In this document: positions 1 to 64,000 of the stretch, in pieces
How positions within the stretch are numbered: the stretch's first letter is position 1
Layout of the letters: every line of letters starts with the position of its first letter
Source: Anthoceros angustus
Lineage: Eukaryota > Plantae > Anthocerotophyta
DNA length: 64,000 nt
Reading direction: 5' to 3'
Assembly (NCBI GenBank): GCA_010909165.1
Contig: MU008214.1
Coordinates: 124,001-188,000, forward strand
Program-made: the position numbers and the translations under genes
Notes under the pieces: model-generated
Told to the model about the DNA's origin: nothing
The model's input: the letters and a program-made list of their open reading frames with translations, nothing else
The model's database searches: none

Positions 1-190
1 CCATGTTCCTAGACCTTTTATGGTTCGTTAACAAAACGATCTCCAACTTTGACAATACATTTTGCATTCCTGATCTTCAACTTTAACAACAAATTGTGTT
101 TTCATGGTCACTGGACACATGCTTAGCTTGCATGGTAAGCTACCCTTACCAAAACATGTATCTTCAAAACACCAAAAAGAGCTACCTTGT

Positions 191-388
191 CAAAACATGA
201 AAAACCCTCCCCAAAACACTAAAAACCTTGGCCAAAATACCAAAAACCCTGGCCAAAACAGCAAAAACCCTGGCCAAAACACCAAAAACCCTGGCCAAAA
301 CACCAAAAACCCTGGCCAAAACACCAAAAACCTTGGCCAGCCAAAACACCAAAAACTACAGCAAAAACCCTCGCCAAAACACCAAAAA
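191..388. repeat. 21-bp tandem minisatellite (AAAAACCCTGGCCAAAACACC), about 9 degenerate copies
   Basis: Periodic unit directly visible; it produces the KNPGQNT / KTLAKTP low-complexity ORFs. Confidence 0.9.
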
Positions 389-689
389 GTATGGTATAAT
401 ACTTGAAAATGTAGCCACTCGGGCCCGAACAGACATTGTAGAAGCACCCGCGGCAGACGGGTGCTTCATAGAAGAAATGTCTCTTCATAGGAGAATGTCT
501 CTTCTCATATCACCTGTTCAAATCGAGGCTGTGAAGTCAAGTTGAGCGGAGCTAATGGACACAGCTTACAGCTTATCTGCCATCCTATGGGATGCCTCTA
601 TCCCATAGCTCATGGCCTAGCTCCTACCAATGACGGTCACTTGGATCTGGTTTCTACCAAATCAGGTCATTCCTCATTCAGTCTAATTA

Positions 690-1580
690 CAGACAACAAG
701 CTAAGTCATCAGACTACATTGTGGCATTTGAGGCTGTCTCATCTTCACATTCAGGGCTTACATAGAATGCAGAAGCAACATATGGTTGTCGGCTTATCCC
801 CACTGTCTGACTTGCCTTTGTGCCCCGGTTGCCTTATTGGAAAACAACATAGCCAACCCTATCCAAGGTCCGCTTCTCACACCTCTCATTTACTTGAGGT
901 TGTTCATGTTGACTTATGTGGCCCCATGCAGACACCTTCTCTTGGAGGTAGACTGTACATGTTTGTCATACTAGATGACTTCAGCCACTTTACTACCCTC
1001 TACTCTCTCACTCATAAGTTAGAGGCGTTTCCTAGCTTTAAAACATTTCAAGCTCTAGCTGAAAATCACACTGGTTACAAGATTAAGATTTTCCGACAAT
1101 GCTAAGGAACTCAATTCCCTCGCCTTTGAAGCCCACTTGCTTGCTAGTGGCATCCAACATCAAAAGATAGTGTCTTATGCACATCAACAACTGGGCAAGG
1201 CAGAGCACCGCAATAGGTCGCTCCTTGATGCTGTCCGGAGCTCTTTGGCTACATCCCATCTTCCGAATTATTTATGGGCTGATGCTGCCGCTACAATTTG
1301 TTATGTGCAAAACCGCTGCAGCACCTCCACTGTTCCTGCCAAGACTCCTTATGAAATATGGACAGGACGCAAGCCGAATATTTGTCATCTTCGAGTTTTT
1401 GGTTGGGATGCTTATGCCCATGTTCCACCAAAATTACGAAAGAAATTGGATCCACGATCAACCAAACTGACCTTCATTGCCTATGGTGAATCGGATGGAG
1501 TAAAAGGCTATCCCCTGCTGGATAGATGTACTCGCCAGATCTCTCTTGCTCGGAGTGTTATATTTGATGAGATGCCCCTT
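690..1580 (+). mobile_element. Ty1/Copia pol fragment: GAG-pre-integrase, integrase core and SH3-like domain; frameshift near 1100, truncated before RT
   Basis: LWHLRLSHL, CPGCLIGKQ, LEVVHVDLCGPM, SDNAKE (in the shifted frame), QQLGKAEHRNRSL, PYEIWTGRKP, LRVFGWDAYAHVP...KLDPRS, ARSVIFDE. Confidence 0.92.
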
Positions 1581-2399
1581 TTGTCTAAATTTCCAGCTCC
1601 GACTCTGCCATATGGTCTGGGCAGTGACCACCGTGAATCTACAACTGTGACAGACTTTGATGATGGTGCTGCCTATGCTCTACCGATAACCCCGCAGCTG
1701 AATTCGCCATCTCCTCAGCCTGGTGTTGTCATTGCGCCTGCTACTCCAGCCCGCTTCATCCAGTCTACAGCTGAGGATGATTTTGGCCTCAACCCCGGGC
1801 CTTCCAGCTCGGACTTGCCATCTCCTCACGGCCTGGTTGAGGCAGCCGTTGACATTGGCGCCTCATCATCCAAATTGCTTCTTTGCAGTGGGGCTTGAGT
1901 GCTGGTTTGTATCTCGGACACTTACTCCTACTGACTTCTCCTCACATGGCTCGACGTCCCATCCACAGCGGACTGTCTATTTGGGGAGAAGGTAACACCT
2001 ATGATGCTAAGGAGGTTAATATACACTATGGGGGTTTTGTGTCTTTTATACAACTAAGGGGGTTTCCAATGGGTCTTGAATGAGGTTTCGGCACTTGGTT
2101 GAAAGGCCTTAGAAAAGGGTGGACACTGCGAATATAACATTCATGTCCATATCATGCCGGCAAAGGGTATGGACCATAGACTGTCCTTCAGTTTAGGCCC
2201 AGTTAACGCCCATGTATGAGGACCATTAGTGCCGGTAAAGTTGTAAAACTATGAGCATTCTACGGCAAATCTATGGCTAAGAATGGTAAGAATAGCCTCC
2301 ACCTTCGGGTTTCACACAAGACTTTGAGAACAATCATGACCATTGGATTTTGAGGGTCCTCAACTCCTGAGGAGACCCTCATTCTTGACAATTTGAGTC

Positions 2400-2645
2400 A
2401 CAAGACGTCAGCTGACCGACGTCTTGGGACCTGACTTGTAGATCGGCCGGCCGGTGCCCTTCCCACGCACGCCCTGCCCATGGGTGCCGGCCGACCGGCG
2501 CCCTTCCCCAACACGTCATGCCCATGGCCAGCCGGGCCTCCATGCACCTCCCATACCGCCGACGCCTCCCAAGGGCACCTCACAGCCATTACAAATAAAA
2601 TATATAAGTAACACTTCAAAATTATGATTGCTTGGCATAGTTGTT
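2400..2645. repeat. GC-rich GCCGGCC/GCCCATG terminal module, copy 1 (continues at about 25094 after the LINE insertion)
   Basis: Same motifs and following AT-rich stretch as at 55740-55960 and 57580-57895. Confidence 0.65.
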
Positions 2646-3039
2646 TAGCGGAGCGGAGCGGAGCGGTGCGGAGCGGTGCGGAGTGGTGAGGCGGAGCGGC
2701 GGAGGGTGGCGGAGGCGGAGGCGGTGCGGAGGGGTGAGCGGAGGCGGAGGCAGTGCGGAGGGTGGCGGAGGCGGGATGTGCATGAAGCGCAGTGTAAGTG
2801 CGGAGGCGGAGGCGGAGGCAGTGCGGAGGCGGTGCGGAGCGGTGCGGAGGCGGTGCGGAGCGGTGCGGAGGAGATCGGGGCCTTACAGTTTTCAGCGGCG
2901 CCTGCGGCCTGAAGGATTCGGCGTAAGTGCGGTGGTGTGGCGGGGCTTCTTTTAGCTCCTACGTGTGGGGTTTTTCGGCCTTAGGGGCCCCGCCCCAGTC
3001 GTCTGTGGACCCTGCCCACCCAAGTGCAGTAATTGGGCA

Positions 3040-4060
3040 ACCCGCTTAGCGCTAATCTCTCTTTCGGTGTTCTACTACTTTATTTGGCAGCGGTAATGGC
3101 TCAGTGGATGGCCAAAGCCCCTCTCTTGAATCTAAGGTGCAATATGACATGGCGGATCCTGCTTTCCCGGTTCATAGTCTTGAGGTGTGACTCTCGCTTT
3201 TGGAGGACAAATACTTTCTTTCATGGAGTCACATTATCTTGGAGGCTAGACTCAAGATTTCTCCGCAAGCACTCGGATCTATCTCGATAGGTTTGAGGCC
3301 CTCCGATGCTACCAATGATTCCCTCCTCAATGAACGGCAAACTACGTATGTTTTGAGCCTTGAATGGGAACACCTTATTGCGACTTCTCTAGACACTTTC
3401 CGCATGGATATGAGCCCAGCATCGATCTCGACATCTCTTAAGGAGCTCAGGAAGATTTAAAGGCTAATATGATCTCTAAGCACGTTGAGTCGACCACAAT
3501 TCCACACTCTACTCCGGCTACCACGTTTGACCTACCCGGCCTTTTGGAGAAGGTTGAAATTATTGTTGAAGACAAATTAACTTCTATCCGTCTTGGCATG
3601 TCCAAGAATGATGAGGTTATTCAAGAATTGCGTGATAGGCCCCTTGCCCCGACCGATCACCACACACCGCGAAACTCGCATCACATCGCTACTATTTCAG
3701 AGTCCGCGATCGCGATAAGCGATCTCGAAACCTCCGACATGGATATCGGGAACTACTCCGTAAAGTGTAAGGGGTTTTGGTGATGTTATCAAGGTCGATG
3801 TTCGGTTCCAACACGCTGGAGAGTGGACCATTCTCGATCCCCACTTATATTGTGCGTTTTTACTCTTGAGGACTGTGTTATGTGTTACGTGCACGCACAA
3901 ACTTGAAAGGCCAAGATATATTTGTCAACCCCGACCTTACTCCTCTCAATGGGAACGCAAGAAGCAGTTGCTTGATTGTAAAGAAGGCAAAATCGGAGGG
4001 TATGGCTTATTTCATTGATGACGACCTAGTTATACGGGAACCCAAGGCGCGCATGTCCGT
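3040..4060 (+). pseudogene. LINE ORF1 remnant (frameshifted)
   Basis: Coiled-coil-like segments, then LRARTNLKGQDIFVNPDLTP...KKAKSEGMAYFIDDDLVI, typical of the C-terminus of CR1/L2/RTE-X ORF1. Confidence 0.6.
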
Positions 4061-4079
4061 AGGGATGCGGGCCCGTGAT

Positions 4080-5520
4080 GGCATCCTGGCTTTGAATTGC
4101 AACGGATCTATCAATCTACACCGCTGGAATGCTTGATCTCCTCACCGCCGGATTACGGATATTGTGTTTCTATCGAGACTCATGAGCATCATACCCGCCC
4201 CTTAGGCCGTTCTCCGGATATTCATGTTTTCTACCTTTAGACACCATGTCTCCAAAGAACTCTCCCAAGGCTTTGCATTGCTATTTTGAGTCCTTGACTC
4301 CTTTTATCTCCCTTATTCGTCATGACGAGCTTAGCTCATCCTCCGGGTTCAATTGTCACGCTTTTCTCTTCTCACCGTGACTTATAGGCTGCCTCACATT
4401 TCCTCCAAGGTCCTCCAAATATGCTCGGGCGGTAATCCATATGCGGATCTCCCGAGTCCATCTCCCGAGTTTTCCCCTATTGCCGATATTCTTCTCTAGA
4501 CTTCAACGCTTGACCTACACAACAAGTCGCTATCTATGATTCCTTGGATTTCGACAAAATTTCTCACCGATCCTCACGACTTTGCCCGTCTCTGATACCC
4601 ATCCACTAAATTCCTATGGTGTTGCCCTTTACGCCTATCAATCCCACAACATGGTCATTTTCAACGGACTCCCGTTGGTGACAACAGTAATTCTTTCTTC
4701 AGCCGATGGTTCCTCTTCTAGCGGTTGGATTATGTTATTGGTGACGTCGGCCTTCTCGTATTTCTAGGCTCTGGACTCTGGACTCCACATGTTTGGAGTC
4801 CCCACCATGCCGATTGTTTTGATCTTTGTTCCTCCGCCTCGTGATCCCCGCCTCCACCTGCCTCCACCGATTCACCTTTCCACAAGACCTTGTACCCCAA
4901 TTTTCCAGCTTGCTCCGCCTCCTCCCTTGCTTCCATTCCCCCACCTCCCTTTTCTGCTGCCACTTCCACCTCATTGTTCTAACCTCCTCGCCCACTTTTC
5001 CTTTCAAATTTTGCCATCCTCCTGCAAACCAACCCCGCCATCCCTAGTTTGATGCGGATTAGCGCATGCTCTCAATTGCATCTCACTTTGCGCCAACTTA
5101 ATCTCCTCCGATCCCATCATTCCGCCTTACAAAGCCACCGCTAAGCCTTACAAAGCCTTCATCTCCATGAAGAAGTCCCAATTCATCCAAGTGAACACAC
5201 CCCTCTCCGCTCTCGAACGCCCCGGCCTGGAAGGAATTCCACACCCGCTCACCCATTCTTCTCAAAGCCACTCGAACTCCTCTCCTATGTTCATAGTCTT
5301 TACCACATCCCTCGCCCCGCCTCGATTCCTCCGATCCCCGGTCTCGTTTTCACCTAATCTGTCCCGTGCTATCCGGAAGGGTATGTACCATCGACCCTAA
5401 TGGTATCCCTGGGGATTTATTCCGGTTTGCTAACTCTACCTCCTTCTCCTCGCATCTTGCCTCTCTGTTTAATGATGCTTTGTCTTTCGGTTTCCCTGAT
5501 CCTTGGTGTGAGAATGATAT
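4080..5520 (+). pseudogene. LINE ORF2 5' part: APE endonuclease and start of RT
   Basis: LNCNG, DIVFL.ETH, DFNA, NSYG, IFNG.P motifs; ends DPNGIPGDLFR...LASLFNDAL...FPDPWCENDI at the Gypsy insertion. Confidence 0.8.
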
Positions 5521-8500
5521 TGTGGAACGCAAAAGTTTGGGCAACCAGCCCAAAAGAGCCCGAAGACAAGCAAGTTTGATTTTTTTTGGCTAAGAACGAT
5601 TGAAGAGGAGCATGAAATTTTCGAGAATCTTGAAGCTGAGTTAAGGGACATTGTTAGAAAGGCGAAGAGGATATCCGAGGAAAAGAAACGGGTCCGAATG
5701 ACCCTTGAGCGAGATAAGAAGGCGCCCGGTGGGGAAGTGTAGGTCGGACTACCGTAGGGCCGCCACACTACGCCTGTGAGGCCGGAAGAAGGCGACTACC
5801 GTAGGTCAAGGCCCCTAAACGGGGAATCTAGAATAGAGGGGGAGGATATCCACTATATATGCTCATCGATAGGGAATAAATATATTAAATGATTAGCAAG
5901 CGATTAATTAGGAATAGCAGGCATAATAGGAAAATAGGTAGAATTAGGATTTTGGAATGATGAATCCAATCTAGGGTTGTCAGCCGCCAGTGTGACATCC
6001 AAAGGGCAAAGTGCGCTGACCGCGCTTCCTCCACTTCGCAAGAGCTAGACGAGAGTCGGAGTTGGAGCGTAAGAGCGCAGAAGGAAGGAAGGCTACCATC
6101 GCCATCGCCATCGCCAGAGCAAGCAAGGAAGAAGGCGGAGCGCGGCGCCCATCGAGAGAAGGACCACGGAGAGAAGGAGGAGACCGTGAAGGGCGAGTAC
6201 CGCAAGGAAGGAGCTCACCACGCCCAACCAGGAAGAGGAAGTGTGAAGGAGAGCCAAGAAGGCGGAGCACTTGAGAGTGCGGAAATTGAAGGAAAAGAGC
6301 GCAGAATGGTGGCGACCGCCTCGGAGAAGGACCACGGAGAGGTTGGCAGCTGAAAATTCAAGCCGGGGCTAACGTGTGCAGGAGGGGTGTTACCCAACAA
6401 GGAAGAGGTTTGGAGTGAAATTTTGAAGCTCTCAAATTGGAGTAATTTCCTTCAAAGCTTGAAGGGAACGCCACCATGCCTCGAGCTGGAAAGGCAAGGA
6501 AGGAGCCACCGCAAGGGCTCTCCTCGCGAGGAGGAAAGGAAAAGAAGGTGGAGCTCGCACTGGAGGGGGAGGTCGAATGCCTCAATTCACTTGCTTTGGG
6601 GCAGCTCAACCCCAGATTTGGTTGATTTCGGCGAGGAGGAGAACATCCAATGGGTGTATGGCCGCCAATGGGCCTACACCAATTTGGAATTGATTGAGGA
6701 GTGTTACATCAACCTCCATCAATCGGAAGCGCGAGTACCGCAAGCAAGGAAGGAATGCTGATCCGCTGTCGGACCGGTATTCGACTATGGAAGACCGGAG
6801 GAGGAGAGCTCGAATTGCTCTCTCGAAAGGTCGAATGGAGGAAGAGGACATCCGACATCCCGCAGAGTTCCTTGACATGATGGATGGAGGTGAAGCCCAC
6901 GCCAAGAATGGTGGAAGACCGAGAGCATCAAGGAGTCAAGTGGAGGCTCTTCAAAGATTGTGCTGGGGTTGGTAAATTACCAACGCACTTCTTATTTCAA
7001 AGACCAACTTCCTCCAATTTTGTGGAAGATTTCCATGGGAGCCAAGCCGATTGGGGACTATCATGTATGAGGCCTACATCCACCATCGAGAGAAGCTCCT
7101 CAAGCCAAATTCGTGGATGAGGAAGGCCAAGGCCTGCTACCTTAGCACCTATTTGGTGCATTTATGGGAAACCGAGGGACTCCTCACAAGCAAGGAGCTT
7201 GAAGATGCATGGCATCCCTTTGAGGTCATCCATCTCCAGAGGTTGGAAAGGCCTTTGCCTTTGCATTGGAAGACGGTGGGAGGTCGACCTCCACAAGCAT
7301 GCTAGAAGCAAGAGGAGAAGGTTCGAGGCAACAAAGTTGCCGAGTGGGAATCCTTTCCCCACATGTGAGCAAGCAAGGAAGAAGAGGAGGAAGAAGGCCG
7401 AATGGTGGTCTATGAGAGAAGGACCATGTGGGGTGAAGAGTGGGGAGTCCCCACCATCTCCTTTGTGCCTACGAGAGGCACCCCACGACTACTCCCTAGG
7501 GAGGCGCCACCCAAGGGGTGGGCAGACCGTGGTAGGCACCCCACCATGGTAGGCATCACCAGGGGAGCAGCCCACCACGTAGGCAGCACCCCACGCCAGA
7601 AAACAGCCCACGGTGGAAGGGAAGGAGAAGAGAAGCCGGGGCGGCGAGGCCACCATCTCCTACTGGGTGGGAGAGCGGATGGAGCGAAGGGGGACTCCCC
7701 GATGGCCGGGGTGAGGTCGAGATGCCTCAATTCACTTGCTTTACTCAACCCCATTTAGTGGATTTCGGCGGTGGAAGGGAAGGAGAACATCCTAGGTGGG
7801 TGTATGGCCGCCAATGGGCCTACACCAATTTGGAATTGATTGAGGAGTGTTACATCAACCTCCATCAATCGGAAGCGCGAGTACCGCAAGCAAGGAAGGA
7901 ATGCTCGACGGATCCGCGGGCGTCAAGTATTCGACAGTGTATGGAAGACCGGAGGAGAGAGCTCGAATTGCTCTCCTCGAAAGGTCGAATGGAGGAAGAG
8001 GACAGCCCTCCCGACATCCCGCAGAGTTCCTTGACATGATGGATGGAGGTGAAGCCCACGCCAAGAATGGTGGAAGACCGAGAGCATCAAGGAGTCAAGT
8101 GGAGGCTCTTCGCAAAGATTGTGCTGGGGTTGGTAAATTACCAACGCACTTCTTATTTCAAAAGACCAACTTCCTCCAATTTTGTGGAAGATTTCCATGG
8201 GAGCCAAGCCGATTGGGGACTATCATGTATGAGGCCTACATCCACCATCGAGAGAAGCTCCTCAAGCCAAATTCGTGGATGAGGAAGGCCAAGGCCCTGC
8301 TACCTTAGCACCTATTTGGTGCATTTATGGGAAACCGAGGGACTCCTCACAAGCAAGGAGCTTGAAGATGCATGGCATCCCTTTGAGGTCATCCATCTCC
8401 AGAGGTTGGAAAGGCCTTTGCCTTTGCATTGGAAGACGGTGGGAGGTCGACCTCCACAAGCATGCTAGAAGCAAGAGGAGAAGATCGAGGCAACAAAGTT

Positions 8501-11500
8501 GCCGAGTGGGAATCCTTTCCCCACATGTGAGCAAGCAAGGGAAGAAGAGCAGCGCAAGAAGGCCGAATGGTGGTCTATGAGAGAAGGACCATGTGGGGTG
8601 AAGAGTGGGGAGTCCCCACCATCTCCTTTGTGCCTACGAGAGGCACCCCACGACTACTCCCTAGGGAGGCGCCACCCAAGGGGTGGGCAGACCGTGGTAG
8701 GCACCCCACCATGGTAGGCATCACCAGGGGAGCAGCCACCACGTAGGCAGCACCCCACGCCAGAAAACAGCCCACGGTGGAAGGGAAGGAGAAGAGAAGC
8801 CGGGGCGGCGAGGCCACCATCTCCTACTGGGTGGGAGGCGGATGGAGCGAAGGGGGACTCCCCGATGGCCGGGGTGAGGTGAGAGCTGGAAATTTCCAAG
8901 AAGAAGAAGGAGGGGAATTAGGACCCCTAGGAGAATTGGAGCTTGTGAAGCACTCACCGTGGATTTGAAGGGGCTAGGGACCTAGCAGCCTCCTTGTGGG
9001 CATGCCAAGAGGAAGTGAAATCTCAAGACATGGCCGGAGGAAGGTGGACCAAATGGCAATTGGAGGCCATGGAGTCCGATGAAAAGGCAGCCAATTGGAA
9101 AAGGTGGAGAAGCTCCAGCGACCTCATGGAGACAGAAGAAGCCTGAGGGAAGGTTGTCAAGTCAAGAAGAGCCATTCGAGCAACAACCCAAAAGGATTCA
9201 TGGAGGCAAGAGCATTTTGCCCAATTAGAGCAAGAGGAGGAGAGCTTGCCAAGAGGAGAAGGTAGCGGTCCAAAGAATGGCCAAGAAAAGTGATGGCTAC
9301 TCAAGCCATCAAAATCCGGACATGGAAGGAAGACCCGACAATTGGAAGAGAAGCGAGCTGGAGAAGCTCCTCAAGCCAAATTCGTGGATGAGGAAGGAGA
9401 AGGAGTTGGCAAGCGGAGAAGGAGAGCTTGCCAAGAGGACTGGAACAAAGGAGGTCCAGAGGAGGAGCCACAAGAAGGTGGTGCATGCCGTAGTGAGGAA
9501 GGATTTTGGACTTATGCCCTTCGTGCAAAATTGGCCACCAAAGGAAGGAGGAGGAGAATGTAACCCTCCATGTCAAGGTGGGGAATTGACCACCAAGAGA
9601 TGCCTACAAGGTAGGTGTGAAGATGGAGAGTGGCCCACGAGATTGATGATCTCCAAATGCATCACAACTTGGGGCTCACCTCCACAACAGATCTTGAAGG
9701 CCAACAACGAGTCTTACGGTTGGCCAAGGAGGACATTGGGTCCTCATGATGATGAAGGAGCGCAAGTGCAGCCTGAGGCCTCCGATTTTGATGAGGCCAT
9801 CGAAATGGACTCGAGGAACTGAGGAGTCGAGGTGAAGGAGCCACCGCGACAGGATGGGAGACGGGCGGAGAGCAAGGAGGGGAAAGCCCCCTCGGGGTCA
9901 CCTACCACGGTGGGGTGGTAGTCCGCCAGACCACCGCGGGGGGACGCCACACGGTAGTCCGCGACTACCGGGTAGGGCAGCCGCGCACAGCTGCTGGGAG
10001 TTGGGGAGGCGGATGGGCGGGGTGCGGTGGTACCCCTAAGGAGCTGGGGTGGTGGGAGAGACAACCCCACCGGAGAAACTAAGGACGGGTCCGACCCGTC
10101 GGAGGAGGAGGGTGAGGAATCCCCACGAGTAAGGGAGGAGACCCGAGGAGGCCGGGGCCCGAGAGATTAGGCATCCGCATGGTGGGCGAGATGGGGATGA
10201 AGGGTGCTCTATGATAGGTATGGACAAATCAAACAAGGCAAGAGCAATGAAGATCTCACCCAAGAAACCCTCACCGAGCGAGGAAGGAGGAAGAAGGAAG
10301 TAAGGAGATACTACCACGATGGTAGTCACCTACCCGTAGTCCGGACTACCGCGGTGCGAATGGGCGCGAGGCGGCGGAGAAGGGGCGCCTAGGTGCGCGG
10401 GAAGCGATTGCCGGACGAGGAATCCAGGACGCCGCCGCGGAGATGGAGGAAGGGCAAGATTGTACTTGCACATTAGGAAGCGGATCCGGGGAAGGGCAAG
10501 AGCAAAGGAGGGCGAGGGAGCCAATCCACAGGACACGTCCCACCCCAAAGAGGTGAAGACTAGATATGGTCAAGGGCCATAAATGCTAGGTAGAAGAATA
10601 GGAAGGACGGTGATGTAATCGACATCCTTCAAGGATAGACTTAGGTGAAGTTAGAATAGAATTTACCAAGAAATGCATAATAGATTAGGTGCCGACATTA
10701 AATGTCATGTAGGAAATAATAGAATTGGAAAAGGTGACTGCAGAGGGTCACCCAAGGGAGGTTGTATGTGGAAGGCCTCCTATAAGAGGAGGAGGATTTC
10801 ACAAAGTAAAGTATCATGTCTTGCCCACGCCATCGAGTCCTTTGCCATTACAGAGGAATTTCTCCCGTGGAGCCAACATGTCTGGTAGAGAGGAAGTCGC
10901 GGTGGTCTGAGTGTTGGTGGAGGACTTGCTCACGCAAGTGCCTAAACGAGTTGCTCCCTTGTGAATGGTTGTGAAATTGCTTTGCTTTGGGTGTGTGGCA
11001 AATGCCTGAGAACTCGGCTTGAGGGTAGACTACAGGAAAGACTCGGAGGTTCTCGCCGTCGTGTCAAACTCATAGCAACCGCCCAAGGAAGAACTTGCTG
11101 GTGGAGGCGGACCTGTGCGCCAGCCGTAAGGCAGTCGAAACCAAGAAGCCCGAATCGAGGTTAGACTAGGAGGAAGAGGATGAGGAGATGAGAAGATGAG
11201 TAGAGGATTAGAGGTGTAGGTGTTAGTGGAAGGCCACTGTGCAGCCTAAGGGACGAATCCCAACTGCAAGTAAAGAGCGCCCCGAGTGGAGAAGTGGTCT
11301 TAGAAGTAGGGACGAAATCGCGGTGTGAACCGGGGTCCCGGCGCCGTGGTAGGCTCTTGTCCGAGGCAGACTGCAATTGTGTTGCTGTAGGTCAAGTTTG
11401 GTCTTAGAAGTAGGGACGAAATCGCGGTGTGAACCGGGGTCCCGGCGCCGTGGTAGGCTCCTTGCCGAGGTGACCCGCAATTGTTTTGTGTCGCCAGGGT

Positions 11501-11714
11501 CGAGGGATTCGATTCAAGCAAAGGCAAGTGGTGCACTGTGAGAGGGAGAGTAGGGCGCCTTGCTTGTTGAGAAGGTCGAGAGTGTGTAGCGATTGCGACC
11601 ACAAGGCCTCGAACTTTCACACAAGTCTCATGGGACGAAACCCAACGAGCGACAAAGGATAAGTGTGGCCGCTATAGTGGGAGGACCGGGAGTGCCCTGA
11701 TTCTCCCTACCACA
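5521..11714 (+). repeat. 5' LTR (about 6.2 kb, includes a 1.15 kb internal tandem duplication)
   Basis: Starts TGTGGAACGCAAAAGTTTGGGCAACC, ends CCCTACCACA; collinear with 18218-23223. Confidence 0.9.
6569..8880 (+). repeat. Tandem duplication of about 1.15 kb inside the 5' LTR (units about 6569-7711 and 7712-8880)
   Basis: The peptides VYGRQWAYTNLELIEECY and WEPSRLGTIMYEAY each occur twice here but only once in the 3' LTR. Confidence 0.88.
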
Positions 11715-11717
11715 TTT

Positions 11718-11734
11718 TGGCGCCGCTGTCGGGA
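11718..11734 (+). promoter_or_regulatory. Primer-binding site TGGCGCCGCTGTCGGGA
   Basis: Immediately 3' of the 5' LTR; resembles the TGGCGCCGTTGCCGGG PBS of Athila/Tat-type elements. Confidence 0.8.
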
Positions 11735-12549
11735 CTTGTTGAAAGGTTGAAGTTTTGTGGTTTCCATCGCTAGGTCGTAGTTTGCTTGAGAAGGGACCGA
11801 GTCGACCATAGGGGTGAGAAGGAATTTCACGCACCAAGTTGTCATAGGGGTGAATGGTTGAGACACTAGAGGGGTGTGATTTGCTTCCTCTTAACTGGGT
11901 TGGAGGACATGAGGATGGTTGCGTATGTCGTAGGGGGTCGATCTCGGGAGATACACGCGGAAGGTCACCACCACCGCAAGAGAGATTTAGCCTTACGAAG
12001 AAATCGCTAAGGGAAGAGACACGCCGCCACCGTGAGGGGAGGAAGTAGAGACACGAGCGACGGAGGAAGTCGCCGACGAAGGCACGAGGTGGAACGGCTG
12101 CAGGGAGAAGGAGGAAGAAGAGGCGAGATCACCGGCCGAGAGGAAGGAGGTCGTGAAGAGAAGGGTGTCCATGATTTAGGAAGGGTCGCGCCCTCCGAGC
12201 ACGAGTTGCTCACAACCACGCGCGAACGCCCGCGACGCTTTTCTCAAAGCGGTGGCACCACCTCATCTTCCAAATCCGAGCGACGACGAGGTCAGCGGGA
12301 ATTTCGTGCTTGGTCGGAGGATTTGGAACGACTCGATCGAATCGCGATCGATTGATCTTTGGGACGACTAGAGGGAGGTCGCTACTCCGGTAGAAGATCC
12401 TCAAGGATCCCGATTTGTTTCGTTACCCCGGCGAGAGGAGTGTTGGTCCGCGGACACTCCGAACGAGCAACATGAGTGGAGTTGGTGGAGGAGGAGGACC
12501 GCCTAACTTCATAGTCGCCAATACGCCAAATTCGAGAAGAAGAAGGGAG

Positions 12550-15500
12550 ATGATGCGAGGCGTTGTAAGAACTTTGAGCACGCCTCCACGCTAATTTGGA
12601 GGATGGAGTCGCCGAGCGATCACGATCTTCCGGATCGCCGAGAGGGCATGCCCAAGGTATGGTCGCATATAATTCGTCCACGATTGGGAAGCTCAAGCAG
12701 CCTTCTTGAATCGGTTCGAGGGCTCACTATGCACACCACACTTTAGCAAAGTTGAGACCCTTCAAGGAAGAAACGAGAATCTTGTTCGATTATGTGGAGA
12801 GGTTTTATGGATATCCGGATCGAGTTCAAATGTGCACCCGAGAGGCCGAGATCCACCCACTGGTACTCACAAGAGCAAGCGTTGGATTGGTTTGTGAGTG
12901 GCTTGTCTCGAAAATGGAGGTACACTGCAGCGGGACGAAGACGTTAAGGGGCCTCCGCTTAGCCGAGGAATGGGAGTCCGCCGATGGGAGAGGAGGAAGA
13001 AGAGGCGAAGTCATAAGAAGAGGAAAGGAACGGAGATCTAGCTCGCCTTCCTCACCTCAGCTCCGCCTTCCTCATCGAAGTGAGGACAGGGAACTCAAGA
13101 AAGCTCCACATCGGATGAGGAATCGGAGAAGGCCTACGAACGACGAATGAAAGAAGGACCCGAGAAGGTCAAACGACAAGAGGAGGCGGAACGCGATTGG
13201 AGAAGGAGAGGAAGGAAGACGGTCCGTCGGATGGAGAAGGGAGAAACGTCTGGGAGGAGGGATTGCCGGACAAGTGGAGGCTTTGACCAATTGACCGAGT
13301 TAGAGGTCAAGGCGTGAAGAATCAAGCTCCACGAAGATCTCCTCACCAAGGCGCTTGGTGTATTGCTCTCATCAAACGGGACACACCAACCGAGAATGTA
13401 TTCGCGCACCACGACATGCGTAAATCATGTGGAAACCGCCATGCCGGAGATTATTGGTATGTGGACAGCTACCAGCGTCACCGAAGCCCACCACCAATCA
13501 ATGAGGGCGACTTACCAACCGACACACCAGCCCCTCAAGGTATGGTCATCCGACATCGCCAGACCATGGAGACCGATCCATACCCGATGGCATTCCAGGG
13601 TGTTACAAATGGAGCCCGTCACTACTCAACGAATGCCCGTAACCACGAAGTGGGTAGGTTATGTACCCTTTGTGTATGTAAGGAATTGGGACATAAAATG
13701 GGGACCCCTGCACGGGTGACGCGAGTGACACCAGCGACCAGAGTCGTTTACGAGCGCATGAAGAGGCACGACCCAACAAACCGCACTCGTGACCACAACA
13801 CCGTGTTGAAGGTGGAGGCGAGTATGATTCCTCAAGGATCTCAGACGTGATCGTGGAGGAAGGGTATGAGGAGAGATGCGGATGAAGGTTGATGGTGTGG
13901 TGACCACATCAAAGAAAGGACCGGGAAAACGGCAAGATGAGGAAAGGAAGGAGGAAGGTGAGGGATGACTCACCTGGCCTCCGGAGACGCGTGCGCACAA
14001 GAGGAGCAGAACAAGACCGGAGAGGCAGACTACCCGTCCGGCACCACTAGACCGATCACTCCCGAGGGGCGGGACGGGAAGGACCAAAGGAGGGGAGGAA
14101 CGAACGCTTTCCTCCCGACATCGAGAAGTAGCGGCAATGCCGGAAGATGAATTAAACAGCTCACCCGACACGGAAAGCGGGGTCGCAGAGGAATTGTGAT
14201 CCACGGTATGGGTCCCACCGATAGGAGGATCATGGAATCGAAGCTTTACCAATAAGGTCGGAGTCGATCAGGCTGGCTGCAAGCGGGAGGAAACTTGTCG
14301 ATAAAATCTCCCCACGACGATTACTTGACCGCGAATTTGTGGTCAGAGATGCTTGCTTGCGGTGAGTCCGAGATCCCGCAAAATTGTGAAGGAGGCGATG
14401 GGAATCAAGCAGTAGGAGGGAGAAAGCGGCATGGAGGTAAATGTGGTCGAACTCATTGATTTGGGGCACCCGAGATTGAGGTTGAAATTGCGGGTGTTTG
14501 GTGCCCGTGCCATTAGATTCGGATCGAGTCAACTTGATGACGGAGGAGACGGCTCATCAACTCGGGTTCACCGAGTTTCACCCGCCCGAGTACGGATGGC
14601 CGACTGCATAAGGAGAAAGCCACCGGGGTGTCAAGGACGCCCACTGAATTGGGGACTCACCTTCCATCTTACCTACATTGTGATGCGCTGCCGGATCTTT
14701 AGGCTATAAGGTTTTGATAGGTAGGCCTTGGTTGTATGGTACGCGGTGTTTTTGATTTTGGTCGAGTGGCATCACCTTCAAGTCCAAGAGATACGGACCG
14801 CGGCGATTGCTTTTGTGTCATGGAGTAAGGCTCCTTATGAGGGGAGTCCGCAACCCACCGACGGGTACACCCTGTAGCACGGGGTAAGCTCCTGCAAAAG
14901 GATCGAGCGGGGTCCTCACGAGGTCAAATAAAGAGTGATTTGGTGTATACTGCTTACATATAGAGGAAGTCAGAAGAGTCCGAGGATGAGGCCCATAGAG
15001 AAGGAGTAGCCTTTTGGAAGGGCAAAGCTTATGAGCGAGACTTTCCTAAGAGGGATCCGAACCAAGATAGTCCAGGAACATATGTAGATCCCGCGGGAGA
15101 AGACTTAGAGTTAGAACCTAGCAAGGTAGTCAAGATTTCTAAGTATCTAGGCGATAGAAAAGAAGAGTGAGGGTCCTTAGAGAATATGTCGATGTGTTTG
15201 CCTTCAAGATTACGACATGACAGATACCGAAGAACTGGGAATACATCGAATTGAGAAGGAGGGCAAGACGGAGGATCAAGCAACAGCTGAATCCCAAGTA
15301 TTCCATGGTTGTTAAGGATCACGACCAATACTTGGAGGTGGGTGATTTATCCTGCTCACCGGAGTGGGTCGCCCATCGTAATTGTACCAAAGAAGCAGCA
15401 GGAAAGGTTCGGTCAAGATTTCGAAACTCAATGGCAACGAAGAAGGATCATCACCACCTTTCATGGACAGGTGTTGGACATGGCTGACATGATGTACAGC

Positions 15501-18180
15501 TTGGATGGGTATTCTGGTACAATCAAAGCTGGAAGGAGGATCGTGACAAGACAACGCTCACGACGATTGGGGAACTTACGCTATTCAAGCTCCCTTCGGT
15601 TGTGTAACGCCCCGCCACTTTCAACGGGTGAACGCGATATTCCGAGATTTCGAAAGTTCATGGAGGTATTCCTAGATGATTTCGTATTTGGGAGAAGGAA
15701 CCGCATCTAGACCATTTGAGGCAATGTTTCAGAGATGCAGAGTCGAACATGAAACTTCATCCGTGGAAGTGTTATTTTGGCATGACGGAGGGGCATTCTA
15801 TTAGCACATCGAGTTTCAGACGAGGATTGCGGTAGATAAGGAGAAGGTAGCTATAGTCGAGATGGACGACCTGCAGCAAGTGCGAGCTTTTGTAGGGCTA
15901 GTGGGTATTACAGAGGTTCATCAAGGATTTCGCCAAGAAGGCAGCCTTGTTGACACAATTGACCAAAAGGATACACCTTCGAATGGACGCGCGAAGAGGC
16001 TTTTCAGCTTGAAGGATGCTGAGCGCACCAACGCAACCGGATTGGGGAAGCCGCATGTATACGTGATGTGTCCGCCATTGGGACCGCCTTAAGTCGGATG
16101 AGAAGAAACGGATCATCCGATTTTCTATGCGTAGACATGCACGGATGCGAAAAGAACTACTCAACCACGGAGCGGGAGGGTCTTGGTATCATTTACTCGT
16201 AAGAAGTTTAGACTATCCGCTTGCAAGGTTACGCTTCATGTTGACCATTTTATGCTTGAAGTATCTTGTCAACAAGCCGATTTGTCGAAGGATCCGTGGG
16301 TATTATCGCTGCAAGAGTTTGACTATGACGAAACCAGGCCAGAAAGCAACATCGCTGATTTCATTTCTCCGAAACCGGAGAGCGACTTGACAGATGATCG
16401 ATTTCGACGAGGAGTTGGTTACCATGACCCAAGTCGAAGGAGGTGAGCATGTTGTCGACGGCCTAAGAATTGATCAGTCTTGTTGCGCAGAGAGGCCAAA
16501 TGAGCAAGAAGGGAGCGTGTGAAAAGCCGCAGCAGGACAACTGGAATCCGAGAGATAGAGGGCGCCATGGGCGCAAGGAGGAGGCTGAAATGCTCCTCAA
16601 GGGTGAGCAGTGAGGGCTGCAAGTGGAGGCCACGAGTTGGCAAGGAAGAAGCAAACCCACATGACAAGCTTGAAGAAGGACTTGGCAGAGGAAGTGCGCC
16701 ATGAGGCCGCGAGGAGAGGCCCCTAGGGAGGTGCGCCAGAGGCGAAGAAGGAGATCCCATGACAAGTTTGAAGAAAGAAGGGAGTTGATCGGCAATCCTC
16801 AAAATCACCATGGAGGTGCAACAAGTCGAGGAGGTCGCCATGGAGCACGATGGACCTGACGCAAGTTCCGATGACGAAATCAACTTAATGAAGGAAGAAC
16901 ATGCACACGTGTTGAGGAACGTGGATGGCGAGCGGCCGGGATGGATACACGCCATCGGAGCCAACGAACGCCCCTAGGAGGAGGAGACGTACAGGAAGGA
17001 GAAGATTAGAAGCGAGCGTTCATGCCCGAGGTATTTGTTGATGTGAAGTACGAAATTCTCGGAGCATGGATCATGCCGATGGGTTGTGGAAGGCGGGCGT
17101 CTTTCCATAAAGCCGCACCCTCATCGGAAGGTGTCCGCATAAACAAGGTCCGGACGAAAGATCCGGTGTCTCGCTAAGGAGGCTTCACTGCCACGAGGCG
17201 CATGTAAGAGGCAGGTGGACACTATTGCAGACCGTTAAGAAGATTTTGAATGCCGGGTTTTGGTGGGCTACGATGCAAAAGGATGTGTGGGAGTTCACCC
17301 GAGTGTGGCGTCGAGGGTTGGGCGGCCACGTTGTACACAATGGCCTCTTACCTACATCGCCGCTAGCACCTTCGAGAAGTGGGGAATCGATTTCAGACCG
17401 ATCAAACCACCAACGCAATGGACGAGAAGCAGACATTTTGGTGGCTACGGATTATTGTACAAAGATGGTGGAAGTCAAGCAACAAGGAAGGACGACGCCG
17501 CAGAGCCAAGTTTTTATTCGAGAACATCATAACCAGGTATGGATGTCCTTTAGAGTTGGTCACGACGGGGACACATTTCCTCAACTCGGTCGTTGAGTCC
17601 CTAACCACCTACTTCAACATTCGCATCGAAGACGACTACAACCCCAAAGGCAATGGATTAACGGAGAAGACGAATGGGTTCTCGCACAATCCTCACCAAG
17701 GTATCGTGACACATGTATGATTGGGATGCTAAGTTGCATTCGCATTGTGGGCTACAGGATCATGGAGAAGGTAACCACCAAAAAGACACCTTTATTATCT
17801 AACATATGGCATGTCACCCGTGATGCCCGTGGAATTTGAAGTACCTACCCGTAATCATGGAGGATGAACGATGATCAGAGAGGATAGTCGTAGTTAGACT
17901 AGAATCATTCATAGAGCAGAAGAACGAGGATGCTTTAGAAGAAACACAATGGATTCGTGAACTCGTAAAAGAGGCATGATGGGAAGTTGAGGAAGCAAGA
18001 GGCTATCGTGGACGGGATTTTGGTTCTTCTATATGATAGTCGGTACCTAGACTTTCCAGGAAGCTTAGGCTAAGATGGATGGGACCTACGAGGTGGTCGC
18101 AGATACGAGAATGGATCCGGTAACTGCACGGCAATTACAGTGAGTCAATGGGTGGAAGGTCAAGAAGTACCTCACCCGAG
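12550..18180 (+). pseudogene. Gypsy gag-pol, heavily frameshifted
   Basis: gag LFDYVERF (about 12780); protease LDS..RVNL (about 14515); RT LDGYSG, FGLCNAP, FMEVFLDDF (15500-15690); RNase H NYSTTEREG, LKYLVNKP (16150-16290); integrase GFWWATMQKDV, FEKWGIDF, IITRYGCPLELV, NPKGNGLTEKTN; PGKLRLRWMGP near 18060. Confidence 0.9.
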
Positions 18181-18201
18181 TACTGTTGTTAGGACGCAAA
18201 C

Positions 18202-18215
18202 AGTGAGGTGGGGAG
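18202..18215 (+). promoter_or_regulatory. Polypurine tract
   Basis: AGTGAGGTGGGGAG directly before the 3' LTR start TGTGAAC. Confidence 0.75.
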
Positions 18216-18217
18216 TA

Positions 18218-21200
18218 TGTGAACTAAAAGTTTGGGCAACCAGCCCAAAAGAGCCAAGACAACAAGTTTGATTTTTTTGGCTAGAACGATTGAAGAGGAG
18301 CATGCCAAGAAATTTTCTCGAGAATCTTGAAGCTGGAGTTGTAGGATATTGTTAGGAAGGCAAGAGGATATCCCAGAAGAACGGGTCGAAACGACCCCGA
18401 GCGAGTGAGGCGCAAAGGTGGTAGGTCGGTATCACCGCCGTAGGGTCGCCACACACGCCGGTAGAAGAGAAGAAGGGGCGACTACCATGGTAGGTCAATC
18501 CCAAAAGGAAATTTAGAATAGAGGGGATATCCACTATATATGCTCACCAATAGGGAATAAATATATAGAATTAGGTTAATTAATTAGGATAGCAGGAATA
18601 GGAAAATAGGTAGAATTAGGATTTTGGAATGATGAATCCAATCTAGGGTTGTGCGCCAGTGTGTGGCACATCCAAAGGGCAAAGTGCCGGCCTCCACTTC
18701 GAAGAGCCAGACGAGCCGGAGTTGGAGCGAAGCAAGGAAGGAAGCCATCGCCAGAAGGCCAAGCAAGCGGGAGGCAGCAAGGCGCCCATCGAGAAGGACC
18801 ACCCAGCGCGAGGAGAGGAAGGAGGCGAGCACCGAAGCAAGGAAGGAGCTCAGCCGCCCAACCAGGAAGAGGAAGTGTGAAGGAGAGCCAAGAAGGCGAG
18901 CACTTGGAGAGCGGGAAAATTGAGGGAAAGAGCTAGAATTGGTGGCGACCGCCTGAAGGAAGGCCACGGAGAAGGTCAAGGAAAACTGCCAGTGGCTAAC
19001 GTGTGCAGAGTGTGTGTTACCACAAGGAAGAGTGTCAAGTGTGAAATTTGAAGCTCTCAAATTGGAGAGTAATTTCCTTCCTAAAGCGCTTGGAAGGAGC
19101 CACCATGCCTCGAGGAAAGGCAAGGAAGGAGCCGCAAGGCTCTTCCTCGCGAGGAGGAAGGAAAGAAGGTGGAGCGCGCCAGGAGGGGTGAGGTCGATGC
19201 CCCAATTCACTTGCTTTGCCGCCAACCCCGAGATTTGGTTGATTTTCTAAGGAGGAGGAGAACATCCAACAGGATGGGTGTATGGCCGCCAATGGGCCTA
19301 CACCAATTTGGAATTGATTGAGGAGTGTTACATCAACCTCCATCAATCGGAAGCCCCGCCGCACACGAGAGGAATGCTAGAACGATCCTGGACCGGTATT
19401 CGATGTGTATGGAAGACCGGAGGAGGAGAGCTCGAATTGCTCTCTCGAAAGGTCGAATGGAGGAAGAGGACAGCCTCCCGACATCCCGCAGGAGTTCCTT
19501 GACATGATGGATGGAGGAGTGAAGCCCACGCCAAGAATGGCTGGAAGACCGAGAGCATCAAGGAGTCAAGTGGAGGCTCTTCGCAAAGATTGTGCTGGGG
19601 TTGGTAAAATTACCAACGCACTTTATTTCAAAGACCAACTTCCTCCAATTTTTGTGGAAGATTTCCATGGGAGCCAAGCCGATTGGGGACTTATGTATGA
19701 AGCCTACATCCACCATCGAGAAGCTCCTCAAGCCAAATTCGTGGATGAGGAAGGGCCAAGGCTGCCTTAGCACCTATTTGGTGCATTTATGGGAAACCGA
19801 GGGACTCTCACAAGCAAGGAGCTTGAAGATGCATGGCATCCCTTTGAGGTCATCCATCTCCACCGAGGTTGGAAAGGCCTTTGCCTTTGCATTGGAAGAC
19901 GGTGGGAGGTCGACTCCACAAGCTAGAAGCAAGAGGAGAAGATGCGAGGCAACAAGGTTGCCGAGTGGGAATCTTTCCCACTGTGAGCAAGCAAGGGAGA
20001 AGAGCAAGAGCGAAGAAGGGATGGTGGTCTATGAGAGAAGGACCAGTGGGGTGATGAGAGTGGGGAGTCCCCACCATCTCCTTTGTGCCTACGAGAGGCA
20101 CCCCGGCATCACCCGAGGGAGGCCCACCCAAGGGGTGGCCCACTGTGGCGGCACCACCATGGTAGGTAGACTACCACAGGGGAGCACACCATCAGGGTGC
20201 ACCCCACGCCGCCAGCAAACAGCCTACCGCGGTGGTGGAAGGGAAAGAAGCACGCGAGGCCGCGAGCGGGCGCCGAGGCCACCATCTCCGCGCTGGGTGG
20301 GAGCGGATGGAGCGAGTGAAGGGACCGGCGCCGCTGATGGCCCGAGTGAGAGCTGGAAATTTCAAGAAGAAGTGGAATTAGGACCCCTAGGAGAATTGCC
20401 GGGAGCTTGTGAAGCACTCACCGTGTGGATTTGAAGGGGCTAGGGACCTAGCAGCCCTTGTGGGCATGCCAAGAGGAAGTCTCAAGACATGGCCGGAGGA
20501 AGGTGGACCAAATGGCAATTGGAGGCCATGGAGTCCGATGAAGGCAGCCAAATTGGAAAAGGTCAGGAGAAGCTCCAACGACCTCATGGAGAGCGAAGCC
20601 TGAGGGAAGTTGTCAGTCAAGAAAGAGCCATTGGCAACAACCCAAAAGGATTCATGGAGGCAAAGGCGGAAGAGCATTTTGCCCAATTAGAGCAAGAGAA
20701 GGGCAAAACAGAGGCACTAGGAGAAGGTAGCTCCAAAGAAGGACGCAGACAGTGATGGCTACTCAAGCCATCAAAATCCGGACATGAAGAAGAGTTGAGA
20801 AGGACAGTTTGGAAGAGAAGCGCTGGAGGAAGTCAAGACCAAGAAGAAGAGGGGGGAAGGAGTTGGCAAGTGAGAAGGGGCTTGCTCAAGAATAGCGACT
20901 GGAACAAAGGAGGTCTCAGAGGAGGAGCGCCACAAGAAGGTGGTACGTAATGTGAGAAGCGGTTTTGGGCATTATGCCCTTCGTGCAAAATTGGCCAGCC
21001 AAAAGGAAGTGAGGGAGGAGAATGTAACCTCCATGAAGGTGGGAATTGACCACAAGAGATGCCTACAAAGGTAGGTGTGAAGATGGAGAGTGGCCCACGG
21101 GAGATTGATGATCTCCAAATGCATCACAACTTGGGGCTCACCTCCACAATAGATCTTGAAGGCCAACAATGAAGTCTTACTTGGCCAAGAGGAGGACATT

Positions 21201-23223
21201 GGGTCCTCATGATGATGACAAGGAGCCGCAACAAGTGCAGCCTGAGGCCTCCGATTTTGATGAGGCCATCAAATGGACTCCGAGGAACTGAGGAGTCGAG
21301 GTGAAGGAGCCACCGCGACACCGAGGGAGACGGGCAAGGAGGGGGAAAGCCCACCTCCGGGGTCACCTACCTAGAGGTGACCACCACCATGGTAGTCCGC
21401 GATCACCGCGGGGGACCACACGCCGTAGTCCGCCATCACCGGGTAGGGCAGCGGGCACGAGCTTGCTGGGGGAGTTGGGACGCGAGCCAATCAAGATGGA
21501 AAGCCGGGGGTGCAGCAGGAGGAGCACTGGGTGGTGGGAGAGACAACCCCACCGGAGGAGACTAAGGACGGGTCCCGGAGGAAGGGGAAGGGGTGAGGAA
21601 TCCCCTTATCCCGCGAGTAAGGGAGGAACCGGGACCCGAGGAGGAGTCCAACGCGAAAAGGGCGCGGAGAGATTAGGAAAATCCGATGGTGGGCGATGGG
21701 GATGAAGGGTGCTATGATAGGTATGGACAAACCAAACAAGGAAGAGCAATGAAGATCCCGACAAGAAACCTCACCGAGCGGAGGAAGGAAAGAAGGAAGA
21801 AGGAGTTAGGGGACTACCATGGTAGGTCACCACCCAGTCCGCTGACACGGGTAATAAATGACGCGACCAGGCGACGGAGATGGAGGAAGGCGCCTAGGTG
21901 CGCGGGGGGCGATTGGGAGGCAGGAATCCAGACGCCGCCGCTGGAGATGGAGGAAGGGGCAAGATTGTACTTGCCCCACACATTAGGAAGCGGACAAAGG
22001 CGGAAGGGCAAGAGCAAAAGGAGGGCGAGGGAGCCAATCCACCACAGACACGCCCACCCCAAAGATAGGTGAAGACTAGATATGGTCAATGACCATAAAT
22101 GCTAGGTAGAAGAATAGGAAGGATGTGATGTAATGACATCCTTCAAGGATGACTTAGGTGAAGTTGCTAGAATAGAATTTACCAAGAAATGCATAATAGA
22201 TTAGGTGCCGATATTAAATGGCGTAGGAAATAATAGAATATTGGAAAAGGTGACCCGCAGAGGGTCACCCAAGGGAGGTTGTGTGGAAGGCCTCCTATAA
22301 GAGGAGGAGGATTTCACAAAGTAAAGTATCATGTCTTGCGCCCACGCCACCGAGTCCTTTGCCATTACAGAGGAATTTCGTGCGGCCGTGGAGCCAACAT
22401 GCAGAGAGGAAGTCGCGTGGTCGGAGTGCTTGGTGGAGGACTTGCTCACGCAAGTGCCTAAACGAGTTGCTCTTGTGAATGGTTGCGTGAAATTGCTTTG
22501 CTTTGGGTGTGTGGCAAATGCCCGAGAACTCTCGGCTTGAGGGTAGACTACAGGAAAGACTCGGAGGTTCTCGCCCCGTGTCAAACTCATAGCAACCGCC
22601 CAAGGAAGAACTTGCTGGTGGAGGCGGACCTGTGCCAGCCGTAAGGGCGAGTCGAAACCAAGAAGCCCGAATCGAGGTTAGACTAGGAGGAAGAGGATGA
22701 GGAGATGAGAAGATGAGTAGAGGATTAGAGGTGTAGGTGTTAGTGGAAGGCCATGCAGAGCCTAAGGGACGAATCCCAACTGCAAGTAAGAGCGCTCCCC
22801 GAGTGGAGAAGTAGTCTTAGAAGTAGGGACGAAATCATGTGTGAACTGGGGTCCCCGGCGCCCGTGGTAGGCTCTTTGTCGAGGTGACTCGCAATTGTGT
22901 CGCTGTAGGTCAAGTTTGGTCTTAGAAGTAGGGACGAAATCGCGGTGAACTGGGGTCCCCGGGCGCCTGGTAGGCTCCTTGTCACCGAGGCAGGACCCGC
23001 AATTGTTTTGTGTCGCTGTCGAGGTTGGCGATTTTCAAGCAAGCAAGTGGTGCACCGTGAGAGGGGAGAGTAGTGCGCCTTGCTTGTTGAGGGCCGAGAG
23101 TTGTGCATTGGTGACCACAAGGCCTCGAACTTTCACACAAGTCTCAAGGGACGAAACCCAACGTGACGGGGCAGTGGATAAGTGCTATAGTGGGAGGACT
23201 GGGAGTGCCCGATTCTCCTACCA
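18218..23223 (+). repeat. 3' LTR (about 5.0 kb)
   Basis: Starts TGTGAACTAAAAGTTTGGGCAACC, ends TTCTCCTACCA, followed by the target duplication. Confidence 0.9.
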
Positions 23224-24850
23224 TGATATCCACACTCCATTCTCAAGGTGGCACCCTTATCTCCCTTCTAATTACCGATTTATCACCGTGGAGTCTATCT
23301 ATGCTAAGATCTTTAGCTCTAGTTTGGAGATCTTGACTACTCGTCCGAGGAGGCTAAGGTGCGTGCTCGAGGCTGCCGCTTCCGGTCCGAATACTTTGGA
23401 TCATCTTTTACCCTCCGGCTATTGTTGAAGGGCTCGACATCCCAAGAAGCACGTCATTGTTGTTTTGTTGACTTTAAGCGTGCTTTCAACTCATGCCTTG
23501 GGATAAGTTGTTTGAGACTTCAATCTCTTAAGATGCCTCCTCATTTGTGGCATCCGCTACCCTTCTCTACAAAAGGGTCTTTGCTCGAATCAAGACTCCC
23601 GTGGTTTGTCTTCCCACGGATCCCTATCCAACTTGGCGTCATGAGGCGACCTTTGTCCCCAAATCTCTTTGGGTTGTATATTGATGAGCTTGAGGAATGG
23701 CTTCCGATCCGACCACGGTGCTCGGCTATTTTCGAAAGTATTCCTATCCTCCTATGGATGATATTGTTCTTTTATCTCATTCCGGAGGCCTGCAAAAGCA
23801 ATCGGATGTTTTATCCCTTTTTGTAAAACCAAGGGTCTCTTTGTCAATCAAGACCAGACCAAGATTATGCGGTTCAACACTCGGGATTACAAGGGTGATT
23901 GCAAATTTTATTATGATGGTCGGAGGTGGAGATGGTTCGATCCTATACTTATCTCTGGTATCACTATTTTCGGTCCTAAATTTAACCGGACCTCCTCCTC
24001 CTCCTCCGCGCTACCAAGGGATGGGCTCATGCTGCGCCGTTCTTTATCTGGATGAATCTTGTGGATATCAATCTTCTAAGCACTGCTTCAACACTATGGT
24101 AATTCCCTCCGCCTTGTATGGCGCTGAAATTTGGGGGCCGGATCTTCCCTTCTTCTTGGGCGAAGGTGGAAAGGGTTCAATCTTCCTTTCTCCGCTCACA
24201 TTGCTTGCTCAACTCCATTACCCATCCTCCTTTCGAATTTGCAGCCTTTCCCCTCGAACTTGATGGCCTTTTTCGCCTCTCATCCTTTCTTTACCGCCTC
24301 CACCTCCTTGATATTGCTAATCCCATTTTGGATCCCCTTACCTCCTCCTTGCCTTTAGGTCCTCCTCGCTCTCAATACCCACCACAAGCTTCTTTTTGCC
24401 GGCTTTCTCAAGCGCCAACCGGCTTAGAAGATTCGAGTTTGAACCTTTTCTCCTCGCTTGGCCCTCCTCCTCCCAACTCCCCTTTCTCACATCCCCCAAC
24501 CACTCCATTCAGGCCCTTAAATTAAGATACCTTCGCCTCACCTGGTCCCCTCTTCCTTTTCCCCTCTCACTTCTAGACTCCGCTTTTACAAAGACGAGCT
24601 CCGAGTTAATCCTCCCTCGTAAATTTCCTACCCCGCTACCTCGCCTCTTCCTTCAAACTCCGCACACTCATAGGTCAATTGTTAGCTCCCACCACCTCCG
24701 GATTGAGACCGACCGCTGGCTCAAGCCTACCCCTCCCAAGACGATAGGATCCGCAAGCTTTGCTCCTTGGATCCCGAATCAATCACACTTCCTCTTTTTA
24801 TTGTCCCGCCTATGCCGATATTCTGGCCTCACATTTCTCTTTTGAATGTG
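23224..24850 (+). pseudogene. LINE ORF2 3' part: reverse transcriptase and C-terminal Cys/His domain
   Basis: PSNYRFITV, CFVDFKRAF, PLSPNLFGLYIDEL, xDDIVLLS, ALYGAEIWG, SSHHLRIETDRW...HFLF.CP.Y. Confidence 0.88.
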
Positions 24851-25093
24851 CCGGCCCGGCCGCAGATTTTTCTCTTCCACATTCCTAGGCTCTGGACTAT
24901 GTCTCTCGAGCTTGATTTCTTGGCAATTCTTGTTGGACTCCTTGTAGTCTTTGCCTTCTTTCGCCTCACAGTAATCGCTTCTAGTTCGACGACGTAAGTG
25001 TACTGGTTTTTAAACCTCTTTACTGATTATCTCGCCCATGATGGTTCTCCCATCCTTAGTGAACATAAATAAAGTTGTTGTTGTTCTTGTTAT

Positions 25094-26000
25094 TGGTCTA
25101 GTGTTTGGGAAAATGAATGAGTAGATTGTGGGTTCAAATCTCTTAGGCTTTTAGTAAACCAACTTTGTTGATTTTAAGAGCGCCGGATGCCCACGCCCAT
25201 GCATCTCGCTATCAATCCGGATGATATGGTTTGATAGAAAGGCTAAGTGGGCATTGACTCACATGTCTTTATTTTGACCAAAGAATAATTAAGGATTTCT
25301 AGTTTTAAACCAAAATCATGGGAAATATCTTTCAATCGTTGATCGTGAGTTTGAAATTATATATAACGATATATTAATGATGGCAAATTATAAAGGAATC
25401 AAAATGGTAAAGAGAGCTATGGCTCACTCAAGTTTCTTCCGTTTTATTAAGCTCATTGGAGGCCGCGACCATTATATTGTGGAGGTCACAGCTCCTAGGC
25501 ATGTGTTTCACTCTTGGACACCATCTTTGCGATCAACCGAGACTGTACATTGTGATTTGACATGTGAAAGATCTCATATTTTTGTTCATTCAATTTGAAA
25601 CATACATTCAAATGGTTGAGGGAATGGGTTACTTGTTTGATGAAGGCAACGATTCAAACCCGTGAAAGCCAACCGGCAGTAAAACGCCCCTCGTAAACCA
25701 AAACGGCAAAGGAATGATGCATAGAACACGATATCTTGTGAAGGGGGTGAATATTCACGAAGGGGGTTTTCCGAAAAATATCTCCGGAAGGGGGTTTGAC
25801 ATGGGTCCATGAACTCGTGGTTTTAGAGGTATGAATGAATATAAGGCAGAAAAGAAGGGTGGACATTCCTGTGAACCATTGATATGAGGTCCATTTCATG
25901 CCAGCGAAGGGTTATGGTGCAAGAGATAACCCTATTTGGGGTGCATTTAAGACCCATGTCAAGGACCATTACCGCCACCCCGCTCTTCCTCGCAACAACC
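25094..26000. repeat. Continuation of terminal module copy 1: tRNA-like A/B boxes, CTATCAA...TTGATAG hairpin, GAAGGGGGT repeats
   Basis: Homologous to 55950-56470 and 52550-52800. Confidence 0.7.
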
Positions 26001-27679
26001 TTAAACATTTGTAAAACCACGATGATTAATTGATAAGAGGCGAACCCGGATGGCTGTGGAGCAAAGATAAACGAGACAGGGGCCGGCGCCTGCCCTCGGC
26101 ATTGCTCTGATCTATTGGGAAAGGCGGGTAGTTACTAAGCAGGCCCATAGCCCAATGTGTGTACACAAAGGCTCTGGGTGTGGGGTGAGTGGGTGTCTTC
26201 CGCACACCCTAAATTGTGCTCAGAAATATAATCACATCGTTCAGACCCAAAGACTGCAATCGATAAACGGGAAAACATGGGCGGCGACTGGTTCCCGCCG
26301 ACATATCGCACACATAAACATGCCCGGCGGGCTGAACATGTGTTGCCTGCCAATAGGCCGCAATGCCGAGCGGGCAACTACGGCCATACTTCCTCCATGT
26401 CCTTCCGCTTGTAAAAGAAAATGGCTTGCACATCGAAAGTTATAAAGCATGTGAAGTCTACATAGGATCGAGAGTGCACAACCAATATCCTATCATGGGC
26501 CTACACTCTTTTAAGACATATGTCACAAAAATGTGCACTCCAAACTTGTGGATTTGAGGTACACGCAGCCTCCCCAATCGCCCGGAAGATGACCTAACAT
26601 TCATATGGTTTTCTACTCTTCGCCAGACGCCACGCCATCATCTTCACTGGTCCGCATCATGACCATCATCTTCAATCGCCCTCGGTACTTTTGACTACCG
26701 TTGAATGAAGCCTCACAGTTCAATTAAGTTCTCTTTGATTGCCTTCTTATCTACAGCGTACAAGTGTCTCCTCGTAGTCAAGCTGAACCCATAATAGAGG
26801 ATGACCATTTGGTGAACAAAAACCTTTTGGATATTTTTTTGATGGATAGACTTCGCTCCCTTTTCCTCAGACACTCGGGAGTCGTGGCATCCCTCCGATT
26901 AAATATTCTTCACGTATCTTCCTTAAATCTCATGTGTTCGATTGCACCAATGAACAAGGAAGTGAGGCCGGATGTAATGATGACCTTCCCAATCCAAAAA
27001 GATTATGCTTGTGTGTATGTGTCCGCTGAAGCTGCAACAAACATCCTTGTCTTTATTTCCGCGATATCACCATTCCACCGTGCCATTTCCTGTTGTTGCC
27101 TCCCCAGGGTTTGGTATGCTCCCAAATACATATCTCGTTGTGGGAGGTCCCTTAGCAATGCCTCCTCCAGTACTACCACATCTGGAACATGGAGAGGTTG
27201 GGCTGTTCCATCCAACATAAGGCCTAAGTTCCGAAAGACCATCCTTAAGATGGGCAACGCTGCGATTTGATAATGGCACTGTTCCTTTTATCCCTTAATG
27301 CGGAGGAGGCGGTGTATAGTGTCGGAAGGCACAAATTTCAGAAACTCCAAACCCCCTTCCGTTTCCCATTGTGGTGAGGTCGAATACTGCTTGCTCCTGA
27401 TAACCGTCACAAACTCGCGGTTCGCTTTCTCCTCACGGGTTATTTTAAACTGGTGTTGGAACGATAAATTGTTCAATCTCTTTACAGCCGCCCCATAAGT
27501 GAGTCCTCTCTGGCCTTGTCTAATAGGCCACACATATGACTGGAAGTCTGCCACTTCAGTCAATATCTTTACTTCTGGTGAAGGAGTGTACGCATGCATC
27601 AAGATCTCTGACAATGCGGGCAGGGTGTGAGCTTCTTTATGTTTCAAGCTTTTGGAGAAGCAAGAAAATATCTGGTCGA

Positions 27680-30016
27680 TAATGAAATAGTGTTGATTCA
27701 TTAGGGTTTAGTAATATCTATTTATATGTAGTGTGTATTTAGATTTATTTTTAGTTGCTCACCCTTTTCACTAGGGTTATGTCCTTTCCCTAAGGTCACG
27801 TCTTTTCGTTAATTAAGTTAAGTCTAGCAGATCTCAAAGATAGGGGTTATTCTCCATTAAAGGGTTTGGGTCCCTAAAGACCAAAAATGACCAAAACGGG
27901 CCAAAAATGCATCATCTTTAGCAAAACCACTCTTTAGACATGTACAAAGACATTGACCATGTTATTTTCTCGTGAATACTTACGCTAACAGTGGTTGAAG
28001 CCAAGAAGGTTCATGGATTTCACCTTCACAAGGAAGGGATTTCAAGGATTTTTATAGGTGCTAGGAATCCTAAACACCTCTTCGCAGCGATAGTACTTCC
28101 TAGGTGGTGAACAGGCAAACCAAACAAAATTAGTCCAAGAGCCAAATCACACGGACGTCCGAACCACGCAAAAGTATCGAAGGCACGGACGTCCGCGAAT
28201 TGTGAGAGAACATTAACCGATAGCCCGATCATGGCCATCTCGAGAGGACCAAACTACGACTCTAAAAAAGTAGCCGACGTCGGTGCCGTGAGTACACAAC
28301 CCCGGATCTCCATTGTTAGAGTGAAAACATAGAAGGAATTGGAACAATGCGCCGGACGTCGCACATTGGCGCGAGTCTCTAAAGCTGCACGGACGTCCGG
28401 CGCATTTTCTGGAGACCCCAATCTTGTGGGCGCCCACGAGATGGAAATGGTGGAGTGGATGACGTCCCGACATCTATATTATTGTTTGTCTTCAAGAAAT
28501 CCGCCGGGATAGGTGCATAGACAATGGCAAGAACTCCAAGGTTAAGCACTTGGTCGGATCAATACCAGGATGGGGTTGACTTTGGTGCTTGAGAACTGGT
28601 GCTTGTTATTAGCTAGGATGGCTTGCTTGTTTTGCTTTGTAACTTGATTACTAGGATGCTTGTTTTTGGCGCTTTGAAAACTTTGTAACAACTCCACTTA
28701 AGCAACCTAGAGGCGTATCAATACTAGGATGGAGTGTTGATTTTTAGTGGTTTGAAAAATTTGTAAATCATCCCAGATATCTAGGCGTAAAGTCATGAAT
28801 ATTATTTTTGAAAATCATTTGTTGGTTGATGTTATATTCCCACATTCGCTTTGTATACAACATGTAAAACCTTTTGGCCTTACTCTATGTGCCCTTCCGA
28901 TGACTTGTACCGGATCTCTTTGATTGGTGCGCCAAATGTCCGCTCATTCGAGTTTGATGCACGATAGATGCATAGGCCTTGGTTTCTAGATGAGCTACAT
29001 TTTCCAAAATTCGACATGTATGATGGTGGTTTCTAATGGCCAACCTTTTGAAGACGATAATGTTTCACAATGTTTTGCGAGAAGCAAGAAAATAAATAGA
29101 ATAGATGATTTTTCCTTGAGTAATGAAAGCTCGCTTGATGAACACAAGCATAAGAGAGCATCCGCCATGCGAGCCCTAGTGAGAGCCAGTGAGTATCTGA
29201 AGAAAGAGGGCGTCGAGGGGTTTTGACCAAATGGCTGAGTATTTCGTGAGGCTCAAGGAGGACCTCTATACCCACGTGACGCCCATTACATGGGCGCTAG
29301 GTGTTCAGAGACGAACTATAGCCAAGCTTCGCCAGGAGATTTTGAATTTAAGATCTGACTTGCTCCATGTGCCACCCATGGATAGATTAAGGTTGAAAGC
29401 ACGGACTTGACAAGAAGAAATGTAAGCTCAAGAGTTTGATCAAGAACGGTTGAGGAGGCCTCACCATCCTTTACCTTGTCCAATTCTCACTGGGCCCAAT
29501 GCGCAGATCTAAGTGCGGCTTATCTCCGACACGAGGGGCCAGTCGAGGTATGCCCGCCGGGATTGCTCAATCACGGGGTTTGAAAAGAGAATTGATGTGA
29601 GTGTTGGTGGCAAGTGTGCACAAGCAACTTGAACGAAAGTGCTTGCCTACACAAGTATTGACGCAACCCTCTCCAAACCCGTGTATTGCACCTCTTGAGT
29701 ATAAGGCCGGACTCGGCACTCCAGCTCTTGGAGCATAAGTGCGCCACCATCCGCCACTTGGTACAAAGGTGTGTCCCATTTGTGATTTATGGGCACATTA
29801 GGTCTTCCTTGGGCTCGGATGCATGGGCTGTGGGTTCGCAAATCAAAAAAAGAAATGAGACATGTGCATTTCGGATGGTTAGCCAAATGGGGTTGGAGAC
29901 AAACCCTACGAAACACTGTTTAGCTTGCTTGATTATTATGATGGATTCTTTCTTAAGAACAATACAATGTAATTACTCAATACGTAATTGATCTGCACCT
30001 ATTACATATTTTGTTA
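27680..30016. mobile_element. About 2.3 kb solo-LTR-like insertion with 5-bp TSD GTCGA
   Basis: GTCGA at 27675-27679 and 30017-30021; removing the insert restores the transposase motif HDQIDQIFS; imperfect inverted ends TAATGAAATA...TATTTTGTTA; internal GGACGTCC repeats. Confidence 0.7.
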
Positions 30017-32029
30017 GTCGATTTGATCATGCGTACCAAAAAGAATCCCACCTTCACTTTTCAAAAGTACCCATATCAACAAGCATGTTCGGATATGCAA
30101 TAAGCGGGTTCTTGTTCTCCTGCTGTCTAGTCAAATACATACAAAACTCTTGGCGACTCCTTCATAATTATGTATAACGCCCTCGAATGATGGTGATCGT
30201 TAGATTCGCGTCCGTAAATTTGATAATGTAAATAGGCCCTCGCTTTGTGTGTAGTTGTGAATCATACACCCAACCACGTGGACCGTGAATATTTACACTC
30301 TACGAGGTTTTCGACCACGGAGAAGATGAGGAATCTGTCTTTTTCTCGGTCCATTCCATCTATGGACATAGTAGCATATACTTATGTGGCTCCACATACC
30401 TCTTGCCCTCTGTGTTTAGACATTTTCTCCCGCTCCTCGTGGAGGCGCACACGGTGTGCTTCCAAAGCAAACAAATTCTCCTGCCACAAACAAATGTCCT
30501 AGTCAGAAATATAAGAGACTCCTCAATAACGGCATCCGTGGGTCCCTCCAAATCCACAGACATACCGACCTTAACAGTGGAAACTCACATGCAAATAATG
30601 CATTATTTGAGATGATTTCATCCAAATGGATAGGTGTGGCAGTTAGTGGGGTGGGGCGCGCCGACCGCGCCATCCTCCTCTCTGCCTAATTTGGGATAGG
30701 GCTGTTGGAACATAATCACATAGACCACGAACAGCCCCGGCCGGCCGCCATCCCCACTCTCGCGCTTGGGGGTTAGGCAAGCGGCTTCCTCGTGGTCGGA
30801 AAGCACTAAATAGAGGCGCCGGCACCGATGTTGAAGTTGCTTTGTTTCAAACCAAACACATGGAAAGGAACATGCACGCATACGCATCTAATATGACAAA
30901 AGGCGACATCGAGGAGCACATCCGTCCATGAGGGTAGTGAAGAAAATCCGCAAGCAGATGATCAACCCCATGGAGGACACATTGGTGCAAATTGCCTTGA
31001 TCTTCCTTGTGCATTGTGTTCCTGATAGTGCTCTTCAGACCTGCACAATGCGAGCATGTTGAAAACTTGTTGGACTTCGGGATTTTTACTAGGGAAGTTG
31101 CTTCTCCAGCTTTCAAGAATATTTCTAGTAATTGCCGATATATAACTCAAGTGGTTTTAAACCGAACGCTCATGGAGCGTGAAGGGTTATGTTAAGAAGG
31201 ACATTGAGCATGAGCGTATCTATAAGTAGCCTACTTGTTTAGTGTTTAAGTAGTTGATAGAAGTCGCAGACTAAAGCATGTGTAAACGGACTCTATTATT
31301 TTGAATGCACCTTCAAGCAAGAAACGCTATTTTTGTTTCATACGGATGACTTGTGTGTGTCGAGGCGTTACGTATGCTCGTGACTTACCTCAACTTGATC
31401 GATAGGCATCTCTGTCTGGATTTATGGTGGATTGATTAGGATTCCAACGCACTTTGGATAGGAGTTCACACCATTATGCTTGCGTCTTTTTCTTACATCT
31501 TCTAATACTCAGCCGCATGCATATGTTGATACTCGGAGAGGGTGTCATTTGGAAGTCGGGACAACCGGAGACGATCGAGGCCTCTATTTGCCTTTGCCTT
31601 TTTCACTTCACAGATTATCAATTTAAAACTATGAAACATTAATAAAACCCAAGCATCTCCACGGTGTGAGAGATTCTAAATTCACTTTGTACTTTGAGAG
31701 AGTGGCAACATAATGATTTCAAATAAAATACTATTGAACTCACCTTATGATTTTCATTAATATACTAACAAAGGCACTTCCTCATAATAAATATGCTTAC
31801 CATGTTGCTTGGGATGGACATACATGAGAAGGTGTAAGACTTCTACACACTAAATAAGAGAAAATTTTGGGAGTGTTGGATTTTCGTTCAAAAATATATC
31901 AAGGAGTGCAATTCAATAATTGTCAAAACTTGACTTTTCTTTATAGACAACATCCTACACGATTTTGAAAATGACAATCATATGAGAAGATGTATATAAA
32001 AAAGCCCTCGTATTCTTCCACGACATCTA

Positions 32030-33020
32030 AATTCTTGTTGTATGTATATTGATCTAGGTGAAATGCTATAATTGAATCCCCAAACCACGACACCATGCCT
32101 CTTTTGAGAGGACCACTCCTTCCCTTGATTGGGAATGCGGGACTCGGCGACCAATAGATCGCAATAGGGATGTCAGCTGCGGTTCTACTACACGTTATTG
32201 TACTCGTGTCGGACTACAAATAGAAAATATCACATCGCAATTCTTTCCATTATTCCATATATCATTAATTACTCGCCCAAACTCCACTTGTTATTTGTCC
32301 AATTGGATCCATCGGACATTATGCTTGTTGTTGAAGAAACAACTACCACGCATTCCACATAGATAAACTAAGTTCTTACTTATCAAAAATTATTCCGTAA
32401 TTCACAAAAGAAAGATTTCACATATCTATCCAAATTCCAAACCCACCACCAAAATTAGCCCGCCTACCAAGCAAGCATCAAGTCACCAAGCACACGGATT
32501 TGCTCCAAGAAATATATCATGCAACACGATCTACTATCAACGGTACATACTTGAGATGAAAATCTTTGTATTCTTTTGGCGGAGTATAACACATTTGACT
32601 CAATATGGTTAGACGTCCTAACATATCTTCCACGAGGAGTTGAATAACCACTCACTCCTAGAATAACAAACATTGTCAAAGCAACAAAAAATATACATTG
32701 GAATTAGTTTTTATCATTTTAAATCACTCTACTTAAAAGATAAAAAAGAAAATGATAACCATAGAATAAAATTATAGAATTCACAAGCTTCCGCTTATAG
32801 TTAGCATTATTACTAGGAAACTTTTCCAACAACAATCAAAACAATGAAAATCTCATACATACTCGAGATAGTGGAGTTGGTGTATTACTCGTAGTGTCTT
32901 GGGCATCCGGGTGAATTTGATTAGTGCCCACATGCTTGAGCTCAACAAAATTCTTGCCATCCACTACCATGGTGCCCATTGCCAAAGCAATAAAACTAGC
33001 AAGAGAGTATAGGTCGTCAT
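32030..33020 (-). pseudogene. Secreted DPBB/EG45-like gene, copy A (more degraded)
   Basis: Paralog of 38413-39421. Confidence 0.45.
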
Positions 33021-33989
33021 ATCTTTGAACTCAAGATACAAATAGAACTAAGGGATGGAAGCTTGACAAGTTTAGAAAATAGTTAAGTATTTTACTGAAT
33101 ACATATATAGTACTAAATGATCAGTTTACCTCGAAAACTAAGATCCAAATTTACTCGGTAACAAAAGGCATATAGTATAAACTTAATTCCTTATACACAT
33201 GAAATATTATGAAAAGAATAGAATAAAATTGTAAGATTCAAACTCGATGTGGATCATAAAATGCATATAGTATGAACTCAATTCCTAGACAAATAAAATG
33301 ATTGGATTAGAAATATAACACCTATACATCAGCTTTTCTTTTTCTTGGGTACTCCTTTAGCGATATCATCGTTGGCTTTTTTTTCTTTTGGGACGTGGTT
33401 GTTGGTCATGTGTGTTTTGATGGGTGCTCTCATGCATCCATAAAAGCAAAATACAAAGTTAGATTCCCTTAGCATATAGGTAGAATATTACTACTAGGAA
33501 AGGAGTGGTATTATCACTTATATCACGCTTATGTAGCCTATTATACCGGCTACGCATCTTGTCACACTTTTGGAATGGTGGAGGTAAGGTAACAACCCCT
33601 TGGTGGTGTAATCGCTTATTACGCACTGCATATCACCCAGTCCGAGTGTGCATTGGCCCAGCGACACTAGACTCATGGAAATTAACAATGCCTTCCGTTT
33701 TCTATTTTGGCTTTGGATTTCCGACAATGACTAAAGGCATATAGTATAAACTTAATTCCTTATACATGAAATTTTATGAAAACAATAGAACAAAATTGTA
33801 AGATTCAAACTCAATTCGATCACGAGAATGCATATAGTATGAACTCAATTCTTTATACAAATAAAATGATTGGATTAGAAATATAACATCTATACATCAC
33901 TTTTCTTTTCTTCTTAGACCGAGTACTCCTTTAGGGACATCGTTGGCTTTGTCATGACTCAAGAGGTCATTGATTTGCGATGTCGATTA

Positions 33990-34800
33990 ATAATTACGAC
34001 ACCATGCCCTCCACAGTTACACGCGCGGCATGTGTAGACAAACACACAGTCGGAGATTTGTTCCATTCCTTTCCATTGTTTTAGGCCATAGAGACCTTTG
34101 ATTAGCCTACATACCATGCCTTCTTTGCCTTTGACCTCATAACCCGAGTTGTTTCATGTATATTTCTTCTTGGATGCGTCCATGCAAATAAGCGGTTTTG
34201 ACATCCATCATATGAAGATGTAAACCATGTTGAGTGACAAGGCAATTATCATTCTAAAGGAGGCAAACTTTACTCGGAGCATAGGTAGCCAGGTATGTAG
34301 TCTAAACCCAAAACCTAAAACCTCAGCTACTAGTTCTTGTATCTCTCAATGGAACCATCGCTTAATTTTGAAGACCCATTTGCTCCTACTATTTTTCTCC
34401 CTCTCGGGTGGTTTGACTAATTCCCATGTAGAGTTCTTAACTAGGAATCATACTCGAGTCCATGACTTTCCATAAATCCTTCTCAGGGAAAAGCTTGTTT
34501 CAAGGTTAGCGGCTCTTCGTGATCAATTGTAGCTTTATAAACAACTTGATGAAAATGGGAGAAAGGTGAGGAGGGATCATCAAAAGTGGTAAGGTATCCT
34601 AAGGGTGGTTCCTTTCATCCATGAGCCCGAGGTGTCCAGTTCTTAGGTTGTACCTTGGTGCGGGTTGTGCATCTTCGTTGTGACTTGTTCTAAAGAGTTT
34701 TCTTCTTCATATGCTTGTGGTTCAACTATAGGGGAACCGGCTGATGCATCCGTATATTCGCTCGGAAAAGTCATCATCCGGATATCATGAATATCGTCAA
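33990..34800 (-). mobile_element. Ty1/Copia reverse transcriptase fragment (copy A)
   Basis: ASFRMIIAL, MDVKTAYLHGRIQEEIYMKQ, GKEGMVCRL.KGLYGLKQ. Confidence 0.85.
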
Positions 34801-35285
34801 GGTGTTGAGGAATTTCCATGTCGGATCTGCGGGTAGTGGGTGTCGTGGAAGGTGGCTCCTCCTCCTCCTACAATATAGGTTCAACCAAAGGAGAGGAAGG
34901 AGAGTAATGTAGGCTAATAATGAAAGATAGTAATTTTATTATATAAGAATTTTTATTTGTATGATATATTTTAATATAATGATTTTTATTTTAACTTTAT
35001 TCATAATTTCATTAAACCACTCTTGATTGCCTCTTTCTTGTGAAAAGTCTTCAAGCCATGCTGGCGGTCATGAAATTGATGTAGTGAAGTGAAGATTGGA
35101 GTATATCGCTACGTGTTTAGCCTGTGAGTGCTGTTTTGGTCATTGTCATAGCATGGCATAATAGCATCGGGACAATTTCTTATTCTATAGCTACGCATAT
35201 TATAGTTACTAAATCACATGTTAGAATCTTGACGGGTTCGCAAACCCTGATTTCTGCTGGCTCTAAGCGGGCTGCTCAACGTGCT

Positions 35286-36180
35286 TGTGGGACACCACAC
35301 CAAGGGTGTCGAATGTTTTGAATCATGAGCGGAGCAAAGTGAGCGTGGCACAGGCGGAGTGTGAAGATGGCGGGTGCGACAAGGAAAATTGGCATTTAGG
35401 GTGGAAATAGCTATTGTTGAAGTCCCACCTTGCGGTATCCATAGGAGAGAACTCTAGCACTGCGGGGCAATGGACACCCGTTGCTGAAGAAGCCATCACA
35501 CAAGAAAGGAGACCAACGCATTCTTGCTGTAGGCTTTAGCACAGCCTTGATGAACTGGAGAAATCCTTGCCCATGGCCCGTGAGTCTCGATGGCAAGGGG
35601 ATGAAGGCGTGGCCCACCTCCCCTTACTTTTCCACTCGTTCTTCCTCAACCACTATAAACTAATAGCCCGCCGCGTAACCTTTGGCTGCTCTCTTTAGGG
35701 CCCGTAGCCTCGCTCTCCGGTGGCGGGCAGCGCATTCACGCATCACGCCGCGACGCCATGTTCTCGGCGGCCGAGGGGGACTAGGTTTCCGTTGTGGATG
35801 TGGTCGCAGCACCTTGCGGGGCGTGCAACGTCATCATCAACCCTCCGGGTTGGGTGGCGGAGAGATCGCGCGACACGCGTTCACAAGTACTACGTCGTAG
35901 CCCGTTGACCCCTCCCGTGGGGTGTGGACCTATAGTCGAGGGTGTCGCGTTGTAGGTGCAGGCGGTGATTGAGGAGCGACATGGTGAGGCGTGGTTCTGC
36001 TGAGTGAGTTGAGGTTGCTCCAGTGAGGGAGCTTGGGGTGTGAAGAGGTGTGTGGTTTGTGCCTTGGATCTTGGTGACGACAAACAAGAGTCTCATGGGA
36101 CGAAACCTATTGTACTTAGCGACAGTGGGATAAGTGTGGCCACTAGAGGGTGAATCTCAAGCCCCGGATCGCCTCCCACA
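35286..36180 (+). mobile_element. About 0.9 kb LTR of a related Gypsy family
   Basis: Perfect termini TGTGGGA...TCCCACA; its 3' end (GTCTCATGGGACGAAAC...GATAAGTGTGGCC) matches the large LTR's 3' end at 11625-11671; no matching TSD. Confidence 0.7.
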
Positions 36181-36399
36181 CTCCTCCTCATCAAATCGGG
36201 CCTTTACCACTTCCTCTCGCCGCACCTTTGAGCCATGTGAGGCCAACGCTTGGTCCAACTGTGGCCAGGCCCGGATCATAGATGTGGTTAGTTCACGCAA
36301 ATCCACTTGTTGAGGAGGCCCCGCGGATGCCATTCACATGTCAAGCACCTTCCTTCCCAATAGGGGTCGCCTCTAACCAATTATGCCGCGTCGACCTCA

Positions 36400-37180
36400 T
36401 TGCCAATGGAGTTCCTTGAAAATCCTTCCCATCCACGGTGAGGGTCCGCGCTAAGGTCAACCCTAATCCTTCCCGGTTGTCATGCATCCGAGTCGGTCAA
36501 AATTGTCTTCCTCGGACCGCCTCTTCCTCCGCCAAATCAATGCCGTTGGGCCTTCATTTTCTTCGCTTTCTCCCAGTAGCGCGCCCGCCCGACCTAGTGG
36601 CGCGCGTCCACCTCGCCTGCCGTTGAGGCTCGCCTCCCCGACATTTCTCTTCTTCTTTGGAGGCAATTTCCTTTCCTCCTCGAAGCGTTGCCACGGACTC
36701 CCAGTTGTCAGATCCCTCCTCTATTTCCTCCTTGGGCTCTTCCGCTTTCCACTTCACCTCCCTAACTGGCTTCCACATGTGAAGGGAGGCCACAATTCTA
36801 CCTCCGGCAGACAGTTAGCGTGCGCATACAGGTGAACCAGAAATGGCGTAATTAGAGAGGGACGAGGGGTAGAGGAGATCAAATTCAACCTCTCTTCACA
36901 CAGCTTGTCAAAAGAATTCGTCCCCAATCGATCCTCGCCCCCTTGACAACTTCATGGAGAAAGAGACAAATAGTCCACTTCTTGTCTTGTAGAAAGAGAG
37001 GAGCCATCTGGCGACCCATCGACTATGGGAATTCTCGTCAACCAGCCATTGGGCTCCCACGTCGCTGTCTTGACCAGGGCCGTTGCTACTGCTGCTGTGC
37101 TCCTTTTCCAAGAAGGTTCAATCACCAAGCCATCCGCTTCCTCTTTGCTGTGCTCATACACTTTCATGCTGCAGCTTCCT
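36400..37180 (-). pseudogene. Retrotransposon accessory ORF remnant homologous to the LTR-encoded ORF
   Basis: IDWGRIL...SSLITPFLVHLYAHANCL resembles ADWGTIM...CYLSTYLVHLWETEGLL in the LTRs. Confidence 0.5.
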
Positions 37181-38412
37181 CTAGCAGCTAGGGGGGGGGA
37201 GATAAGAGTTCACACCATTATGCTTGCTTCTTTTCTTCTTACATCTGCTAATACTCAGCTGCATGCATATGTTGATACTCGGGAGAGGGTGTCATTTGGG
37301 AGTCGAGACAGCCGGGGCTGCTGCATTTGCCTATTGCCTTTTTCACTTCAGCCAATTTGTCATGATGTCTGTAGACAAATAAGTTGTAGAGCATATTTTA
37401 CTTCATTATTGAATATATGCATATCAAGACATGTTATTGTCCATCCAATTATGCGGTGGAAAATACACTATTATTTTCAAGAATATTTCTAGTAATTGCC
37501 GATATATAACTCAAGTGGTTTTAAACCTGAACGCTCATGGAGCGTGAAGGGTTATGTTAAGAAGGACATTGAGCATAGGCGTATCTATAAGTAGCCTACT
37601 TGTTTAGTGTTTAAGTAGTTGATAGAAGTCGCAGCTAAAGCATGTGTAAACGGACTCTATTGTTTTGAATGCACCTTCAAGCAAGAAACGCTATTTTTGT
37701 TTCATACGGATGACTCGGGTGTGTGCGAGGCGTTAGCCGTGCTCTGTGACTTACCTCAACTTGCTTGATCGTCGCAAGGCATCTCTGCAATTATGGTGGA
37801 TTGATTCCGAGGATTCCAACGCACTTTGGATAGGAGTTCACACCATTATGCTTGCGTCTTTTTCTTACATCTTCTAATACTCAGCCGCATGCATATGTTG
37901 ATACTCGGGAGAGGGTGTCATTTGGAAGTCGGGACAACCCGGGGACGGTCAGTTCTATTTGCCTTTGCCTTTTTCACTTCACCAGTTATCAATTTAAAAC
38001 TATGAAACAGCTAATAAAACCCAAGCATCTCCACGCGGCTGTGAGAGATTCTAAATTCACTTTGTACTCGAGAGAGTGGCAACATAATGATTTCAAATAA
38101 AATACTATTGAACTCACCTTATGGTTTTCATTAATATACTAACAAAGGCACTTCCTCATAATAAATATGCTTACCATGTTGCTTGGGATGGACATACATG
38201 AGAAGGTGTAAGACTTCTACACACTAAATAAGAGAAAAATTTTGGGAGTGTTGGATTTTCGTTCGAAAAATATATCAAGGAGTGCAATTCAATAATTGTC
38301 AAAACTTGACTTTTCTTCATAGACAACATTCTACACACGATTTTGAAAAATGACAATCATATGAGAAGATATATATAAAAAAAGCCCCTCGTATTCTTCC
38401 ACGACATCTAAA

Positions 38413-39421
38413 TTACAGTTGTACGTATATTGATCTAGGTGAAATGCTATAATTCGAATCCCCAAATACAGCTTGCCATGCCTCTTTTGAGAGGACCACT
38501 CCTTCCCCTTGATTGGGAATGCCAGGACTCGGCACGACCAATAGATCTGCAATAGGGATGTCAAGCTGCGGTTCTACTACACGTTATTGTACTGTCAACT
38601 ACAAATAGAAAATATCACATCGCAATTCTTTCCATTATTCCATATATCATTAATTGCTACTGCCCAAACTCCACTTGTTATTTGTCCAATTGGATCCACT
38701 GGGACATTATGCTTGTTGTTGAAGAAACAACTACTGCCTGCATTCCACATAGATAAACTAAGTTCTTACTTATAAAAAATTATTCTGTAATTCACAAAAG
38801 AAAATGCATTTCACATATCTATCCAAATTCCAAACCCACCACCAAAATTAGCCCGCCCTACCAAGCAAGCATCAAGTCACCACACAGGACGTAGATTTGC
38901 TCCAAGAAATATATCATGCAACACGATCTACTATCAACGGTACATACTTGAGAAGATGAAAATCTTTGTATTCTTTGGCGGAGTATAACACATTTGACTC
39001 AATATGGTTAGACGTCCTAACATATCTTCCACGAGGAGTTGAATAACCACTCACTCCTAGAATAACAAACATTGTCAAAGCAACAAAAAATATACATTGG
39101 AATTAGTTTTATCATTTTAAATCACTCTACTTAAAAGATAAAAAGAAAATGATAACCATAGAAAATAAATTATAGAATTCACATGCTTCCGCTTATAGTT
39201 AGCATTATTACTAGGAAACTTTTCCAACAACAATCAAAACAATGAAAATCTCATACATACTCGAGATAGTGGAAGTTGGTGTATTGCTCGTAGTGTCTGG
39301 GCATCCGGTGAATTTGTTATTAGTGCCCATGCGCTTGGAGCTCAACAAAATTCTTGCCATCCACTACCATGGTGCCCATTGCCAAAGCAATAAAAACTAG
39401 CAAGAGAGTATAGGTCGTCAT
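38413..39421 (-). pseudogene. Secreted double-psi beta-barrel (EG45/plant natriuretic peptide/expansin-like) gene, copy B, spliced, with a frameshift
   Basis: Signal peptide MTTYTLLLVFIALAMGTMVVDG; last exon SSC...AVAINDIWNNGKNCDVIFSI...IPIADL...VVLSKEAWQAV, paralleling the EG45 pattern IWNNG.C...VKIVDL...IDLS.EAF. Confidence 0.55.
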
Positions 39422-40419
39422 ATCTTTGAACTCAAGATACAAATAGAACTAAGGGATGGAAGCTTGACAAGTTTAGAAAATAGTTAAGTATTTTGTACCC
39501 GGGCAATACATATATAGTACTAAATGATCGGTTTACCTCGAAAACTAAGATCCAAATTTACTGGCAGTAACAAAAGGCATATAGTATAAACTTAATTCCT
39601 TATACACATGAAATATTATGAAAAGAATAGAATAAAATTGTAAGATTCAAACTCGATGTGGATCATAAAATGCATATAGTATGAACTCAATTCCCTAGAC
39701 AAATAAAATGATTGGATTAGAAATATAACACCTATACATCAGCTTTTCTTTTTTTCTTAGGTAGGTACTCCTTTAGCGATATCATCGTTGGCTTTTTCAT
39801 TTCTTTTTGGGACGTGGTTGTTGGTCATGTGTGTTTTGATGGGTGCTCTCATGCATCCATAAAAGCAAAATAGAATACAAAGTTAGGATTCCCTTAGCAT
39901 ATAGGTAGAATATTACTACTAGGAAAGGAGTGGTATTATCACAGCTTATATCACGGTTTATGTAGCCTATTATACCGTGCTCGCATCTTGTCACACTTTT
40001 GGAATGGTGGAGGTAAGGTAAGAACCCTTGGTGGTGTAATGCGCTTATTACGGCACTACTGGCAGCATATCACCTTGTCAGTGTGCATTGGCCGGGCGAC
40101 ACTAGACTAGACAGAATTAACAATGCCTTCCGTTTTCTATTTTGGCTTTATTTCTACTACAATGACTAAAGGCATATAGTATAAACTTAATTCCTTATAC
40201 CATGAAATTTTATGAAAACAATAGAACAAAATTGTAAGATTCAAACTCGTTCTTGATCACGAATGCATATAGTATGAACTCAATTCTTTATACAAATAAA
40301 ATGATTGGATTAGAAATATAACATCTATACATCAGCTTTTCTTTTCTTCTTAGACCGAGTACTCCTTTAGGGACATCATCGTTGGCTTTGTCATGACTCA
40401 AGAGGTCATTGATTTGCGA

Positions 40420-41250
40420 TGTCGATTAATAATTACGGACACCATGCACCTCACACGGTGCACGCAGCGCTTGTGTAAGACAAGCACACAGTCGAGATTT
40501 GTTCCATTCCTTTCCAGTTGTTTTAGGCCATAGAGACCTTTGATTAGCCTACATACCATGCCTTCTTTGCCTTTGACCTCATAACCCGGGGTTGTTTCAT
40601 GTATATTTCTTCTTGGATGCGTCCATGCAAATAAGCGGTTTGACATCCATCATATGAAGATGTAAACCATGTTGGTGACAAGGCAATTATCATTCTAAAG
40701 GAGGCAAACTTTGCTCTTTGGAGCATAGGTAGCCCGGGTATGTAGTCTAAACCCGGTATATGGGTAAAACCTCGCTACTAGTCTTGCCTTGTATCTCTCA
40801 ATGGAACCATCGCTTCGTTTAATTTTGAAGACCCATTTGCTCCCTACTATTTTTCTCCCTCGTGGTTTGACTAATTCCCATGTAGAGTTCTTAACTAGGA
40901 ATCATACTCGAGTCCACTGGGCTTTCCATAAATCCTTCTCGGAGGAAAAGCTTGTTTCAAGGTTAGCGGCTCTTGAGGATCAATTGTAGCTTTATAAACA
41001 ACTTGATGAAAATGGGAGAAAGGTGAGGAGGGATCATCAAAAGTGGTAAGGTATCCTAAGGGTGGTTCCTTTCATCCCGCAGCCCAGAGGCAGTCGGTTC
41101 TTAGGTTGTACCTTAGTGCAGTTGTGCATCTTCGTTGGCGACTTGTTCTAAAGAGTTTTCTTCTTCTTCATATGCTTGAGCTGGTTCAACTATAGGGGAA
41201 CTGACATCCGGATATTCAGCTCGGAAAAGTCATCATCCGGATATCATGAA
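40420..41250 (-). mobile_element. Ty1/Copia reverse transcriptase fragment (copy B)
   Basis: TAYLHGRIQEEIYMKQP, GYEVKGKEGMVCRLIKGLYGLKQ. Confidence 0.85.
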
Positions 41251-43901
41251 TATCGTCAAGGTGTTGAGGAATTTCCATGTCCGGATGCGGAGTAGTGGGG
41301 TGTCGTGGAGAAGGTGGCTCCTCCTCCTCCTACAATATAGGTTCAACCAAAGGAGAGGAAGGAGAGTAATGTAGGCTAATAATGAAAGATAGTAATTTTA
41401 TTATATAAGAATTTTTATTTGTATGATATATTTTAATATAATGATTTTTATTTTAACTTTATTCATAATTTCATTAAACCACTCTTGAGGCCTCTTTCTT
41501 GTGAAAAGTCTTCAAGCCATGCAAGCGGTGAAATTGATGTAGTGAAGAAAATCCATGCGGATGATCAACCCATGGAGGACACATTGGTGCAAATTGCCTT
41601 GATCTTCCTTGTGCATTGTGTTCGATAGTGCTCTTCGGACACAATGCGAGCATGTTGAAAACTTGTTGGACTTGAGTTTTACTCTAGGAAGTTGCTTCTC
41701 CACAGTTTCAAGAACCATGGACACTTCACATAGCGAATGTTAGAGCTTTCGCACTGACGCTTGTACAAGGTCCATATTTCCAACTTTGAATACGTGTCGG
41801 GTAGATTAAAAACATCCAAGTTTGCCAGCCGCTCTGCCATAAATGTAAAAGCGTTGTCCATCCACGAAATGGCATCCATCGCATACGTCGACTGTGCCTT
41901 CGGGTTTGGTTCAAATCCATCCCAAGGTGATTCCCAAATGACTCTGCTCTTTAGCTCCTCATACCTCCTGTGGCCAAGACAATACACTCTTCTAAAGGCC
42001 TTCAAGCAGCAGCGCATAGGAGTTGCCCCCATGACATGTGTCACCACTTTCTTCCTATCACCCCGGGATCCAATCGATTGAACAAGAGACTGCAGAAATG
42101 TCTCCTGTTCCTGCCTCCCCATGCGAAGAAAGCGGTACCGTTGCTCCTAAAATCGCTCTTTACCCAACCTCAGCAAACACATTTTTATGCAACACGGCTT
42201 CCTGAAATCCGCAGTCATTGTATCCCCTTCGCTTTTTCGCAACGACACTCCAGCTTCGCGTCTTCGTCGTGATACAACAATTGACCTTGTTAGAGCCTTT
42301 AGAGACTCACTCAAAGGCTTCGGATGGAAGGAACGACAGGCATCAGGTGACTGGAACACGCTCGAATCTTCGTTGTCGCCAATGGGACCTTCCTCAACGG
42401 TGGCGACCAACGATATCCAGGAAACAAACCACGCAGCCGATGTATCTCTGGCGGGAGCATAGACATTGGGAAAGATTGAAGCGTCGGTTGGATGGGCTTC
42501 CTCAACGCAGGTCTGCAAATTCTAGGTGTTGGAGGAACACCCTGGAGGCTTAAGCGGCCTTGGCCGACATCTTCGTCGTGTAACAATATAGAAGAATGAA
42601 TAAGTATCCCACCACATGCGTTCAGCTAGCGTCTAGTTCCAATATGAAAAAAATCAACTTCAACCTTCATCATCAAGACGTCTTTCGGGAATGGCAAAGC
42701 GCAGCTGGGATGCCGCGAGTTCGGTGATGTGGTGGCTGTACAACAAGTCTCCTCACTTCTCCATGTGAAACCGCGGACATTGTGAAGACAAATCTTCTTC
42801 CTGCTCATCCTAAAACCGGATCCACTTCAACTCATAATCCGAAAACAAAATTGAGGATGAAAACCAAGTAAGCCTTCCAAAAGGCGAACTCCAACCTCTT
42901 CGCTATGGGTGTGGATGAGACGCAATGGTAAAACAACTTGCAGAAGAGCGTCGATTGAGACCACACTCGCCGCGAAATAAAGAATAGCAGGCCTTTTGGA
43001 AGACCTCCGATGGAGGAGAATGGTGAAGATGTGCAAATATTGTCTCTATTGATAGGCGTAGCGCATAGATGAGGATATTATTTTTTCCTCATAATGGGCA
43101 CATGATGGAGTTCGTCTGAGATATCCAGCATCGCGCCGTCCTGCTTTTGTAATTGACAATGAATGTGATTATATGCCAGCCGTCACAAGTCAACATGATT
43201 ATGGTTCAGCATATGGTTTATATCTGGGTATATGGAAATATGCTGGCATATGTTAATTCAGGCATGTTTTTGGGCTATAAATACCTGTTGGCGAGGAAAC
43301 CCTAATTACTCTTTGTTTTCTCTTGCCACTTTCCATCACGGTGGAGCATTCTGGCGAGTACTTCCTGTAGAGGAAGTAACGAGGGAGTGCTGACTGACTG
43401 CAGTGTTGTTGGCCGAATTCGAGGAGGTCTCCGAGCAGAATTCCACGCATCCTCCCTTCGCGGCCGCGCGAGCTTGTGATTTGAGCCATCACGGGCAGGC
43501 GCTGAGGGTGGGGGAGACAGGTGCCGGGCATTCCTCAAGTGCATCAATCGGCAGGGTCCGTGGGGGAGGTTCATTCGACTTTCATGTGAACCAATTGTCT
43601 GCTTCCTTCCAATTTCGTGATGTGCTGACAGGCTGCAGGGTTCATTCCTTGAAGATACGTACAACGTGAAGGTTTTTTAGTGCCCTGAAGCTGACACTGC
43701 TGCGTGACGCAATGAAGTACATTGTCTAGAGGGTAATGTCTCGGACCTTGTGTGATGCTTCATGAATGTAGAAACATTTGTATTGTGGCACAAGCAAATG
43801 TACAAGGATTGATGATGTGTGCATACACATCTTCCTTCTCAAGCTCACTACTTGTATGTTACCCTGTATATATGTACAGTTAAGACTGAGGTTGCTTCAC
43901 A

Positions 43902-46900
43902 TCAAAGCACACGGTTGAAGAGAAGCTGGTTAAGGTGGTGCTGCATCTTAGCGGAGGGGGAGGTCCAGCCGTCGTTGTCTGTGTATAGGTAATATGCGGC
44001 TTTGGCATTGTCCAGAAAGACGTGTTTGCAGGCCATGGGCGCAGCCGATGGAGTGAAGACATGCTGCACCAGCTGTTTCATGCTTGAATCCACGACAGCT
44101 CGGATGCCCTGGGCCGCTTCCTCCTTGCTCTTCTCTGGGTGCTCTTTCATATGAATGACCATGCTGTTGATTTCCGGTATCCCACTCTGTGACGGTTGCC
44201 GACAAAGGCGCGGCAAATTCAGGATTGAACGGGTCATGTATGAGGCTGTGAAATTAACGGAGTCTGCAACCTTCAGTTGACGCATGCGCAATGTTATCGT
44301 ACCTGGTAAGATCTGACGTCGTTCAAGAGGCGCACCACAGTCCCAGCCTTGATGTTCAGGTCGTGGTACTCCGACTGGATGGCCTCCTCGCTCAGTTCCA
44401 CGCCGGGTATCAAGAAGCTAGGTCCCAGACTACAGAGCTCCATGCCGATGCTGATTGCGCCGACTGGAATGAATTGGTCCCAGGCGGGAATAATGCCATC
44501 CCGCCTCCACTTGGCTCGGATCGTCACGCATTCCACGTAGCGTTGCAACTGCATGCGCGTGGGATGTCGGTGATGAAGCCAACGCAGAAGCGACGAGTAT
44601 CAGGCTATTGAATGTGAAATTTAGATCTCTAATTCTCACTCACCGATGCGACCACATGTCTGCTCACATCGCGGCCCTGCTCCTTGGATGCTTTCTCGGC
44701 TATCTCAACGATGGTGTCGTAGATGCCCATGAAAACGATGCGCTGCCTGAGGTTGGTGTGGTCGATCATGGACGGGTCCCAGCTGCAGAAGGACATATGG
44801 GATGCAAGCAATTGCAGGCAGTGAGAAGGGACAGCCGGTCCGGTCATTGAGTATGGTTGTGGATCCGGATGATGGGCTATAGCAACGGTACCTTTGCGTG
44901 GCAGCCTGGAACCGGTCGAGCTCCTCCTGCGAAGCCCCGGACAAGGTGGTGTAATCGTCGGCCATGGTGGCCAGGAGCATGAGCTGGGTCCTGGTCCTGC
45001 GCACCGCGGCCATCTCCGGCTCGAAAGCCGTGGAAGCCGAGACCAGGAAGCCTGGAATCACGGTGTGGTGGCGAGCAAATGGGAGACGGTCGAAGCGGCA
45101 TTCCAATACCCATCTACATACAAGTGCACAGCGCGAAGAGCAAAGTTAAGGCATGCAAGCATCAGAAATTGTGGAACCCTATCTGCATTCATGAGGATTG
45201 CAGGCTGCCTGAAAAAATCCACGTACTCCTTCAACGCCTCCAGCTCCGCGAGGTATATAGTTTGGCATATGTTGAAGTCTGCTTTTGCAAGGGACAGGAA
45301 CGCTGAGTTGCAGACGCCATACATCCTGCACAATGTTTGAAAAAGATGGATGCAGTCACATGGATTATCGTCAATCTTTCAGCTTTGTGGGCGCTGAGAA
45401 GAAAGAACATTGTATAGTAGAAGCAGTGCGATCAGATGAAACCAACCTGTAGAGGCTCTTGGCGATCCACACGTCGTCAGGGCCGTAGTGGTCGATGTAA
45501 GCTCTGGTCTCCAAGCGAGGGAAACTGGCGTACCAGGGCCAGTTCAAAGCGTACTCCAGCTCTCCCGGGAGATCTTTGGGCACAACCCACCTGTCCGATA
45601 GCTGCGGCTGTCGCTGTTTCTCGTTCAGATGGAAGCGCGTGTACTCCCAGGCCTCCTCCAGCAGGTCCTCGTCCGGGAAGCGCATCTGCGACGCGCGGTG
45701 CAGATTGAACATAGGGGTGACATCGGTTTCCAGGTCGCACCCGTGGTCGATCCAGCACGAAAACTCGGCTCCCTTGCAGAAAGCCTTGAACACATCTGCA
45801 TGCACAGTAGACAGACACAGTCACCACAAGTCTGATAAGCGCGGAGCAAGCGCAAGGATCAAACCTGCAGAAACGGGGTAGCCGTGCTGGCGCAGTAGGC
45901 GGAAGCCCATGCTGGTGTCGTCCAGGTCGGTGACGTTGCAATCGGTGGCCCAGCTCAGTCCCCGTTGTGTCCAGCGCTGGAAGGCGAAGTCCAGGATGTC
46001 CTTGATCTCGGGCTTGAAGTGGCGCGCGATTCCCAGGCGCTGCAGCCGGTCCACGATCCACAGCCGCTCGAAGATGTCCACCGGCGAGTGGTTGGGGATG
46101 ACGCCCCCCGTGGTCTCCACCAGCCGGCTCAGGTACTCCAGCGCGTTGCTGTCGCCGGTGTGCATGTACAAGCAGGCGGTGGAGGCCGGAGAGGTGAGCA
46201 TGTGGCCGGCCGGCGACTGCAGCCTCCGGATCTTGTCCCAGTCGATACCCTCCAGGGCATCCATCCCTTCCAGTGACGCCAGCAGCGTCGTGGGCTGCGA
46301 CTGCAGCAACTGCACCGGGATCTCCTTCAGCTTGCGCTCCCGCTCCCGCAGAATAGTGATGGTGGCTGGCGCGTCGTACGGCAGGTCCAGGTCCAGCGCC
46401 CGCGCCCGCTCCAGCATGGCCGGGAACACCATCTCGAACCCCACGGTCCTGTGGATCTCGGCCTCGGAATCCACCTGGTGCACGTGCTCCGGATGAAGGC
46501 GCACCCTTTCCGGCACGGCATCGGGATGCGCGCTCCACGTTCGCAGCGCCAGCACGCACGCCAAAGTCGCCACCAGTCGGTCGTAGACGTTGAACAGGTG
46601 CGCGTCGCCCGCCCAGCATCCGTCGGGAAGCTGGGGCGCACCACCCACTCCAGCGCCTCGAGTGCGGCCCGCCGCCGCCGCCACCGCCGGCACCATGGCC
46701 ACCCACGCCGCGTCGTATGGGCTCCGGAGATGGCCCCGTCCCCGAGCGACCGCAGCATGCTCTGGATGCTCCGGATCGACTCCTGGACCTCCACCACCGC
46801 CGGATCCGGCACTGGCCGCTCTAGCTTCTGCACCTCCAGGTCGAGCCCAGCTTGTACATCTGCGGCCAGAGCTTGCAGCCCGACTCCGGACGCCTGCCGT

Positions 46901-47083
46901 GCTTGTGCCGCCTCATACTTGCCTGGTCCACTACTTCTCTCGATCGAAAGCACGATGCTTCGCGGAAGTTTTCCGGGCCGGCCAATCTGGTAACTACTGC
47001 TCCTCCGGCAGAGGTACACGGCGTTGCAGAGAACTCGAAGATGCCCCTGCTGCTCTTGGGACACTCGGTGCAGCCATTGCCAT
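43902..47083 (-). CDS. Diterpene synthase with gamma-beta-alpha architecture (class II DxDD intact); exons about 47083-45865, 45795-45447, 45325-45227, 45113-44892, 44782-44644, 44548-44303, 44186-43902; a few frameshifts in exon 1
   Basis: Ser/Ala-rich transit peptide; GDGAIS..YDAAWVA; QLPDGCW; DRLVATLAC; GFEMVFP; SPASTA; FERLWIVDRLQRLGI; DLDDTSMGFRLLRQHGY; PWYASFPRLE; LAKADFN; RLLNDVRSYQ; six GT-AG introns. Confidence 0.93.
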
Positions 47084-47394
47084 GTTCAGAAGATTATTGA
47101 AATGGGCCTCAGGAGTGAGTGAGGAGATACCGGCTCTGTGCTGAAAGACAGGATTCTAGCACTTGCTTATAGAGCCAGGCCTGCCGGGGCCTATTAGCTA
47201 CCTCAATCACACAAGGTTCGTGGACGGGGAATCCAGAATTCCGAAATCTCATCGACTTCCTCCAAAGTGACCGAATGCCGGTCCTGTCTCGAACTTATAA
47301 CCTGGATTCTGGACTCCAACTTATTACCACCTTGATTCTGTACTCTATGTTGTACTTCATGCGTTTAACCTAGTCTGTGAACGTTTTCAGGCCC

Positions 47395-48266
47395 GTCGCC
47401 TAAGGCTAACGCAAACTTAATGAGCCCTGCCATTCGTATCGCCCCGTGTGGCCACGCACCCCGATGCAGAGCCGAGAGGCATGAGGCCGGCATGCGGGCA
47501 TGCCTCTCTTTCTTTCCGGTGTCTCCCTTACCGGCAACGGGGGCGTCCGTCGTCTCTCCTCTCAACGGCTCCTCCACCCTCCTCTCAACGGCTCCGTCCG
47601 CGCTCCTTTCAACGCCGTCCTTCCGCACCTGCTCACCCGTCTGTGGTCTCAACCTGTTTCCCCATCCCCTGTTCTCGTTCCTAATGCGCGCCAAAACGAA
47701 CGTTTCAAGTATTTATAACCCAGTTCTAATGCGGCTCAGTTCAGAGGGAAGCTTGACGGTACGATCGAGCAAGCGAGCGGTAGTCTCTCAAAATTGTGAT
47801 GTCAGCGGAATGGAACATTTGCCTCACACTCAAGTGCAGACACCGGGCCAGCATCTTCACCAAGGAGCATTTGTCATAGGCTGTAGGCAATCATCGAGGA
47901 AGATGAAAATGCACATGAATGTGAAGCGCGCTTACATTCCTGCTGACCGTGTAGCTGATTTTATTGCAGGTGAGAAAACATAATCTATTACAGTATGTTC
48001 AAAATGAACAGGACAGTGAGAGTTCGTGATCGAGTGCTTGGTGAACAGATTGAGACCAGAGATGGGTGACCATAAAGAGGAGCGCGGACGGGGCCGTTGA
48101 GAGGAGCGACGACGGACGCCCCGTTGCCGGAAAAGGAGACGGCGGAAAGAAAGACAAGCATGCCCGCATGCCGGCCTCATGCCTCTCGGCTTTGCATCGG
48201 GGTGCGTGACCACACGGGCGGTACAGAATGGCAGGGCTCATTAAGTTTGCGTTAGCCTTAGGCGAC
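47395..48266. repeat. Long inverted repeat (arms about 47395-47659 and 48044-48266), MITE/foldback-like
   Basis: GTCGCCTAAGGCTAACGCAAACTTAATGAGCCCTGCC at the left arm is the reverse complement of the right arm's end; mirror-image ORFs appear in the track. Confidence 0.88.
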
Positions 48267-48384
48267 TTTTCAGGGCAAGCAGGAATCTCCGAATAGAAGA
48301 GGACGAAGAACCGTACAGCGTCTCGTACGGCCTCTACTAGGTTTTCCAGTTGCCCGTGCAATTCTTAGCCTGCTTGTCAGGATG

Positions 48385-48729
48385 GCTCATGGAACACCTA
48401 AGAGGTGTTTAGTTGCCATGCAAGCCTCGAGGAAAGGAAAGCGTCGGTTAAAAGCTGGCTTAGCCTCGAGGAAAGGAAAGCGTCGGTTAAAAGCTGGCTT
48501 AGCCTCGAGGAAAGGAAAGCGTCGGTTAAAAGCTGGCTTAGCCTCGAGGAAAGGAAAGCGTCGGTTAAAAGCTAAGCTTAGCCTCGAGGGAAAGGAAGCG
48601 TCGGTTAAAAGCTGGCTTAGCCTCGAGGGAAAGGAAAGCGTCGGTTAAAAGCTCATGGAACACCCAAGAGGTGTTTAGTTGCCATGCCAAGGCTTAGCCT
48701 CGACGGAAAAGGAAAGCGTCGGTTAAAAG
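48385..48729. repeat. 39-bp tandem repeat (six copies at 48424-48653 plus one at about 48697) with 37-bp direct repeats at 48385 and 48651
   Basis: Unit GCCTCGAGGAAAGGAAAGCGTCGGTTAAAAGCTGGCTTA. Confidence 0.92.
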
Positions 48730-49308
48730 AATGTACGTGCTCGGATACTCCATGCCTCCAGGTCGTGACAGAACAATGGGCCTGCGGCCCTGCGCCCGTG
48801 TGCACCAGGCTAGGAATTCAATGCGCGCGCGCAACTCGATGGAAGCCCGCATCTGCATAGCCAGGTGTGCTCCGCAAATAGTCGCATCTTCATGACGCTG
48901 AGGAAAATCGTTGGGGCCGCGGGCCGCGATCGTCCGCCGTGCACCGAGGATTCTGGGAAAGGAAGGCGCGCGATTCCCGATTGCAAGCCTGCATGCCACA
49001 GTGATACTGTTCCTTGTTTCCTTTCCTAGAAAGAAGCGACGCAACGTTCAATGGGACATCCGCGCGCGGATCCTCTCTGGATCCCGCATTACAGGAGATG
49101 CGCGCTGGTTGGATCTGGAGGCAAGCTTGCAAGCACGAGAAATACCCGCTAGCTGTAAATGTGCACCAATATGGACGATCCGCATGCGTGGGTACATAAG
49201 AGCATTGTAACAGGTTGATCTGGGCACTGTCGTTGGCTTTCCTTGCTTGCTCACTGTTGAGGAAGATCTGTGTGTGCTGTTGGTGTACGTCGCCGGTATA
49301 CTAGTGCG

Positions 49309-51568
49309 ATGACAGGTGTAGTGGAGCCAGAGATTGCGCCACATGTATTGCAAGATCCTGTGCTTCTGCTACTCGCCACTGCGCTTGCAGCTGTAGTGGC
49401 GCTCGCGTCCCTGCTCTCCATTCTGCGGAACAGGAGGCGGCCCAATCTCCCGCCGAGTCCGCCAGGGTGCCGGTGTTCGGGAATTTGGGGTGTTCGTGAG
49501 CACCAGTCTGCCGCATCAGAAGATCACCCAGCTGGCGCACAAGTATGGCCCCATCATGTCTCTCAAGCTGGGGATGCTTGCCATCGTCGTCACGTCTCCG
49601 GAGATGGCCAAGGAAGTTTTCAAGAACTACGACAAAGAATTTGCTGATCGTCCCCGTCGACATTCAAGGAGGCTGCCTGCTACGGCGACCATTGCATGCC
49701 ATTGCTCGAGTACGGCCCTAACTGGCGGAATCTCAGGTACTCCCATGTGACTCTTTCTGCAAGCTTTTATCAGTCCACAAGATCTAGCTATATCTCAAGC
49801 GCGCGCGCGGCATAGATCGATCCATGTTAGCTAGCCAGATATGACGAATTTACTGATCACCCCTCAACAAATTCACCGCCGGACTGTTCCGCTATCGCGA
49901 CCTGCAGGAAAGTTGTGACCTTGGAACTGCTTACTGCCAAGAGGATCCAGCAATTTGAGGGGGTGCGGAGGGAGGAGGTGTCGGGCATCATTCGTTCCAT
50001 TCTGGAGGACAACCGAAACGGGGAGCATGTCGACATGGACAAAAAGAGCACCTATGTGATCATGAACATTGCCACCCGCATTCTCATGAGCAAGAGATTC
50101 TACGCCTACAGCAAAGAGTCCAGAGAACAACAAGCTGCAGGCCGTGAGGTATAATAATACATCAGCTTTCACATATAAACTTGTCATCTCAGGTTCCAAC
50201 TGTAGACATCCCAGGATACTATTGTCTTGAAAACTTGAGTCGATAGCACCAGCATGGTTACACACAATTGGTTCTAGATAGATCGCGTTCTAATATCATT
50301 GATAGATTATTGATGGGATGTCCAGAAGAATAATCAGACTGAGGACCTGAGCGACGAGTTTAAGAGGCTGAGCAGTGGCCTCATTGGCCAGCATTCCTCT
50401 CATCGGGATGTCATCCCCTACCTGGGTTTTCTGGATCGGGTGCAAAACCGCAAGGGCAAGATGGTCAAAGTCCACAACAGGTACGACTCGTTTCTGGATG
50501 GAATCCTGAAGGAGCATCGAGACCAGGCTGCCCACGTGGGCGAGCCCGAGATTTCGTTGATGTTTTGCTCGATCTGCCGCAAGAAGCAGGAGAAAAGAAG
50601 GGGTCCGGGACGATCGCATCAAAGCACTTGTCATGGTAAGAACATGTACGCCTGTCATCGTGCACCAGTTAAGTCATGGTCTGACTAAATGATCTTGATA
50701 CTTCATGACCGACTGCATACAAGTATATGCATATATTGCTGGCCTGCAGGACATGATCAACGCAGGAGTGCATTCGACCAGCCTGTGTGCATGGAGTGGG
50801 CCATGGCGGAGCTCATCCGGAATCCTGGCGTCATGAAGAAGCTGCAGGCTGAAATCGACGGAATTGTGGGCCGCGACAGGCAGGTGATGGAAGCCGACGT
50901 TGCTCAGGCCAGCTACCTGCAAGCCTTCTTGAAGGAGGTGTTAAGACTCCACCCTCCTGGACCACTGGCCATTCCTCGCCAGTCTAATGAATGGTGCAAG
51001 GTGGCCATACGACATCCCCAACACCCAACTCTTCCTCAACGTCTGGGGCATCTGCCGGGACCCCACTGTATGGCCAGACCCGCTTCACTTCCAGCCTGAA
51101 CGATTCCTTACCAGGTAATTAATGTTTCTAGCACTAGAAGTATGTATGCCTGCATTACCATCTCTCTTCTGTTCAACCACAAATCCCAGACCTCTAAGCT
51201 TGTTTAAATGACAAGATTGATATAGAACGTAAACCAAAGACACGGTTTGGCCTGCAGTGACATCGACTTCAAGGGCCATCACTACGAGTTTCTCCCTTTG
51301 GAACTGGGAGGAGAGGGTGCCCAGGGATGAACATGGCCTTGATTCTGCTGAGCTACACTTTGGCCAGGCTTGTGCACAGCTTCGACTGGGCTCTCCCGGA
51401 TGGGCAAAAGCCCGAAGACTTGGACATGTCCGAGAAGTTCGAGCTGGCGCTCCCAGAGCTCAACCTTTGATCGTAGTCCCAACTCCTCGACTAGCAGATC
51501 ATATGTACGGATTTTTCAATCACTCCGGATTCACTTTGCAATCTGAACTTAGAAAGTGCGAAACCTGA
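49309..51568 (+). CDS. Cytochrome P450, CYP71 clan (A-type); exons about 49309-49736, 49908-50148, about 50350-50635, 50750-51114, 51258-51568; several frameshifts
   Basis: N-terminal TM anchor then LPPSPPG; [11 protein letters not shown]; FADRP; LELLTAKRI; [12 protein letters not shown]; [12 protein letters not shown] (ExxR); FQPERFL; [11 protein letters not shown] heme motif; phase-0 intron before the I-helix. Confidence 0.93.
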
Positions 51569-52549
51569 ACTAGTTAATGGTAGGATATCTCAAAAGAAAT
51601 GTGAGCTTACAACTTGGAAGCAAGGACTTGGTTATGCAGATATAAACCGGATCTCCCGGATTGCCTCTTATATACATATGGCATACATAAATTTCAAGTC
51701 AAATTTCTATAACCAAACTCTCTGTAAAAATAACAAATAAAAATTCAGCATAAAAATATAATTAAAACTATAATTCGATTCCAATTTATGAACCATTGCA
51801 AATGTAGATTACCTAGATATATTATTTGTTTATACATATCATCTATATAAGTAAAATATTTAAGCCATATGTAGATACTTAAAAGCCAAAACACATTCGA
51901 TAGAATGAGTATATTTGGAAAACATTATAAAATGATTCTTTAAATATAAAATAATTTTAATATTATAATTTATATATTCTATAATACTAACTATTATACT
52001 ATAAAAATATGTATATTTAAATAGAATTATTTTGACTCCACATGCCTGCATGTATGTGCCTCCTTATCTTTATACAAGGGGGGACCGCGTACTCAAGGCT
52101 TCATACGAGGGAAGCCAACATGCGGATTCACTAGAACTATTTAAACACACACGCGGTCAGAAGTCAATCTCGGATGTATCAATTGAGCATCTAACTAATT
52201 TAAGATGTAAAAACCAAGCGATGCAGCAACATCAATATCGTGATCAATTTTGAGAAGAACTAAAAGATGTTGGCACAAACATTACCAAGCATAATTTGAT
52301 CGTCGATACTTGTGATTCTAACCGAGGCTTGAGTCTCAATAAGAGCTGAGTTTCTAAATGGGATTGAATGAGTTGATGTTCTGATACGAGATTGGGAATG
52401 AGAGATTGGGAAAAAAATGAGGAAAAAAAATGAAGATGAGAATGGAGTGGTTGAATAACAAGCAAATGGTGCGTTTGAAGTTGTCTGTACATGATAGCTG
52501 GTGGCACATGTGGAAACTCATGATGTGTGTGAGTCCAGTCTGGTGAGAT

Positions 52550-52800
52550 GAACACGATATTTTTCGAAGGGGGTGAATATATAGGAAGGGGGTTTTGTGC
52601 CTTTTATCTGCCGAAGGGAGTTTCACATAGGTATTGAACTCGTGTTTTTCAGGGTATGGGTGAAACAAAGGCAGAAAAGAAGGGTATCAATTTGTGTCAA
52701 CCAGTGCTTAAATGTCCATAGCATGCTAGCGAAGGGTTATGGTTTAAGAGTATACCTCATTTTGGGTGCATTTAAGACCCATGGACAAGGGCCATTGCTA
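52550..52800. repeat. Additional copy of the GAAGGGGGT subterminal segment
   Basis: Aligns with 25724-25960 (GGCAGAAAAGAAGGGT, GCGAAGGGTTATGGT, GGTGCATTTAAGACCCATG). Confidence 0.8.
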
Positions 52801-53040
52801 CCGGTCACCCTACAAAAAAATGACTATGCGACAGAGCGACATGCATAAATCATGGTAAGAGCAACGTCATTCTCATACTGCAACCCTGGAGACCCCTAAA
52901 AGTCACAGTGATGAGATTTTGTTGTGTTGTACCCCAACGTGGGGAGCATGGCAGTGCGAGGGAAGGTGGCGACCACCGCCCGGCGATGACGCGATCGCCG
53001 ACACTCGCGAGCCAATATTGGGACCCGTTTGGAAAGGGTC

Positions 53041-53074
53041 TTTGGGGTTTAGGGTTTGGGGTTTGGGGTTTGGG
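53041..53074 (+). repeat. Short interstitial telomere-like tract
   Basis: TTTGGGGTTTAGGGTTTGGGGTTTGGGGTTTGGG. Confidence 0.6.
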
Positions 53075-53649
53075 AAGGGCTTTGGCATAGCCTCAATTGT
53101 GCTCGCAGATATATTCCGTATGATTCGGTCCCACTAACTACGATGAATTAAAGAGAAATGGTATGCGGCAACTAGTCCATTGACATATCGCTCGGGAAAA
53201 ATGCATGGATCATCATGTCACGCTGACAATATGCAGCAATGCGAGCCTGCAGGCCTGGCACCTCCCATAGGACCTTAAGCATGTAATGGAAAAGGTTTGA
53301 ACCTTGGTAAATATCAAGTATTTCAAGTTTGTAACGGCTCACACAGGACAACCGCAAACAAAATCCTACTCGGCCAAGATGCTTTTGAAGAATATGTGCT
53401 CACTTGCAAATGGACACTCCAAAAGCCTAAAACATTACCCGACGGTTACATGAAGATAAGCCAACATTCGAGAGTTTCCTACTCTTTTCCCAAGATACAC
53501 GCCATCATCTTGGCTGGGCAGCATCATCAAGTCATATCGCATCCTCAATGGCACTTTGACTCGTGATTGAATAAAGCCTTGCAATTCAATCAACTTATCG
53601 CCAATTGCCTTTTTATATAGCATACAAATGTTTGTGCATTCAAGTTGAT

Positions 53650-55738
53650 CATCTTACGGTTGCCAGGGGCTCCTGGTGGTGCGAGCCACCTCCATCGGGA
53701 CTATCCCCATATCCGATCCATGTGTGGGGACACTACAACCTCGGAGGAGGAGAAGGCGGGCGCTCGGGAAAGGCGGGCCTCACAAAGCGGAGGCAAAGCG
53801 CAGGAGGCCGAGGCCGAGGAGGCGAAGAAGGGCGGAAAGGGACGCCACCAAGGGAAGTGTGGGAGGAATCCTAGACTCCATACGTTTGGGCGGACTCCCT
53901 CGCCACCAAGGAAGTGTGGGAGGACATCCTCGCTTCCTCCTCCCAGGTGCCCAGACGGCGATCCCGGTGAGGAGGCAGGCCCGGGCGGGTGTCGGCTCCT
54001 CCGAGACCAGCGCCCGACCACGGCGAGCGGCGGGCCGACAGACCGTCGCGGGGACGAAGTGACTGCCACCATATGCGCACCTGGTGACGCTGTACCCGCC
54101 AGATGGCGAGGCGGTGAAGCGATGAAGCGGAAAGGGACGCCACCGGGCGGGGCCATGACCACCGGGCGTCTGTCTCCAAGCCAGGAGAGGCAAGAGGGTC
54201 GACTCAGGAACCCCTCACCCCTCAAGGCCCCAGGAGAAAGAGGCGAGCGAGGAGTTGGCGGCCAAGAGGGCCAAGAAGGTGAGGCTCGGGCCTCGTGCTG
54301 GGACCTAGGGTCTGATTAGGTCCGAGCCCAGTCCGGACTCGCTCGGCTGCAGTATGGGTCCTTAGCGAGACGAGAGATACCCTCCCCACAACGGACTTAT
54401 TTGGGGCCTCACGGTGGCGGCCGTGGAAGAGACACGGTGGTCACGGCTTCAGTCATGGACGGTATGCTCAGGGACGGCCGAGAAGACTGGCGAGGTGGAA
54501 GCCACAAGGGCGCATGGTGCTCCTCCGGGAGGCGAGATGGGCGGCCCAGAGGCGAGAAGGAAGGCGGCTCTCGGCCGCATCGAGGAGGCGCCGGAGGCCG
54601 AGGAGGAGGAGGTCGGCCGTGTGAGGACGGACTAAGTTTCTTCAGGTGGTGAGCATGAAAACCCTGAGAGGCCCAAGCCAGGTGAGGATCTCTGCCAGGA
54701 GGGAGGCGCCTTGACGGGGAGGCGGAGGGCTCGCGACTGGGTGACCCAGCGAACTAGCGAGGCTCGGTGAAGAGCGTGGAAGCGGAAGCCACGGCAAGGT
54801 CGGCCGGGATCACTATCGACGAGATCGGAACCGGTGGAGGCCGAGGAGGAAGCGGAAGCCACAAGGAGGCGCATGGGCACGAGCACTTAAGGGCGTTGGC
54901 ATGCCCGTGCCGAGTGAGGAGGCCCAGGTGGGCAGGGAGATCGGGGACCTCGGGGTGCAGCTAAGCCCGAGGAGGTAGAAGGGCGGCGGGAGGCGGAGGA
55001 CAAGAAGGATACCTTGGAGCCGCAACTCCAAGACGCAAAGAACAAAGCACATTAAGCGATGCGAATGAATGAATGAAAATAGGTTCAAAGGTTTTTGGAA
55101 AATGGGTGCAATCATGACATGAGACAAGAGTTTCAATATCGCATCCATGAAGGCGGCTCTCGGCCGCATCGAGGAGGAAGCGCCGGAGGCCGAGAGGCCG
55201 AGAGGGAGGTCCGTCCATTCTGACAGACGGACTAAGTTTCTTCACCGTGAGCACCAAGCAGTGATGAGGCCCAAGCACGGCCGAGGATCTCTGCCAGGAG
55301 GCGAGGAGGCGAGAGGCTCGCGACCGGCCGACGCAACAAAGCTAGCGAGGCTCCTGAAGGCAAGGAAGCGGAAGCCACGGCAAAGGTCGATCGGGATCAC
55401 TATCGATTTAGATCGGAACCGGTGGAGGGAGACGGAGTAGCCACCCAACCCAAGGCCAGCAGACGGTGAGCAAGCACGGCCGAGCCGTGAGGAGGCGCTG
55501 GAGGTCAGCACCCGGGAGATCGGGGACCTCAGGGTGCAGCTAGCGCTGCAGGAGGTAGAAGGGCGGCGGCAGGAGCTGGAGGACAGCAAGGATACCTTGG
55601 AGCTGCAACTCCAAGACGCAAAGAACAAAGCAGCACATTAAACAGTACGAATGAATGAATGAAAATAGGTTCAAAGGTTTTTTGGAAAATGGGTGCAATC
55701 ATGACATGAGACAAGAGTTTCAATATACGCATCCATGA
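53650..55738 (+). pseudogene. Degraded GC-rich coiled-coil ORF (probably TE-derived) with a 0.6 kb tandem duplication (54560-55150 / 55150-55738)
   Basis: KAALGRIEE and EIGDL...KDTLE.QLQDAKNK each occur twice. Confidence 0.5.
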
Positions 55739-55739
55739 A

Positions 55740-56470
55740 GAGAACGCTGGCCGACCGGCCCCAACATGCCTTGCCTATGGGCGGCCCGGTAGCCTCAAAC
55801 ATACCCTCCTCATGAGCGCCGGCCGGCCGGTGCCTCCCATGCACCCCTCCCATGGGTCTTTGGTGGCGCCCTCCCATGCATGTCCTCCTCATGGGCTACC
55901 ATTGAGAAAATAAATAGTTAGTGCTTCAATGCTTTCTAGTTTGTGATAGTTGCTCAAGTGGTTTGAGAAAATTTAATCATGAGTAGATCATGAGTTTAAG
56001 CTCACTAGAGTTTAAGTAAATCAACCCACTTGATTTTAAGGGCGCATGGGCACGAGCACTTAAGGGCGTTGGCATGCCCGTGCCGATGCGCCTTTCTGCT
56101 ATCAATCTGAATGATTAAGTGCGCTGATGGCATGCCCGTGCCGATGCGCCCTTCTGCTCCGAATGATTAATGTGTTGGCATGCCCGTGCCAATGCACCCT
56201 TCTGCTATCAATCCGAATGATATGGTTGATAGAAGGGCACATGCACCCATTTGCTATCAATCCGAATGATATGGTTTGATAGAGGGGCCCATGCGCCCAT
56301 GTGCTATCAGTCCAGATGATATAGTTTGATAGATAATATCATAATTTTTGAAGGGGGTGAATAATCTCGAAGGGGGTTTTCCGTAAATAATCTCTGAAGG
56401 GGGTTTTTGATGGGCCCTAAAACAACGTTTTTAAGGCATTCCGGAAAACATCTCCGAAAAAAGGGTGTCA
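55740..56470. repeat. Terminal module copy 2: GC-rich repeat, tRNA-like boxes, tandem hairpin units, GAAGGGGGT repeats
   Basis: Same module order as 2400-2645 plus 25094-26000; repeated GCTATCAATCCGAATGATATGGTTTGATAG. Confidence 0.75.
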
Positions 56471-56819
56471 CCACTAAAGTTCCTACTTTCCATTCAATGT
56501 TTACCGAATGGTGGTAAACTCGAACCTATGGGATTAATGCAAAGTAGGAACGGTAAGGAAGGCCGTTCCTTCCGGGAAGGGACGACTGTAAATTCGGTTT
56601 TGGGAGGAAAATGTGGTTTAGTAAGGACACAACAAAAGCCACGGACAGGGTATTTCCAAAACACAATAACATCTGGAACCAGACGTACAACATTCACTCT
56701 GGGACCCCGGGACAAACCGTGATTTCAGTTTCACTCATCACCAGAGTTCAATCCTTCGTCATCACTTGGTCCAGCTTCTCCAGCATTGTCATCACTATCT
56801 TGATGACACTTTGACTCGA

Positions 56820-57565
56820 TGTATGAAGCCGCGCAACTTGCAGGGCTTATCCCTTATCGCTTTTTTGTCCACCGCATACACATGTTTTCGTGCGTTCAAC
56901 ACAAACCCATAATTCAAGATGGCTGTTTCATTCACAAACACCTCTTGTATGTTTTTTGGGTAATGGACCTTATTTCCTTTTCTCCTCGGCATCAGACCAG
57001 ATGGGTTAGCACTCTGACGGACTATGTATTCCTACACATATCTCCCTTCGTACGCATCTGTGTGCTCGGTCCGATACCAGTGGATAAGAAAGTGAGGTCG
57101 TGGTGCATCTAGCTTTGCGTCCATGACTATAAGCCTGACCCATTATGCGTGTCCATAGTGCATGGTACTGCCAGAAACATCCCCTTCCGGATTTACATTA
57201 TGTCTCCATTCATCCACGCCATTCCCACTGTTGCCTTCTGGCATTTTGGTATGCCCCCAAGTACATATCACGCTGTGGGAGGTCCCTCAATAATGCCTCA
57301 TTCAGCAAAGCTTCATCCGCACTTGAAGTGGTCAGCCGTATGATCCACATACGCGTGAAAACCACTTCCAAGGAAGCCGTAGCACTAGCCCAATGTTATT
57401 CTCCACAATGATAGCAATCTCCTTTGGTCCACCCAAAAGGCTTCCCACCACTTGTACTCTTGAGTCACCTATGGACGCAAATCTTTTAACCCTTCCAAAA
57501 TGGGCCACACCTTCCGTCGGTGATAGGATACACCGTTCCTTCTTATCCCCTAGCTTCACCCGCAT
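56820..57565 (-). mobile_element. Second Sola-like transposase copy, C-terminal remnant
   Basis: EALLRDLPQRDMYLGAYQ is shared with 27110-27165; KNIQEVFV...ILNYGF...HVYAVDKKAI matches KNIQKVFV...ILYYGF...HLYAVDKKAI at 26740-26840. Confidence 0.8.
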
Positions 57566-57579
57566 GCATCGTAGGATGG

Positions 57580-58140
57580 TGCTAAGGGCGCCCGGCCGGC
57601 CGGCGCCCGCCCGCATGCCCGCTCATGGGTGTACATGCCGTCTGCATGTGGGTGGAGCTAGGGGCCACGGCGCCTCCCACATGCTGCCATGGCGCCGGCC
57701 GGCGCCTCCCCTAACACACCACCTTGCATGGGCGCCCGGCCGCCCCACGCCTTGCCCATGCGGGCCAGCCGGCGCCATCCCCTAACACCTTGCCCATGGG
57801 CGGCCGGTGCGCCTCCCCTCCACCTGCCCATGGGCGCCCGGTGGCGCGCCCTCATGGGCTCCTCATAGGCTGTCTTAAAGAAAATTAATATTTAGCGGCT
57901 CATAAGTCTTGTAGCTTGGAATCGTTGGTGTTCGTTGGAATCGTGGACATAAATAAAGTTGTTGTTGTTGCTGTTGGTGAAGTGGTTGGGATAAAGGTAC
58001 AATAATGAGGAGGTTTTGAGTTCGAATCTTACATCTTCATCAAAACTCAGCTTTGTTGACTTTAAGGGCGCTTGCATGGATGCATGCATCATGGGCAACC
58101 AACTTTGTTCATTTTAAGGACGCTTGCATTGCCTTAAAGC
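57580..58140. repeat. Terminal module copy 3, with a short LINE-like 3' tail before the tRNA-like boxes
   Basis: GCCGGCC/CCCATGGG repeat; GACATAAATAAAG(TTG)n; TGGTGAAGTGG...GAGTTCGAATC; TTTAAGGGCG. Confidence 0.7.
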
Positions 58141-59363
58141 CCAAGTGGTTGCATTGAGTGCCAGAAGGTTGAAGACCACGATTGATGAAGTGGATGAGGG
58201 TCAGCAGACCCTAAATGTTGTGTGTAGGCGAGGTGTTGGGAGTGGAGAACGTGGTGACAATGGATCCAGTGATGGGGGCAGACGACACCGTCCGAAGCTC
58301 AGCCCAAGAATTATACTAATGAATACGGGCAAGCATTGGAGGAGAATGACAGCTTTGACGCAGAGGATATGGACCGCCTTCGGAATTTGGTGGTGGTCCT
58401 TGACTCAGTATCGGCACAAGGCATAGATGAGTTGCTCGGCCAAACTCTTGAATGACTATTGTCAATGCCGACTCTACTCTCCTTTAGGAGTTGTTTGTTG
58501 AAATGTTCTCACGACCACTGAAATAAGACTCCCGTTAATACAGGATTGTTTTCATTGTGTTCCACCACTTGAAAGTAAAAGTTTTCGGTTGTAATAAACA
58601 AATGAAAATGGCAGCCCTCTATGCATTCTACAAAAACGCAGACGGGCCCACACCCTACTGTGCTCTAGTTCTGGAGTGTAGACTTGAAAGTAACAAGATA
58701 ATATTTGAACTGGCGGAATATACGAACCCGCTTTCGAAAACCCGGGACCAGATTCGGGTTCCCCATCCAGTCCGGTAGTCTGCAAGTTTAATGCTTCAGG
58801 GTTTGCGCATCCCCGTTTTGTGGGTGCTTTCACACGACTGTGGGTATGTTTATGCATTCTGGACCTCTCGTACGGTGCACGACGAATGTCTTAAAGGTGT
58901 GAAACGAGCTCTCTGGATATTTTGCAGCCGTCAACAGATGTCATCCCTGACAAAACGAATAACAATGTCGCTCATAGTTAAAGAAGGAGATAACGGCGCT
59001 GCATGCCGGGCGCCTTCGAGTTCTAACCATGTGTTATGGTACTTTCAAACTAAACTAGACTTACTTCCCTCAGGGGGATTCTCGGCTTGAGATGCGGGTC
59101 GGAGGGCATTGTCTTGACACGCTATCTAACACAACTTCCGTCCTTGGTCGAGCATCCTCGGATCCTCAAATTGTCGCCACCATAGCATTTCCGCGATATC
59201 GCTCGCATCCTCCTTGCTCTTCTCCAAATAGTCGATGCCACAATGCAGCATGGTGGTTTGTCGGCGATCATCCCTGCTCAACCCAAGTGGGACTACCTCC
59301 GGATGCATCCTTCTGGACAAGCTCAATTCTTTTGCCCGACTGGTGGGGCCTCGGCGGTGTGGC

Positions 59364-61464
59364 TCATGGGTCAATTCCTCCTCCGTCCAGAAACTTCATA
59401 GCCATGAACTTTATGGAATGAACTCGCAGCTTGTCAACCTCCACAAGAATGCAATTTCGGCCACAAAGGAGTGCCGCTAATGTCGTTGTTCCACTCCCCC
59501 GCACATGCATCTAATATCCAATCTCCTTCTCTGAGAAGTTCTTGATCAACTTCATCATTAGACCCGGTGGCCTCGATACGCGAAACAACCAGCTTGTCCA
59601 GCGACATGTATAATAACTTCTTCACCAGGTGTAATAACCGCCCATTATTGAAAGAGCCCTGCAAGGTATTCGGCAGCATGGACACCTTTGTCTTCTTGCT
59701 CGTGCAGGTCACACCCCACCCCACAGTGATGTACTCCACAGTGTCAAAGCCTCCTTGGTCATTGTGCAAATGAGACCATGCCTCCACTTGCACACCACTT
59801 CCTCATACTCTCCCTGACAATATGCAGCTCTTCCACACCATGCATTACTATCATTCTGATCTCGTCGCACATTGTCATATCATGGAAGGAATGAAATATG
59901 TTTGCCATTTGGGCCTGCTCAAGTTTGACATCATACTTCCCCTTGTTGAATCCCCTGGGGACATCCATCACCAGCGTTGTATACTTCCGACTCCAAAGAA
60001 ACCCTCTCATTTCGCCACATCTCACGCACCACTTGATACTTCACTAACTCCTCTATTTTGGGCACGAAAAGATTGCAGCCTTCCTCCATGTCCATGTCCG
60101 CAAGTGCCCTCTGCTCATCCTCCAGCCCTTTCCATGTGTGGACCTCTAATATAAAAGCCCGGAAATCTTCCGTAGCTTTTTCGGGTCTTCAACATCTTTA
60201 ACTTGCGCAAAATAACACAAAACAAGTGAGGTTGCCGAAAGTCGATTGCGGGGACAATAGGGAAAGGAGGCGCGCATGCGGCGCCCAATAGTTCTATCTT
60301 GGTAGAACATGAAACTCACCTTCCCTTCGAAAGCGGCCAACTGCAATGACTTCATCCGTTGAGTGCACCGGTACTCCTTCCTCACCATCTCGAATGAATT
60401 GCAGCCTAGATGCTTCGCCATAGCCACTTGGATCACATGTAGTTTCTTCCAAGAGTGATCTCCTTGGCCATACCATTGAGGTCTATGAGACTGTCAGACC
60501 TTCTCGGACACGATCAACATTTTTGGCTGCCTCACCCGGTGGAATACCACGAAAACTTCGCCAAGGCTTCCTTGCATGTCTTTTGGCTTCACAAAACTTT
60601 GGTCCACCGACTTCGCCTCATCCGCAGCCTTCCGCTTCCCTTGCTTTTCTTGCTTGTTCCTCGCAGAACATGTTTGGCTTGTTCGCAACTCCATGGCCTC
60701 CCACTTTGAAGATCTTATCGACATTTTCCCACACTCTCCTCAAGTTTGGCGATGCAAAGGATATGTGTGCGATTGTCGACCTTGTTTTGCTTGTACTGCT
60801 CATCCTCTCTGGCCTCATCATCATCTATCAAGCCTAGCACCTTATACAGGTTGAACTTCCAGTTCATGCTCATATTGACACCATCTCTCTTTGCAATCTG
60901 CAACTCATCTCGCAAGTACCTTACTTGCTCAATGAAATTCATCTTCCGCCGTTTGTCAGACATAGTGTTGTGGTCGGTGGCCAGAACCCTCATCTCTGGT
61001 AAAGTGAGCCCACAATACACATGGGCTTCCATCCATTGGTATCTGGCCTTCGATGGAGATATGTCTGCCAGATGCTTCATCGTTGCATAGGTGTGATTGC
61101 CACCGAGCACTCCCATGACATACTTCTTGGCTCTAAACTTGGATTGAATGTCGCTGCAGTCCGCTGGGTCAATCATGCATAGTAGAGGCAGCACACCTTC
61201 CTCCACTCTACCTTTCGAAATGACTCGAGCCAGGTAGTTGGTCCAAGCTTCGTCCACAATCCGAATCTATGCATCTGGAGAAAGAAAGGATGCAGGCCTT
61301 AAATTCTCTAATTTCAAAAGAACTGTTTCCGGAACCACTTTCTTCGCGTATGCTGCCTCTCTGATACTCCGCAAATAATCTTCATCCTGAATGGAGGCCT
61401 CCAGCCTCTCCCCGTCAGTCGCGACATGCATAGGGTGTCCGCACGCTTTGGTGGCACGCAGCAT
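59364..61464 (-). pseudogene. ParB/Srx-like domain fused to a beta-class amino (N6-adenine/N4-cytosine) DNA methyltransferase; one in-frame stop and several frameshifts
   Basis: PDA*IRIVDEAW...VMGVLGGNHTYATM...AHVYCGL...LATDHN (ParB/Srx); YTTLVMDVPRGF (motif IV); VEYITVGW; RPPGLMMKLIKNFS..EGDWILDACAGSGTTTLAALLCGRNCILVEVDK (motifs X-I-II, read across frameshifts). Confidence 0.78.
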
Positions 61465-61509
61465 AAAAAAACTGGTTGTGTCATTTGGTCACATGGACCA
61501 GCCTCTGTG

Positions 61510-61912
61510 TCATCGAAATTCAAAATTACACACAGGAAGGAACCTCCGCGGGAACATAAAAATGGCGCTCCGTGTTTTCTCGCTCGTGAAGACCGGAACC
61601 GATCGTGCATAACCAAACGCGGACTTCCTTCGCCCATTGTCTATCCCGTTGATGTCAATGTGGACACGGTGGGTCTTGCTTTGGGATGCATTCATGGCAT
61701 ATGTTGCTAAATTGATGTGAAAAGCTTCTGCTCGCAGGGAGACGACATCCGCACGATACTGCAAATGCCCGGAGAGGAGGCGTGGCGAAGTCCGCGCGAT
61801 GCGTTGTGGCAAGGTTTCCGCATGGATTGTGTAGGAATCGCCGATTGTGCAAGAATAGCCGATTTGTGACGGTGGAAGTTTCTCAAGCTCGATTGGGGTG
61901 GTTACGCCCATG
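61510..61912 (-). CDS. Hypothetical protein upstream of and co-oriented with the ParB-MTase
   Basis: Open frame from MGVTTPIELEK with non-repetitive composition; no recognised domain. Confidence 0.35.
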
Positions 61913-62144
61913 ATGGCCCGCCTCCTTGTAGTCAACGACGGTAATGAGAGGAAGCGTCTGCGAGAGGCAAGCTTTGGGTTGCGAGAACGGCGCAAAATAG
62001 GAATGAACCGTGGACATAGTAGGCATCGTGCAAAGAAGAACATCACCTCCACCTCCACAAGCCGAGTGCGTGTCCGCGCGCGATGCAACGCGTTATTTCA
62101 AGGTCGTTGGGGTTGATACCGCACAATCTCGCTACCGACAGCAA

Positions 62145-64000
62145 CTAGCAAGGGAGCTTGAGAGCAATTCTTGCGGATGACAAGTGAGTTCTCGCAATGT
62201 CGCCGTGAGATCTATAGTACTTTTGAAGAGCTTCCTCCTCAAGGACTTTCGACTCGCACCGATCGGGAAAGATGAAGAGTTGTTTATCGCTCATGAGGAA
62301 TATGAGCATGTAAGAATTTGAAGGATGTTCGTCGGCGATCACTGCGAGCCGTAAATACGCCTGAATATCATTTTGTCGCCGGTCGGATGACCATCGATTC
62401 CCACACGCCAAGCACATTGGTGTGAGTCAGCATCCGATCTGCAGTGAAATTGCGGGGTGGGAAGGATTGTCGGGGCCAAGGTATGTGGTGCGGGTCCCAA
62501 GGAAGCTTAGGTCCGATGTGATCTCGGATGATGTGAAAGCCAAGATTCGCACTGGGAGCTCGCCTCTCGACCTTCCTCCAACACAAAGGACACCAAGCGC
62601 CACGCATCGGACCAAACACTTTTGACCAGCACATCATCCACTTCTTGGATACTTCATGTGAGATGAATATGTCAGACTGGATTCCATGCTTGTGTTGTGA
62701 GTGCGAACCTTCATCTGTGCTACTCCCTCACCTTCCATGCTTGTTTGTACTTCACGGTGTCGTTATGTTAGCACTACCTTCCAAATTCGTGTTTGACTCT
62801 TGGGCATGATGGTATTGGGGTGAAGGGTGTTCACGAGGCTTCTCGATACACCGGTGTTGTGATTTAGGGACCGTGATATGGGGTGATGATTGGTGTTGAG
62901 AAGGGCTATGTGATGCCTGTATGGCCTTGTGATGGTTTGGGCTGATTGGTGATGTTGATTCGCACACTGGTTATGTTTTGGCGGCAAGGCCGGGTTCCCA
63001 GTTTGGTGTGGGAGGACGGGTGTTGTGGTTGCCGCGTATTGGGGTGGTCGCTGGGTGATTTTAGTGGACGCGTGGATGATGCGGACAGGTGATGTGGTGG
63101 TGCTATCTTGTTGATTGATGCGTTGGTGATGTGGATGATGGCATGGTGATAAGGTGGACGGATTGGTGATGTCATGGAGTAGGTGGAGCTCGCTTTGCAC
63201 TTAGTGATGTGGTGGATGTGTTGGTGGATGATGGAATGGTGATCACGACGGTTTGGTGATGTTTTGGAGTTGTTCCATTTTAGTTGGCATCACTTGGTGA
63301 CCTCGTGTCCGCTGCTTGGAAGTGTGTTGCACGTTTTGATATTGGCCATCCCATCGGTGATACCACCGCTCGCAGAGCGTATGTAATGAAATCGCTGTTC
63401 GTGATGCGATAAAAATTCTACGCGGTTGCAAGAGCATCGACATTTCAATTGGGCAGCGAACTTTTGAGAAATTGAAGCCGTATTTTGTGAAGAGCTGCAG
63501 AACGGAACTTGTGCCGCTGTCATGTGGAAATGGCCTTTCTCAAGACGCTTTCAATGCTATGCGCGGTTGTCTTTCAAGTGTGCATCCGAGGTCAATGTCA
63601 TTGTCCATGTGACATATGTGCTCCCCAAGAAGGTGACGGGCTTGTTCAAGAGTGTAGTGCAACACATGTGTTGTATCCGAGATGTTGTGCGAAGGAGGCA
63701 AACGCGGATGGCACAACCTCGCATGTTTGCGGTGGCACTTGTGGCACTGTGGGTGGGGCAAATTGGCTTCTGTCCCGCCGAGTCATCGAATGATAAGCTT
63801 CCTCAGTCCGTCCTCAGGTGGCGCCGTTTTCAATACCAAGTCGTTGGTTCTGACCATGATGGGCATGAGAAGAAGCGGATCAAACTTGTTTTCATGGAGA
63901 CTCATCCAGCTGATTTTGTCCTGTACTTGAAAGAAAAATTGAAAGAGTTCATCCTGCACGATTTTGTGCAGCGATGGCAAGGGTTGGAATTTCGGTGCTT
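62145..64000 (-). pseudogene. Long uncharacterised ORF remnant(s) with Cys/His clusters, running off the window end
   Basis: Track ORFs 63783-63980, 63540-63761, 63243-63443 and 62763-63200 share one frame, separated by isolated stops (mostly TGA); CHKCHRKH, CPLC and CLAC motifs. Confidence 0.45.

Follow-up and report, generated by a model that had tools for sequence, protein, structure and literature searches.

Analysis of a 64,000-nucleotide stretch of hornwort DNA (hereafter the window) identified a diterpene synthase gene and a cytochrome P450 gene lying head-to-head, a case of an already known kind of gene pair in which a terpene synthase adjoins a CYP71-clan P450, an arrangement found in many plant pathways to defence compounds. 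Our best explanation, to which we assign a probability of roughly 0.6, is that this is a real divergent pair that has been inherited, comprising a TPS-c-type synthase and a CYP71-clan P450, in which the frame breaks present in the assembly are most likely Nanopore errors and the genes are probably intact. The identity of the genes, their motifs, layout and conservation, and the purifying selection acting on them are matters of observation and are described below.

Locus layout and surroundings

The synthase gene (minus strand, 47083-43902) and the P450 gene (plus strand, 49309-51568) form a divergent head-to-head pair with 2,226 bp between the synthase ATG at 47083 and the P450 ATG at 49309 (Table 1). 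Both the head-to-head arrangement of a diterpene synthase with a CYP71-clan P450 and the start codon spacing of about 2.2 kb had been proposed in an earlier note on this DNA, and our analysis agrees on both points. The repeats detected between the genes fall in an intergenic stretch that exceeds its counterpart in a relative by about 1 kb, with 1,488 bp in the window facing 440 bp in the relative. The P450-proximal 580 bp of the intergenic region can be aligned with the relative.

No further TPS or P450 copies were found in the 64-kb window by tblastn with TPS and P450 queries, and the neighbouring large ORFs that were tested contained retroelement domains or nothing. A Copia-type element fragment was located at 542-1898, and the surroundings of the pair are rich in transposons. 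Within this search, which covered TPS and P450 homologues and the tested ORFs, nothing resembling a class I synthase, a dehydrogenase or a transferase was seen near the pair. The candidate biosynthetic gene cluster of the earlier note thus amounts to two adjacent, non-homologous genes of different enzyme classes 2.2 kb apart, and no third pathway gene was found in 64 kb that would bring the locus to the three or more pathway genes of a cluster.

Table 1. Positions of gene models, motifs, intergenic elements and frame breaks in the window (L001 and L002, contigs of the relative).
Feature	Position	Strand	Basis or remark
Diterpene synthase exons 1-4	47083-45865, 45795-45447, 45325-45227, 45113-44892	minus	
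Diterpene synthase exons 5-7	44782-44644, 44548-44303, 44186-43902	minus	
Synthase stop codon TGA	43904-43902	minus	
Class II catalytic DxDD motif, intact as DLDD	45917-45928	minus	aligned to DIDD of Arabidopsis ent-CPS and other class II enzymes
Class II product-determining positions	46058-46285	minus	alignments; motif definitions from PMC9169658
LLASLEG	46265-46285	minus	Ala at ent-CPS LHS histidine position
IPNHSP	46082-46099	minus	PNH replaces PNV
FERLW	46058-46072	minus	Arg where gibberellin-type CPS FEHxW has His
Degenerate class I motif (DDYTT; consensus DDxxD)	44945-44959	minus	aligned to class I-active diTPSs (DDLxD, DDFFD) and CPS-only enzymes
Second class I motif, interrupted by intron 6	44186-44323	minus	sequence, gene model, alignment
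Synthase frame-breaking indel cluster	46491-47009	minus	exon-by-exon global alignment to L001
Synthase indels versus L001	-5 at 47009, -1 at 46727, -1 at 46683, -4 at 46663, -1 at 46637, -2 at 46518 with +3 at 46509, -1 at 46491		
Shared intergenic (divergent promoter) region	47084-49308	none	2.2 kb
Inverted-repeat element, intergenic	arms within 47395-47607 and 48078-48266		repeat search
39-bp tandem repeat, intergenic	48384-48730		repeat search
P450 exons 1-5	49309-49736, 49908-50148, 50326-50635, 50750-51114, 51258-51568	plus	sequence, Pfam order, PDB matches
I-helix AGVHST in place of AGxD/ET(T/S)	50762-50779	plus	relative's exon 4 aligned to isoflavone synthase AGTDST
ExxR motif, EVLR	50935-50946	plus	canonical
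PERF motif	51095-51106	plus	canonical
Heme loop (10 residues)	51297-51326	plus	canonical
P450 breaks, exons 1-3	about 49468, 49490, 49654, 50550, 50603	plus	each one base short
Possible compensating P450 break pair	near 50375 and 50407	plus	
P450 breaks, exons 4-5	+2 at 50784, -2 at 51006, -1 at 51293, -1 at 51451	plus	aligned to L002

Identity and motifs of the synthase

The synthase is a three-domain (gamma-beta-alpha) protein of about 855-865 aa encoded by seven exons, the boundaries of which were read from the sequence as GT-AG sites and agree with the spliced ORF that is intact in L001. The ORF of its large exon (45821-46702, minus) matched both Arabidopsis ent-CPS (3pya, E 2e-80) and abietadiene synthase (3s9v, E 7e-78), and full-length diTPS proteins aligned by tblastn along 46723-43905 in pieces of exon size. 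Measured against the class II diTPS architecture of gamma-beta-alpha domains in about 800-870 residues, tblastn and alignment gave coverage from residue ~78 to the end of 830-870-aa diTPSs. In the synthase of the relative Pfam PF01397 was found and PF03936 was weak. Identity between the class II exon and any named protein reached ~50% at most. A quick ML tree of 22 rows placed the window and L001 sequences on a long branch grouped with TPS-c and TPS-e/f (SH-aLRT 88), with TPS-h/d apart (87) and the position of the synthase inside the TPS-c and TPS-e/f group not split further. Hornwort TPSs are of the TPS-c and TPS-e/f types only, of which TPS-e/f lacks DxDD (PMC9169658).

The class II catalytic motif is intact, while LAS, PNH and FERLW, all three of which are shared by L001, stand in place of LHS, PNV and FEHxW, the residues characteristic of hormone-biosynthetic CPS enzymes (PMC9169658). 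The LHS/PNV dyad of hormone ent-CPS and CPSKS enzymes is LAS/PNH in this synthase, and the FEHxW histidine linked to substrate/Mg inhibition is absent. The alanine at the position of the catalytic-base histidine suggests a product other than ent-CPP, and these replacements as a whole point to a specialized, non-hormone role of the synthase.

In the class I half, DDYTT is identical in the relative and stands where a class I-active (bifunctional) enzyme has DDxxD. The second class I motif reads NDVRSYQ (44303-44323) followed by SG after predicted splicing, so that the glutamate of the NSE/DTE consensus (N/D)Dxx(S/T)xxxE is missing, glycine occupies its position and, relative to active enzymes, the loop has lost 4 residues; the intron 6 acceptor at 44186, the sole one that keeps the frame open, was predicted from the sequence. 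HMKEHP (44136-44153, minus) is conserved. Judged by its motifs, the synthase looks to be mainly a class II cyclase, the product of which would be a diphosphate, with a class II (DxDD) site that appears active yet not of the gibberellin ent-CPS type and a class I site that appears half decayed.

Identity and motifs of the P450

The P450 belongs to the CYP71 clan, and its pieces match Pfam PF00067 in order (20-70, 105-170, 282-351, 358-389 and 403-449 of 462). Its top solved matches were CYP93C, CYP76AH1, CYP76AH3 and CYP73A, with animal CYP17 and CYP1 next, and both the nearest named fragment and the Atlas cluster were 'P450 71A1-like'. These best solved matches (CYP93C, CYP76AH, CYP73A) bear out the previous assertion that the enzyme is not of the CYP85 clan and so no kaurenoic acid oxidase. 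The ExxR, PERF and FxxGxRxCxG motifs of a full P450 domain were all found, the heme loop being of the RRxCPG A-type, and the domain is readable in the window only across frame breaks and is intact in the relative. The I-helix acid-alcohol pair (A/G)Gx(D/E)T(T/S) is altered, as the AGVHST sequence carries His for the acid and Ser for Thr, with the same residues in window and relative. The earlier note had ascribed atypical motifs to both enzymes; those of the synthase are LAS, PNH, FERLW, DDYTT and NDVRSYQ-SG, and that of the P450 is AGVHST.

Conservation and selection

Synteny, for which a check had been suggested, was examined using two contigs of a relative, L001 and L002, from one public run (Logan SRR33208241), and the head-to-head layout is also present there. 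As far as the two contigs cover them, both genes are intact: L001 contains an intact spliced synthase ORF (698 codons) together with about the first 26 P450 codons on the opposite strand at the contig end, and L002 contains intact P450 exons 4-5. Comparison with the relative gave dS 0.21, dN 0.075 and omega 0.36 (0.26-0.31 outside the leader) for the synthase, and dS 0.23, dN 0.019 and omega 0.08 for the P450, whose intron identity of 0.79 matches dS. No in-frame stops were present in either gene when read in the frame of the relative. The gene pair has been inherited as a unit and is under purifying selection. A shared layout at dS of about 0.2 is expected for almost any neighbouring gene pair.

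Frame breaks in the assembly

The frameshifts to which the earlier note alluded are real features of the assembly, the synthase having 7-8 and the P450 9-11, which amounts to at least 16 breaks in ~4.2 kb of coding sequence. Every synthase break lies within the first 593 bp of the 2,559 bp CDS (P about 4e-5 for 7 uniform breaks), and alignment to L001 showed none in the other ~1,970 bp. P450 exons 4-5 were aligned to the intact contig L002, and the breaks in exons 1-3 were placed from family conservation alone. The break at 51293 (1 bp) is directly upstream of the heme loop, an in-frame -3 occurs at 51019, and near 51507 the loss of 4 bp removes the P450 stop codon of the relative and adds ~20 residues. 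The breaks of both genes constitute a single contiguous block at about 46.49-51.51 kb.

Most of the breaks are 1-bp deletions, several of them in G or C runs and with CCGGGAG shortened to CCGGAG twice, while others do not have the form of plain homopolymer errors: the +2 at 50784 lies in a TG repeat, GGC has become A at 51006, and there are the -4 and -5 events. The Anthoceros angustus genome was assembled with wtdbg from ONT 1D reads and polished with Pilon (PMC7027989). On account of their clustering, their 1-bp and homopolymer character and this assembly method, we read the breaks as artefacts; it is quite likely that they are uncorrected Nanopore consensus errors in one badly polished block, and both genes are probably intact in the plant. 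In addition, by our own arithmetic the dN of the P450 caps any pseudogene phase at about 16% of the window's branch, and at the usual ratios of indels to substitutions 9-11 indels would not accumulate in so short a phase.

Alternative explanations and proposed function

That both window genes are dead, the breaks being real and the locus a decaying duplicate of a synthase-P450 block with a working copy elsewhere in the genome, is unlikely. The number of breaks in so little coding sequence, the +2, -2, -4 and -5 events atypical of homopolymer errors, the lost P450 stop codon and the transposon-rich setting are all compatible with decay, and the block itself could be a real, recently decayed segment. 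However, the reading frames are free of stops and omega is low against an intact relative, most of the synthase CDS lies outside the one affected block, indels in proportion to non-synonymous changes are far in excess of neutral decay, and the assembly method favours artefacts. Far less probable is an ordinary ent-CPS or CPSKS supplying kaurenoic-acid and gibberellin-type hormone precursors, with the P450 as a hormone-pathway oxidase; among solved structures the class II half comes closest to Arabidopsis ent-CPS, and the tree sets the synthase with TPS-c and TPS-e/f, away from TPS-h/d, but LHS, PNV, FEHxW, DDxxD with the TTxx extension and a complete NSE/DTE are all missing, and a P450 outside the CYP85 clan with an A-type heme loop is not KAO-like.

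A more serious possibility, though short of an even chance, is that the two genes are intact, expressed neighbours with no shared pathway, the route of the synthase being completed elsewhere and the P450 acting on an unrelated substrate. A P450 can act on the diphosphate product of a class II enzyme only once a class I enzyme or a phosphatase has processed it, and the locus codes for neither, with no class I partner in the window. Furthermore, the P450 is assignable to clan level only, its I-helix is unlike those of its closest known diterpene oxidases, and neighbour conservation at dS 0.2 has little weight. Set against this, pairs of TPS and CYP71-clan genes occur in plant genomes more often than chance would give and are duplicated as blocks (PMC6048515), and the two genes share a divergent promoter region that is partly alignable with the relative.

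Under the explanation that we favour, an intact inherited pair, we infer the intactness, the product and the coupling of the enzymes, and it is on adjacency and precedent alone that a joint function of synthase and P450 may be suggested. In the plastid the synthase would convert GGPP to a labdane-type bicyclic diphosphate other than ent-CPP, perhaps hydroxylated, the diphosphate could be removed by what class I activity the synthase retains, by a second synthase or by a phosphatase, and the ER-bound P450 may then oxidize the diterpene skeleton. It is possible, although quite doubtful, that a family of duplicated blocks of class II diTPS and CYP71-clan genes, specific to the lineage, exists in hornworts and constitutes true minimal clusters, and that the present pair makes an oxidized, probably hydroxylated, labdane-type diterpenoid new to hornworts, with a synthase midway from a bifunctional to a class II-only enzyme and a P450 that works with the I-helix His.

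Significance and comparison with known systems

Nearly all characterized biosynthetic gene clusters of plants are from angiosperms, the momilactone cluster of a moss being one of two exceptions named (PMC9298681), and our literature search found no report of a published hornwort terpene synthase-P450 cluster. A conserved, selectively constrained diTPS-P450 pair provides a concrete two-gene test of poorly known hornwort diterpenoid chemistry, and the motif state of the synthase, with DxDD intact and the class I site half-lost, bears on the evolution of monofunctional from bifunctional enzymes. It should also be noted that frame breaks in this assembly are not evidence of pseudogenes unless reads back them.

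In flowering-plant pairs (Boutanaev and Osbourn 2018, PMC6048515) a TPS likewise lies within a few kb of a CYP71-clan P450, with abundant transposons around the pair and an inverted-repeat element separating the two genes; those are angiosperm pairs with mostly class I mono-, sesqui- or diterpene synthases, whereas ours is from a hornwort and its synthase looks mainly class II. The momilactone cluster of Calohypnum plumiforme (PMC9298681) is also a bryophyte locus with a diterpene synthase and P450, but it has a bifunctional synthase, two CYPs, a dehydrogenase and a proven product, in contrast to two genes read from sequence with no dehydrogenase. CYP76AH1 ferruginol synthase (5ylw), which oxidizes a labdane-related diterpene, and CYP93C isoflavone synthase (8e83), which has Ser at the I-helix threonine position as does our P450, are CYP71-clan enzymes and score highest among solved structures against exon 4 of the relative (E 1e-32 to 3e-31), although identity is modest and the I-helix acid is His in our P450.

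Neofunctionalized TPS-c synthases of liverworts and hornworts (Jia et al. 2022, PMC9169658) share with our synthase three domains with DxDD and a replaced catalytic-base histidine implying a non-ent-CPP product, but where our synthase has Ala, PNH and FERLW they either carry an aromatic residue, as in the kolavenyl diphosphate type, or retain LHS and PNV, and they differ from its half-decayed class I motifs (DDYTT, NSE glutamate missing). Arabidopsis ent-CPS (3pya) has the same fold and DxDD position, while in our synthase the His of the His-Asn dyad is Ala, PNV is PNH and the inhibition His is Arg; in comparison to CPS enzymes, its alpha domain still has the DD and N-D-x-x-S that they have lost.

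Gene pair and surrounding sequence

The start codons of the diterpene synthase (diTPS) gene and the cytochrome P450 gene are divergent and spaced 2,226 bp apart, and no further TPS or P450 sequence was found in the 64-kb window beyond this pair. Database searches of both genes used single exons or open frames as queries, and joined, frame-corrected gene models (X at the breaks) were used solely for alignment with stored proteins. A 147-aa open frame at 41679-42122 (minus strand) lies directly downstream of the synthase gene.

Coordinates and supporting evidence for features of the window
Feature	Position	Strand	Evidence or context
Diterpene synthase, three-domain, seven exons	47083-43902	minus	exon borders set by GT-AG sites and the uninterrupted spliced frame of a close relative
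Cytochrome P450, five exons	49309-51568	plus	ordered Pfam PF00067 pieces
Inverted-repeat element, MITE- or foldback-like	arms within 47395-47607 and 48078-48266		synthase-P450 spacer
Tandem array of 39-bp units, ~7-8 copies, three identical	48384-48730		synthase-P450 spacer
Copia-type retroelement fragment	542-1898		two adjoining open frames; gag-pre-integrase, integrase core and retroviral SH3-like domains

A window open reading frame had no exact match in public assemblies and a protein search with a synthase exon returned no near-identical protein, so the Anthoceros angustus locus itself is seemingly absent from those collections. A metagenome scan with the synthase exon yielded no relative, and the exon 1 piece of the P450 had no match in a protein search. 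One Logan contig aside, the nearest proteins were just ~50% identical, which fits a lineage thinly covered by protein databases.

Conservation of the pair in a related plant

Two contigs of Logan run SRR33208241, from a related plant, served as comparison copies. The first (L001; 3,887 bp) is 84% identical to window positions 47090-44525, introns counted. Its 698-codon spliced synthase frame is uninterrupted and shares the LAS, PNH, FERLW, DLDD and DDYTT motifs with the window. Its other end aligns on the opposite strand to 49387-48808, which comprises the P450 upstream region and first ~26 codons, and the head-to-head layout is thus common to the relative, with a shorter spacer. The second contig (L002; 1,293 bp) holds P450 exons 4-5 intact, with AGVHST, the heme loop and a stop following PRLPHHLY. 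The P450 start codons of the two copies differ (window 49309-49335; L001 1-80): the relative has ACG at the position of the window ATG and starts at an ATG eight codons further downstream, where the window reads ATT.

Nei-Gojobori estimates for the synthase against L001 were dS 0.21 and dN 0.075 (omega 0.36), and those for P450 exons 4-5 against L002 were dS 0.23 and dN 0.019 (omega 0.08). These low omega values indicate that purifying selection acted on both genes through most of the period after the two copies diverged. Near-equal dS in the two genes fits joint inheritance, and the intron between P450 exons 4 and 5 is 79% identical between window and L002, matching dS.

Within the spacer, the inverted-repeat arms total ~210 nt, are 91-97% complementary and lie 470-576 nt apart, and a 37-nt direct repeat (48385-48421 and 48651-48687) flanks the tandem array. 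Both repeats fall where the window exceeds the relative by ~1 kb; the 580 bp adjoining the P450 start can be aligned with the relative at 69% identity.

Identity and predicted activity of the two enzymes

The largest open frame of the synthase (45821-46702) matched Arabidopsis ent-copalyl diphosphate synthase (3pya; E 2e-80) as well as abietadiene synthase and rice syn-CPS, and in tblastn searches full-length diTPSs of ferns, conifers, Selaginella and a liverwort aligned to the synthase exons in order. The class II DxDD motif is intact (DLDD at 45917-45928). The marks of hormone-biosynthesis ent-CPS defined in PMC9169658 are absent, as LHS is replaced by LAS, PNV by PNH and FEHxW by FERLW, and assignment as a gibberellin-type ent-CPS or CPSKS was rejected on these motifs. 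In a quick maximum-likelihood tree of 22 rows, the synthase and its relative share a long branch that groups with TPS-c and TPS-e/f together (SH-aLRT 88), away from TPS-h/d. Given the presence of DxDD and that hornwort TPSs belong to TPS-c and TPS-e/f only (PMC9169658), the gene was filed as putatively TPS-c type.

The alpha domain has DDYTT at the DDxxD position. At the NSE/DTE position it reads NDVRSYQ, followed by SG past the sole frame-keeping splice, which uses an acceptor at 44186 predicted from sequence, and with this splice the glutamate is absent. In contrast to true CPS enzymes, which have wholly lost the class I motifs, the window synthase has kept the DD, N-D-x-x-S and a downstream HMKEHP. 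The protein resembles a once bifunctional enzyme with a decaying or altered class I site. As ent-CPS with a replaced member of the base dyad gives a hydroxylated product, according to work cited in PMC9169658, our best guess is that the synthase would form a hydroxylated or other non-CPP labdane diphosphate.

Matches of the P450 pieces to Pfam PF00067 follow one another along the profile between positions 20 and 449 (of 462); neither of two alternative frames for exon 3 had a Pfam match. The ExxR, PERF and heme-loop motifs are canonical. The I-helix reads AGVHST, compared with AGxD/ET(T/S) in A-type P450s; its serine is shared with isoflavone synthase, and a histidine in place of the acid is unusual. 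The best solved relatives (CYP76AH1/AH3, CYP93C and CYP73A) all belong to the CYP71 clan, and the P450 is assignable to clan level only; its closest named fragment and its closest Atlas cluster are both labelled 'P450 71A1-like'.

An earlier note on this DNA had described a head-to-head diTPS and CYP71-clan P450, and the identities of both genes and their divergent starts confirm this. Its exclusion of a kaurenoic acid oxidase of the CYP85 clan agrees with the clan of the solved relatives, an identity likewise rejected here, and the atypical motifs that it had ascribed to both enzymes are borne out by LAS, PNH, FERLW and DDYTT in the synthase and AGVHST in the P450.

Origin of the frame breaks

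Frame-breaking indels in the synthase relative to L001 occur at 47009, 46727, 46683, 46663, 46637, 46518/46509 and 46491, and the coding sequence outside this part (~1,970 bp) has zero frame breaks, the 3' 2.6 kb of the gene being clean. If seven breaks were placed uniformly along the 2,559 coding bases, the probability of finding all of them among the first 593 would be ~4e-5 by our own arithmetic. GC content was ruled out as the cause of this clustering, as values were near equal in the broken (0.667) and clean (0.660) parts of synthase exon 1. P450 exons 4-5 differ from L002 by breaks of +2 at 50784, -2 at 51006 and -1 at both 51293 and 51451. They also have an in-frame -3, and the loss of 4 bp near 51507 (window 51497-51568; L002 880-894) takes part of the stop, extending the frame by ~20 residues to 51568. 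Exons 1-3 needed five extra one-base corrections (near 49468, 49490, 49654, 50550 and 50603), perhaps with a compensating pair near 50375 and 50407, inferred from family motif conservation alone. Read in the relative's frame, neither gene contains an in-frame stop.

These breaks can be interpreted as assembly errors or as decay of the genes in this plant, and we consider assembly errors the probable origin. The breaks of both genes form one contiguous ~5-kb block (46.49-51.51 kb; 46491-51507) across both gene starts. Most are single-base deletions, several of them in G or C runs, and one change, CCGGGAG to CCGGAG with one G lost relative to the relative, recurs at 46727 and 46491 and looks like a context-specific basecalling error. 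Decay would require a neutral phase, which the P450 dN confines to some one-sixth of the branch leading to the window copy, too little for so many indels. Events of +2, -2, -4 and -5 count against assembly error, being unlike classic homopolymer errors. Pilon-type polishing fails where short-read mapping is ambiguous. For A. angustus, ONT 1D reads were assembled with wtdbg and the result polished with Pilon (PMC7027989), which also argues for assembly error; the block is consistent with a stretch beyond the reach of short-read polishing, perhaps due to a paralogous copy elsewhere.

The pair as a candidate gene cluster

The hornwort diTPS-P450 pair is real and probably intact. The earlier note had proposed a diterpenoid biosynthetic gene cluster, and this proposal stands in part: adjacency and a layout kept in the relative favour it, as do the non-hormone motifs of the synthase, but the locus comprises two genes only and a step between them is seemingly missing. 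Neighbouring genes at dS 0.2 are generally retained, and conserved adjacency at this distance therefore counts for little. Class II cyclases yield diphosphates, on which a P450 can act only after a class I reaction or removal of the diphosphate by a phosphatase. Barring residual activity of the synthase's damaged alpha domain, the locus encodes neither, which leaves a biochemical gap between the enzymes. By analogy, the well-documented excess of TPS/CYP71-clan pairs in flowering plants and their duplication as blocks (PMC6048515) would favour a cluster. Overall, we estimate a probability of about one third that synthase and P450 share a pathway, and on the sequence evidence the pair is a reasonable, though still unproven, candidate minimal cluster for diterpenoid biosynthesis. 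Pairing of a diTPS with a P450 is as such already a known kind of arrangement, of which the hornwort pair is a further example.
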